From: a virus
Taxonomy: Duplodnaviria; Caudoviricetes
Strand: one strand, 5' to 3'
Virus record (IMG/VR): IMGVR_UViG_3300018073_000003
Coordinates: 1-43,920 of that record
DNA: 43,920 bases
How positions within the stretch are numbered: position 1 is the stretch's first letter; every line of letters starts with the position of its first letter. The translations under genes were made by a program, and so were the position numbers. Positions 1 through 43,920 of the stretch are shown piece by piece. The notes under the pieces are model-generated. The model worked only from the letters and a program-made list of their open reading frames with translations. It made no database searches and was not told the DNA's origin.

Positions 1-123
1 AATCGAGAGCCCGCGCTTGCCCTCGATGAAGCGGCGCCGCAGCGCGTGGCCCGGCGGGTAGGCCGATTCGAGCGAGCGGATGTAGAGGTCGCCGAGGTTG
101 TGGCGGTTGTCGTAGACCGACGT
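1..123. repeat. 123-bp direct terminal repeat (copy 1); circular assembly overlap
   Basis: 1-123 (aatcgagagc...gaccgacgt) is identical to 43798-43920; the TerL reading frame continues across it. Confidence 0.97.
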
Positions 124-711
124 GCGCAGGTAGAGGTGGCCCGCGTGCGTGTTGCTGACCGGGAACTCGCGGCTGAGCCAGTGCGTCTCGCCGGGCGGGT
201 TGGGCGTCAGTAGCACTTGATGCGGGAAGCCCGCCTGCGACAGCCGCGCGGGCACGTAGGCGCGGTAGACGTCCTCGGGCACCTCCTCGGTCTGGTCGAT
301 GCCCAGCACCGCCAGCGTGAGCCCGCTGAGCTTGGCGAAGCGCGACGTCTCCTCGCTGCTCTTGAGCGCCCGCAGATAGACGCGGGAGCCCTTGCCGACG
401 ACCTCGTCATACTCCTCGTCGCCGTGCCACCGCAGCGGCACGCCGTTTTGCTGGCACCAGTCGCGCCAGCGCGGCTTCAGCTGGGCGTCGAGCCCGTCCT
501 GCGTCCACCGCGTCAGCGCGCAGTGGATGCCCGGGTAGTCGATGCAGTAGCCCAACACCTTGGCCACCAGCGGCGTGGTCTTGCCCGCCCGCACGGCGCC
601 TTCGAGGTCGACGTAGGGGAACGCCTCCGCGTCGGCGCGCATGAAGCGCGTCTGCACGGCGTTCCAGTGGTGCCGCACGACGCGGCGGCCGTGCTCGATG
701 GTGACGGGCAC
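1..711 (-). CDS. terL: Terminase large subunit, N-terminal ATPase part (continues across the junction to 42997; ~503 aa in total)
   Basis: Manual translation from GTG 711 (RBS GAGGG): Walker A EGAVRAGKTT, Walker B-like VLGIDQTEE, motif III LLTPNPP; in frame with ORF 42997..43785. Missing from the ORF track because it runs off the window edge. Confidence 0.9.
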   Translation of the reverse strand, partial: MPVTIEHGRRVVRHHWNAVQTRFMRADAEAFPYVDLEGAVRAGKTTPLVAKVLGYCIDYPGIHCALTRWTQDGLDAQLKPRWRDWCQQNGVPLRWHGDEEYDEVVGKGSRVYLRALKSSEETSRFAKLSGLTLAVLGIDQTEEVPEDVYRAYVPARLSQAGFPHQVLLTPNPPGETHWLSREFPVSNTHAGHLYLRTSVYDNRHNLGDLYIRSLESAYPPGHALRRRFIEGKRGLSI

Positions 712-715
712 GCCG

Positions 716-940
716 TCAGCCCTCGGGCTCGTTGACCGCGATGGCGCTGTTGGCGTGCATCGACGCGAGGTGCACGGCGCGCAGGGCCAGCGTCTGCTCG
801 GGGCTCTGCGGCGTCAGTTCGGTGATGACATCCGCGTAGGCCCGGGCCGCCTGCCGCAGGCGCGCGTAGCGGTCGGGCTGCGTGCCGGTGGGCTTGTGGT
901 AGTTGAACAGCGCGTCGAGGTTGAGCAGGGGCGGCGGCAT
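716..940 (-). CDS. Acb2/Tad1-like helical-hairpin protein (putative nucleotide-signal sponge, anti-CBASS/Thoeris)
   Basis: 74 aa with FNYHKP..Q..RY..LR..A...A..I....P.S.E..LA......M.ANSAIA pattern typical of Acb2/Tad1 hairpin-domain proteins. Confidence 0.7.
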   Translation of the reverse strand: MPPPLLNLDALFNYHKPTGTQPDRYARLRQAARAYADVITELTPQSPEQTLALRAVHLASMHANSAIAVNEPEG

Positions 941-1104
941 CAGTCGACCTTCGGGTCGTCGGGCGCGGCAGCGTCGGGGTCGACGATGTCGTCGTTGACC
1001 TCATCGAAGGTGCTGGTCGGGCAGACGATGACCGTCTCCCCGGCGACGCCCTGCACCGCCTTGTGCTTGTCGGCGGGCTGAGCGCAGTTGATGCAATGAG
1101 CCAT
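940..1104 (-). CDS. Small CxxC/H protein with acidic tail (54 aa)
   Basis: ATG 1104 after GGAGG; MAHCINCAQPADKH...; stop overlaps the next start. Confidence 0.6.
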   Translation of the reverse strand: MAHCINCAQPADKHKAVQGVAGETVIVCPTSTFDEVNDDIVDPDAAAPDDPKVD

Positions 1105-1106
1105 CG

Positions 1107-1346
1107 TCAATCCTCCAGCGCAGCGTCGATGTGCTGATGCAGCTGCTGCGCGCGCCGCACCTCCTCGTCGCTCGGCCACGCGATGACGCCCAGCGTCAAC
1201 ACCCGGCTGAAGTAGGCCGCCGCGTCCATCAGCCGCTCGCCGCAGGCCAGCCACTCCATGATGCGCACGCGGCAGCCTTGGTCGTGGGCGTCGAGCACGC
1301 CGAAGTCGTGCGCCAGTTCAGCGGCCGTCGCCAACAACGGTCCCAT
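1107..1346 (-). CDS. Hypothetical protein
   Basis: 79-aa ORF tightly packed in the operon with protein-like composition. Confidence 0.6.
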   Translation of the reverse strand: MGPLLATAAELAHDFGVLDAHDQGCRVRIMEWLACGERLMDAAAYFSRVLTLGVIAWPSDEEVRRAQQLHQHIDAALED

Positions 1347-1755
1347 CGCGCACCGTCTCGGTGAACACGTTGACGATGGTCACGGGCAGCTGTTGAGTGT
1401 CGCCGCCCTCGACGCCTTCGACGCGACCCCAGCGCCGCAGCGCCAGCTGTTCGAGCGCCTGCAGGCGGTCGCGGCCGACCACCCGCACCGACTCGCCGAA
1501 GAACTGCTGCCGACTGCGGGCATTGCCCAGCGCGAGCACCGCGTAGGCTTGCACCACCCGCTGCGCGTTGTTGCCGCAGTAGCGGTCTATCAACGGCCAC
1601 AAGACCTCGTGCGGCCACGCCACTGCCGACGCGAACACATTCGGGACACGGGTCTGTCTGTCGTGGTGGCGAGGGCGCGGTTTCTTCTCAATCTTCGCGG
1701 GCTTGGTTTTCGCCAGCGCGGTGTCGCCGCCAGCTGCGGAGCGTCTCTTCGACAT
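1318..1755 (-). CDS. terS: Putative terminase small subunit
   Basis: Start MSKRR at 1755; basic N-terminus, helical core DRLQALEQLALRRWGRV and C-terminal beta-strand LPVTIVNVF; lies just upstream of terL. Confidence 0.5.
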   Translation of the reverse strand: MSKRRSAAGGDTALAKTKPAKIEKKPRPRHHDRQTRVPNVFASAVAWPHEVLWPLIDRYCGNNAQRVVQAYAVLALGNARSRQQFFGESVRVVGRDRLQALEQLALRRWGRVEGVEGGDTQQLPVTIVNVFTETVRDGTVVGDGR

Positions 1756-1903
1756 GACGAAGCACCCGGGTCTGGGCATGGGCGTCCTTGAAGCGGAGCA
1801 GGGCGCCCATGCTGAGAGTAAAGGCCCGCGTCTGGGGGTCACGCAGGGCGCGTCGGAGGTCGTTGGCTTCCTGCCGGTGGCTCACCTCGACCTTGCACTT
1901 CAT
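1688..1903 (-). CDS. Hypothetical protein
   Basis: 71-aa ORF, plausible composition; overlaps both neighbours. Confidence 0.4.
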   Translation of the reverse strand: MKCKVEVSHRQEANDLRRALRDPQTRAFTLSMGALLRFKDAHAQTRVLRHVEETLRSWRRHRAGENQARED

Positions 1904-2030
1904 GGTGCACCAGTCGGCCGCTGGGCGCGAGGCTGGCCCCGCTACTGGGCGTGGGGCCTTGGGCGAACACGGTGCGGCCGTAGACGGTGGCCAGCAGCAA
2001 CGGGATGCTGACCACCTCCCGGCGGTCCAT
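1839..2030 (-). CDS. Small exported peptide with twin-arginine-like leader
   Basis: MDRREVVSIPLLLATVYGRTVFAQ (RR, hydrophobic stretch, VFA cleavage-like site); start overlaps the PEP-CTERM gene stop (TAATG). Confidence 0.4.
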   Translation of the reverse strand: MDRREVVSIPLLLATVYGRTVFAQGPTPSSGASLAPSGRLVHHEVQGRGEPPAGSQRPPTRPA

Positions 2031-2698
2031 TACCGCTGCAGGCGCTTACGGGCGCGCGCCGCGAAGCCCACCAGCCCGGTGCCCAGCAGGATGAGCGTGG
2101 CGGGCTCGGGCACCGGCTCCACCTGCTCGACGGTCGCATCAGCGGTGCCGGTGAAGCTGGCGGTGAAGCTGTTGATGCTGCCATTCACGATGGAGAACAC
2201 CGGCACGACGTTGCTCAGCGAGAGGCTGAACGACTCCGGGTCGATGAGGGTGACCGGCAGGTCGGTGAACAAGTCCAGCGGCGACAGCGCGGCGGTGTTC
2301 GCGGTGAACAGCGCGCCGGTGCCGCCCGCGCCACCCAGCGCCAGCGCGCCGCCGAAGGTGCCGCTGAGATAGCTGAACGTCCCGGCCGCGTTGGTGAGAT
2401 TGAAGGTGCCCTCGTAGTGCTGCGTGATGATCACACCGCCCAGCAACGTGGCCGCGTCGAGGCTCTCGGCCTCGAACGTGAACAGCGCGTTGGGGTCGGT
2501 CGCGCCGCTGATGATGTTGGTGACGCTGACGCCGGTGGTCACGTCCAGCGACGTGGTGCCGTCGCCGTTGTTGGTCGAGATGAACGTGTTGATGGAGCCC
2601 AGCTGTCCGAAGCCGACAATCTGGTCAGCGTGCGCGAGCGTGGGGAGCAGCAGCAAAGCGACGGCGACGGCGATGCGGGTCAGTCGGGCAGGCAGCAT
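2030..2698 (-). CDS. PEP-CTERM sorting-domain surface protein
   Basis: Sec signal peptide ending AHA-D; S/T/G/N/F-rich body; C-terminal VPEPATLILLGTGLVGFAARARKRLQR; strong RBS GAGGAGG. Confidence 0.9.
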   Translation of the reverse strand: MLPARLTRIAVAVALLLLPTLAHADQIVGFGQLGSINTFISTNNGDGTTSLDVTTGVSVTNIISGATDPNALFTFEAESLDAATLLGGVIITQHYEGTFNLTNAAGTFSYLSGTFGGALALGGAGGTGALFTANTAALSPLDLFTDLPVTLIDPESFSLSLSNVVPVFSIVNGSINSFTASFTGTADATVEQVEPVPEPATLILLGTGLVGFAARARKRLQR

Positions 2699-2729
2699 AA
2701 AACCTCCTCAAGGTCAGCGGGAGTTTACA

Positions 2730-2975
2730 TCACTCGGTGGCCAGCGCTGACTTGCGACGGCTCTTGGGCTTGGCGACCAGCACCACCCAGAAGCTGGTGC
2801 CGCTGAGCGCCGCAAACGCCTTGCTGACGTCGGCCACGGCCTCGGGGCTGATGGCAAAGCGCATCGTGCCGTCGCCGTCGCGGGTCTGGGTCAGCGCGTT
2901 GCCGGTGTCGGGCAGGGACGCTTCGACGGCGAGCAGGGTGTGGTCGGGGTCAACAACCGGGGGTGGTTTGGCCAT
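2730..2975 (-). CDS. Hypothetical protein
   Basis: 81-aa ORF in the operon. Confidence 0.55.
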   Translation of the reverse strand: MAKPPPVVDPDHTLLAVEASLPDTGNALTQTRDGDGTMRFAISPEAVADVSKAFAALSGTSFWVVLVAKPKSRRKSALATE

Positions 2976-3409
2976 AGGGGCAACAGTTCAAACTGGCTGA
3001 CGGGGACGTGGTGGCACAACTCGCGGGCGCCGGGGCCGCGCGTGTAGTTGCCGACCAACTCGAAGTCGCGCGCCTCGGCCTTCCACAGCGGAATCCAGCC
3101 CAGCGCGTCCTCCCACTCGACCACAAAGCGCGCGTCGAGGCGCCAGTCGAGGTCGAAGGCGTCGGCGAACTTCTGCAGCGCGCGCACCTTGCGCTTGCTG
3201 ACGTAGACGGTCGGGAACTTGGCGCGCAGGCACTTGCGGCGCTTGTGTTCGATGACCGCGACGGCGACGCGGTTGAACACGTCCTCGGCATACCAGTCGA
3301 CCCGGTTCAGTTCGGGCAGGTGGTGCATCTTCCAGCCCCACAACGTGCCGAGGTAGTCGCCCAGTGCGCGCTCGCGCGCTTGGTCAGCGGGGGATTGAAA
3401 CAGCGGCAT
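2891..3409 (-). CDS. PD-(D/E)XK-family nuclease-like protein
   Basis: RVDW...VAVIEHKRR motif followed by FPTVYVSKRK and FVVEWED, as in small phage restriction-endonuclease-fold proteins. Confidence 0.6.
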   Translation of the reverse strand: MPLFQSPADQARERALGDYLGTLWGWKMHHLPELNRVDWYAEDVFNRVAVAVIEHKRRKCLRAKFPTVYVSKRKVRALQKFADAFDLDWRLDARFVVEWEDALGWIPLWKAEARDFELVGNYTRGPGARELCHHVPVSQFELLPLWPNHPRLLTPTTPCSPSKRPCPTPATR

Positions 3410-3803
3410 CGGCCCACCCTCGTTCTTCACTCACGTCAATGGTCACGCGCGGCGTCGGGCCGTAGACCTTCACCGCGACCAGCTGCGCCACCTGCGCGTC
3501 GTCGACCCAGACGATGCCGGTCAGCGCGTCGAGCACCGCGCGCGCCAGCTTGTCGAGGTCGGGCGGCCGCGTCGCCGGCTTGCTGGCGTCACCGGGCAGC
3601 GTGAAGTGCAGGTAGACCACCAGCGGGCCGGTCAGCGGCTGCGTCCGCATCGCCGCCTTGGCGGTCCAGCCGATGGTCTTGCGCCAGTTGCTCAGCTTGC
3701 CCCCGCCCGCGTGGTGCACCTTCCCCGCTGCGCTGGCCACCATCGAGCCCTGCGCCTGCGCGATCCCCTCCACCACGAGGTTCACCACGTCTTGCTGCGG
3801 CAT
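3384..3803 (-). CDS. rusA: RusA-family Holliday junction resolvase
   Basis: PPDLDKLARAVLDALTGIVWVDDAQV signature; RBS AAGGAG. Confidence 0.9.
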   Translation of the reverse strand: MPQQDVVNLVVEGIAQAQGSMVASAAGKVHHAGGGKLSNWRKTIGWTAKAAMRTQPLTGPLVVYLHFTLPGDASKPATRPPDLDKLARAVLDALTGIVWVDDAQVAQLVAVKVYGPTPRVTIDVSEERGWADAAVSIPR

Positions 3804-4422
3804 CCGCACGCTCCTTGTGCCAGCGCGCCGACCGTCGGGCGCGGGCGTCTTGGCTGCCCATCCGCTGGCGGCAGAGGCGATACCCGGCCTCGAACGCCTC
3901 GCTGGCCGTCATCCGCTGGATCGCCTTGCGCCGCACGTCGAGCACCGCTTCGAGCCAGTGCCAGCGCCGGAACTCGGCGGTGCACTTACGGCTGCAGGTC
4001 GACGGCAGGCGGCACTGAAAGCGGCGACGGATGAGCTTCTCACAGACCACGCACGGCCGCGTGTGCCAATGCGCCGGGTCAGCGTTGCGCTGGCGCACCT
4101 TGAGGCGGCGCCACTTGACCGCGCAGGTGCGGCTGCAGGTCAGCCACCGGGCGCGCCGGTGGAACTCGCAGCCCGGCATCGAACACAGCGGCCGCGCCTC
4201 GGCCAGCCGGTAGCCCAGCAGTAGGCCCTTGCAGACGTTGCCGCAGGTCAGACGCACGCCGCGCCCACTGCGCTCCACGATGACCCACAGCCCGCACAGC
4301 GGGCACCAGAACCAGCGCTTGCGCCCGGGCAGCACCTCGTCGGGGGCGGCAGGGCGGCGGCTGGCCATCGTGCGCCGGATGACCGCCGGGTAAGCCGAGG
4401 GCGGCGCGTCGACCGAGATCAT
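3589..4422 (-). CDS. Multi-zinc-finger (CxxC...TCSxxC repeats) basic protein
   Basis: ATG 4422 coupled (ATGA) to the upstream stop; three modules CPLC..TCGNVC, CSMPGC..TCSRTC, CVVC..TCSRKC; 3' end overlaps rusA. Confidence 0.6.
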   Translation of the reverse strand: MISVDAPPSAYPAVIRRTMASRRPAAPDEVLPGRKRWFWCPLCGLWVIVERSGRGVRLTCGNVCKGLLLGYRLAEARPLCSMPGCEFHRRARWLTCSRTCAVKWRRLKVRQRNADPAHWHTRPCVVCEKLIRRRFQCRLPSTCSRKCTAEFRRWHWLEAVLDVRRKAIQRMTASEAFEAGYRLCRQRMGSQDARARRSARWHKERADAAARRGEPRGGGDRAGAGLDGGQRSGEGAPRGRGQAEQLAQDHRLDRQGGDADAAADRPAGGLPALHAAR

Positions 4423-4850
4423 GCGTCGCGCCGCTGCCGGTTGCTGGCCACGATCTTGTCGATGCAGTCGCGCCAGTTGCCGCAGCCCGGCGTGTGCGGG
4501 CAGCCGCGCGCGCTGTTCTTGCGGACCCGGTGCGCGACCTCCAACTCGGCGGTGGTCGGCGGCAGCGTCGTGTAGGCGTCGGGCTCGTCGTCGAAGCGCC
4601 GATTGTTGAGGTAGGTGGTCGGGTGGGGGATCCAGCGCGGGTGCTCGGTCCACTGGCTGCTGGCGGCCTGCAGCGGCAGGATGTAGCGCAGGCGCGCCCA
4701 CTGCTGCCACGTCAGCTGGAGGCGCTCGAACGCCTCGCGCGCTTTGGCTTTGCCCGTGCGGCGCACCGCCGGGTAGAGGTTCCAGAAAATGTCGAAGCGA
4801 TCATCGCAGCTGCGCTCGGGCGCGCCCTCGAACAAACCCGGCTGATTCAT
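4419..4850 (-). CDS. Phage replication-initiator C-terminal-like (helicase loader-interacting) protein
   Basis: FDIFWNLYP...GKAKAREAF...WIPHPTTYLNNRRFDDE pattern common in phage replisome organiser C-termini. Confidence 0.7.
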   Translation of the reverse strand: MNQPGLFEGAPERSCDDRFDIFWNLYPAVRRTGKAKAREAFERLQLTWQQWARLRYILPLQAASSQWTEHPRWIPHPTTYLNNRRFDDEPDAYTTLPPTTAELEVAHRVRKNSARGCPHTPGCGNWRDCIDKIVASNRQRRDA

Positions 4851-5297
4851 CACGTCCCCCTCGAAGTACACACGACCCCTATTCCTAGCCTCTGATCTTC
4901 ACAGAGGCCGGTCACCAACCCACGCTCGAACGCCTGCAGCCCTAGCCCCCGGCAGCTTCTAACATCAGCCACCGGATCTTCTTCACCGCAGTTGAGGCGC
5001 GCACCGGGTCGACGGGGATGTAGCCCGTAGAGGCATTGGCGCGGGTCGTCGTGTCGTAGACGTTGCCCGCTTCAGCTTGCGCCCGACAATCGAGTGTCCT
5101 GCAGCGCCTCGCTGGCGCGTGTAGCTCGGCAGGTCAACGAGCAATCGGCGGCACCACATCGTGCGTGAGCCCCGGTGTCGGACCCGAGAGGTTGTGTGTG
5201 AGTGGGGTTGCGAAAAGGATGGACCGTGCGCTAGGATACGTCTGGTCGCGCTAGCTGACGGTGTGTGTCCCCACACTTTCACGCTTTCTCGGATCTG

Positions 5298-5336
5298 CGC
5301 CGCCGTGACTACCAGCCACGGCGGCGTTTTGTTTGT
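5298..5336 (+). terminator. Hairpin plus T-tract (rho-independent terminator-like, opposite to the operon)
   Basis: cgccgccgtgact-acc-agccacggcggcg followed by ttttgtttgt. Confidence 0.5.
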
Positions 5337-5344
5337 ACTCGCAA

Positions 5345-5707
5345 TCAGCCGCTCGACGCAACCTTCTCGTCGTCGGCGCCGACCAAGCGGTAGCCCAGAC
5401 TCGGCAGCGACAGCCCGTCGTGGCTGATCTCCAGCGACAGCGCGATGTTGGCGAGGATGTCGGACGCCAACGCGTTGTTCATCGGCACCTCCTCCTTCGG
5501 CATCGTGTTGTCGGCCTGCCGGTTGTTGCCCCACTCTTCGACCCGCATCCACTTGCGGTGCCGCTTGCTCGGCAGCATCTCGCGCGCGTAGCCGCGCAGC
5601 GTCAGCACGCCGCCGCTGAGCGTAAAGCGCCACGACTCGCGCACGCAGCCGCTGGTGCCCGCGTGCTGCTGCACGGTCACCTCAGACATCGACCAGCGCA
5701 CTCTCAT
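5345..5707 (-). CDS. Hypothetical protein
   Basis: ATG 5707 overlaps the upstream TGA; MRVRWSMSEV... 120 aa. Confidence 0.6.
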   Translation of the reverse strand: MRVRWSMSEVTVQQHAGTSGCVRESWRFTLSGGVLTLRGYAREMLPSKRHRKWMRVEEWGNNRQADNTMPKEEVPMNNALASDILANIALSLEISHDGLSLPSLGYRLVGADDEKVASSG

Positions 5708-6087
5708 ATCGTCCCCCCGCGTCGGAAGTCGGGCACCACGTCGCGGTCGAGGCAGCACCAGAGGTGCAGGCAGCGCGGGTGGTCGTTCACATACTCGGCC
5801 TCGCGCGGCATCACCTGCACGGCGACGCGGTCGGGCCCGATGAGCCAGTCCTTCACCTGCTTCAACTCCTCCCACGTCGGCATCCGGTCGCGCTGCGACA
5901 CCGAGAGGTGCACCCAGCGCTGCCCGTCGGCCTCGCGGTCGACCGTGAGGATGACCGTCAGCTTGCGCTGCCCGTGGCGCCATGTGTTGGCGCCCAACTC
6001 GGTGCACTGCCACCCGGCGGGCAGGACGTGCGGCGTCCACGCATCGGTGAGCACCTTGCCCTCGGGGCTCATCTGCGGGAGGTTCAT
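5704..6087 (-). CDS. Conserved phage protein (DUF7694-like)
   Basis: WVHLSVS..DRMPTWEEL..VKD..IG.D..AVQV.P...EYVN.HP.CLHLW motif. Confidence 0.75.
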   Translation of the reverse strand: MNLPQMSPEGKVLTDAWTPHVLPAGWQCTELGANTWRHGQRKLTVILTVDREADGQRWVHLSVSQRDRMPTWEELKQVKDWLIGPDRVAVQVMPREAEYVNDHPRCLHLWCCLDRDVVPDFRRGGTI

Positions 6088-6791
6088 CGCGCCCCCCGCG
6101 TCGACCGCACCACCGGCGCCTTGGGCACGCGCCGCACGCCGGGGATGTCGAAGCTCTCGCCCAACTGCTTGACCAGCGCGTCGAGCCCGGCTTGATTGGG
6201 CCCGATCAGCAACGCGAGCAGGTTGGGGTGCCCGACCGCATACTCAGCCAGCACGCGCAGGTCGGTCAGTTCAGCGGCGTAGCTGACGCTGACCGCGACG
6301 CCCTTGCTCGCGGACGCGGTGCGCTTCACCGACGTCGTCGGCGCCACGAAGGTGTCGAGCGGCATCGCGCGGATGTCCTCGGCCTGCTGCGGGCTGATGA
6401 CCGCTGCGGCCTGCGCTTCGGCTTCTCGCCGCTCGGCCGCCTCGCGCGCCTGCGCATCGACCAGCGCCCAGCGCTCGCGCTCTTCGGCCTGCCGACGCGC
6501 CATCTCGTAGTCGCCGATCTTGCCGTCGATGATCCCCAGCGCCGCACGCGGCCCCGCGTTGCGCGCGTTCAGTTCCGCGCACAGCCCCTTGTGCAGCGCG
6601 TTGGCGCGTTGGATGTGCGGACGGAAGGCCGACTCGATCTCGGCAATCAACGCCTTGACGCCCTCGCGCACCTCGATGGCCAGCCCCATCGTCTCGGGCC
6701 CGCTGATGTCAAGCGCCTGCGCGTCGACCAGCACGTCCGCTTCGCCCTGCACGGGCGGCACCACCACCAACTCTGTCGTCGCCTCGGTCAT
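6084..6791 (-). CDS. Coiled-coil recombination-module protein (Gam/Gp157-like)
   Basis: Long helical coiled coil with C-terminal IPGVR motif; next to ERF and the exonuclease. Confidence 0.55.
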   Translation of the reverse strand: MTEATTELVVVPPVQGEADVLVDAQALDISGPETMGLAIEVREGVKALIAEIESAFRPHIQRANALHKGLCAELNARNAGPRAALGIIDGKIGDYEMARRQAEERERWALVDAQAREAAERREAEAQAAAVISPQQAEDIRAMPLDTFVAPTTSVKRTASASKGVAVSVSYAAELTDLRVLAEYAVGHPNLLALLIGPNQAGLDALVKQLGESFDIPGVRRVPKAPVVRSTRGAR

Positions 6792-6807
6792 TACCTGCTC
6801 CCTCGGT
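6783..6807. repeat. 25-bp direct repeat, copy 1 (ctcggtcattacctgctccctcggt)
   Basis: Identical to 7031-7055. Confidence 0.9.
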
Positions 6808-7039
6808 TGTCGTGCTGCTCGTCGCGCTGCAGCTGCCCTTCCAGTATCTCGATGATGCGTTCGCGTGCGGCCAACTCCAGCCGGGCCTGCGCGAGATCGG
6901 CGGTGAGGGAGGCGAACCCGGCTTCAATCAGATCCGCCACATTGGAATTGTCATACTCGTAGTTGCCGTATCGGTCGAACGTCATCGCCGCAATCTCGCC
7001 AGCGATCCGCTCCGCGATCTGCCGGGCCGTCTCGGTCAT
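6791..7039 (-). CDS. Hypothetical coiled-coil protein flanked by direct repeats
   Basis: 82-aa ORF, more AT-rich than its neighbours. Confidence 0.7.
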   Translation of the reverse strand: MTETARQIAERIAGEIAAMTFDRYGNYEYDNSNVADLIEAGFASLTADLAQARLELAARERIIEILEGQLQRDEQHDNRGSR

Positions 7040-7055
7040 TACCTGCTCCCTCGGT
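7031..7055. repeat. 25-bp direct repeat, copy 2
   Basis: Identical to 6783-6807. Confidence 0.9.
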
Positions 7056-7656
7056 ATTCCTCCTGCAGCTGCGCGACGCGCAGGCAGGCGCGAAAGTCGA
7101 ACCAGTCACTCGGATCGCGATACCACTGGACGCGCGGCTCCCCATTGGCCTGCAGCCGCACGCCGTAGCGGTCGTGTGTCTCGGCAAACGGCGCGGCGTA
7201 GGCCGCCAGCTGCAGGCCGCACCAGCGCGGCATGTGGCCGGTCTTGAGGTCGACCACCGCCGGGCGCTCGCGCCCGCGCAGCTGCACCCGCAGGTCGAGC
7301 CAGCCGCCGTAGCTGCCGCCGTCGACCATCTCCTCGCAGCCCAGCACCTCGACGCCGTGCGTGCGCATCCACAGCTGCGCCGCCTCGAAGTAGGGCACGT
7401 CGTCGGGCTCCAGTGTGGCCAGCGCCGCGTCCTCGCTCTCCTGCGTCAGCAGGAACATCGCGAGATGCACGCGCGTGCCCCGGTCGCGGGCCCAGTCAGA
7501 GCGCGTGCTGAAGTCGTTGACCAGCCCGGCGGCCTTGAGCACCTGCGTGACCGACGGCACCACGACGCCGCCGCGCGTGAAGGTGTGCGTCGCTTCGTCG
7601 AACAGTAGCGGCAGTGTGTCCTCGCTCACGACCGCTCCTTGGTGCCGCGACGCCAC
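7039..7656 (-). CDS. PD-(D/E)XK exonuclease (RecB/Cas4-like phage family)
   Basis: FDEATHTF..PSVTQVL..RGTRVH..GGWLDL..VVDLKTG..LQLAAYA; true start may be the GTG of VSEDT. Confidence 0.85.
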   Translation of the reverse strand: MASRHQGAVVSEDTLPLLFDEATHTFTRGGVVVPSVTQVLKAAGLVNDFSTRSDWARDRGTRVHLAMFLLTQESEDAALATLEPDDVPYFEAAQLWMRTHGVEVLGCEEMVDGGSYGGWLDLRVQLRGRERPAVVDLKTGHMPRWCGLQLAAYAAPFAETHDRYGVRLQANGEPRVQWYRDPSDWFDFRACLRVAQLQEEYRGSR

Positions 7657-7841
7657 GCCAGCGCGCGTTGCCGCATCAGTTCGGCCTGCTCACCGTCGAA
7701 CTTCCGGCGGCGCGTGCCGTGGACCTCGTTGCTGATGATCAACGCACAGACGCCGCAGACCATCGTGTAGCGGCCGTTGACAAACATCTGCGTGACCAAT
7801 TTATTGGGGTAGCTGGTGAGGCACCGCGTGCAGGCCGTCAT
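7626..7841 (-). CDS. Small zinc-ribbon protein
   Basis: MTACTRC...CGVC; ATGA coupling. Confidence 0.6.
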   Translation of the reverse strand: MTACTRCLTSYPNKLVTQMFVNGRYTMVCGVCALIISNEVHGTRRRKFDGEQAELMRQRALAWRRGTKERS

Positions 7842-8083
7842 CGCTCGTAGAACAGCACGGGCAGCCCCTCCATCTCGTCGCGCCCGTTGCGCAGCAGCAC
7901 GCAGCCCTTCTCGCACCATGAGAAGTCGGCTGAGTCTCTGATGACCCAGCCGACCGTGCGCGCGTGCGTCACCAGCGCGCCCCACGACATCTGCGTGGCA
8001 GCGACCAGATCCGCCTTCGGCACCTGCACCAGCGTCTTCACGCTGTCCGTCTCGCTGAGCGACGGTGGCGGCCGCCGTGTCAC
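7838..8083 (-). CDS. Hypothetical protein
   Basis: 81-aa ORF coupled to the ERF stop (GTGA). Confidence 0.55.
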   Translation of the reverse strand: MTRRPPPSLSETDSVKTLVQVPKADLVAATQMSWGALVTHARTVGWVIRDSADFSWCEKGCVLLRNGRDEMEGLPVLFYER

Positions 8084-9006
8084 AGCGTCTCCTCCCGGCG
8101 CACCACCACGACGCGCTGGCCCTCGACGTTCTCGAAGCTGACGCCGTAGTCGGTCGGGTATTCAATCGAGCCCAGCACCGTGCTCAGCTGCAGCGCGGTC
8201 AACTGCGACGTCGACTCGTAGCTGAACAGCTGCTTGATGAGGCTCTTAACGTCGGCCTCGGTCCACGCGAACTTCTTGGCCGTCGCGAACAGCTGCGCGC
8301 GGTCGCGGCTGGTGATGGTGCCCTCGCCGCCCAGCGGCACCGCAGGCGGCTTGGCCTTGGCCACCGGCTTGGGCTTGTCGACCGTCGGCTCCGGCGGCGC
8401 GCCCGGCGGGGGTGGGTCGCCGATGTCCTGCCGCACCGTCGGCGGCTTGGGCGCGGTCGCCCGCGAGCGCTGCGGCGTCGGCGGCGGCGTGAGCGCCTGC
8501 GCCAGCTGTGCGTCGTCGTCCTCTTCAGACGCCACGCCTGCCAGCGCTGAGAGCCCGTAGCGGCGCAGGTAGGTCAGCAGGCTGCCCATGCCCTGCGGTG
8601 TCGCGTCAGACAGCGGCAGGCGCAGCAGCGAGCCGATCCACTGCCCAGACGTGTGCAGGAAGCGCGTGTCGACCTGCAGCATCACGGCGCGCTCGCCGTT
8701 GACCACGTTGGCCGACTGCACCAGCGCGATGCCGTTCTCGTTCAGTGCCGGGCGCACCGCCGCGATGACCGCCGCCAGCGTCGCGTAGCCATACTTGTAG
8801 CTGCCGCGCGAACTGGTGATGTCGGCCACGCGGTCCTTCGCCACCGCCTTGAACTTCAGCTGCGCCGCGCACAGCGCCGTGATGATGTCCGCGACACCAT
8901 CGCTGCTCTGCAGCACGGGCGACGGCGCGACCGTCATCCGCACCGGCGGTTCACTCACGACACGCGGCGCAACGGCCTGCGTGGTCTGTCCCTCTTCACC
9001 CGTCAT
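8080..9006 (-). CDS. erf: ERF-family ssDNA annealing protein
   Basis: ALCAAQ..YKYGYATL..VRPALNENGI..FLHTSGQW..PQGMGSLLTYLRRYGLSALAGVASEEDDDA; Pro-rich linker and C-terminal helical domain. Confidence 0.9.
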   Translation of the reverse strand: MTGEEGQTTQAVAPRVVSEPPVRMTVAPSPVLQSSDGVADIITALCAAQLKFKAVAKDRVADITSSRGSYKYGYATLAAVIAAVRPALNENGIALVQSANVVNGERAVMLQVDTRFLHTSGQWIGSLLRLPLSDATPQGMGSLLTYLRRYGLSALAGVASEEDDDAQLAQALTPPPTPQRSRATAPKPPTVRQDIGDPPPPGAPPEPTVDKPKPVAKAKPPAVPLGGEGTITSRDRAQLFATAKKFAWTEADVKSLIKQLFSYESTSQLTALQLSTVLGSIEYPTDYGVSFENVEGQRVVVVRREETL

Positions 9007-9109
9007 GGTTATCCCCTCGCGTCCCTAAGATCGCGCTGCCGAACGTGACCGCGCCGACGATGGCGACGAGCACAACCAGCAGCACCAACACACCCAGCGC
9101 GGCCCACAC
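8996..9109 (-). CDS. Small single-pass membrane protein (37 aa)
   Basis: Manual translation from GTG (TAGTG overlap): MWAALGVLVLLVVLVAIVGAVTFGSAILGTRGDNHDG. Confidence 0.55.
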   Translation of the reverse strand: MWAALGVLVLLVVLVAIVGAVTFGSAILGTRGDNHDG

Positions 9110-9369
9110 TAGAGCGGGTCCGCGCGCACCGCGACGATCTCGCCCGTCTCTTCGCTGCGCGTGATGCGCAGCACGCCGTTGCCCGCGCCTGCTTCAATCG
9201 CCTGCGTCACGACGTCGGGCCCGACGCCCAGCACGCTCGCCACGTCGAACACCACCGGCCGCGCCAGCGTGTAGGGCTCGCCCTTGATGACGACCAGCCC
9301 CTGCTCCTGCTGAATCCGCTGCAGCACCGCGCGCGTCACCGCCGACAACACGTCCGTCGATCCGTTCAT
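9109..9369 (-). CDS. Hypothetical, possible winged-HTH protein
   Basis: MNGSTDV...; DVASVLGVGPDVVTQAI followed by GVLRITR wing-like strands. Confidence 0.5.
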   Translation of the reverse strand: MNGSTDVLSAVTRAVLQRIQQEQGLVVIKGEPYTLARPVVFDVASVLGVGPDVVTQAIEAGAGNGVLRITRSEETGEIVAVRADPL

Positions 9370-9659
9370 CGTCCTTGTCCTCCTGCTGCGCCATGCAGCG
9401 CTTCGAGTGCGAGCACTTCCAACTCCGGCCACAGCACCGCAGCGGGGATACCGAAGATCCGCGCGACCTGCAGCTTCACGCGCAGCGACAACCGCTGGCG
9501 CTGCGCCGACCCGTTGCGCAGATGCGTCGGGCTGATGCCGACACGCGCGGCAATCTCGGCGAAGGTCGCCCCGGCGAGACGATGTGCGACGCGCACGCGC
9601 ACGCCCGGCTCGCGCTGCCGCAGCAGGATCACGTCCTCGGCGTTCAGTGTTCGTTCCAT
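9366..9659 (-). CDS. Cro/C1-type HTH transcriptional regulator
   Basis: TFAEIAARVGISPTHLRN...VKLQVARIFGIPAAVLWP; first gene of the leftward operon, divergent from promoter cassette 1. Confidence 0.8.
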   Translation of the reverse strand: MERTLNAEDVILLRQREPGVRVRVAHRLAGATFAEIAARVGISPTHLRNGSAQRQRLSLRVKLQVARIFGIPAAVLWPELEVLALEALHGAAGGQGR

Positions 9660-9749
9660 GCCGTCGACTGTCTCATGGACTACAAACGAACGCAAGGCTT
9701 ACGGACGATCACGGCACAATCGCGCGTTTTCATTAGGATTCGAGGGGGG

Positions 9750-9840
9750 TTGACAGCCAGCGCTGGGTCCGCATATACTTCGTCAGTCGGTTGAACGCCG
9801 ACGCCGCCGCATCCCGCGACGGACCCGAGGAGACAGACCA
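9750..9840 (+). promoter_or_regulatory. Promoter/operator cassette 1
   Basis: TTGACA 9750-55, operator AGCCAGCGCTGGGT 9755-68, TATACT 9774-79, hairpin gtcggt-tgaac-gccgac, leader gacccgaggagacagacca-ATG. Confidence 0.85.
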
Positions 9841-10842
9841 ATGGCACACATGATTGACGAAACGACCGGACGCCCAGCTATCGCCTACATCGGCTCGACG
9901 CCGTGGCACGGGCTCGGCACCCGCATCACCCCGACGCAGGCGCGCGACATCGACTTCGTCCGCGTGCAGGCCGGGCTCGACTTCATCGTCGAAGCGCGCG
10001 GCATCGCGTTCGAGCACAACGGCGCGTGGCAGTCGACGGCGCGTGGGCAGGCCACCGTCCGCACCGACACCGGCGCGGTGCTCGGCATCGTCGGCCCCAG
10101 CTACACCGTCGTGCAGAACGCGCAGGCGCTCGACGTGCTGCGCCCGGCGGTCGAGGAGCTTGGCCTCACCATCGCGGTCGCGGGCGCGCTGCAGGGCGGC
10201 GCCACGGGCTGGGCGCTCGCGCAGCTGCCGCAGTCGGTCGACGTCACCGGCACCGGCGACACGGTCAACGGCTACGCGCTGTTCCGGTGGTCGCACGACG
10301 GCAGCGTCGGCATCGTCGGCGACCTCACCCCCGTCCGCGTGGTCTGCCAGAACACGCTCAACGCCGCGATCAACTCGCGCTCGCAGGCCGCCGTCGTCCG
10401 CGTGCGGCACACCGCGTCGGCCGAACGGAAGCTCGACGAGGCCGCGCGCGTGGTCACGAAGCTGACCGAGTCGCTCATCGCCACCGGCGAGACGTTCACG
10501 CAGCTGGCGAACTACCGCCTCTCGGCGCGCGAAGTGGTCGCCTACATCGAGGCGGTCTTCCCGCAGGACGGCGACAAGCTCAGCGACGTCGTCAAGGCGC
10601 GCCGCTCGACCGTCGCGCAGCTGCTGGAGTCGGGCGTCGGCGCGGAACTGGCGAGCCCCGGTGGCGTGCCGACCGCGTGGGGCGTCTACAACGCGGTCAC
10701 CGAGTACTTCGACCACGTCCGTCCTGCCGAGGCGGCCTCCGCTGCTGGCCGTGCGCGCGCCAACGAGTCGGCGTTGTTCGGCGGCAACCACGACACCAAG
10801 CGGTTCGCGCTGGCGCAGGCCCGCGAACTGGTCGCCGCGTAG
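9841..10842 (+). CDS. DUF932 / TIGR03299-type phage-plasmid protein
   Basis: MAH...PWHGLG..VRTDTGAVLGIVG..Y..VQN..SHDGS..TPVRVVCQNTL..RHT..TAWGVYNAVTEYFDH. Confidence 0.9.
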   Translation: MAHMIDETTGRPAIAYIGSTPWHGLGTRITPTQARDIDFVRVQAGLDFIVEARGIAFEHNGAWQSTARGQATVRTDTGAVLGIVGPSYTVVQNAQALDVLRPAVEELGLTIAVAGALQGGATGWALAQLPQSVDVTGTGDTVNGYALFRWSHDGSVGIVGDLTPVRVVCQNTLNAAINSRSQAAVVRVRHTASAERKLDEAARVVTKLTESLIATGETFTQLANYRLSAREVVAYIEAVFPQDGDKLSDVVKARRSTVAQLLESGVGAELASPGGVPTAWGVYNAVTEYFDHVRPAEAASAAGRARANESALFGGNHDTKRFALAQARELVAA

Positions 10843-10849
10843 CGGGCCC

Positions 10850-10873
10850 GGCCGGGGCTCTCGGGCCCCGGCC
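10850..10873 (+). terminator. GC hairpin after the DUF932 gene
   Basis: ggccggggctc-tc-gggccccggcc; no T-tract. Confidence 0.35.
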
Positions 10874-10903
10874 ACCTACTCAGACATCGAGGGAGACACG
10901 TTC

Positions 10904-11254
10904 ATGTTTACGACCACCGGCAACCTCTGCTTCGTGCTCGGCTGCCACAACGGCCGCGCCACCCAGTCAGCCATCCACAAGCTCTTCGGCCGCGTCGCCT
11001 GCTGCGACAGCCACCACCCAGACCGTGGGGGCATCGGCCGCCCCTTCGGCGACCCAGACGCGCCGGTGGCCCAGACGGCCCCCCAGACCGCGCCCAAGCC
11101 CGCTGGCGGCCTTCGGACGCCGTTGACCGTGTCCGCGTCCCCGAACCGCCCGAAGCCCTCGGTGGGCCCGGCCGGGGCGATAGTGAGCCCGCTGGAGGCG
11201 GCACGCCGTGTCGCCGCCGCCCGGCAGGCCGCTCGGCAGGGAGGTGGGCTGTGA
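10904..11254 (+). CDS. Cys/His N-terminal, Pro-rich hypothetical protein
   Basis: ATG 10904 after gagggagacac leader; CFVLGC..CCDSH. Confidence 0.65.
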   Translation: MFTTTGNLCFVLGCHNGRATQSAIHKLFGRVACCDSHHPDRGGIGRPFGDPDAPVAQTAPQTAPKPAGGLRTPLTVSASPNRPKPSVGPAGAIVSPLEAARRVAAARQAARQGGGL

Positions 11255-11535
11255 GCCGCCCCGGCCCCGTCCTGCCGACCGTGCACCTCAACGGCACGTC
11301 GGCCGAGGCGCTCGCCGAGGCGCTGACCGTCGCACTGGAGAAGCTCTGGGAGGCGCAGCAGGCGCTGCAGGATGCGGCACCCAACGGCCGCGACTATTAT
11401 CCGCAAGGGCCAGCGCTGGCACAGCTGGCGCAGGAGCAGCACCGGCAGCGTGCCGAGGCGCTGCAGGACATCCGCACCGACCTCGCCACGGTGCTCGACT
11501 CGGTGCTCGATCAGCAGCAGAGGAGACAGCGATGA
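11251..11535 (+). CDS. Hypothetical helical protein
   Basis: PTVHLNGTS..L......A..APNGRDYYPQG pattern; GTGA coupling. Confidence 0.7.
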   Translation: MSRPGPVLPTVHLNGTSAEALAEALTVALEKLWEAQQALQDAAPNGRDYYPQGPALAQLAQEQHRQRAEALQDIRTDLATVLDSVLDQQQRRQR

Positions 11536-12545
11536 GTTTACAGAGAGGGTTCACGCTCGCGGCCGCAGAGACAGAGATCACGCGCCGACTACTGGCAGGC
11601 GAACACGTCCTGCTGATCGGCGCCGCCAAGACCAATCTGCCCACGCAGCTGGCCGACCACCCGCAGGTCGACCTCTGGGACAGCGAGTGCCGGATGCGCC
11701 GCGTCATCCCGTCGTCGGCGCGCATCGTGCTCTTCACCAAGTGGGTGGGGCACAACCAGCACAAGTGGATCCGCGAGGATGCCGCGAAAGACCGCGCGCG
11801 CTTCATCTGGCCGGAGCTACTCGGCACCGGCGAGATCCGCCGCCTGCTGCAGCCGCTGCTACCCGCGTCGACGGAGCCTGCGCCGGTGGTCGTCGCGCCG
11901 GTCGAGACACCGGCGAAGCCGGGAGACTTCGATTACGACCCGCCTGCGCCCGCACCGCCGACGTGCACGGTGTGCGACTGCGGCACCGTGCCGGGCGTGA
12001 CGTGGGGCGGCAGCACGCGCGAGTTTGTCGAGCAGCACTGGAACCACGACGTCGAGCACATCGGTGGCTGGCAGTCGCGCGAAGCGAAGCGCCTGCATCG
12101 CCTCGCCGCGCAGCACGGGCTCAGCTGCACGCTGCACTACATCGAGAAGCTGGTGTCGCAGCTGAACATCGCGCGCGAGCAGAGCACACGCGATGAGGCG
12201 GCGCTGACGCAGGAGCGCCGCGCGCTGGCCAACGGCGCGCTGGCCAACGAGAAGATCGAACAGCAGCTGCGGCACGCGGTTGAGCGGCCGACGGTCGCAG
12301 AGCGCGTCGAGCAGTGGCTCGACAGCACCGAGGTGGTCGCGCCGCCGCCGGTGGTCGTGGTCGACGCGGGCGAGGCGCGCATCAGCGCCGAACTCGGCGA
12401 GCTACTGCGCATGATCGACGACGCCGCCGCCGTGCTGTCGCTCGCGCGCGAAACCATCGTGCAGCTGGCGAAGGAAAACTCGGAGCAGCGCAACATGCGC
12501 GACCGTGTGCGGGCCAAAATGCAGGCCGCCCTCGACTCGATCTGA
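11532..12545 (+). CDS. DUF2325-like N-terminal domain plus coiled-coil protein
   Basis: VLLIG...IP.SARIVLFTKWVGHNQHKWIREDA resembles DUF2325; RBS AGGAG. Confidence 0.55.
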   Translation: MSLQRGFTLAAAETEITRRLLAGEHVLLIGAAKTNLPTQLADHPQVDLWDSECRMRRVIPSSARIVLFTKWVGHNQHKWIREDAAKDRARFIWPELLGTGEIRRLLQPLLPASTEPAPVVVAPVETPAKPGDFDYDPPAPAPPTCTVCDCGTVPGVTWGGSTREFVEQHWNHDVEHIGGWQSREAKRLHRLAAQHGLSCTLHYIEKLVSQLNIAREQSTRDEAALTQERRALANGALANEKIEQQLRHAVERPTVAERVEQWLDSTEVVAPPPVVVVDAGEARISAELGELLRMIDDAAAVLSLARETIVQLAKENSEQRNMRDRVRAKMQAALDSI

Positions 12546-12547
12546 TT

Positions 12548-12561
12548 CGGGCTATAGCCCG
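12548..12561. promoter_or_regulatory. Perfect palindrome CGGGCTATAGCCCG
   Basis: Intergenic; 12/14 match to the palindrome at 17750. Confidence 0.45.
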
Positions 12562-12600
12562 CTATTTCCATCTGACCCCCGGGTTTCCTTAGGGTTTCCC

Positions 12601-12679
12601 GGGGGTTGACATACCCAGCGCTGGGTGTCATACTCTTCTGGTCGGGCGGTGGTCGCCCGGCACCCGAGGAGAGACACCA
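12601..12679 (+). promoter_or_regulatory. Promoter/operator cassette 2
   Basis: TTGACA 12606-11, ACCCAGCGCTGGGT 12613-26, CATACT 12629-34 (17-nt spacer), hairpin gtcgggcg-gtggt-cgcccggc, cccgaggagagacacca-ATG. Confidence 0.88.
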
Positions 12680-12997
12680 ATGGCCAAAATCACCAACAGC
12701 ATCGACACCCCGTTCGGCACCTTCACGCGCAAGTCCGACACCGCCTACGCCTTCGCCGCCGTCGCCGAGGCCGCCGTCAACCCAGAGCAGGGCCTGCGCG
12801 TCACGGGCAACCGCAAGGGCGACGCCGCGCTGTCGGACCCCGACTACCTGCACCAAGGCCGGAGCTACCCGGGCGAGCAGCGCGTGCGCTATCACATCGT
12901 CTGGTCGCGCACCGAGGCAGGCGCGCGCAAGAACGCCGAGAGCTACGTGTGGCAGGCGGCGCGCTGCGCCGGTGTGTTCCCCGTCGCCACCCGCTAA
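12680..12997 (+). CDS. Hypothetical early protein
   Basis: 105 aa; first gene of cassette 2. Confidence 0.8.
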   Translation: MAKITNSIDTPFGTFTRKSDTAYAFAAVAEAAVNPEQGLRVTGNRKGDAALSDPDYLHQGRSYPGEQRVRYHIVWSRTEAGARKNAESYVWQAARCAGVFPVATR

Positions 12998-13024
12998 CCG
13001 ACAGACCCCCGAGGAGCCACGACC

Positions 13025-13261
13025 ATGAACCAACGCGCCGCCACCATCACCTTCTGCGGCTGCAGCACCGGCTGCAGCGCCACTGTCATCGACGCGGACG
13101 GCAAGCTCACGCTGCCGTCGGCGCAGCTGGCCGACAACTTCGTCTTCGACTGGGACGGAGGCGTCGACTACGTCGAGCTATTCGTGCGCGCCCACGTCGT
13201 TGGCCAGACCTTGCGCGACGCGCGCGGTCGGCTCTTTGTCGTGCGCCCCGAGGGCGCTTGA
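13025..13261 (+). CDS. Hypothetical early protein
   Basis: 78 aa; GAGGAG RBS; its TGA lies inside the next TTGACA. Confidence 0.75.
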   Translation: MNQRAATITFCGCSTGCSATVIDADGKLTLPSAQLADNFVFDWDGGVDYVELFVRAHVVGQTLRDARGRLFVVRPEGA

Positions 13262-13330
13262 CACCCAGCGCTGGGTTCGAGTAGGATCTGTGAGTCGGGC
13301 ATTGACGCCCGGCACCGAGGGAGACACCCA
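13258..13330 (+). promoter_or_regulatory. Promoter/operator cassette 3
   Basis: TTGACA 13258-63, ACCCAGCGCTGGGT 13263-76, TAGGAT 13282-87, hairpin gtcgggc-attgac-gcccggc, ccgagggagacaccca-ATG. Confidence 0.88.
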
Positions 13331-13678
13331 ATGACCAAAGCCGCTGAGATCGCCGCGCTCGACTCGTTCATCGCCAAGCTAGGCACCGCGTCCTACCTCG
13401 GCCCGTGGCTCGCGGACAACCGCGAGGCCATCGTGGCCGACATCCGCAACGACCTGCCGGTCGACATCCTGCTGCCGCGCGCCGCCGTGCGGAAGGCCGA
13501 GGAGACGGTCGCGGTGGCGAAGCAGGACGCTGCCCGCATCGTCCGCGAGGCGCAGGACCGCGCGCAGCAGCTGCGCACCGAGGCGCAGGCGCAGTGCGAC
13601 ACGCAGCGCCGCGTCGTCGCCGACATCATCGCCCGGCACTGCGCCGAGGCCCAGCGCGCGCTGGTAGGGGGCCGCTAA
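13331..13678 (+). CDS. Hypothetical coiled-coil early protein
   Basis: 115 aa; SYLGPWL..IRND motif plus heptad tail. Confidence 0.8.
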   Translation: MTKAAEIAALDSFIAKLGTASYLGPWLADNREAIVADIRNDLPVDILLPRAAVRKAEETVAVAKQDAARIVREAQDRAQQLRTEAQAQCDTQRRVVADIIARHCAEAQRALVGGR

Positions 13679-14142
13679 TGGCCCGCGCCAGCAAGCGTGC
13701 CAGCGTGCCCGCCAAGGGCGACTACTACCCGACCGTGCGGGCGTGGTGCCAGCGGCTGGGGATGACCGCCCACGACCAGCGGGCCAACGAGGTGATGCTC
13801 GACGCGCGCGGCTGTCGCGTCTACGTCGCCGCGGTGATGGGCCCGCGCTTCCCGCTGTTCCTGCGGCGGATGAGCGCCAGCGTCGGCCGGGGCGGGTCGC
13901 GCTACATCACGCTCGACAGCGACACCATCAAGGCGCGCCAGATGAGCCTCGGCACCGTGCTGCATGAGTGTGCCCACTCGATTCAGCTGCTGCGCGAGCG
14001 CGAGCGCAAGGCCGTGCGGCAGGAGATTTGGCAGCGCACCCGCAAGGCACGCCCGGCGCCCCAGCAGCGCGGCGCCCGGCGCCAGCTGCACGGCGAGGCG
14101 TTCTGCCGCACCTACGCCCGGCTCCTGCGGGACACGTTGTAG
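13678..14142 (+). CDS. SprT-like zinc metallopeptidase-fold protein
   Basis: TVLHECAH ... HGEAFCRTYARLL (HExxH plus distal HG..F); TAATG coupling. Confidence 0.7.
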   Translation: MARASKRASVPAKGDYYPTVRAWCQRLGMTAHDQRANEVMLDARGCRVYVAAVMGPRFPLFLRRMSASVGRGGSRYITLDSDTIKARQMSLGTVLHECAHSIQLLRERERKAVRQEIWQRTRKARPAPQQRGARRQLHGEAFCRTYARLLRDTL

Positions 14143-14225
14143 GGGGGTTGACACCCAGCGCTGGGTTCGAGTAGGATCAGTTGGGTCGGGCGTTGGTGCC
14201 CGGCCCGACCCGAGGAGACAGACCG
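14143..14225 (+). promoter_or_regulatory. Promoter/operator cassette 4
   Basis: 31 bp identical to cassette 3 (14148-78); hairpin gggtcgggc-gttggt-gcccggccc; leader gacccgaggagacagacc identical to cassette 1. Confidence 0.88.
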
Positions 14226-14345
14226 ATGGACAGACAGACCGCCACCACGCACCTCGCCAAGGTGTTCGCGTTTCTCGCCTGCGGCAATGCCGCGAAGGCC
14301 CGCCCGCACGCCGCCGCGCTCGTCGCGTGGTTGCAGAGCCTCTAA
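14226..14345 (+). CDS. 39-aa early peptide
   Basis: Manual translation MDRQTATTHLAKVFAFLACGNAAKARPHAAALVAWLQSL directly after the cassette 4 RBS. Confidence 0.7.
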   Translation: MDRQTATTHLAKVFAFLACGNAAKARPHAAALVAWLQSL

Positions 14346-14371
14346 CCGTTCGGACCCGAGGAGCCACGACC

Positions 14372-14938
14372 ATGAAGCACAGCATCAAGCAGAACCGCTA
14401 CGGCAACTGGGCCGCCTACACCAGCGGCAAGCACGTCCAGTACTTCTTCAACAGCCACCTCGCCGGTGGCAACGCCGGTGCCGACGACCAGCAGCAGCAG
14501 GCCGAGGCGTGGCTGCTCGCGCGCAACCGCGAGCGCGTCGTCGCCGAACACGGCGCAGACCTCGCGCGCCTAGAGCGCGGCGTCAACCGCACCGCGCTGT
14601 CGGTCACCACGACCGATGTCGGCTTCGCCGCCGCGCTGGTGCAGGTCGCCGAGGAGCGCCAGCTGCCGGTGCTCGCGACGCCGGTGCTCATCGGTCGCGC
14701 CAAGCGCGTGCCGCACATCCGCGTCACCGTGCGCTACGCCGACGTCGACATCGAGGTGTCGGGCATAGGCGAGAGCGTGCTGCTGTTCAGCGGCCAGAGC
14801 GCCGAGGGTATCGACTGGCTCGACGAGCACCTGCAGTCGGGCCCGCGTCTGGGCTCATCGCGCGCGGTCGAGCACCGCTTCGCCGGAGCCATCATCGAGG
14901 GCGCCGCTGACGCGGGCCTGCGCGTGCGGGTGCTGTGA
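14372..14938 (+). CDS. Hypothetical early protein
   Basis: ATG 14372 after GAGGAG; MKHSIKQNRYGNW...; C-terminal WLDEHL..AVEHRFAGAIIEGAADAGLRV. Confidence 0.75.
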   Translation: MKHSIKQNRYGNWAAYTSGKHVQYFFNSHLAGGNAGADDQQQQAEAWLLARNRERVVAEHGADLARLERGVNRTALSVTTTDVGFAAALVQVAEERQLPVLATPVLIGRAKRVPHIRVTVRYADVDIEVSGIGESVLLFSGQSAEGIDWLDEHLQSGPRLGSSRAVEHRFAGAIIEGAADAGLRVRVL

Positions 14939-15207
14939 TGGTGACGTGGATCTTCCGCAACAGCGACGGGCACGTCACGCACCTCTGCGACGCCTGCGGA
15001 CGCGCGAAGGCGACGCAGCTGGACCTGCGCCTGCCGCGCGAGCACGAACACGGCGCGTCGACACGCAAGGGCACCGGGCGCACCGGCTACGTCATCACGA
15101 TCAGCCGCGCGCCACAGACCGACGATTGGCTCTACAACGTGCGCTGCGCGCACTGCGAGGGCCCCGCGACCGACGAGATCAACCACTACGTGAAGACCGG
15201 AGACTGA
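14935..15207 (+). CDS. Zinc-finger (CxxC x2) early protein
   Basis: LCDAC ... CAHCE; GTGA coupling. Confidence 0.65.
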   Translation: MMVTWIFRNSDGHVTHLCDACGRAKATQLDLRLPREHEHGASTRKGTGRTGYVITISRAPQTDDWLYNVRCAHCEGPATDEINHYVKTGD

Positions 15208-15209
15208 CG

Positions 15210-15425
15210 ATGGATCCCAACGCCAACCTGCAAGAACAAGAACGCATCCTCGGCGCGCACGGGCGCGTCCATGAACTGGACCGCCAGCGCCTCGCCGAAC
15301 TGCGCGCGGCGCTCTCCCGCTGGCTGTCGCGTCACGGCTTCGCGCCCGACTGGGACGCCTGCCCGCGCGCGGCGCGCCACTTCGGCCACGGCCCGATGGC
15401 CGCCGAACGCTACTGGGGACGCTGA
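15210..15425 (+). CDS. Small phage protein of the MDPNA...WL..GF.P.W type
   Basis: MDPNANL...LRAALSRWLSRHGFAPDW; a recurrent small early-gene pattern. Confidence 0.7.
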   Translation: MDPNANLQEQERILGAHGRVHELDRQRLAELRAALSRWLSRHGFAPDWDACPRAARHFGHGPMAAERYWGR

Positions 15426-15440
15426 ATCCCTAGCAAACCC

Positions 15441-15519
15441 GGGGGTTGACACACCCAGCGCTGGGTGTGCTATACTCTTCTGGTCGGGCATGTCGCCCGG
15501 CGCGAGGGAGACACCGACC
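15441..15519 (+). promoter_or_regulatory. Promoter/operator cassette 5
   Basis: TTGACA 15446-51, 20-bp palindrome cacACCCAGCGCTGGGTgtg 15450-69, TATACT 15471-76, hairpin gtcgggc-atgtc-gcccggc, gagggagacacc leader. Confidence 0.88.
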
Positions 15520-16293
15520 ATGACCATCACCGCCAAATACGCCAGCGTCTGCACCAACTGCAAGTCGACCATCAACCCCGGCACGCTCATCGTGTGGGAG
15601 CGCGGCGCGGGCAGCCGCCACGCCATCAGCGCCGACTGCGACGTCGCCATCACCAAGCGCCGCATCGAGGCGCAGACCTCGGCCAAGCCCGCGCCGGTGG
15701 TCGACCTCACGTCGGTCGTCGCGTTTCTCGCGGCCGCGCGCGACCGTGGGCTGAAGTCGCCGAAGACGCGCTTCGCCGCGCCGGGCTCTGGCGAGCTAGC
15801 GCTGTCGCTGGCGCCGCTGACGGGGAAGAACCCGGGCGCCGTCTACGTCAAGGTCAACGGCGAGTACACGGGCAAGGTCACCGCCGACGGCACGGCCTAC
15901 GGGCTGACGCCGGTGCTGGTCGACGCGCTGCGCGCCATCGCCGCCGACCCGGCCGCTGCGGGCGCCGCCTACGGCCGCCTCACGGGCAACTGCAGCTTCT
16001 GCACGCAGGGGCTCACCGACGAGGGCAGCCTCGAAGTCGGCTACGGCCCGAAGTGCGCGAAGAACTACGGCCTGCCCCACAAGCCGCGCGGCAGCGCCAA
16101 GGCGACGCCGGTGGTCGCGGCCCGGCAGGCCGAGGCGCAGGACGCCGCCGACAGCCTGCGCGCCTGCACGGGCGCGGTGCGCGTGACGGTCACCGACGGC
16201 CCGGTCGTCGCGACGTCGCACGCCGCTTACGACCACGACGGGACGGAAGACTACAACCTGCTGGCGGCGCGCGAGGCCAGTTGGCGGCTGTAG
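15520..16293 (+). CDS. DUF6011-like zinc-finger protein
   Basis: N-terminal AKY...CTNC...I.PG; C-terminal YGRLTGNCSFCTQGLTDEGSLEVGYGPKCAK. Confidence 0.75.
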   Translation: MTITAKYASVCTNCKSTINPGTLIVWERGAGSRHAISADCDVAITKRRIEAQTSAKPAPVVDLTSVVAFLAAARDRGLKSPKTRFAAPGSGELALSLAPLTGKNPGAVYVKVNGEYTGKVTADGTAYGLTPVLVDALRAIAADPAAAGAAYGRLTGNCSFCTQGLTDEGSLEVGYGPKCAKNYGLPHKPRGSAKATPVVAARQAEAQDAADSLRACTGAVRVTVTDGPVVATSHAAYDHDGTEDYNLLAAREASWRL

Positions 16294-16298
16294 GCCAC

Positions 16299-16345
16299 CG
16301 CTGGGTGTGCTACTCTGAACGACTGACCCTTGAGGGAGGGACGAC
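16299..16345 (+). promoter_or_regulatory. Degenerate cassette 6 (operator half-site plus -10-like element)
   Basis: cgctgggtgtgcta matches the right half of cassette 5; TACTCT; GAGGGAGG RBS; no TTGACA. Confidence 0.5.
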
Positions 16346-16687
16346 ATGAAAGTGAACATCGCGATTGAACTGAGCGAAGACCAGCTGCGCCGCGTGCGCG
16401 CTGGCGCCTACAAGCGAGGCGGGCGCGCGACCCGCAGCGAGGTGCGGATGTGGGTGACGCTGCTGGTCGGCCGCGCGCTGCAGGCGGGCCCCGACCCGAT
16501 CACCCGCCGCAAGGCGACGCCCAAGTCGGAGCCCCGGCCGGAGCCGGAGCCCGACGTCGAGGTGACCGACGAGACGCGCTGCGCGCACTGCAAGCGCCAG
16601 CGCGACAGCCACGGGAAGATGATGTTGACGTGCCTGCCGGGCTTCGGAGCGCCCGTCGGCAGCCGGTTCAGCCCGGCAGGAGGATGA
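16346..16687 (+). CDS. Hypothetical protein with C-terminal CxxC..H..C
   Basis: 113 aa, strong RBS. Confidence 0.7.
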   Translation: MKVNIAIELSEDQLRRVRAGAYKRGGRATRSEVRMWVTLLVGRALQAGPDPITRRKATPKSEPRPEPEPDVEVTDETRCAHCKRQRDSHGKMMLTCLPGFGAPVGSRFSPAGG

Positions 16688-16688
16688 C

Positions 16689-17012
16689 GTGCTTATCGAC
16701 GTGACGGTGCAATCAAACGGCTATGACATGCGGCAGCAGGGGAAGCGGATCCACCTGCTGCCCGACGTGCTGGAGGTGCGCTACAACACGCGCGGCGGCA
16801 AGATCGACATCGTGCGGGGCACCCGCGACAAGCTCGCGTCCGCGCTGCGCAAGGCAGGCTACGACGTCGTGTGGATCGATCAGAACCCGGCGGTCGTGCT
16901 CGGCGCGATGACCAGCCAGCGCAAGGCCGAGGCGTCGCGCAAGAACGGCGCGAAGCACAAGGGCACCAAGCGCAAGGCGGCGGCGAAGGCTACGCCGACC
17001 ACTGCCCGCTGA
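16689..17012 (+). CDS. Hypothetical basic protein
   Basis: C-terminal NPAVVLGAMTSQRKAEASRKNG basic motif seen in small phage DNA-binding proteins; GGAGG RBS. Confidence 0.65.
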   Translation: MLIDVTVQSNGYDMRQQGKRIHLLPDVLEVRYNTRGGKIDIVRGTRDKLASALRKAGYDVVWIDQNPAVVLGAMTSQRKAEASRKNGAKHKGTKRKAAAKATPTTAR

Positions 17013-17454
17013 TGCTGACGCTGGGCTGGAAGCCGCTGGCGTGCGCCTCGCGGAACAGCTGACCGTCCACGAACAACTGGGCGGTCAGCGTGCCCTCCTC
17101 GAACAGCGCCGACGACACCACCAGCGACATGAACATCAACGTGCGGGTCGAGCGGATGGTGGCGAACCACGGCAGGTCGGTCGTCAGTAGCGTGGTGCCT
17201 TCCGACGTGCTGCTGTGGCTGATGTCGACCCGGCGCACGGTGCCCACGACGCGGAACTCGAACTCATGCACCTTCGCCGGTTCGGGCACCGGCGTGGGCC
17301 CGGGCGTCGGGTTGCGGGCGGCGTTGCAGGCGTCGCGCCGCGCGGCGTCGTGGATCTGCTCGCACTCGTTCTCGTCTTCGTCGGAGCAGGCGCAGGCGGC
17401 GGCCACGACGGGGAGCACGGCAGACAGAAACATGCGGCGGTTCAGCTGGGTCAT
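16990..17454 (-). CDS. Tat-signal lipoprotein with MmpS-like beta-sandwich
   Basis: NRRMFL twin-arginine motif, lipobox-like AAAC; PT linker; EFRVVG..VDI....LPW......SL.....GTLTAQLFVDG. Confidence 0.65.
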   Translation of the reverse strand: MTQLNRRMFLSAVLPVVAAACACSDEDENECEQIHDAARRDACNAARNPTPGPTPVPEPAKVHEFEFRVVGTVRRVDISHSSTSEGTTLLTTDLPWFATIRSTRTLMFMSLVVSSALFEEGTLTAQLFVDGQLFREAHASGFQPSVSISGQWSA

Positions 17455-17506
17455 AGGCTGGCCAGACTAGCACATCGAACGATAGGTTCACCGAGGGAGC
17501 GAGACA

Positions 17507-17590
17507 ATGGAAGCGATCATTTTTTGGTTCATCGTCGGCGCGGTCCCGCTGGTGCCGGTCGTGCTGTTCCTCCTACTGGTCGAGGACTAG
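17507..17590 (+). CDS. 27-aa membrane peptide
   Basis: MEAIIFWFIVGAVPLVPVVLFLLLVED after ccgagggag RBS. Confidence 0.5.
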   Translation: MEAIIFWFIVGAVPLVPVVLFLLLVED

Positions 17591-17724
17591 CGGGCGGGCA
17601 GCACCGCCAGCAGCTGCACGATGATGACAAGGATCACCGCGACCCACAGCGGGGCCTTGCCCAGCGAACTGGCGATGGTGATCAGCAGCGCGGCAACGAG
17701 CAGAATGAGTGTGATTGTCAACAT
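17587..17724 (-). CDS. 45-aa two-TM membrane protein (holin candidate)
   Basis: MLTITLILLVAALLITIASSLGKAPLWVAVILVIIVQLLAVLPAR; GGAGG RBS. Confidence 0.6.
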   Translation of the reverse strand: MLTITLILLVAALLITIASSLGKAPLWVAVILVIIVQLLAVLPAR

Positions 17725-17749
17725 GGCTGACCTCCGAGAGCGGGGTGGC

Positions 17750-17763
17750 CGGTCTATAGACCG
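17750..17763. promoter_or_regulatory. Perfect palindrome CGGTCTATAGACCG between divergent genes
   Basis: Intergenic; related to 12548-61. Confidence 0.45.
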
Positions 17764-17773
17764 AGGTGGACGC

Positions 17774-18016
17774 ATGGCGGTCGTGAAGCTCGAACCAAAA
17801 CCGCGACGCCCCGTGCGCAACCCGGCGACGGCGCATCTGCGTCGTCACCCGATGGGCGTCTGCACCGGCTGCGGCGTCGGCGCGAGCTTCGATCACATCC
17901 TCTACACCGACACGATGAACGACGACTGGCACGCCGACTGCTACGTGCGCGTCAAGCGCCACGGGCCGCCGAAGCACTGGTCGCTCGGGCGCCGCGTGCT
18001 GCCCTTCACTCGCTGA
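17774..18016 (+). CDS. Small zinc-finger protein (CTGC...WHADC)
   Basis: ATG 17774 after GAGGTGG. Confidence 0.55.
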   Translation: MAVVKLEPKPRRPVRNPATAHLRRHPMGVCTGCGVGASFDHILYTDTMNDDWHADCYVRVKRHGPPKHWSLGRRVLPFTR

Positions 18017-21000
18017 CCGGGTGAATCTGGTCGCGCGAGAACACTTGATACTCGTCGGGGTTCACGCGGTCGCCGCGAAACACCACGCCGTCGTGCTCGG
18101 GCGTCAGCGCCTCCAGCGCCTTGCGCTTCGCGTCGCCGAAGCTCAGCCCCTTCTTCTGCAACCGCCGCACCGCGTCAGTGATGTCCAGCGGGTGGCGCAT
18201 CGAGACGTGCGCGGCGAGCACCCGGCCCGCAGGCGTCTTGATGCCCGCGCCCGGCGGCCGCGTGTAGCCCGAGGCCGCGCGCGGGTCGGTCGTGAACGAC
18301 ACACCGGCGGCACCCGACCGTGGCCGCACGTTCTTGCGCGCCGGGTCAAGGTCGGTCACCGCGATGTCGCGCGACGTACTGCCGTGGTAGAGCGTCAACG
18401 GGGCCCCGCCGGGCTCGCGCAGCAGCGGGCGCTGCGTGTCCTGCGACGTCGCCGTCACGTCGTCACCGACGCGCCCCCGGGCGCCTAAGTCGCCCTCCGG
18501 TGCGGTCGCCGCTGCGGCGGGTTCCCGCTGCTGGCGCGCGCGCTGGCGCTTCCACCACTTCAGCATCTTGGCCTGCTCGCTCGACAGTCGCGGGTCGGCT
18601 TCCAGCGCCGCGATGCGCGAGTCGATCTGCGCCGGGTCCAACGTGGACGCGCGCTCGTAGACGCCGGGCCGCCGGGCCGCTGCCGCCTTGCGTCCCGCCG
18701 GGCTGCCGCGCTGCCACGCCATGCCGCCGGTCTGCTGCTCTTGGAACTTCAGCAGGTCGAAGACCGAGTACTGGTTGAACTCCATCCCCAGCGTCTTCGC
18801 GATGAGGTTGTTGTGCCCGCGCGACGGCGTCGCCACCACATCGAGCACCAGCGTGCCCTTGGGCACCTCGCGGCCACCGAACTTCACCGGCAGCTTGCCT
18901 GCGCGGCGGTCGGCCGGTGTGCGCCCGGTGCTGACCCAGCCGCCAATCGCGTAGTCGGGGTTGCGCAGCAGGTCGGCGTTGTCCTGCATGAAGGCGACCA
19001 CGGCAGGCGTCCAGCCTTCCTTCGCGTTGCGCGCCGCCGGAGGAATCATCAGCTGGCGCTCGGGGAAGATGGACACCGCCGTGACGTCGTCGCCGCCGCG
19101 ATGCTGGCCGCTCAGCGTGGTTGTCGACCCGCCGTTGGCCTCGATGCTCTCGGTGATCTCTTTGGCCAGCTTGGTGTCGCGGTCGGTCACCAGCTTCTCG
19201 GCGACCTCGCGCTGGCGCTCGGCGCTCATCCGGCCCGACACCGGCGTCTCAGCCAGCCGCGCCTCGGTCGCCTGCTGCAGCACCTGCTGCTGGTCGAGCG
19301 GCAGGCCCTGCGTGCCCTTGCGGCCGCCGAACAGATCGCTCCCATACTTCTCGCGGAACCACAGCGCCGCCTGCGCGTGCTCGGGCTCCATGCCTGCGCG
19401 GCGCGCCGCCTCCATCACGTTGCGCTCGGTCATCTCGTAGCCGACGTCGGCGATGGTCTTGCTGCTGACATACTCGCTGCCCTGCGCGGTGCTGCGGTGC
19501 GCCTGCCGCACGGTGGGCGTCTCGAACTTCTGCGCCAGCACCTGCGACTCGCGCTCGATGCGGGCCAACTCGCGCGGCGTGATCGGCGTGCCACGGGCCT
19601 CGGCGCGCTTGGTCGCCTCGGCCATCAGCCGCTCTTCCAGCTGCGACTGCCGCGTCGGGTCCACGCGGCCTTCGACGACGCGCTGCCGACGGTCGCCACC
19701 GCGCACCAGCGGCTGCCCGGTCTTGGGGTCGATCACCGGCGCGCCGCTGGGCGTGCGCCGCACGACGGGCTCGTCGGTGCGCAGTGGGATTTCAGTGGGC
19801 AGCCCCATCGCGCGGAGGATCCAGCGGTCGTTGGTGGTCGGCGTGATCATCTGGCCGATGGCGTTCTCGCGCTGGATGCCCGCGAGGTTGTGGAAGTAGC
19901 TCTCGATCTTCCGCCCGCCCAGTTCGCCCTTCGTGCCTTCGATGATCGCGCGCAGCGCCGGGATGCCCGGCTTCTCCTCGTCCATGCCGAACACGCGCTC
20001 GACCTCGCGCTTGCGGCGGCCCTTAGCTGGCGCCACCCGCTCGGTCGTGATGGCGCGACTCTGCAGCCACTCCATCAGTTCCGGCCGCGTGAGGTCGTCG
20101 GGCGCGGCGGCCACGATGTCGGCGACGCGCTTGTAGAGCCGGAAGTTATCCGCCGGGGGCGTGTTGGTGCCGAACGCCGCCAGCGCCTCCAGCCCGAAGT
20201 GCTGCTTGGGCGTGAGCCCGGTCGTGGGGTCGACCAGCGCGTTGGACCCGGCCGGGATGTGCTGCTCGACCATGTCGCGCGCGCCTTCATACCAGCCGCT
20301 GTTGACCGCCTGCTCGGTGTCGATCATCCGCTCGGTGCGCCGCACGTCGGTGAGCTTGCGCCCGCTGGCGGCGTCGGCCTGCTCGACCAGCGTGCGGGCC
20401 TTCTCCTCCGCGCTGGCCAGTTCGCCTTGCACCTTCTCGGCGATCCGCTCGGGGGTCCACGTCGGGTACTTCTGCTGGAAGTGGGCCGTCAGCATCGGCT
20501 CCAGCTTCTGCCGCGCGATGGCCGGGCTGCGCCCCTCGGCGAGGTCACCGGCGATGTGCACCAGCGCCTTGCGGGTCGGCGGCATCCGCTTGTAGGCCAT
20601 CGCCCCGAACGCCACGCCGCTGCCGCCCAGCGCGAGGATCTGCAGGCCGCTGGCCACCGACGCCCGCGTGCCCTCGTCGGGGATGAGCCGCCGCATGGCG
20701 GATGAGTCGGCCAGTTCCTGCGCCGACAGCGCGAGCGTAGGCCCGGCCACCACGTTGACGCCGCCCTCGGTCGCCCCGGCCAGCAGCCGACGGCCAATCC
20801 GGCCCGATAGCGCCTTGACCGTCGCGGCAGGCTCCGCGCGGGTGCCCAGCGCGCCCAGCCCGAACTGCAACCCGCCGCCGATGACCTGCCCGGGGTCGCC
20901 GGTATCCAAACCGCGCTGGAGCCCCGCTGCGCCCTGCAGGGCGGTGGCCCCCGCCAACGTCCGCGCCACCGCCGATACGGGCTTGGCGAAGCGCGTGGCC

Positions 21001-23480
21001 GCTGCCAGCGGCCGTAGCGCGGAGGTCGCGGCAAACCCGACGTCGAGCGGGGACGTGAACTGCGCCGCCGTCTTGAGCATCCGCGTCAGCGTCGGGTGGC
21101 CTTCGATGGTGGGCGCCGTCAGCAGCGGGCGGCTGGCCGGTTCGAGCAAGTCGGACGCCGACTGCAGCAGGTTGCCGCCGCCCGCCCGCAGCACCTCCGG
21201 CGACGACCGCAGGCGCGCCTCCTCGACCGACTCGGGCGAGTGCTGCTCGGGGTCGAGGCTGGGGTCCACCGGCTCGTCGTCTTCGTCGGGGACGCGGTCG
21301 GGGATGGGGTCGGTGCCGCCGTCGGGGTCGGTGTCGGGCTCGGTCGCCCCGGGCGCCAGCGACTGGCCCGACTGGATGAGCGCCTGCTGGAGCCGCTCCT
21401 CCTCGGGGGTCAATCCCTTGCCGTCGGTTTCGGGCAGCGCCTCCTGCCCCTCGCCGACGCCCCCGGCCACCGACTGCACCGCCATCCGCTGCATCACCGC
21501 GCGGAGCCCCTCGACGTCGTTCTTGCGCAGCGCGTCGAGGAACGCGAGCCGGGCCTTGGCCGTGAACAGATTGAACTCGGGAGACTTCACCAGCTTGGTC
21601 GCGCCGTAGATCAGCGCGCCACCGGCCACGCCTGCCAACCCCGCCGGGTTGCCCGACATGATCGCGCCGATCACCCCGCCGCTCGACACCGAGGCTCCAG
21701 CGATGGCCGCTATTTTTTCGCCCAGCCCCTTGGTCTGGCCGGTGCGCCGCACCACGGTGTCGCTGATGACGTCGTCGAGGTTGGTGTTCCAGCTGTAGGC
21801 GCGGTTGGGCGCCACGATCTCGGGCACCTTGTCGGCGATGCCGCCGCGCAGCGCGTGGGCGCCTTCCTTGGTCGCGCCGCGCTTGCTGGCCTCGGCCATG
21901 TCGGAGAGGAACCCCTTGCCGCGTGCGCCCGCGACGAAGTCGTCCCAGATTTGCCGCACGTTGCGCGCGGCGTCGACCGACATATCCGACCCGTAGGCTT
22001 GCAGCTGCTGCGTCAGCCCGTCGATGGTGTCGACCGCCGCTTGGTTGTGGACGATGGGCGCGCCGGTGGTGTCGTTGGCGCCCATGAACGACTGCCGGAA
22101 CGTGCGCAGGCGGTCCAGCAGCGGCTGCGTCTCGATGCGGCTGGGCTCGACCTCGTCGGCGAGTCGGCCCAGACGCTTGCTCGCGACCCGGCCCGCCCGG
22201 TAGACGGTCTTGACCGCGCGGCCGCGCAGCGCGGTGTGGAAGACCTGCGACACCTCCTGCAGGCCCGCCAACTGCTGCGCGCGCTGCATCAGTTCCGGCT
22301 GCAGCGTCTTGAGCACGTCGTCGACCGTGGCCTGCGCCGCCTTGAGCGTGCCCAGCGACGTCGCGGTGGGGTTGAGCGCCCGCAGGCCCTTGCTGACGTT
22401 GAGCAGCGACTCACGCGCCTCGGGCGCGAGCACGACACCGACGTTGTTGGACTGCGCCAGCAGGTTGTCGGCGGCGATGAGCACCGACCGCCGCGCGGCC
22501 TTCAGCTTCCCGGCGACGCTGGCCTGCCGCACGTTGCTCAGCACGTCGTCGATGTGCTGGCCCGCGACGTCAGCCGCCGCCCGCGCGCTCTTCTGCAGCT
22601 TGTCGAGCCCGGCGAACCACGGCGACTGCTCGACGAACTCGCGCCAGTTCTGATCGACCCACCGCTTGTTTTCCTTGATGGTCGGCGACAGCACCATGCC
22701 CGCGTTGTGCTTGGCGGCCGCCAGCTGCGAGGCTTCATCGGCGGCGCCGCCCGGCATGAACCCGCCAAGGATGCCACCGGCGACCGCGCCCTCGGCGCCC
22801 CGGCGCGACTGCGCCTCGCCCAGCACGCCACCGACAGCGGCCTCGCGCGGGATCGCCTTGGCGATGCGCAGCAGCCGCGAGCCCTGCGCGCCGCGCGACA
22901 CGGGCAGCGCAGCGGTCAGCGCCAGCTGCGTGCCGAACGCCCCGCCCTTCTGCCAGCCGTTCTCCAGCTGCAGCGACTCGTCGAAGGTGCCGTATTCCTT
23001 GGGCTCGGGCACGCGCGACGACGGCAGCGCCATCGCCTCCAGCGCGGTGTCGCGCACCGGGTTGCTCGGCATCTCGCGGCCGGTCATTGCCGACAGCATC
23101 GACTCAGCGGCGCCGGGCCCGGCGTATTGGTAGAGGGCCCGCAGCGTGTTGATGGCTTCGCGCGGCACTTCTTTCGCGCCGCCGATCAGCATCTGCTTCG
23201 CGTTGCCGAACGCCATGTCGCGCATGACGTCGAACACCGGCCGCTCGGCCGTCTCGCGCTCGGCAGCGGCCTCGGCCTGCGGGCGCACGGGCATCCCCGA
23301 CTCGGCCATGATGTCGCCGAAGTCGGGCGTCTGCAGCGCCCCGCCCAGCGGCGAGGTGTCGCGCATCGCCGAGAGCATCGACGGCCCGCTGCCGGGCATC
23401 GTGAAGCCGGTGTCGGGCGGGGGCGGCGGCGCGCTGGCGGGCGCGAACGCCTTGATGTCGCCGAGGCTGTATTGACCCAT
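18006..23480 (-). CDS. Large internal virion/ejection polyvalent protein with C-terminal ART-PolyVal-like ADP-ribosyltransferase domain
   Basis: 1824 aa, last gene of the ejection cluster; C-terminal PLTLYHGS..GVSFTTDP..ASGY..GRVLAAHVSMRHPL..HDGVVF..EYQVFSRDQI. Confidence 0.8.
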   Translation of the reverse strand: MGQYSLGDIKAFAPASAPPPPPDTGFTMPGSGPSMLSAMRDTSPLGGALQTPDFGDIMAESGMPVRPQAEAAAERETAERPVFDVMRDMAFGNAKQMLIGGAKEVPREAINTLRALYQYAGPGAAESMLSAMTGREMPSNPVRDTALEAMALPSSRVPEPKEYGTFDESLQLENGWQKGGAFGTQLALTAALPVSRGAQGSRLLRIAKAIPREAAVGGVLGEAQSRRGAEGAVAGGILGGFMPGGAADEASQLAAAKHNAGMVLSPTIKENKRWVDQNWREFVEQSPWFAGLDKLQKSARAAADVAGQHIDDVLSNVRQASVAGKLKAARRSVLIAADNLLAQSNNVGVVLAPEARESLLNVSKGLRALNPTATSLGTLKAAQATVDDVLKTLQPELMQRAQQLAGLQEVSQVFHTALRGRAVKTVYRAGRVASKRLGRLADEVEPSRIETQPLLDRLRTFRQSFMGANDTTGAPIVHNQAAVDTIDGLTQQLQAYGSDMSVDAARNVRQIWDDFVAGARGKGFLSDMAEASKRGATKEGAHALRGGIADKVPEIVAPNRAYSWNTNLDDVISDTVVRRTGQTKGLGEKIAAIAGASVSSGGVIGAIMSGNPAGLAGVAGGALIYGATKLVKSPEFNLFTAKARLAFLDALRKNDVEGLRAVMQRMAVQSVAGGVGEGQEALPETDGKGLTPEEERLQQALIQSGQSLAPGATEPDTDPDGGTDPIPDRVPDEDDEPVDPSLDPEQHSPESVEEARLRSSPEVLRAGGGNLLQSASDLLEPASRPLLTAPTIEGHPTLTRMLKTAAQFTSPLDVGFAATSALRPLAAATRFAKPVSAVARTLAGATALQGAAGLQRGLDTGDPGQVIGGGLQFGLGALGTRAEPAATVKALSGRIGRRLLAGATEGGVNVVAGPTLALSAQELADSSAMRRLIPDEGTRASVASGLQILALGGSGVAFGAMAYKRMPPTRKALVHIAGDLAEGRSPAIARQKLEPMLTAHFQQKYPTWTPERIAEKVQGELASAEEKARTLVEQADAASGRKLTDVRRTERMIDTEQAVNSGWYEGARDMVEQHIPAGSNALVDPTTGLTPKQHFGLEALAAFGTNTPPADNFRLYKRVADIVAAAPDDLTRPELMEWLQSRAITTERVAPAKGRRKREVERVFGMDEEKPGIPALRAIIEGTKGELGGRKIESYFHNLAGIQRENAIGQMITPTTNDRWILRAMGLPTEIPLRTDEPVVRRTPSGAPVIDPKTGQPLVRGGDRRQRVVEGRVDPTRQSQLEERLMAEATKRAEARGTPITPRELARIERESQVLAQKFETPTVRQAHRSTAQGSEYVSSKTIADVGYEMTERNVMEAARRAGMEPEHAQAALWFREKYGSDLFGGRKGTQGLPLDQQQVLQQATEARLAETPVSGRMSAERQREVAEKLVTDRDTKLAKEITESIEANGGSTTTLSGQHRGGDDVTAVSIFPERQLMIPPAARNAKEGWTPAVVAFMQDNADLLRNPDYAIGGWVSTGRTPADRRAGKLPVKFGGREVPKGTLVLDVVATPSRGHNNLIAKTLGMEFNQYSVFDLLKFQEQQTGGMAWQRGSPAGRKAAAARRPGVYERASTLDPAQIDSRIAALEADPRLSSEQAKMLKWWKRQRARQQREPAAAATAPEGDLGARGRVGDDVTATSQDTQRPLLREPGGAPLTLYHGSTSRDIAVTDLDPARKNVRPRSGAAGVSFTTDPRAASGYTRPPGAGIKTPAGRVLAAHVSMRHPLDITDAVRRLQKKGLSFGDAKRKALEALTPEHDGVVFRGDRVNPDEYQVFSRDQIHPVSE

Positions 23481-23487
23481 CAGCGTC

Positions 23488-25416
23488 TCACTGCGCGTCG
23501 AAGTCGTTGGGCCCGCGCACCTCGGTCACGGTCTTCCACGACGGCGGGTTGCCGACGTAGACGCGGTCGCCGACGCTGACACCCGCCTTCGGGGCGCCGA
23601 CGCGGATGTCCTTGGGCAGCGGCTGGTGCGACGCGCCCGCTGCGCCTTTGCCTGCGAACGCCTGCACGCGCGGCGTCACGCCGGGGATCGCCGTGCGCTG
23701 GCTACTGAAGTCGAACGACGGCGACGCGGCGGCCGTTGCAGGCTTGACCGGCGGCGCCTCGGGCTCGGGCGCCAGTTCGACGCCCCCGCTCGCGCCCTTC
23801 TGCAGCAGACGCGGACGCGGGATGCCCTTGAGCACCATCGGGTCGTCGCTCGCGTTGTAGTCGCGCAGCACGTCCCACGGTTCGATGTTGCGACCCAGCG
23901 CCTGCTGCGCGGTGTCGTAGGCCCGGGCCAGCTGGCGGTTCTTGTGGTCCTTGTAGAGCCCGGCGGCCTCGTCGATCATCCCCTGCATCTGCTCGGGCTT
24001 GAGGATGTTGCCCTTCCACAGCGTGTTCCACAACTCGCGCGTCTTCTCGGGGATCGACGCGGCGTTTTGCGCCGACGCATACTCGCCGGGCAGAATCGCA
24101 GAGCCCGGGTCGAGCAGCTTGAACATGCCGAACACCAGCGCGCGCTGGCTGGTGAGGTTGCCCGCCTTCGCGCGTTCGCCGCTGCCCTTGATCGACTCCC
24201 ACGCCAGCGACCGCGTCGCAAACGGCTTGCTCTCGTCGATGTAGACCTTCTGCAGCGCGGCCCGCGCGCGTTCCTGCACGGTGCTGTAGGTGCGCGTCAT
24301 CCCGCCGGTGGTGTTCTCGCCTGCGGCCGCGCGGCGCCGCTTCTCGTCGAGCGCGAGCAGTTGCGCCAACCGCAGCTTCTTGAGCGTGGGGTCATCGTCC
24401 GACGCCGCCCACTCCTGCCGCGCCGCCAGCATAATCTCGCGCCGCTGGTCGCGGTCGGGCGGCTCGCCGGTCTTCTCGGTGAAGGCGTCGATGCGGTCGC
24501 GCACGAAACCCTCCCAGCCCATCTCGTCTTTGAAGCCCAGCCGCCGCGTCTCGGGCCCGCCGACGGTGCGGCTGCCCATGCGGCCCAACTCGGCCACGGT
24601 CATCTCTTGGCCCCGGAACGTGATCGTGGCCTTGGTCGCGGCCGCGTCGAGCGTCTCGCCGGGCGCGAGGAACTTGCGCATGTTCTCGATGGCCGCGTCG
24701 TAGGTCTTCGCCGCGTCATCCTGCACGGCCTTGACCAGCTGCGGCTTGACGACCGCGCCCAGCTTCATCGTGTCGATGCCCTGCGGGGCATACATCGGCG
24801 CCACAGAGCGGTAGTAGGCGGTGGCCGCCTCTGGGGTGTCGAACTTCATGCCGGTTTCGAGCAGCTTCTCGACGGCGGCGTTGCGGTCCTTCACGCGCTC
24901 GGCTCGCAGCTGCTGGTCCTTCTGGATGCGCTGCAGGCCCCGTTCGCGCCGCGCCGCATCGAGCTTGGCCTGCTCCAGTTCGTGTTCGCGCTGGGTCGCC
25001 TGCCCGCGCGCGTAGCCGCCCAGCATCCCGGTGGCGCCCGCCATGCCGCCGCCGAACTTGCCGACCATGCCCGCTGCCAGCAGCGGCACGATGGCCTCCA
25101 TCAGCGTCTGTTTGAAGCCGGGCTGCTCGCGCACCGGGTCGAGGAAGTCGCGATAGTCGATCTCGGGCTCTTGGTCCTGCGTGAACACCGACGACAGATC
25201 GAGGTCGTCGTCGTGCCCCGGCAGGTAGGGCGCGTCGGTCTGCGCCGGGGGCACGGCCGGGCCGCCCTGCAGCAGCGGGATGCCCATCGCCGGGCGCACC
25301 GGGTTGCTGCTCGGCAGCGGCGGCATCGGCGACACCGGCAGCGGGTTGTAGCTGTTGAGCGCTTCGGGCCCGTTGGTCAGCGCGCCGCCGAGGAGGAGGT
25401 CAAGGGGAGAGGCCAT
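23488..25416 (-). CDS. Internal virion / DNA-transfer (ejection) protein
   Basis: 642 aa; Gly-rich hydrophobic patch and helical body; ALVFGMFKLLDPGSAI.PGEY motif; position in the module. Confidence 0.7.
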   Translation of the reverse strand: MASPLDLLLGGALTNGPEALNSYNPLPVSPMPPLPSSNPVRPAMGIPLLQGGPAVPPAQTDAPYLPGHDDDLDLSSVFTQDQEPEIDYRDFLDPVREQPGFKQTLMEAIVPLLAAGMVGKFGGGMAGATGMLGGYARGQATQREHELEQAKLDAARRERGLQRIQKDQQLRAERVKDRNAAVEKLLETGMKFDTPEAATAYYRSVAPMYAPQGIDTMKLGAVVKPQLVKAVQDDAAKTYDAAIENMRKFLAPGETLDAAATKATITFRGQEMTVAELGRMGSRTVGGPETRRLGFKDEMGWEGFVRDRIDAFTEKTGEPPDRDQRREIMLAARQEWAASDDDPTLKKLRLAQLLALDEKRRRAAAGENTTGGMTRTYSTVQERARAALQKVYIDESKPFATRSLAWESIKGSGERAKAGNLTSQRALVFGMFKLLDPGSAILPGEYASAQNAASIPEKTRELWNTLWKGNILKPEQMQGMIDEAAGLYKDHKNRQLARAYDTAQQALGRNIEPWDVLRDYNASDDPMVLKGIPRPRLLQKGASGGVELAPEPEAPPVKPATAAASPSFDFSSQRTAIPGVTPRVQAFAGKGAAGASHQPLPKDIRVGAPKAGVSVGDRVYVGNPPSWKTVTEVRGPNDFDAQ

Positions 25417-25419
25417 GAC

Positions 25420-26532
25420 CTACGCTCCCAACCACGCCTTCATGCCCGCGCCAATCACCGGCGCGGCCACCTGCCCGACCGTGCCCCACATCGCGGTCTT
25501 GTTCGCATCCGCGTAGCGCTTGGCCTCGTCCTGCTGCCGCTGCTGCGCCAGCTGCTGCTCATACAGCTGCTGCGGCGTGCCGAAGCCGCCGAGGATCTGC
25601 TGCATCTGCGCGAGACGCTGCTGGCCCAACTGTGCGGGCAGCGCGGAGGTGCCGAGGTGCTGCTCGCCGCGTTCCATGTCCTGCATGTAGCCCTGCTGCT
25701 GCAGGCCCGCCAGCTGCCCGGCGATGCCGACACGGCGGTCGCCGAGGCTCGACAGCAGCTGCGCGAGGTTGCTGGCGATGTTGGCGCGCTGTCCCTCGAA
25801 CGACGCGCGGTTGTTGGCGTCGGCCTGCCCGTGCTGCGACAGCCCGCCGCTCATCGTCACCGCGAGGTCGCGCCGACGGTTGCGCTCGTCGGTCACGTAC
25901 TTGAGCAGGTCGCGCTGCTGCGACGCCCGCGCGCCTTCGTATTCGCCTTCAAGCAGCGCGCCCGCTTCCTGCGCGGTGCCGGAGGTCGGCGACATGCCCA
26001 TCGACGCGAGCCGTTGCCGCAGCTGGTCGGTGCGGTCGTCGCGCGATCGCGCAAGGTCGTCAAAGAACCGGGCCTTGAGCGCCGCCTCATCGGAGGCGCT
26101 GTAGGGGTCTTGGTTCAACTCCTTCATGCGGTTGGTGGTCGACGTCGCGTATTGCCCCAAGTAGGCGTTGGGTGGGGCAGTTCTCTTTGAGAGCCCGCCG
26201 AGGTTTTTGAGCGCGTCGGTCAGACGCGGGTCTTCCCGCAGCGCCCCGCGCAGGATGTTCTGCGACTCGCCGTAGTTCGGGCCCGGCTGCGACAGCTGGC
26301 TCATGCGCTGCGTCCAGCTGGACATGATCGGCTGCGTCAGCGGGTCGTCGAAGAACGGGCTCGGACCCGTGTTGAGCGAGAAGCCCGGCTGCGGGTAGGG
26401 CGACTGCTGCTGGCCCTGCGGCTGCGTCCACGACGGCGTGCCCTGCGGCGCCATCACCGGCGACGGCATGTAGGGCTGCATCTGCTGCTGCGACGGCGCG
26501 TAGGGCTGTGGCTGATACTGCGCGGACATCAC
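25420..26532 (-). CDS. Pilot/ejection protein
   Basis: 370 aa; Q/P-rich N-terminus; LASMGMSPTSG and Q/A/G-rich helices; amphipathic C-terminus. Confidence 0.7.
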   Translation of the reverse strand: MMSAQYQPQPYAPSQQQMQPYMPSPVMAPQGTPSWTQPQGQQQSPYPQPGFSLNTGPSPFFDDPLTQPIMSSWTQRMSQLSQPGPNYGESQNILRGALREDPRLTDALKNLGGLSKRTAPPNAYLGQYATSTTNRMKELNQDPYSASDEAALKARFFDDLARSRDDRTDQLRQRLASMGMSPTSGTAQEAGALLEGEYEGARASQQRDLLKYVTDERNRRRDLAVTMSGGLSQHGQADANNRASFEGQRANIASNLAQLLSSLGDRRVGIAGQLAGLQQQGYMQDMERGEQHLGTSALPAQLGQQRLAQMQQILGGFGTPQQLYEQQLAQQRQQDEAKRYADANKTAMWGTVGQVAAPVIGAGMKAWLGA

Positions 26533-26539
26533 GGCCCTC

Positions 26540-27046
26540 CTAGCTCATGTAAGGCGGCTGCTGCAGTTGGCTCTGCATCATCGCCGAGGTGATCGCGCGC
26601 GGGTCGACGCCGCCGAAGTTGGGATACTGCGCGCCGGGCAGGCCCCCGCCAGCGGGCGCGCGTGGCGTCAGCCCCGGCAGGCCGCCCGCGTTGTATTTCT
26701 GCGTCCACTGGTCGATGCCACCGCCGGGCTGCTTCATGTAGGTCGGCATCATGCCCGACGCCATCGACAAGCTCGCCTGCTGCAGCGGCTCGGCCGCCAT
26801 CATGCGGTCCTTCTGGAACGACAGCAGCTGGTTGAGCGCGTCGCTGGTCTTGCCGCTCTGCGCCTCCGCGTCGCTGGTCTTCTTCTTCTTGCCCAGCATC
26901 GAGCCGATCAACCCGATGGCCAGCGGGGCCAGCAGGCCGAAGATGGCGCGGTCGTGCACTGACGGGCCCAGCAGCCACGGCGTGACCACCAGCGCATCGA
27001 GCAACAGCAGCGCGACGACGAGGACGAGCTTGAACACGCGAGCCAT
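26540..27046 (-). CDS. Small ejection/internal virion protein with hydrophobic N-terminus
   Basis: MARVFKLVLVVALLLL...GLLAPLAIGLIGSMLGKKKK; gp7-like position. Confidence 0.6.
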   Translation of the reverse strand: MARVFKLVLVVALLLLDALVVTPWLLGPSVHDRAIFGLLAPLAIGLIGSMLGKKKKTSDAEAQSGKTSDALNQLLSFQKDRMMAAEPLQQASLSMASGMMPTYMKQPGGGIDQWTQKYNAGGLPGLTPRAPAGGGLPGAQYPNFGGVDPRAITSAMMQSQLQQPPYMS

Positions 27047-27047
27047 C

Positions 27048-27413
27048 TTACGCCTCCACCAGTACGCGGATGAGTGCATTGACCGCCGGGCTCGACAAGT
27101 AGATGCGCTCGGCGTCGGCCGGGCGCGTCACGCGCAGCGGCACGAACTCGTTGTCGGCCATGTCCAGCGGCAGCACCGGGATCAGCAGGTAGGGCGGCGA
27201 CGCGAGCCCGTGCTTGATCTCGAACTCTTGGTTGGCCACCGGCGCGGTCGCCGCGACGAAGTAATACTGCTGCCCGTTCTCGGCGCGCTCGGAGTCTTCG
27301 GGCCGCCCGAAACGCATGTTGTCGAGGATGTAGTCGAACGCGCTTTTGAGCGCGCGTCGGTGCTCGACGGGCAGGCCCGCCAGCAGCGCCGTGATGTAGG
27401 AAGAGCGGGCCAT
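27048..27413 (-). CDS. Putative tail/needle-associated virion protein
   Basis: MARSSY..; NQEFEIKHGLASPP motif. Confidence 0.65.
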   Translation of the reverse strand: MARSSYITALLAGLPVEHRRALKSAFDYILDNMRFGRPEDSERAENGQQYYFVAATAPVANQEFEIKHGLASPPYLLIPVLPLDMADNEFVPLRVTRPADAERIYLSSPAVNALIRVLVEA

Positions 27414-28243
27414 CAGAAGTGGTTGTAGACCAGCGTCATGTGGATGTTGTGACCAGCCGCCCACGGGCCGGGGTTCCCGGCGCTGGCGTAGATCGCGCTC
27501 CCGTTCGGATGCCACGACACCTCGGTCGCGGTGATCAGAATGGGCAGAAAGTTCCGGCCGAGGCCGCCGGTAAACGCGCGCCCGGTCCCGACCACTTCCC
27601 CGCCGCCCGCCGCGCACGCGATGGGCAGCCCGAAGCGCCAGTCGCCCGTGCCGCCCGTGGTGGTGGACCCGAAGTTGAGGATCATGCGCGCGAACACCGT
27701 CTTGCCGACCAGCGTGTAGCGCCCGTAGAAAAACCCATTACCCACGACCGGCTGCGTGCCCGTGCTCGTCCACGTCGGCGCGTAGTCGTGCCACTCGCCC
27801 AGCGGGTAGTCGCCGCGCCTCACCTCGTAAATCCGGCCGGGCGGCACCACGACCCAGACCGGCGTGAACACGCGCGACGCGGCCCCGGCCGGGGCGTGGA
27901 ACAGCGTCACTCGCCCATCGGAACCAAGACGCAGCAGCAGCGAGTCGACGGCCACGTCGTCGGCGATCCACGTCGAGCCCACCCAGTTGGCGTTGGCCGC
28001 CCAGTCGAACGTGCCGTCGGAAATCCCGATCAGCCGCAGTGTGGCCGTGCCGTCCTTGAGCGTGAAGGTCGGCTGTGTGCCCACCACCGTGAGCGGCGAG
28101 GCCACCGGCAGCGTCGGCGGCGCGAGGAGCTTGGTCGCAATCGCCGCGACCTCGTTCTGCAGCGCGTTGACGTGGTCCGCGTAGAAGGTCTGCCCTTCCG
28201 CGCGCGTCGGAAACGCGGGCACCGCTGTGGGGAAGGTGGCCAT
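27413..28243 (-). CDS. Tail fibre/receptor-binding protein paralog 3
   Basis: MATFPTAVPAFPTR..DHVNALQNEVAAIAT; C-terminal YAPTW..GNG..GRYTLVGKTV..GSTT.G.G.W.F.LP. Confidence 0.75.
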   Translation of the reverse strand: MATFPTAVPAFPTRAEGQTFYADHVNALQNEVAAIATKLLAPPTLPVASPLTVVGTQPTFTLKDGTATLRLIGISDGTFDWAANANWVGSTWIADDVAVDSLLLRLGSDGRVTLFHAPAGAASRVFTPVWVVVPPGRIYEVRRGDYPLGEWHDYAPTWTSTGTQPVVGNGFFYGRYTLVGKTVFARMILNFGSTTTGGTGDWRFGLPIACAAGGGEVVGTGRAFTGGLGRNFLPILITATEVSWHPNGSAIYASAGNPGPWAAGHNIHMTLVYNHF

Positions 28244-29100
28244 TACGGTGTCTCGTAGGTGAACGCCGCGTAGATGTAATTCCCGGCGGCCCACGTCCAC
28301 GGCACGCCCGGCCCCACCACGCCGTTCGAGTTTTCGGGGGTCATATGCACGTAGGTCGGATTGCCCGGCGCTGCCACCCAGCAGGTCCGCTGGCCGGGCG
28401 GCCCGACCATGCGGCCGTGCCCCAACGGATCCCAGCCCAGCCACGACAAGATCGGGTAGGCAGGCGGCACGGTGAAGTACCACATTCCGGTCCCCTGCGT
28501 CGACGTGCTGCCAAGGCCCAGTGTGACGCGGCAGTGAACCGTCTTGCCGATGATGGTGTAGCGCCCGGCGATGGTGCCGTTGCCCAGCGCGGGCGCGGTG
28601 CCCGATGCGCCCCACGTCGGCGTGTAGGCCGTCCACTCGCCCAGCGCGGCCGGTCGGCCCGCCTGCGTGATCGCTCCGGTCGGCGCGACCATGAACTGGT
28701 TCTGCCACGCGCGCGCGGCCGCGCCGCCGGGCGCGAAATACATGACGAGGCTGCCGATGGAGATCGCCAGCTGCACCAGCGACGACGTCGCCGCCGGTTC
28801 GTCGGCGGTCCATGTCGGCCCGGCCAGACTCGCGTTGTTTGACAGCGTGAGGTGCCCCCCGCTTTCAGCGGTCAGCCGCCCCTTGGCGGCCCCGCCCGCC
28901 GGGTCGTCCAGCGCCAGCGCCGCGTCCGCGCCCGACACCACCAGCGGCGTGACGGTGACCGGCGCAGGCGGCGTGGTGATCATCGACGTCGCGATGGCCG
29001 TGACCTCGTCCTGCAGGGCGTTGACGTGATCGGGCAGGATCGGCGTCGAGTCGACGCGCGTCGGAAATGTGGGCACGGCTCCGGGGAAGGTGGCAGCCAT
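28243..29100 (-). CDS. Tail fibre/receptor-binding protein paralog 2
   Basis: MAATFPGAVPTFPTR..DHVNALQDEVTAIAT; same architecture. Confidence 0.75.
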   Translation of the reverse strand: MAATFPGAVPTFPTRVDSTPILPDHVNALQDEVTAIATSMITTPPAPVTVTPLVVSGADAALALDDPAGGAAKGRLTAESGGHLTLSNNASLAGPTWTADEPAATSSLVQLAISIGSLVMYFAPGGAAARAWQNQFMVAPTGAITQAGRPAALGEWTAYTPTWGASGTAPALGNGTIAGRYTIIGKTVHCRVTLGLGSTSTQGTGMWYFTVPPAYPILSWLGWDPLGHGRMVGPPGQRTCWVAAPGNPTYVHMTPENSNGVVGPGVPWTWAAGNYIYAAFTYETP

Positions 29101-29948
29101 CACTGCACCTCGTAGGTGAGCCACATCGAGATGTAGCCGCCGGTTGTCCACGCGACCGGCGTGCCCGGCCCGACGATGGCGTTGGCGCTGCCCTCGGCGA
29201 TGGCCCCCACGTTGCCTTGGTTGACCCAGAGCACCTCGCCGATGTTGTTGGTGAACATCGACAAGCGCGCACACCCGACGCAGTCCATGCCCGACGCAGG
29301 CATCGGCAGCCCCGGCGGAATCGACCAGTACCAAAACCCTGCGCCTTGCGTCGAGGTGCTCCCGATGATGAAGAGGATGCGTGCGTAGACGGTCTTGCCG
29401 ACGACCGTGTAGACGCCAGAGAGGGTGCCGTTGCCCAGCACTGGCTGGGGGTTCGCCGACGACGCCCAGACCGGCGTGTAGCCCTGCCACACGCCCATCG
29501 CGACACTGCGCCCGCGCTCGTAGATGTGCCCGGTGGACGGCACCGCGAACGCCTCGGTCCACGCGGGCGGATTGGTCCCGGCCGGTGCCCGAAGGAAGCG
29601 CAGCGTCCCGTCGTTGGCGCTCAAGCGCAGCAGCGTCACCTGCTGCGTGAGGTCGTCCACCACCCAGTTGACGCCGTCGAAGCGCACGTTGGTGGTGAGG
29701 TCGGCCTTCGACCCCGCCAGCACTTGCGCGCGGCCCTTGGCGTTGTTGGGGCCGGTGTCGTTCAGTTCCAGCGTCGGGTTGGTCGCCTGCAGGATCAGCG
29801 GCGACCGCACCGTGTTGGCCGGGGTCGCCAGCACCTTGGCGGCAATGGCGACCACCTCGTCCTGCAGTCCGTTGATGTGCTGCGGGAAGATCGGCTGCAG
29901 CGCCGCGCGGGTCGGAAAGACGGGCACCTCGGCGGGGAACTTCGCCAT
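29100..29948 (-). CDS. Tail fibre/receptor-binding protein paralog 1
   Basis: MAKFPAEVPVFPTR..QHINGLQDEVVAIAA; same architecture. Confidence 0.75.
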   Translation of the reverse strand: MAKFPAEVPVFPTRAALQPIFPQHINGLQDEVVAIAAKVLATPANTVRSPLILQATNPTLELNDTGPNNAKGRAQVLAGSKADLTTNVRFDGVNWVVDDLTQQVTLLRLSANDGTLRFLRAPAGTNPPAWTEAFAVPSTGHIYERGRSVAMGVWQGYTPVWASSANPQPVLGNGTLSGVYTVVGKTVYARILFIIGSTSTQGAGFWYWSIPPGLPMPASGMDCVGCARLSMFTNNIGEVLWVNQGNVGAIAEGSANAIVGPGTPVAWTTGGYISMWLTYEVQ

Positions 29949-29949
29949 G

Positions 29950-31842
29950 TCAGAACCCGCGCAGCTGCGGCTCGGGCCGGTGCCCAATCGCGTAGGTGAA
30001 CCAGCGGAACAGCGACTGCCCCTTATAGGTCGCGCGCAGCGAGAGGGTGAGCCCCTCGGAGGTCAGCGGCAGCATCGACGTGAAGTTGCGGCGCAGGCGG
30101 CCGCCGTAGGGCGACACGCCGTAGGTCGACACCGTGTAGGCCGAGATGGAGGCGGCGATGGCAAACGACAGCGTGGTGACCGCCGCGTCGTCCACCCGCA
30201 CCTCCATGCTGAACTGCCCGGGCGAGGGCGCATACTCGCCGAACAGATCGATAAAGCGCGTCCACCGGCGCGGCGCGGCCAGCAGCGCCGGGCCTTCGTA
30301 GACGCAGACCATGTCGGCGCCGTTGGCGCTCATGCCGACCGACTCCTCGCAGAGCCGACCCGAGGTGATGCGCTCCCACGACAGCAGACGCCCTTGGTCG
30401 CCGGTCACGGCTTCCTTGCCGTCCCACGGGATGTAGCCGCCGATGGCGCGGTCGGTCGACGTCCACGCCTCCGTCTCCTGCTCGCGCGTGCGCGACAGAT
30501 CGAGGATCCACTCGCCGGGCCCATCGGTTTCAAACAGACGCGGCACGGTCACCCGCACTTCTTTGCGGCGCTCATGGTAGGTGACCGCAATCAGCGCGAC
30601 CTCCGCAGGCGTGGCGTGTTCCATCACGTCGCGCCACGCCGTGATGATGCTGTCGCTGAGCAGCCGGTCGCTGGCGCCGTCGAAGATGTAGACGCCGCCC
30701 TCAGCCGCGTGGACGACGCCTTGCTCGATGACCCAGCACGCGCGCACGCCGACGCTGCCCGCCACCGCGCCAGAACTCGGGCGCACCTCGAAGTCGAGGC
30801 TCGTCTGGCCGATGATGAGGAACACGCCGGTGTTGCCGAACACCGCGAGCGTGTCGCCCAGCGCGATGAGCCCGGTGATCTTGTCGCCCTTCTCGAACGG
30901 GATGTCGACGTAAAACAGATCCGGCCACGCCTGCGGCAGGAAAACCTCGGTGAAGTGGATCCGGTTGCCCACCGTCGAGGAGAGCCCCCACCAGCGGTTG
31001 CGCCACACCACGCCGTAGCTCATCGCCTTGGGCAGGTCGTGGCGCGTGGGCACCTCCAGCCCGTCGGGGAAGAAGTTGGGGTTGGTGATGTCGAAGGTCG
31101 TGGTCGCGCCCGCCGGGTTGGGGACACTGCCCGCGCGGCGCAGCACCGACTCGCCCGCCGTCACGTTGCGCGCGTAGATGTAGATGGTGTCGACCTGCGG
31201 GTCCGCTGACCGCCCCACCGTCACACGCAGCGTGCCCTGCCCGGCCGCCAGCGACCCGGAGGTCACGGCACTCGCGTTGCTCTCGGCGCTCAGCGCGTCG
31301 TCCGCGTAAGTGTAGGCCACCTCGTAGGTGTTGCCCACGACCAGCGACCCGCCCGCCACCGCGACCAGTCCCGGCCCCGCGCCCGCGCGCTTGTCGATGC
31401 CAAACGCGGTCCAGACGGTGCCGTCCACGCTTTTCACCATCGGCGCTTGACTGTCGAACAGCGCGACGAGGTTGCGGTCGTAGGTGAAGTGATGCTGCGC
31501 GGTGGTCGAGCGCCCGCTGAGCACCGCCGCGCCCCACGCACCCGCGTCGGACGGCTTCAAGACGTAGCCGTGGGCGAAGCCCGCCAGCGTGAAGGTCGCG
31601 TCCTTGAGGTAGATGCGCCGCGCGCCGACGCACGCGGCCCCGACACCGGCCGTGGTGAAGATGCGCCAGCCGGGATAGGGCTGCCACGCGCCCGGCTCTT
31701 GCAGCGAGACGTTCCGCAGCGTGCGCGCCCGCACCGGCTGCAGCAGCGACGGCGAGCGGCGCAGGTCGACACCGCCGGTGAGGTCGTCGACCGTCACCAG
31801 CTGATACGACGTGTTGCCGAGGGCGCTGCCCTTCTTCGCCAT
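29950..31842 (-). CDS. Tail nozzle / tubular protein B (P22 gp10-like beta-propeller)
   Basis: 630 aa; DLTGGVD start; WRNRWW, IHFTE..P..WP, GDKITGL..LGDTLAVF patterns. Confidence 0.75.
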   Translation of the reverse strand: MAKKGSALGNTSYQLVTVDDLTGGVDLRRSPSLLQPVRARTLRNVSLQEPGAWQPYPGWRIFTTAGVGAACVGARRIYLKDATFTLAGFAHGYVLKPSDAGAWGAAVLSGRSTTAQHHFTYDRNLVALFDSQAPMVKSVDGTVWTAFGIDKRAGAGPGLVAVAGGSLVVGNTYEVAYTYADDALSAESNASAVTSGSLAAGQGTLRVTVGRSADPQVDTIYIYARNVTAGESVLRRAGSVPNPAGATTTFDITNPNFFPDGLEVPTRHDLPKAMSYGVVWRNRWWGLSSTVGNRIHFTEVFLPQAWPDLFYVDIPFEKGDKITGLIALGDTLAVFGNTGVFLIIGQTSLDFEVRPSSGAVAGSVGVRACWVIEQGVVHAAEGGVYIFDGASDRLLSDSIITAWRDVMEHATPAEVALIAVTYHERRKEVRVTVPRLFETDGPGEWILDLSRTREQETEAWTSTDRAIGGYIPWDGKEAVTGDQGRLLSWERITSGRLCEESVGMSANGADMVCVYEGPALLAAPRRWTRFIDLFGEYAPSPGQFSMEVRVDDAAVTTLSFAIAASISAYTVSTYGVSPYGGRLRRNFTSMLPLTSEGLTLSLRATYKGQSLFRWFTYAIGHRPEPQLRGF

Positions 31843-31848
31843 GCGCGC

Positions 31849-32538
31849 CTAGTAGGGCCGCTGGTAGGGCGCTTGACCCGCCGGGATGTAGCGGCCGCTG
31901 GCGTCGGCGGTGGCCCCGCCCTGCGCAGCGCGCTGCTGGCTGTCGTAGTAGGTCTGCGAGTCGCCGTCCCACAATGAGCCGCGATAGCCCGCCATGTATT
32001 GCGGCGGCGGGGCAGCGGCCGCCGGGGGCTCCAGTGCCCCGCCGCCGATGACGTTGGGGTTGATCGGCACCTTGGCCTTGATGGCGTTGGTGATCTTGCT
32101 GCGGCTGCCGCCGCTGCCCGCGACGCGGCTGGGCTTGGCCGCCGCGACGGCCGGTTTGACCGCCGCCTTGATCGCGGCGACCGGGCTTGCCGGGCTGGTG
32201 CTCTGCGCGGCCGCCGGGGGCGGCGCAGGCGTCTGCACCGCACCGCCAGTGAAGCGCGGCGGCGCCGCAGGCCGCGCGGACCCCGCGCGCTTGCCGGTCA
32301 TCGCCCGCACCAGCGCTGACATGCGCGCCTGCGAGGCGTCGCCGCCGCCGGGCACGGTCGGCCGATAGGCACCGCCCATCAAGTCGGACGGTGGCGCGCT
32401 GTCGGAGCCCAGCACCTTGGGCAGCTTGAGCGACAGCGTCTGCAGCGCCTGCTGTGTGGGCGTGCGCTTCTTGAGCCGCGTCGCCTGCTCTTCGAGCCCC
32501 GCCGGGGTGACGCCGAAGCTGGAACCGAGTGCCGCCAT
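31849..32538 (-). CDS. A/P/G-rich low-complexity virion-module protein
   Basis: 229 aa; QQALQTLSLKLPKVLG core; GGAG RBS. Confidence 0.65.
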   Translation of the reverse strand: MAALGSSFGVTPAGLEEQATRLKKRTPTQQALQTLSLKLPKVLGSDSAPPSDLMGGAYRPTVPGGGDASQARMSALVRAMTGKRAGSARPAAPPRFTGGAVQTPAPPPAAAQSTSPASPVAAIKAAVKPAVAAAKPSRVAGSGGSRSKITNAIKAKVPINPNVIGGGALEPPAAAAPPPQYMAGYRGSLWDGDSQTYYDSQQRAAQGGATADASGRYIPAGQAPYQRPY

Positions 32539-32547
32539 GTCTGACTC

Positions 32548-33578
<1,031 letters not shown>

Positions 33579-33579
<1 letters not shown>

Positions 33580-33767
33580 CAGCGTGCTCCCTTGTCTTCG
33601 ACCGCCAGCGGCCCCTGCGCCGCGCCCTTGAAGCGCGGCGTGCCTGCCTTCACGCGCGTCACGCGCGACTCCCCATGCACATCACAGCGTGGCTGCTCGT
33701 CGGCGCCCGCGTTGGCGTCGGCCTTCACGGTGCAGCCGCACGCCAGCGTGACCTCGACGGCGGCCAT
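33579..33767 (-). CDS. Small zinc-ribbon protein
   Basis: LACGC...PRCDVHG...PRFKG. Confidence 0.65.
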
Positions 33768-34090
33768 CAGCGCAGCCCCAGCCGCCCCATCAGCGACATC
33801 AACTCGTCGGGCATCGCGACCGACGCGGGGTCGTTCTCGTCGTCGTCGGGCAGCTGGCTGCCGGGCATCATCGGACGCGGCAACATCGGCGACGCCTCCG
33901 GCCGTGCCAGCTGCGGCATCGGCGCCATCTCGCCCGGCCGCACCGCACTGCGTGGGTCCATCGGTGGCGCGCCGCCCATCTCACCCGGGCGCACGGGCGA
34001 CGACGGGTCGCGCTTGCGCTTGAGCAGTTCCATCAGCTGCATCAGCACGTTGGGGCCCATTGCCCCGTTCATCATCTCGGAGAAGGGCAT
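33767..34090 (-). CDS. M/P-rich low-complexity protein
   Basis: 107 aa with repeated VRPGEM. Confidence 0.6.
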   Translation of the reverse strand: MPFSEMMNGAMGPNVLMQLMELLKRKRDPSSPVRPGEMGGAPPMDPRSAVRPGEMAPMPQLARPEASPMLPRPMMPGSQLPDDDENDPASVAMPDELMSLMGRLGLR

Positions 34091-34092
34091 GG

Positions 34093-34860
34093 TCAGACCC
34101 TCGGGTCGCCTTGTTCGATGACGTCGCTGCCGCTGTTGCGCGCGCGTCGCTGGTAATCGCGGACCTGCCGCACGCGCAGGTCGCCGCCGCGCGGCCGCCG
34201 CGTGGCCTTGTAGTCCTGCACGTAGGCGCCAAACAACGTCAGCTGCGACTCGACCGCCTCGCGGTCCTTGCGTAGGCGCTCAAGCAGCGACGCCGCGTAG
34301 TGCGCGATGCCCCAGTGGTAGGGCTCCAGCGCCATCTGCGCGTTGCCCTGCCAGCTGAACGGCTTGTCGGTGTCGGCGACCATGTCGGGCGGGTTGAGCA
34401 GCACCGGCACGACCAGCGCCCACGTCTCGGCGCCCAGCACGTCGGGCTGGGGCGAGAGCGCAATCTGGTTGACGCCGTTGGTCGCATCGAGCGCCCAGAC
34501 ATCCGGCGTGCCGCGCTGCGGCGTGTTGGCCCACCCGGGACGGTGGACGTCGAGCCACGCTTCGTCGTGCCGCGCGAGCCGGTCCTCGACGACGCCCGAC
34601 GCGCTCGTCTTCCGCAGGCGCAGGGGTCTGGCCATGAAGTTGACGAACGCATCGGCCGCCAGCACGTCGAGGTCGTAACGCGCGACGCCGGTCGTGAGCG
34701 GTTGCACAAGCTCGACGACAAAGCACTGCGTCAGCCGCGCGAACTCCCGCTGCGCGCGGTTGGTCGCGGCCTTGCGACGCACGGTGGTGAACAGTTCGGT
34801 CGTGTCGTAACTGCCCAGTTCGTGGTCGAGCGCCATGCCGTAAAGCTCGGCAAACGTCAC
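34093..34860 (-). CDS. Head-tail adaptor / tail tubular protein A
   Basis: MTFAEL..NRAQREFAR..GVARYDL..GTP..LSPQPD..EPYHWGIAHYAA. Confidence 0.75.
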   Translation of the reverse strand: MTFAELYGMALDHELGSYDTTELFTTVRRKAATNRAQREFARLTQCFVVELVQPLTTGVARYDLDVLAADAFVNFMARPLRLRKTSASGVVEDRLARHDEAWLDVHRPGWANTPQRGTPDVWALDATNGVNQIALSPQPDVLGAETWALVVPVLLNPPDMVADTDKPFSWQGNAQMALEPYHWGIAHYAASLLERLRKDREAVESQLTLFGAYVQDYKATRRPRGGDLRVRQVRDYQRRARNSGSDVIEQGDPRV

Positions 34861-34866
34861 GACGGC

Positions 34867-35304
34867 CTACTTCGGTTCGGCCGTTCCGTCGTCGACCGGC
34901 ACCAGCACCCAGCCGTAGTAGGGGCTGTACTTCAACTCAAACTTCCGGTCGGGATCGACGGGCACGCCGGGCGTCCCGGGAAGCACGATGGGCAGGCTGA
35001 TGTGCGGCGGCGGCCCGGGTGGCAGCGTGTTGTCGGGCGTCACCGGCGGAAACACCGGCCCCTGCGTCGGGTAGTGCGGACCCCCGGGCAGGCTGTTGTC
35101 GGGACGGTGCGGCCATGTCGGACGGCCGTAGCCCGGGTCCACCGGAGGGCGCACACCGAACCCCGGGTCGACGCCTCCTCCGAAGCCCGGCGGCGTCGGC
35201 AGCGGGTAGCCGGGCGTCAGCGGCGGCTGCGGCAGGCTGTTGTCGATGCCGGGGCCCTCGCCGGGTCCGTCGAGAAAGATGATGAACGCGAGACGCTGCT
35301 TCAT
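34867..35304 (-). CDS. Proline-rich DNSLP-repeat protein
   Basis: IDNSLP, PDNSLP, PDNTLP and VDPG[FY]G repeats; C-terminal KYSPYYGWVLV; RBS AAGGAG. Confidence 0.75.
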   Translation of the reverse strand: MKQRLAFIIFLDGPGEGPGIDNSLPQPPLTPGYPLPTPPGFGGGVDPGFGVRPPVDPGYGRPTWPHRPDNSLPGGPHYPTQGPVFPPVTPDNTLPPGPPPHISLPIVLPGTPGVPVDPDRKFELKYSPYYGWVLVPVDDGTAEPK

Positions 35305-35320
35305 GGTGGCTCTGACTCCT

Positions 35321-35641
35321 TCAGCTGGCGACGACATGCACCGTCACGGTGCCGCCGGTCACCGGCGTGGTGATCCTAGCGCGGATGGCCTTGAGCGCGA
35401 CGGGCCCGATGCTGGTCGCGACCACGCCGTTGGCGACGACCGTGGTGGCCGCGCCGATGGCCGCCCACGCGCCGGTGTAGTCCTTGCTGTGCGACTGCTC
35501 CAGCTGCACGGCACCCGCGCTGACGGCGCCGTTGCCGATGACGTAGGCCGTCACCACGCGCACGCCGTTCAGTTCGACCGCTTCGCCGTTGCCGCTGGTC
35601 GCCGTCTTCTGCAGCGGCTTGTCGAGGTAGTTGGCGAACAT
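35321..35641 (-). CDS. Small beta-rich virion protein
   Basis: 106 aa; GAVQLEQS.....W..I...IRARIT. Confidence 0.7.
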   Translation of the reverse strand: MFANYLDKPLQKTATSGNGEAVELNGVRVVTAYVIGNGAVSAGAVQLEQSHSKDYTGAWAAIGAATTVVANGVVATSIGPVALKAIRARITTPVTGGTVTVHVVAS

Positions 35642-35648
35642 CGCGGCC

Positions 35649-36056
35649 TCAGTGCGCCCCGATGCCGACGCAGGTGACGGTGACGATGCCCGCGTTGCCG
35701 ACGGTCACCAGATACTTGCCGGTCTGGCTCTGCGGCACGATCATCGTGCCCGCAAGGATGACGTTGGCCCCGGCCAGCAGCGTGACCGCGAACGCGCCAG
35801 CGCTGGTGTTGCGCAGGTATAGCTCGTAGTAGTTGCCGACCACCGGCGCGCGGCCGCTGACCGTCATGCCGTCGATGATCTGCGCGGCCGTGGGCGTGGT
35901 GTCGGAGCGCGCGGCCCCGGCGCAGTCGCGGATGATCATCCCGCTGGCAAACTGCGCGGGCGTGTAGGTGACGGGCCCGGCCGTGCCGACGGTCACGGGG
36001 CTGAGAAAGTCCATGAACTTGCGGCCGACGACGGCCAGCGCGTTGAAGTGAGACAC
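35649..36056 (-). CDS. Capsid decoration-like protein
   Basis: 135 aa; T.AQ..SG.I...AAR.DTTPTAAQI pattern; immediately after the MCP. Confidence 0.65.
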   Translation of the reverse strand: MSHFNALAVVGRKFMDFLSPVTVGTAGPVTYTPAQFASGMIIRDCAGAARSDTTPTAAQIIDGMTVSGRAPVVGNYYELYLRNTSAGAFAVTLLAGANVILAGTMIVPQSQTGKYLVTVGNAGIVTVTCVGIGAH

Positions 36057-36073
36057 GCGAAACCTCTTTGTCC

Positions 36074-36119
36074 CCCCACATGAAGGAACGGCCTGCTGCG
36101 TGTGGGGCGCAGCAGGCCG
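36074..36119 (-). terminator. 12-bp hairpin after the MCP with pseudoknot potential
   Basis: Stem 36089-36100/36108-36119; loop CCCCACA complementary to UGUGGGG 8 nt downstream. Confidence 0.55.
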
Positions 36120-36139
36120 GGAGTCCTACGCGCGGGCGC

Positions 36140-37057
36140 TTACGCGCCTGCCGTGCCGTAGGTGTTCTGCCAGAGGAACGCATCCCACGCCTGCCGGAAC
36201 CGCACCTTGTAGATGCGATTGCCGGTGCGGGGATCCTGCATGGCAGGCGCGGCGGTGATGCCGAGACGGTCGACGCAGACCAGCCCGTGCGTCTCCTTCG
36301 CGGAGGCGACGAGGAACCATGCGTCGGTGTCGGTGAGGTGCGGGTTGACCACGATGCGGATGTTGCGCCGCTTCTTGATCGGGTTCAGATCGTTGTCGGC
36401 GACGCCCGGCAGCTGCGTGCTGTTGACGATGCGCTCGGCCAGCATCTCCAGATGCGGGGGCACGTAGAGGATCCACGACGTCACCGGCGCGACCAACTGG
36501 CCGCTCTCCAGCCGCGTGTCGGTCTGCACGTCGATCATCGCTTGATTGAGCGAGTCGAAGCTCAGATCGGCGTCGGTCGCCGGGCGGTTGCGCGCGGTGC
36601 CGCCACCGGCGAGCGCGTGCGCGACGTTGAACAGCGACACGCCGTCGGGCGTGGTCTGCGTGGTGAAGCCGTTGTTGAACGGCCGCGCCGCATACTTCTC
36701 CTGCACGACGCGCGAACTGAACGCCAGCCACGCCGCCTGCCGCTGCAGCACGTCGTACTGGTCGTCTTCCAGCGCCGTCTCGGTGACCTCGAAGCCCAGT
36801 CCGAACTCGACCGGCGTGATGTCCTTGCTGTAGCCCGGCCGGATGAGGTCGAAGGCGTAGACCGTGCCTTCGGGCTTTTCCGGCACGTCCCCAAACGGGG
36901 TGACGGTCTGGAACCGCTCGAACTTGCGGCTGCTGCTCTTGCGGCTGTAGACCTCGGGCCAGATGGCCGGAAGCTCCTTCAGCTGCTTGCCCAGCAGCGC
37001 GTAGACGGTCTTGTCGACGTTGTCGTAGAGGGCAGCAAATGTTCCGCGAACCTGCAT
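36140..37057 (-). CDS. Major capsid protein (HK97 fold, Mu gpT-like)
   Basis: KPEG..FD..FGLGFEVTETALEDDQY..DGVSLF...H..LYVPPHLE..A.RI..S..N.I..VVNPHLTDTDAWFL. Confidence 0.9.
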   Translation of the reverse strand: MQVRGTFAALYDNVDKTVYALLGKQLKELPAIWPEVYSRKSSSRKFERFQTVTPFGDVPEKPEGTVYAFDLIRPGYSKDITPVEFGLGFEVTETALEDDQYDVLQRQAAWLAFSSRVVQEKYAARPFNNGFTTQTTPDGVSLFNVAHALAGGGTARNRPATDADLSFDSLNQAMIDVQTDTRLESGQLVAPVTSWILYVPPHLEMLAERIVNSTQLPGVADNDLNPIKKRRNIRIVVNPHLTDTDAWFLVASAKETHGLVCVDRLGITAAPAMQDPRTGNRIYKVRFRQAWDAFLWQNTYGTAGA

Positions 37058-37085
37058 GGTCGTATCTCCCTAGTAGGTCCGAGGG

Positions 37086-37556
37086 TTAGCTGGCCAGCGG
37101 CGTGCGTGCCGCGTTGAGGAACTTGAAGACGACCTGCCCGTTGACGTCCCCGACGGGGTCGACAAGCTCGGTGATCTGCACCTGCAGGTTGGTCGTGTCG
37201 GCGAGGTCGACACGGTGGATGTCGTTGGTCGCGTCGAGCACCAGCCCGCACTTGAGCCCGACGTTGCTCAGCGCCAGCACGCCGGTGTCCTGCACGTTGC
37301 CGATGAACTCGGCCGTCTCGTCGGCGGCGTAGATGATGCCCTTGGTGTCGGTGACGCCCGACGCCGCATCGCCCGCGACGCCCAGCACGGTGCCCGCCGC
37401 CGGGTCGGTGGCGGCCTTGACGACCTTGCCTGCGCTGAGCACGACGACGTGCCCGTTCTTGTAGCTCTGCGTCGCGCCTTCGGGGATGTGCCCGATGGTG
37501 CGCGCCAGCCGTCGGGGACGGATGACGTTCTTGGAAGTGACGACAATCGTTGCCAT
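37086..37556 (-). CDS. Capsid cement/decoration protein
   Basis: 156 aa, beta-rich (E.ATQSY..G..V....G.V..A...VLGVA), directly upstream of the MCP. Confidence 0.7.
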   Translation of the reverse strand: MATIVVTSKNVIRPRRLARTIGHIPEGATQSYKNGHVVVLSAGKVVKAATDPAAGTVLGVAGDAASGVTDTKGIIYAADETAEFIGNVQDTGVLALSNVGLKCGLVLDATNDIHRVDLADTTNLQVQITELVDPVGDVNGQVVFKFLNAARTPLAS

Positions 37557-37795
37557 CGAGAAAACCCCTACCCACCGCGCGGGGAGCGCAGCGTGTTGCG
37601 TGGTTGAGGTCGGCCTCGACGCACCAGCAGGCGGCCGACGTTAGGCCCGCTGGAGCAGCGCTGCGTTTGACGAGCGGGAGCAGCGACACCGCACAACCGG
37701 CCCGCCGCATCCTCAACTGGGGGTGTGGCCACCCATCCGAAGACGCGACGAGCCGTTTGATATGACCCGAGGGAGTCGACGCAGCCTACCGCAAG

Positions 37796-38416
37796 TTACG
37801 TCTGTTCGTCCAGCGACGACACCGCCGTCGCCGCGTATTCCTTGATGGTGGCCTGCCCGTGGTCGTCGGGGTCGAGCCCCGCCTTGGCCGCCTCGCGCTC
37901 GATGGCCGCGCGCAGCGCCTTGGGCGTCATCGCCCGGTCGTGCTTGCCGCGCTGCTTCGCCTTGATGGCCGTGTAGTAGGTCATCGGCATTTTGCACAGC
38001 ACCTCGGTGCCCCGGTCGCCGCGCCGCACCTGCTCGCTGCTGGTGAAGGCGTTGCTGACGATCTCGCGGTCCTGCAACTCGTCCCACTTGACCGGCGTGT
38101 AGCCGAGGCTCGCCGTCACCGTATGGAAGCGGTTGGGGATCGACGTGTTGAACCAGCGCAGATACCACGTCCGATGGTGGCCGTGCGGGTCGTCGACATG
38201 CGACGGCTCGCCCTTGAGCCGAATCGGCAGCACCAAGTCGGCCTCGGGGTTGGTCAGCCGCCGGTCGAGGATGTCGATGGCGTCGAGGTCTTTGAACGCC
38301 TCGCGCATCATCGTCGGGGTCGACGCGGGGGTGGCGCGCTTCTGCGTGCGGCGCTCGCGGTCCTTCGCGGCCTTGTCGAGCTTCGCCTTCTCAATCTCCT
38401 GCGGGGATTTGGCCAT
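37796..38416 (-). CDS. Conserved head-module protein
   Basis: 206 aa; LRWFN..LGYTPV..VRRGD..VLCKMP motif found between scaffold and capsid genes. Confidence 0.65.
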   Translation of the reverse strand: MAKSPQEIEKAKLDKAAKDRERRTQKRATPASTPTMMREAFKDLDAIDILDRRLTNPEADLVLPIRLKGEPSHVDDPHGHHRTWYLRWFNTSIPNRFHTVTASLGYTPVKWDELQDREIVSNAFTSSEQVRRGDRGTEVLCKMPMTYYTAIKAKQRGKHDRAMTPKALRAAIEREAAKAGLDPDDHGQATIKEYAATAVSSLDEQT

Positions 38417-38419
38417 CAG

Positions 38420-39340
38420 CTACTCCAGTCGGTTCGGCGCGCCCGGCACAAAGCGCGACAGTGACGAGTCGATGTCCGCGTCCTTCAGTCCGCTCTCGCG
38501 CAGGCGCACGCGGAAGGGCTCGTCGAGCACCGGCGCCTGCCCGCGCGGACGGCCGCCAGCGGGCTCTTGATAGATGGGCGGCCGCAGCGCGCGACGTCCC
38601 TGCGGCTGCGGCGTGCCGTAGGGCTGTGGCTGCTGCTGCGGCGCGCCACCGGCGCCGAAGGTCTGCAGGCCCAGCGCCGTCATCAGCACGGTCTGCTGCA
38701 CCTCGGGGTTGCCCAGCTGGTCAATCGGCAGCGTGCGCATCCCGCGCTCGACCATGTCGGCGTCGATGCCGTAGTGCGTGGCCACCGCCTTGACGTGCGC
38801 GATGGTCTGCTCGGCGCGCTGCTGCTTGAGCGGCAGCAGTTCGGTCTGGTGCAGCTGCTGCACGGCGCGCTGCACCTGCGCCTGCACGCGGCGGTCTTCG
38901 CGCGCCATGATGCGGGCGGCAGCGGCGAGGTCGGGCTGGCCCTTCTCATCGTAGAGCCCGAGGTCGAGCGCCGTGGCCTCCTGCTCCTGCTGCAGCGCCA
39001 ACTGGTCCGCAGCGCTGGGGGCATCGCTGGCAGGCGCGCCGGTGGCCGCACGCTGCAGCATGGCGAGCCCTTCGGGCGACTCCATCACTGAGCGCAGCAG
39101 GTCTTGCGCGGCGGCGGCCTGCGTCTCGGCCTGCTGGCGGCGCTCGCGCTCGCGCACCAAGTCGCCGACCACGCTGCGGCGGCCCTGCGGGGGCTCGATG
39201 GCGTCGGGGTCGTCTTCGCCGTCGGGCGGTGGCGGCGGGTCTTCGTCGGGAATCGGCGGCAGCGCCTCGGGTTCCGGCGCCGCGCCGGTGGGCATCCCTT
39301 GCGGGGCGTCACCGGCGGGTTCGAGCACTACGTCAGTCAT
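38420..39340 (-). CDS. Capsid scaffolding protein
   Basis: Acidic P/D/E N-terminus, LVRERERRQQAE coiled coil; between portal and MCP. Confidence 0.7.
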   Translation of the reverse strand: MTDVVLEPAGDAPQGMPTGAAPEPEALPPIPDEDPPPPPDGEDDPDAIEPPQGRRSVVGDLVRERERRQQAETQAAAAQDLLRSVMESPEGLAMLQRAATGAPASDAPSAADQLALQQEQEATALDLGLYDEKGQPDLAAAARIMAREDRRVQAQVQRAVQQLHQTELLPLKQQRAEQTIAHVKAVATHYGIDADMVERGMRTLPIDQLGNPEVQQTVLMTALGLQTFGAGGAPQQQPQPYGTPQPQGRRALRPPIYQEPAGGRPRGQAPVLDEPFRVRLRESGLKDADIDSSLSRFVPGAPNRLE

Positions 39341-39605
39341 TGGTCCTCTCAATCACCGCGTCGATGTCCTGCGCCCGCAGGAGCAGACACGGCCAGTCGT
39401 CGATGCGCACCTCTTCGCCGACGTCGCTGCCAAACACCACATGGTCGTGCAGCGTGACCTCGGTGACGGCCGCGCCGGTGAGCAGCACCAGCCCACGGCG
39501 GTCGACCATGATCGATGGTGCGGGCAGCGTCACCAGCCCCGTGGCAGTGGTCAGCCGATCACGGGGCGGCAGCGCCACCAGCACCAAGTCGGGCCGCAGA
39601 ATCAT
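39333..39605 (-). CDS. groES: GroES/Cpn10-like co-chaperonin
   Basis: LRPDLVLV..TTATGLVTLP..RGLVLLTG..VTEV..HDHVVF...GEEV.ID...LLLRAQDIDAVIE follows the Cpn10 pattern end to end. Confidence 0.75.
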   Translation of the reverse strand: MILRPDLVLVALPPRDRLTTATGLVTLPAPSIMVDRRGLVLLTGAAVTEVTLHDHVVFGSDVGEEVRIDDWPCLLLRAQDIDAVIERTND

Positions 39606-39943
39606 CGGGTCAGTTCCACGTCGGGCCCGAGGCCGGGCGTGCCGCGTGGCGTCTCGGTGCCCTTGGCGGCGGCCGCTCGGTATTGCTTGGCCAGCGACGC
39701 CGGAAGGTCCACCAGCTGCTGCGCGGCGCGGCGCCCGGCAATCAACTCGGCCGTGTCCACCGCGATGCGGTCGGCGCTGACCTGCGTGCTGCAGACGTTC
39801 GCGATGCGGTCGACGGTGACCGCCGCGCCGAACATCTTCTGCGCCATCGCGACCACGGCGTGCCAGCCGCGATGGGTCTGCAAGTCGTCGAGCACGTCGG
39901 CCAGTTCGCGCAGTTCGTCGGTCGTGGTCGGCGTCAGCATCAC
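39602..39943 (-). CDS. Small portal-adjacent protein
   Basis: LDDLQTHRGWHAV motif typical of the gene following podovirus portals. Confidence 0.65.
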   Translation of the reverse strand: MMLTPTTTDELRELADVLDDLQTHRGWHAVVAMAQKMFGAAVTVDRIANVCSTQVSADRIAVDTAELIAGRRAAQQLVDLPASLAKQYRAAAAKGTETPRGTPGLGPDVELTR

Positions 39944-42258
39944 ATGATGCCTGCGCCTGCAGGCTCGGGCGGCTGCGCGGTCACTTCAGCGGGCGGCGGC
40001 CCGGGCGACGAGCCCGGCGGTGGTCCCGGGGGCGGCGGGCCCTGCGCGCCTTGCGGCGGGCCGCCGGGTGGCGGTGGTCCCCCGGGCCCAGCGGGGCCTG
40101 CCTGCGGCCCACCCGGCGGCATCCCGGGCGGCGCCGGGGGTGCCATCGCCGCCATCTGCTTCTGCTGCGCGTCCTGCACTTGCCACGTCCGCATCGCACG
40201 CATGAACTGGCTGCGGTTGGGCACGTCGAACAACCGCAGCGCCTGCTCGAACAGCGGCACCAGCACGTCGGGGCTGCTCAGCGTCTGCTGCAGCCCGGGG
40301 TTCATCTGCGCGAACCCGCCAATGACCGCCATGAAGCCGTTGAAGTTGCCGCGCTGCTTGTTGCGGTCGGCGCTCTCGACGCTGCCGCGCGGCTTGCCGT
40401 GGAACTGCCCGGCCAGCACGCCGCTGGTGATGCCGCCTTCGGGCAGGTCGATGCCGCGCGCCGCAAGGTCCATGATGAAGCGCGTGCTGGGCTCCATCGG
40501 CGCCTCGTCGGCGGCGCGGCGCCACAGTTCGTGCCGACACTTGAAGAGGTTCTCCAGCGTCTCCTGCATGTTGCGGATCGACTCTTCAATCCGCACGAAG
40601 CTCTGCTCGGTCACCATCTGCACTTCGCCCAGCGTGCGGCTGGCGTCGGGCGTGGCGCCGAGGCTGACGTCGTTGAGCCCCGAGAGGCGCTCGCCCGCTT
40701 GGATGATGGAGCCCTCGCGGCTCATCATCGAATTGGGCACGTCGGGCAGCTGCATCGGCGCGACGTCGTTGGGGTCGTTGACCGTGATGATGGCGCCCGG
40801 GCCCCACGGCTCCTCGTCGGGATCCCAGCTGGAACTGGCCAGCCGCTTGAGCGGCGCGTTATTGACGAAGTTGCTGCGGTCAGCAATCGCGTTGCGCACG
40901 CCCGCGTGCTCTTCGCCCAGACTCGCCAGCTTCTCGACGTGGCTGCGGCCGTAGACGCTCAGCGGGTTCGGGTAGGGCCGGAAGAGGTGGTAGCGCGGCA
41001 TCCCGAGGTCGTCGAGCTTGCAGCGCAGGATGACGCGGTGCACGGCGCTGAAGGTCACGATGTACCACTCGTCGATGCCGTCATCGTCGAGGTCGGCGAC
41101 CATCTGCAATTCCCACAGTTCCTTTTCGATGGTGCGCCGGTGGTCCTGCGTCGCAATCTGCTGGCCGGTCATCGCCACCGGCGACGGCAGCGGCGACGCC
41201 TCGCGGTCACTCACCTGCGCCAACTGCGCGACCGCGTCCTTGTCGTAGACGTGCTCGCCGACGCGCTGCTCCAGTTCGGTGAGCCGCCGCCAGAACCGCT
41301 TGGCGTAGCCCCACACTTCGGAGTCGTCCTGCGCGTGGCCGGGCAGGATGAGGAAGTCGCGCAGGCTCACGACGCGGTAGTTGGGCCCGCGCCGCACCGG
41401 CACGATCTCGTCGACCACCGCGTCCATCCCGCCCTGCTCGTCGGGGTTGTCGACGTCGAGGAACTGGCCGCGCGGGTCCAGCGCAGGCAACGGCTGCGCA
41501 TCGGGCGACAGCCGCAGCGCGCCGAACGGGTTGCGCTCGGGCTGCAGGCTGCGCACCTTGCGCTGCTTGCGCAGGTCGGTGCGCTCGGCACACTCCAGCA
41601 CGCCGGTGCCTTCAATCAGCGCGAGGTCGAACACGCGCTGGAGCCACGACTGCAGGCGCTCGTCTTCGACCTTCCACTGGTGGAACTCCTCGACCATCGG
41701 CGCACGCTCGGCGGCCTTGCCCCAGCCCTCGACGGTCCACACCGGCTCGACAAAGATGGTCTTGACGAAGCGCGACCGCATCGCGTCGATCTTCTCGGTG
41801 ATGAGCCACGTCGACAGATCGGCGGCGCCCGGGAAGGGCGCGTCTTTCACGTTGCGCTTGCCCTGCGCGTAGAGCCAGTGCCAGTAGTCGAGGTCGCCGC
41901 CGGGGTCGATGATGCTGCTGCGCGCGGCGACGGCGCGGGTGATCTCGTCGTGCAGGAAGTGCACCAGCGCGTCTTGCTGGCCGGGCTTGAACTTGACGTC
42001 AAACGCCGTCTCGCGCGCGCGCTGCAGTTCGGGGTTCTCGCCTGCGGGCGGGCCTAGCTCGGTGGGCTCGGGCGGCATCTCCAGCGGCGGCAACGCGCCG
42101 TCGGCCATGCCCTCGTCTTCGTCCTCGATCACACCGGCACCGGGCCCGATGGGCGCACCCGCGCCGGGCGGCAGCGGCTGCATCGGCGGGGGCATCCCCG
42201 TCGGCGGCATCGGTAGCGGGGGCCCCGGTGGTAGCGGGGGCCCCGGTGGGTAGGTCAC
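39940..42258 (-). CDS. Portal protein
   Basis: 772 aa; PFPGAADL, ALIEGTGVL, YGRSHVE.L, RTLGEVQ motifs; P/G-rich termini; downstream of terL. Confidence 0.85.
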   Translation of the reverse strand: MTYPPGPPLPPGPPLPMPPTGMPPPMQPLPPGAGAPIGPGAGVIEDEDEGMADGALPPLEMPPEPTELGPPAGENPELQRARETAFDVKFKPGQQDALVHFLHDEITRAVAARSSIIDPGGDLDYWHWLYAQGKRNVKDAPFPGAADLSTWLITEKIDAMRSRFVKTIFVEPVWTVEGWGKAAERAPMVEEFHQWKVEDERLQSWLQRVFDLALIEGTGVLECAERTDLRKQRKVRSLQPERNPFGALRLSPDAQPLPALDPRGQFLDVDNPDEQGGMDAVVDEIVPVRRGPNYRVVSLRDFLILPGHAQDDSEVWGYAKRFWRRLTELEQRVGEHVYDKDAVAQLAQVSDREASPLPSPVAMTGQQIATQDHRRTIEKELWELQMVADLDDDGIDEWYIVTFSAVHRVILRCKLDDLGMPRYHLFRPYPNPLSVYGRSHVEKLASLGEEHAGVRNAIADRSNFVNNAPLKRLASSSWDPDEEPWGPGAIITVNDPNDVAPMQLPDVPNSMMSREGSIIQAGERLSGLNDVSLGATPDASRTLGEVQMVTEQSFVRIEESIRNMQETLENLFKCRHELWRRAADEAPMEPSTRFIMDLAARGIDLPEGGITSGVLAGQFHGKPRGSVESADRNKQRGNFNGFMAVIGGFAQMNPGLQQTLSSPDVLVPLFEQALRLFDVPNRSQFMRAMRTWQVQDAQQKQMAAMAPPAPPGMPPGGPQAGPAGPGGPPPPGGPPQGAQGPPPPGPPPGSSPGPPPAEVTAQPPEPAGAGIM

Positions 42259-42581
42259 TTCTTGGCTGCCTGCTTGTCAGCGTCAGCCTTCGCGTCCTTG
42301 TCGGCCTGCGCGGCGTCGGCCTTGGCCTTGGCCTCGGCGTCCTTCTCAGCCTTCTCGCGGGCGACCTTGGCCTCGACCTCGCTGTCGAGCACACGCTTGG
42401 CGGCGTCGAGATCGAGCTTGCCTTCGTGGTCGCGCAGGCCGAGACGGTCGGCCAACTCGGCGAGGTTCTCGCGCTCGTCCTTCTCGTCTCGGGTGTCCTT
42501 GCCGTTCTTCGCGGGGGCGGTGGTCATGGTTCGGCTCCGGTCTTGGGTGTATAGCTCGGGGAACGTGCCGCGTGTTTGCAT
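42255..42581 (-). CDS. 108-aa protein with an MCP-like N-terminus, a scaffold-like motif and a K/A/D tail
   Basis: MQTRGTFPELY vs MCP MQVRGTFAALY; LGLRDHEGKLDLDAAKRV vs scaffold LGLYDEKGQPDLAAAARI. Confidence 0.75.
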   Translation of the reverse strand: MQTRGTFPELYTQDRSRTMTTAPAKNGKDTRDEKDERENLAELADRLGLRDHEGKLDLDAAKRVLDSEVEAKVAREKAEKDAEAKAKADAAQADKDAKADADKQAAKK

Positions 42582-42584
42582 GGC

Positions 42585-42806
42585 TCAATGACTGTGCGCG
42601 CCCCCGGCGTCGGGCGGCAAGAGTGTAACGCAAACCTCGACCAGCAGCAGGCCGTGCTCGATGGTCTGACTGCCCAGCGCGGCCAACGGACTGACGTGCC
42701 AGTGGTCGACGTGGATGCGCAGCGTCTCCAGCGTCGGCCACAGCGTGAAGGCGACGTCAGCGACGTGGGCGGTCACGGCCTCGTCGACCGACAGCGGCGC
42801 GGTCAT
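42585..42806 (-). CDS. Hypothetical protein (start uncertain)
   Basis: Open frame fills the gap; first in-frame ATG downstream of the 42902 stop is MTAPLSVDEAV. Confidence 0.35.
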   Translation of the reverse strand: MTAPLSVDEAVTAHVADVAFTLWPTLETLRIHVDHWHVSPLAALGSQTIEHGLLLVEVCVTLLPPDAGGAHSH

Positions 42807-42901
42807 CAGACAATGGCGGCAGCGCAGCTTGTCCAGTTCCAGCGCGATGGCGACGCGCGGCAGGTGAATCGCGTGGCCCTGCCGGTGCGCGCGGCAGTCG
42901 C

Positions 42902-43000
42902 CTACCGTCGGCGTCGCGCCCGCGCGGCCAGCACGTTGAGCAAGACCACAATCACCAATCCCACCGCCCCGCAGCCCAGCACGATCAGCAGGTCGGTCAT
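42902..43000 (-). CDS. 32-aa single-pass membrane peptide
   Basis: MTDLLIVLGCGAVGLVIVVLLNVLAARARRRR; ATGA-coupled to the terL stop. Confidence 0.55.
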   Translation of the reverse strand: MTDLLIVLGCGAVGLVIVVLLNVLAARARRRR

Positions 43001-43920
43001 GTGCGGAGTCCACGCGCGGGCCCTCCCCAGCGCGTGCGGAGGCCGCGCTTGACGTCCATCGGGTCGGTGTCGCGCTGCGCTTTCGCAATCGCCTTGCGCT
43101 CGGCCTTGGCGTGGTCGACCCGCGTCGGCTGCGCCGGGCCATAGCCTAGCACCATGTATTCGAGGCAGTTCATCGCGTGGTCGTAGTAGCCGTCTTTGCG
43201 CGGGCGCCGCGTGTTGGGCGAGGTCGTGGTCGTGTAGACGCGCTCGTCCCACACGTAGCCCGCTTCGAGCGCATCGACAAAGTGGGTCGACGGCACCGGG
43301 CCATCGTCGCGCAGCAGCAGCCAGCGGTCGGCATCGACCAGAAACGCCGGGCCCATCTTCGTCAGCCTGCGCTGGTAGCCCGCGACGTGCTGAATCGCGC
43401 GGTCGCGGGCGTCGGGGTGGTTGGCGCCTGCGATGGTCCACAGTGCCACGCCGTGCTCGCGCAGCACGTCGGCCGCGCTAACCTGCGTGCCCTGCGAATT
43501 GTTCTGGTCACCCGCCGGGTCGCCGGTCGACATCACCTCGGAGGGCCAGCTGTCGCCCTCGAACCACTGCGCGCGGATGCCCAGCACGCCGGGCGCGAAG
43601 TCTTCGATGAACTGGTCCACGCCCAGCACGCCGCCGAGGATGACCAGCTGGCCCCACGGCATCAGCTGGCCCCAGACCACGCTGGGGTGCTTGTGGCCGA
43701 AGTCCCACGCCTCCAGCAGCGCGACGTCGGGGTTGAGCCGCGTCGGGCCGACGTGCAGCGCACTGTTCCATGTGGAACCATACACGGGCGTGCCGACAAT
43801 CGAGAGCCCGCGCTTGCCCTCGATGAAGCGGCGCCGCAGCGCGTGGCCCGGCGGGTAGGCCGATTCGAGCGAGCGGATGTAGAGGTCGCCGAGGTTGTGG
43901 CGGTTGTCGTAGACCGACGT
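42997..43920 (-). CDS. terL: Terminase large subunit, C-terminal RNase H-like nuclease part
   Basis: AWDFGHKHPS, GDPAG, YDHAMNCLEY; frame open to the window end and continuous with 1-711. Confidence 0.9.
   Translation of the reverse strand, partial: TSVYDNRHNLGDLYIRSLESAYPPGHALRRRFIEGKRGLSIVGTPVYGSTWNSALHVGPTRLNPDVALLEAWDFGHKHPSVVWGQLMPWGQLVILGGVLGVDQFIEDFAPGVLGIRAQWFEGDSWPSEVMSTGDPAGDQNNSQGTQVSAADVLREHGVALWTIAGANHPDARDRAIQHVAGYQRRLTKMGPAFLVDADRWLLLRDDGPVPSTHFVDALEAGYVWDERVYTTTTSPNTRRPRKDGYYDHAMNCLEYMVLGYGPAQPTRVDHAKAERKAIAKAQRDTDPMDVKRGLRTRWGGPARGLRT
43798..43920. repeat. 123-bp direct terminal repeat (copy 2)
   Basis: Identical to 1-123. Confidence 0.97.

Follow-up and report, generated by a model that had tools for sequence, protein, structure and literature searches.

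The window, meaning the whole stretch of DNA analysed here, is a 43,920-base virus record with a GC content of 70%. The metagenome runs in which the stretch occurs are labelled as freshwater sediment and soil, and no RNA dataset is among the listed runs. The head operon lies on the minus strand and runs from terminase through small ORFs, portal, a 113-aa ORF, a GroES-like ORF, a 306-aa ORF, and 206-aa and 156-aa ORFs to the capsid gene. The genes on which the argument turns are the following:

42997..43920, minus strand (continuing at window positions 1-711): 3' part of the putative large terminase gene (window 1-711 matches phrog_979, E 5.4e-4; upstream of portal in relatives)
42255..42581, minus strand: small pre-portal ORF, long form of 108 aa, with a GC of 0.87 at third and 0.42 at second codon positions
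39940..42258, minus strand: portal protein, starting at GTG 42258 or ATG 42210 (PF23899, E 2.1e-22; phrog_1216, E 1.1e-15)
38420..39340, minus strand: 306-aa putative scaffolding protein, assigned from its gene position and build; the motif shared with the small ORF lies at 38906-38974
36140..37057, minus strand: major capsid protein, HK97 fold, Mu gpT-like (PF25209, E 2.8e-16; PF10124, E 8.1e-7)
37025-37057, minus strand: capsid N-terminus, source of the copied residues by its match to the small pre-portal ORF

Support for the small pre-portal ORF comes from a comparison of contigs of four runs with the window DNA: an X4 contig reproduces 42248-42631 with no differences, and X8 contigs reproduce 42200-42700 in two pieces with one difference. 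The start of the portal gene is uncertain because an 18-nt tandem duplication (42212-42250, minus strand) lies between the stop of the small ORF and ATG 42210. The proposed overlap of the small-ORF stop with the portal start thus exists if the portal begins at GTG 42258 and is lost if it begins at ATG 42210. Searches for solved structures similar in sequence to the window capsid or portal found none. The GroES-like gene of the operon (39333-39605, minus strand; PF00166, E 4e-4) is annotated in cultured relatives too. After the capsid gene lies a Pro/Gly-rich 156-aa ORF with PVDPG repeats (34867-35337, minus strand) and no PHROG match, and similar ORFs are found between terminase and portal in L008, L011, L014 and L018. 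In the same interval, several relatives encode a secreted-looking protein that ends in VPEP, a hydrophobic stretch and basic residues (L005:3752-4414, L008:3096-3839, L011:1918-2673, L014:3282-4040, L021:3618-4301). We take these proteins to be PEP-CTERM-like, and they may hint at the host group or be cargo for the host surface.

The initial annotation had placed a 108-aa protein at 42581-42255 on the minus strand and proposed that it mimics both the capsid N-terminus and a scaffold motif. The ORF has the sequence quoted there, and it gives no Pfam or PHROG match at E<=0.1. Its parts are:

42549..42581, minus strand: codons 1-11, copy of capsid residues 1-11, identified by profile score and codon comparison
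42378..42470, minus strand: scaffold-like motif, residues 38-68, identified by hhalign and HMM
42258..42374, minus strand: C-terminal stretch rich in Ala, Lys, Asp and Glu, with KK at its end; it differs from homolog to homolog

The beginning of the small ORF (MQTRGTFPELY) and that of the capsid (MQVRGTFAALY) are, as had been noted, identical at 8 of 11 residues, and different codons are used at five of these eight. A position-specific scoring matrix (PSSM) of 10 columns, built solely from 120 capsid N-termini, was run over 87,776 six-frame window positions. Residues 2-11 of the small ORF ranked first with 39.6 bits (E about 8e-9); the window's own capsid came second with 36.2 bits, and the third-ranked position reached 5.4 bits. 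With P8 and E9, the small ORF has the residues most often seen in capsids at these positions and is thereby nearer to the capsid-family consensus than the window capsid itself. Over codons 1-11, small ORF and capsid agree at 9, 9 and 3 of 11 first, second and third codon positions, respectively. The low third-position agreement excludes a DNA-level repeat, and the capsid likeness is therefore maintained at the protein level.

The second resemblance is to the 306-aa protein encoded between portal and capsid, which has an acidic low-complexity N-terminus and a conserved C-terminal end. It has no Pfam or PHROG match, and its nearest named Atlas cluster, "scaffolding protein" (score 0.91, with PF09306 in 13% of members), is a lead only. 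From position and build, we infer that it is the likely scaffold. Residues 43-65 of the small ORF are identical to residues 123-145 of the putative scaffold at 11 of 23 positions. Aligned as profiles with hhalign, 11 long forms of the small protein and 25 putative scaffolds match over residues 38-68 and 118-148 (E 2.9e-6), and the scaffold motif is conserved across the 25 homologs, the most divergent of which have 21% identity. When 677 window ORFs were searched with an HMM built from this scaffold segment, the small ORF (E 2e-5) was the sole one besides the scaffold at E under 0.01, and the next best stood at 0.046. Among 17,713 ORFs of related loci, the scaffold-segment HMM matched, to E 0.6, scaffold-like ORFs of 282-472 codons (scaffold homologs by appearance, part of them checked individually) and five long forms; the long forms of L082 and L085 gave no match at E 1. 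The capsid match lies far beyond chance, the scaffold-like match is significant, and both resemblances, to the capsid N-terminus and to the putative scaffold, are real. The C-terminal K/A/D stretch, put forward as a helix, is charge-neutral (11 K+R vs 10 D+E in 39 aa) and not conserved among homologs, and the whole protein is neutral as well (24 K+R vs 26 D+E). The gene directly after the capsid (35649-36056, minus strand) matches phrog_673 "head scaffolding protein" (E 3.6e-17). In DSL-LC04, the position after the capsid is held by an annotated cement gene, which suggests a cement protein instead.

Whether translation starts at 42581 or at 42527 had been left to be decided, and probably both starts are used. 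The elements around them are:

42585..42587, minus strand: stop codon that closes the preceding frame, separated from start 1 by 3 nt
42535..42538, minus strand: Shine-Dalgarno-like GGAG inside the ORF, located 7 nt upstream of start 2 and identified by pairing energy
42255..42527, minus strand: predicted short product of 90 aa that lacks the capsid copy; in long forms the second ATG or GTG falls at codon 19-21 (GTG in L082 and L087)

Predicted pairing to the 16S tail is +0.7 kcal/mol at start 1 (42581), -5.8 at start 2 (42527) and -7.1 at the capsid gene. The same contrast holds among the other long forms: start 2 pairs with -6.1 to -7.2 kcal/mol in all seven, and start 1 with +0.5 to -3.2 in six and -6.1 in L088. 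The conserved Arg-Ser ahead of the second Met is the ribosome-binding site of start 2. Start 1 has no such site in the window, but an upstream stop lies 2-6 nt before it in seven of eight long forms despite differing upstream genes, and likely lets ribosomes re-initiate there. Pairwise among the eight long forms, codons 2-11 show 84 synonymous vs 28 amino-acid-changing differences. We predict two products, a scarce 108-aa form made by re-initiation and a commoner 90-aa form made from 42527.

Relatives of the gene were sought directly and by locus. A direct homolog search returned four homologs among 525 candidates, and two early candidates, L002 and L003, were chance matches inside another protein. 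From 66 portal loci, three with under 450 nt upstream were set aside, and of the remaining 63, 61 carry the capsid-arm motif within 1 kb of the portal, in 42 distinct peptides. In 60 of the 61, an ATG or GTG lies one or two codons ahead of the motif. On the opposite strand, the capsid-arm pattern has no match in 772,147 nt. These counts are to be read with the pattern tuned on the same peptides and the loci partly redundant; the capsid-only PSSM picks the same peptides as top matches, L111 excepted. L110 and L113 are the two loci that lack an upstream motif, and in the L113 genome the gene instead lies some 1 kb ahead of the capsid gene. The location varies further, with the gene again about 1 kb before the capsid gene in L151 and after it in L169. 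Five loci have no capsid gene within their fragments, and L152 was left out as a relative since its capsid and small protein are identical to those of the window.

Most members are very small. Short forms account for 54 of the 61 loci and consist of a capsid-arm copy and a Lys/Pro/Arg tail, with a median length of 27 aa and a median of 47% K/R in the tail (35 distinct peptides); in many, the likeness to the capsid runs on as far as capsid residue 16. Seven loci have long forms, which include the scaffold-like motif, and the portals of all seven are at least 72% identical to that of the window. When 1.84 billion representatives were searched with a profile, 115 matches resulted, made up of P0002, 110 further family members and four unrelated repeat proteins. 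The scaffold-like motif is absent from all 109 new members scored by pattern, 48 of which had been called with a false upstream extension or lie behind an internal Met/Val. Viral contigs were also scanned twice with DNA patterns, which yielded 7 and 33 matches; of five new contigs checked, four hold family members beside terminase or portal, and one, L235, is a false match that contains a stop. Bacterial and archaeal species genomes gave no exact pattern match. The simplest reading is that the scaffold-like motif would have been gained later, since on the capsid tree, read as unrooted, long forms sit among short-form lineages. Homologs keep both motifs, contrary to the refuting observation named in the initial annotation: of 11 aligned long forms, 10 open with the capsid copy, and the scaffold-like motif is present in every one. 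The description as a dual mimic is nevertheless apt for a small clade of closest relatives and not as a general trait, because the conserved, widespread unit is the capsid-arm copy with a basic tail. Two variants of the plan were also seen: the long forms of L082:7289-7966, L085:7187-7960 and L087:5903-6559 reach 219-258 aa through Asp/Arg/Gly-rich low-complexity tails, and P0139, a 68-aa call, contains two tandem capsid-arm copies, each with a basic tail.

Covariation with the capsid had been proposed as a check in the initial annotation. Of 31 genome pairs, 29 could be used, two being dropped because the script missed the capsid. The peptide residue at position 7 equals the capsid residue in 23 of the 29 pairs. 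Where the capsid replaces F7 by N (five genomes) or W (one), the peptide carries the identical residue in five of six. Discordance is seen in L128 and L113, and five peptides deviate while the capsid keeps F, three of them with C and a doubtful one (L196) with T. The covariation is thus suggestive and not significant, because it comes down to just two independent pairs (sign test p 0.5).

A wider comparison, stronger in kind than that of position 7, shows the design in some more distant phages. All ATG, GTG and TTG starts in the available parts of eight gpT-like phages were scored, each against its own capsid N-terminus. The top match was gp63 in CRP-901 (score 30, next 22, among 1438 starts), an unannotated ORF in CRP-902 (33, next 15, 544 starts) and, weakly, gp50 in HTVC023P (27, next 24, 837 starts). 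The three peptides are 44-46 aa long with 35-41% K/R; that of the Roseobacter phage CRP-902 (L274:2215-2349) is 44 aa long and identical to CRP-901 gp63. Scored against each other's capsid, the window and the CRP phages reach 11-12, vs 30-35 against their own. The available parts of the other five phages hold no copy, and 11 loci of another capsid subfamily hold no capsid-arm copy. In T4, gp61.1 and residues 57-93 of gp23 are identical at 17 of 37 positions (E 6e-9). Judged by these comparisons, the predicted peptides of CRP-901, CRP-902, weakly HTVC023P, and T4 gp61.1 are of the same design, each matched to its own capsid. The copies of CRP-901, HTVC023P and T4 are encoded away from the portal. 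No virion proteome of CRP-901 or HTVC023P was found in the literature, and the main text of a marine phage proteomics paper covers neither.

We tentatively favor, at somewhat less than an even chance, that the product docks at the portal vertex, in those capsid sites that would otherwise receive the N-arms of a pentamer. The portal takes the place of this pentamer, which should leave five arm sites empty, and they would be filled most simply by a free copy of the arm made together with the portal; in several viruses, dedicated proteins fill gaps at the portal vertex. In the capsid model (mean pLDDT 87.6; fold matches to phage capsids and encapsulins), residues 1-12 score under 50 and are unstructured in the monomer, while across 128 capsids conservation reaches 90% or more at Q2, R4, G5, L10 and D12. 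An arm unstructured in the model yet conserved fits one that folds on neighboring subunits. In T4, the available text describes an N-fist that contacts four subunits, two of them in the adjacent capsomer (PMC9958956), and N-fists that are disordered in the five portal-facing subunits (PMC7136217); the N-arm of P-SSP7 is described as similarly disordered (10.64898/2026.08.19.745834). Against a filler, the passages available from the T4 portal-vertex literature, PMC7136217 among it, mention no extra peptide. The idea that the portal vertices of T4 or P-SCSP1u hold extra capsid fragments likewise found no support in the literature passages covered. Further points against a filler are that the gene is not always beside the portal, that in the window a ribosome-binding site is lacking at start 1 and that PHROGs gives the scaffold label to another gene (35652-36056).

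The mechanism could proceed as follows. The pre-portal peptide would be made in few copies along with the portal, and its capsid-arm copy would occupy the vacant N-arm sites at the portal vertex. In most relatives, the basic tail might then contact packaged DNA. In the window clade, the scaffold-like motif would stand in place of the basic tail and might tie the peptide to the scaffold at procapsid initiation; the role of this motif is the weakest step of the mechanism. The scarce 108-aa form, which would arise by re-initiation at 42581, would combine both motifs, and the commoner 90-aa form, begun at 42527 behind the GGAG, would have the scaffold-like motif only. A more general statement is possible but rather doubtful: distant HK97-fold phages (the soil/sediment lineage, marine Roseobacter and Pelagibacter phages, and T4) might keep hidden micro-genes that give a spare capsid N-arm, completing the portal vertex and nucleating the head, with the window clade having a two-start adaptor that links a capsid-arm copy with a scaffold copy, the ratio of the two being set by initiation.

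Alternatively, the capsid copy might be a general anchoring or encapsidation tag that occupies many sites in the lumen, where the basic tail neutralises or tethers DNA and the long form carries a domain of its own into the head, with phiX174 protein J as a model for a DNA-neutralising peptide of the lumen. The high K/R content of the short-form tails, the differing C-terminal parts behind the same tag and the flexible gene location would all suit such a role, as would a weak match of T4 gp61.1 residues 1-27 to an internal virion protein family (E 0.31) and the precedent of the T4 targeting sequence in the available text of PMC3012670. However, the window protein is charge-neutral, the ordinary arm sites of the mature shell are presumably filled by the capsid's own arm, and the weak first start suggests few copies, so that we consider a general tag unlikely.

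The product could also be a soluble regulator or decoy that competes with capsid arms, and in the clade with scaffold contacts, to time or limit assembly, to block a competing phage or to absorb a host capsid sensor. Exact interface mimicry suits a competitor, and the 90-aa form, which is likely abundant and has the scaffold-like motif alone, would suit a scaffold modulator. Genes for counter-defence usually have a patchy distribution. In contrast, this gene is retained almost universally, and in a set position among the head genes, although the portals share no more than 36-79% identity, which is the pattern of a core assembly gene and makes a regulator or decoy distinctly improbable. Least probable is that the window clade makes only the 90-aa protein from 42527 and that the capsid-like codons are a remnant of an ancestral micro-gene, for which speak the good ribosome-binding site of start 2, lacking at start 1, and the calling of P0003 from the second start, but against which stand the mostly synonymous variation of codons 2-11 with 8 of 10 residues invariant in eight long forms, a frame kept open and in phase though codons 12-20 vary in number, and the closely placed upstream stop in seven of the eight.

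The portal-vertex reading bears on a standing question in phage assembly: one portal enters a five-fold vertex, and something has to satisfy the capsid contacts of the missing pentamer. A 27-residue gene that annotation pipelines miss, present at nearly all related loci examined and mirrored in the cultured phages CRP-901, CRP-902, HTVC023P and T4, might make one answer directly testable. In existing maps, such a peptide could pass for the capsid's own arm. A rule for missed head genes follows as well, namely to scan each genome with its own capsid N-terminus.

Among known proteins, T4 gp61.1 (AAD42508.1, 54 aa, hypothetical, phrog_1823) copies the N-terminal segment of the mature capsid protein and continues into a Lys run. 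The window ORF, too, is small and copies the N-terminal segment of the capsid from its own genome; the basic tail behind the copy is absent in the neutral window protein and present in short-form relatives. In contrast to the window family, gp61.1 lies among replication genes, has no scaffold-like motif and copies the gp23 segment that is exposed after proteolysis, and the two have no sequence homology. The window ORF and two short forms have no PHROG match, and hence none to phrog_1823 or phrog_2086. The PDB contains no gp61.1 chain, and among the papers found, none gives a function for it.

Dedicated portal-vertex proteins are known from crAss001 (gp57, PVA), HFTV1 (gp21, PIP) and P74-26 (PVP) (PMC10172136, 10.1101/2024.12.09.627619, PMC12407722). 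As described in the available text, they are likewise small proteins in sites left where the portal replaces a pentamer, and the N-arm of P74-26 PVP joins the capsid sheet while its Lys2 touches DNA (PMC12407722). However, they are folded and, in the same text, not described as sequence copies of the capsid N-terminus. PDB sequences searched with a profile of the 11 long forms gave one unrelated match (E 0.15) and no homology to a solved portal-vertex protein. The T4 internal proteins, which according to the available text enter the head via their targeting sequence (PMC3012670), share with the window family a conserved short N-terminal tag on varied small proteins, but their tag targets the scaffolding core, whereas the window-family tag copies the capsid protein itself.

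T4 gene 21/21' resembles the window gene in that internal initiation yields a shorter product (annotation); the two forms predicted for the window would differ by a binding motif, and the use of both starts is itself a prediction. The DNA-binding protein J of phiX174 is a very small basic peptide of the capsid lumen with a short capsid-binding end. The short forms, with their median of 27 aa, are similarly tiny and strongly basic, unlike the 108-aa neutral window protein; phiX174 is a ssDNA microvirus with a jelly-roll capsid, and J is no copy of the coat protein's own arm. A gene that copies the capsid N-arm was found described nowhere in the full-text literature covered; subscription papers lie mostly outside this scope, and supplements could bear on small virion proteins. 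The earlier statement that no described equivalent is known thus agrees with the literature covered, although a similar design exists in the uncharacterised T4 gp61.1. Taken together, what appears to be new is an unnamed micro-gene family, near-universal in its lineage and probably a type of small head accessory protein, of which the dual-motif form with two predicted starts is specific to the window clade.
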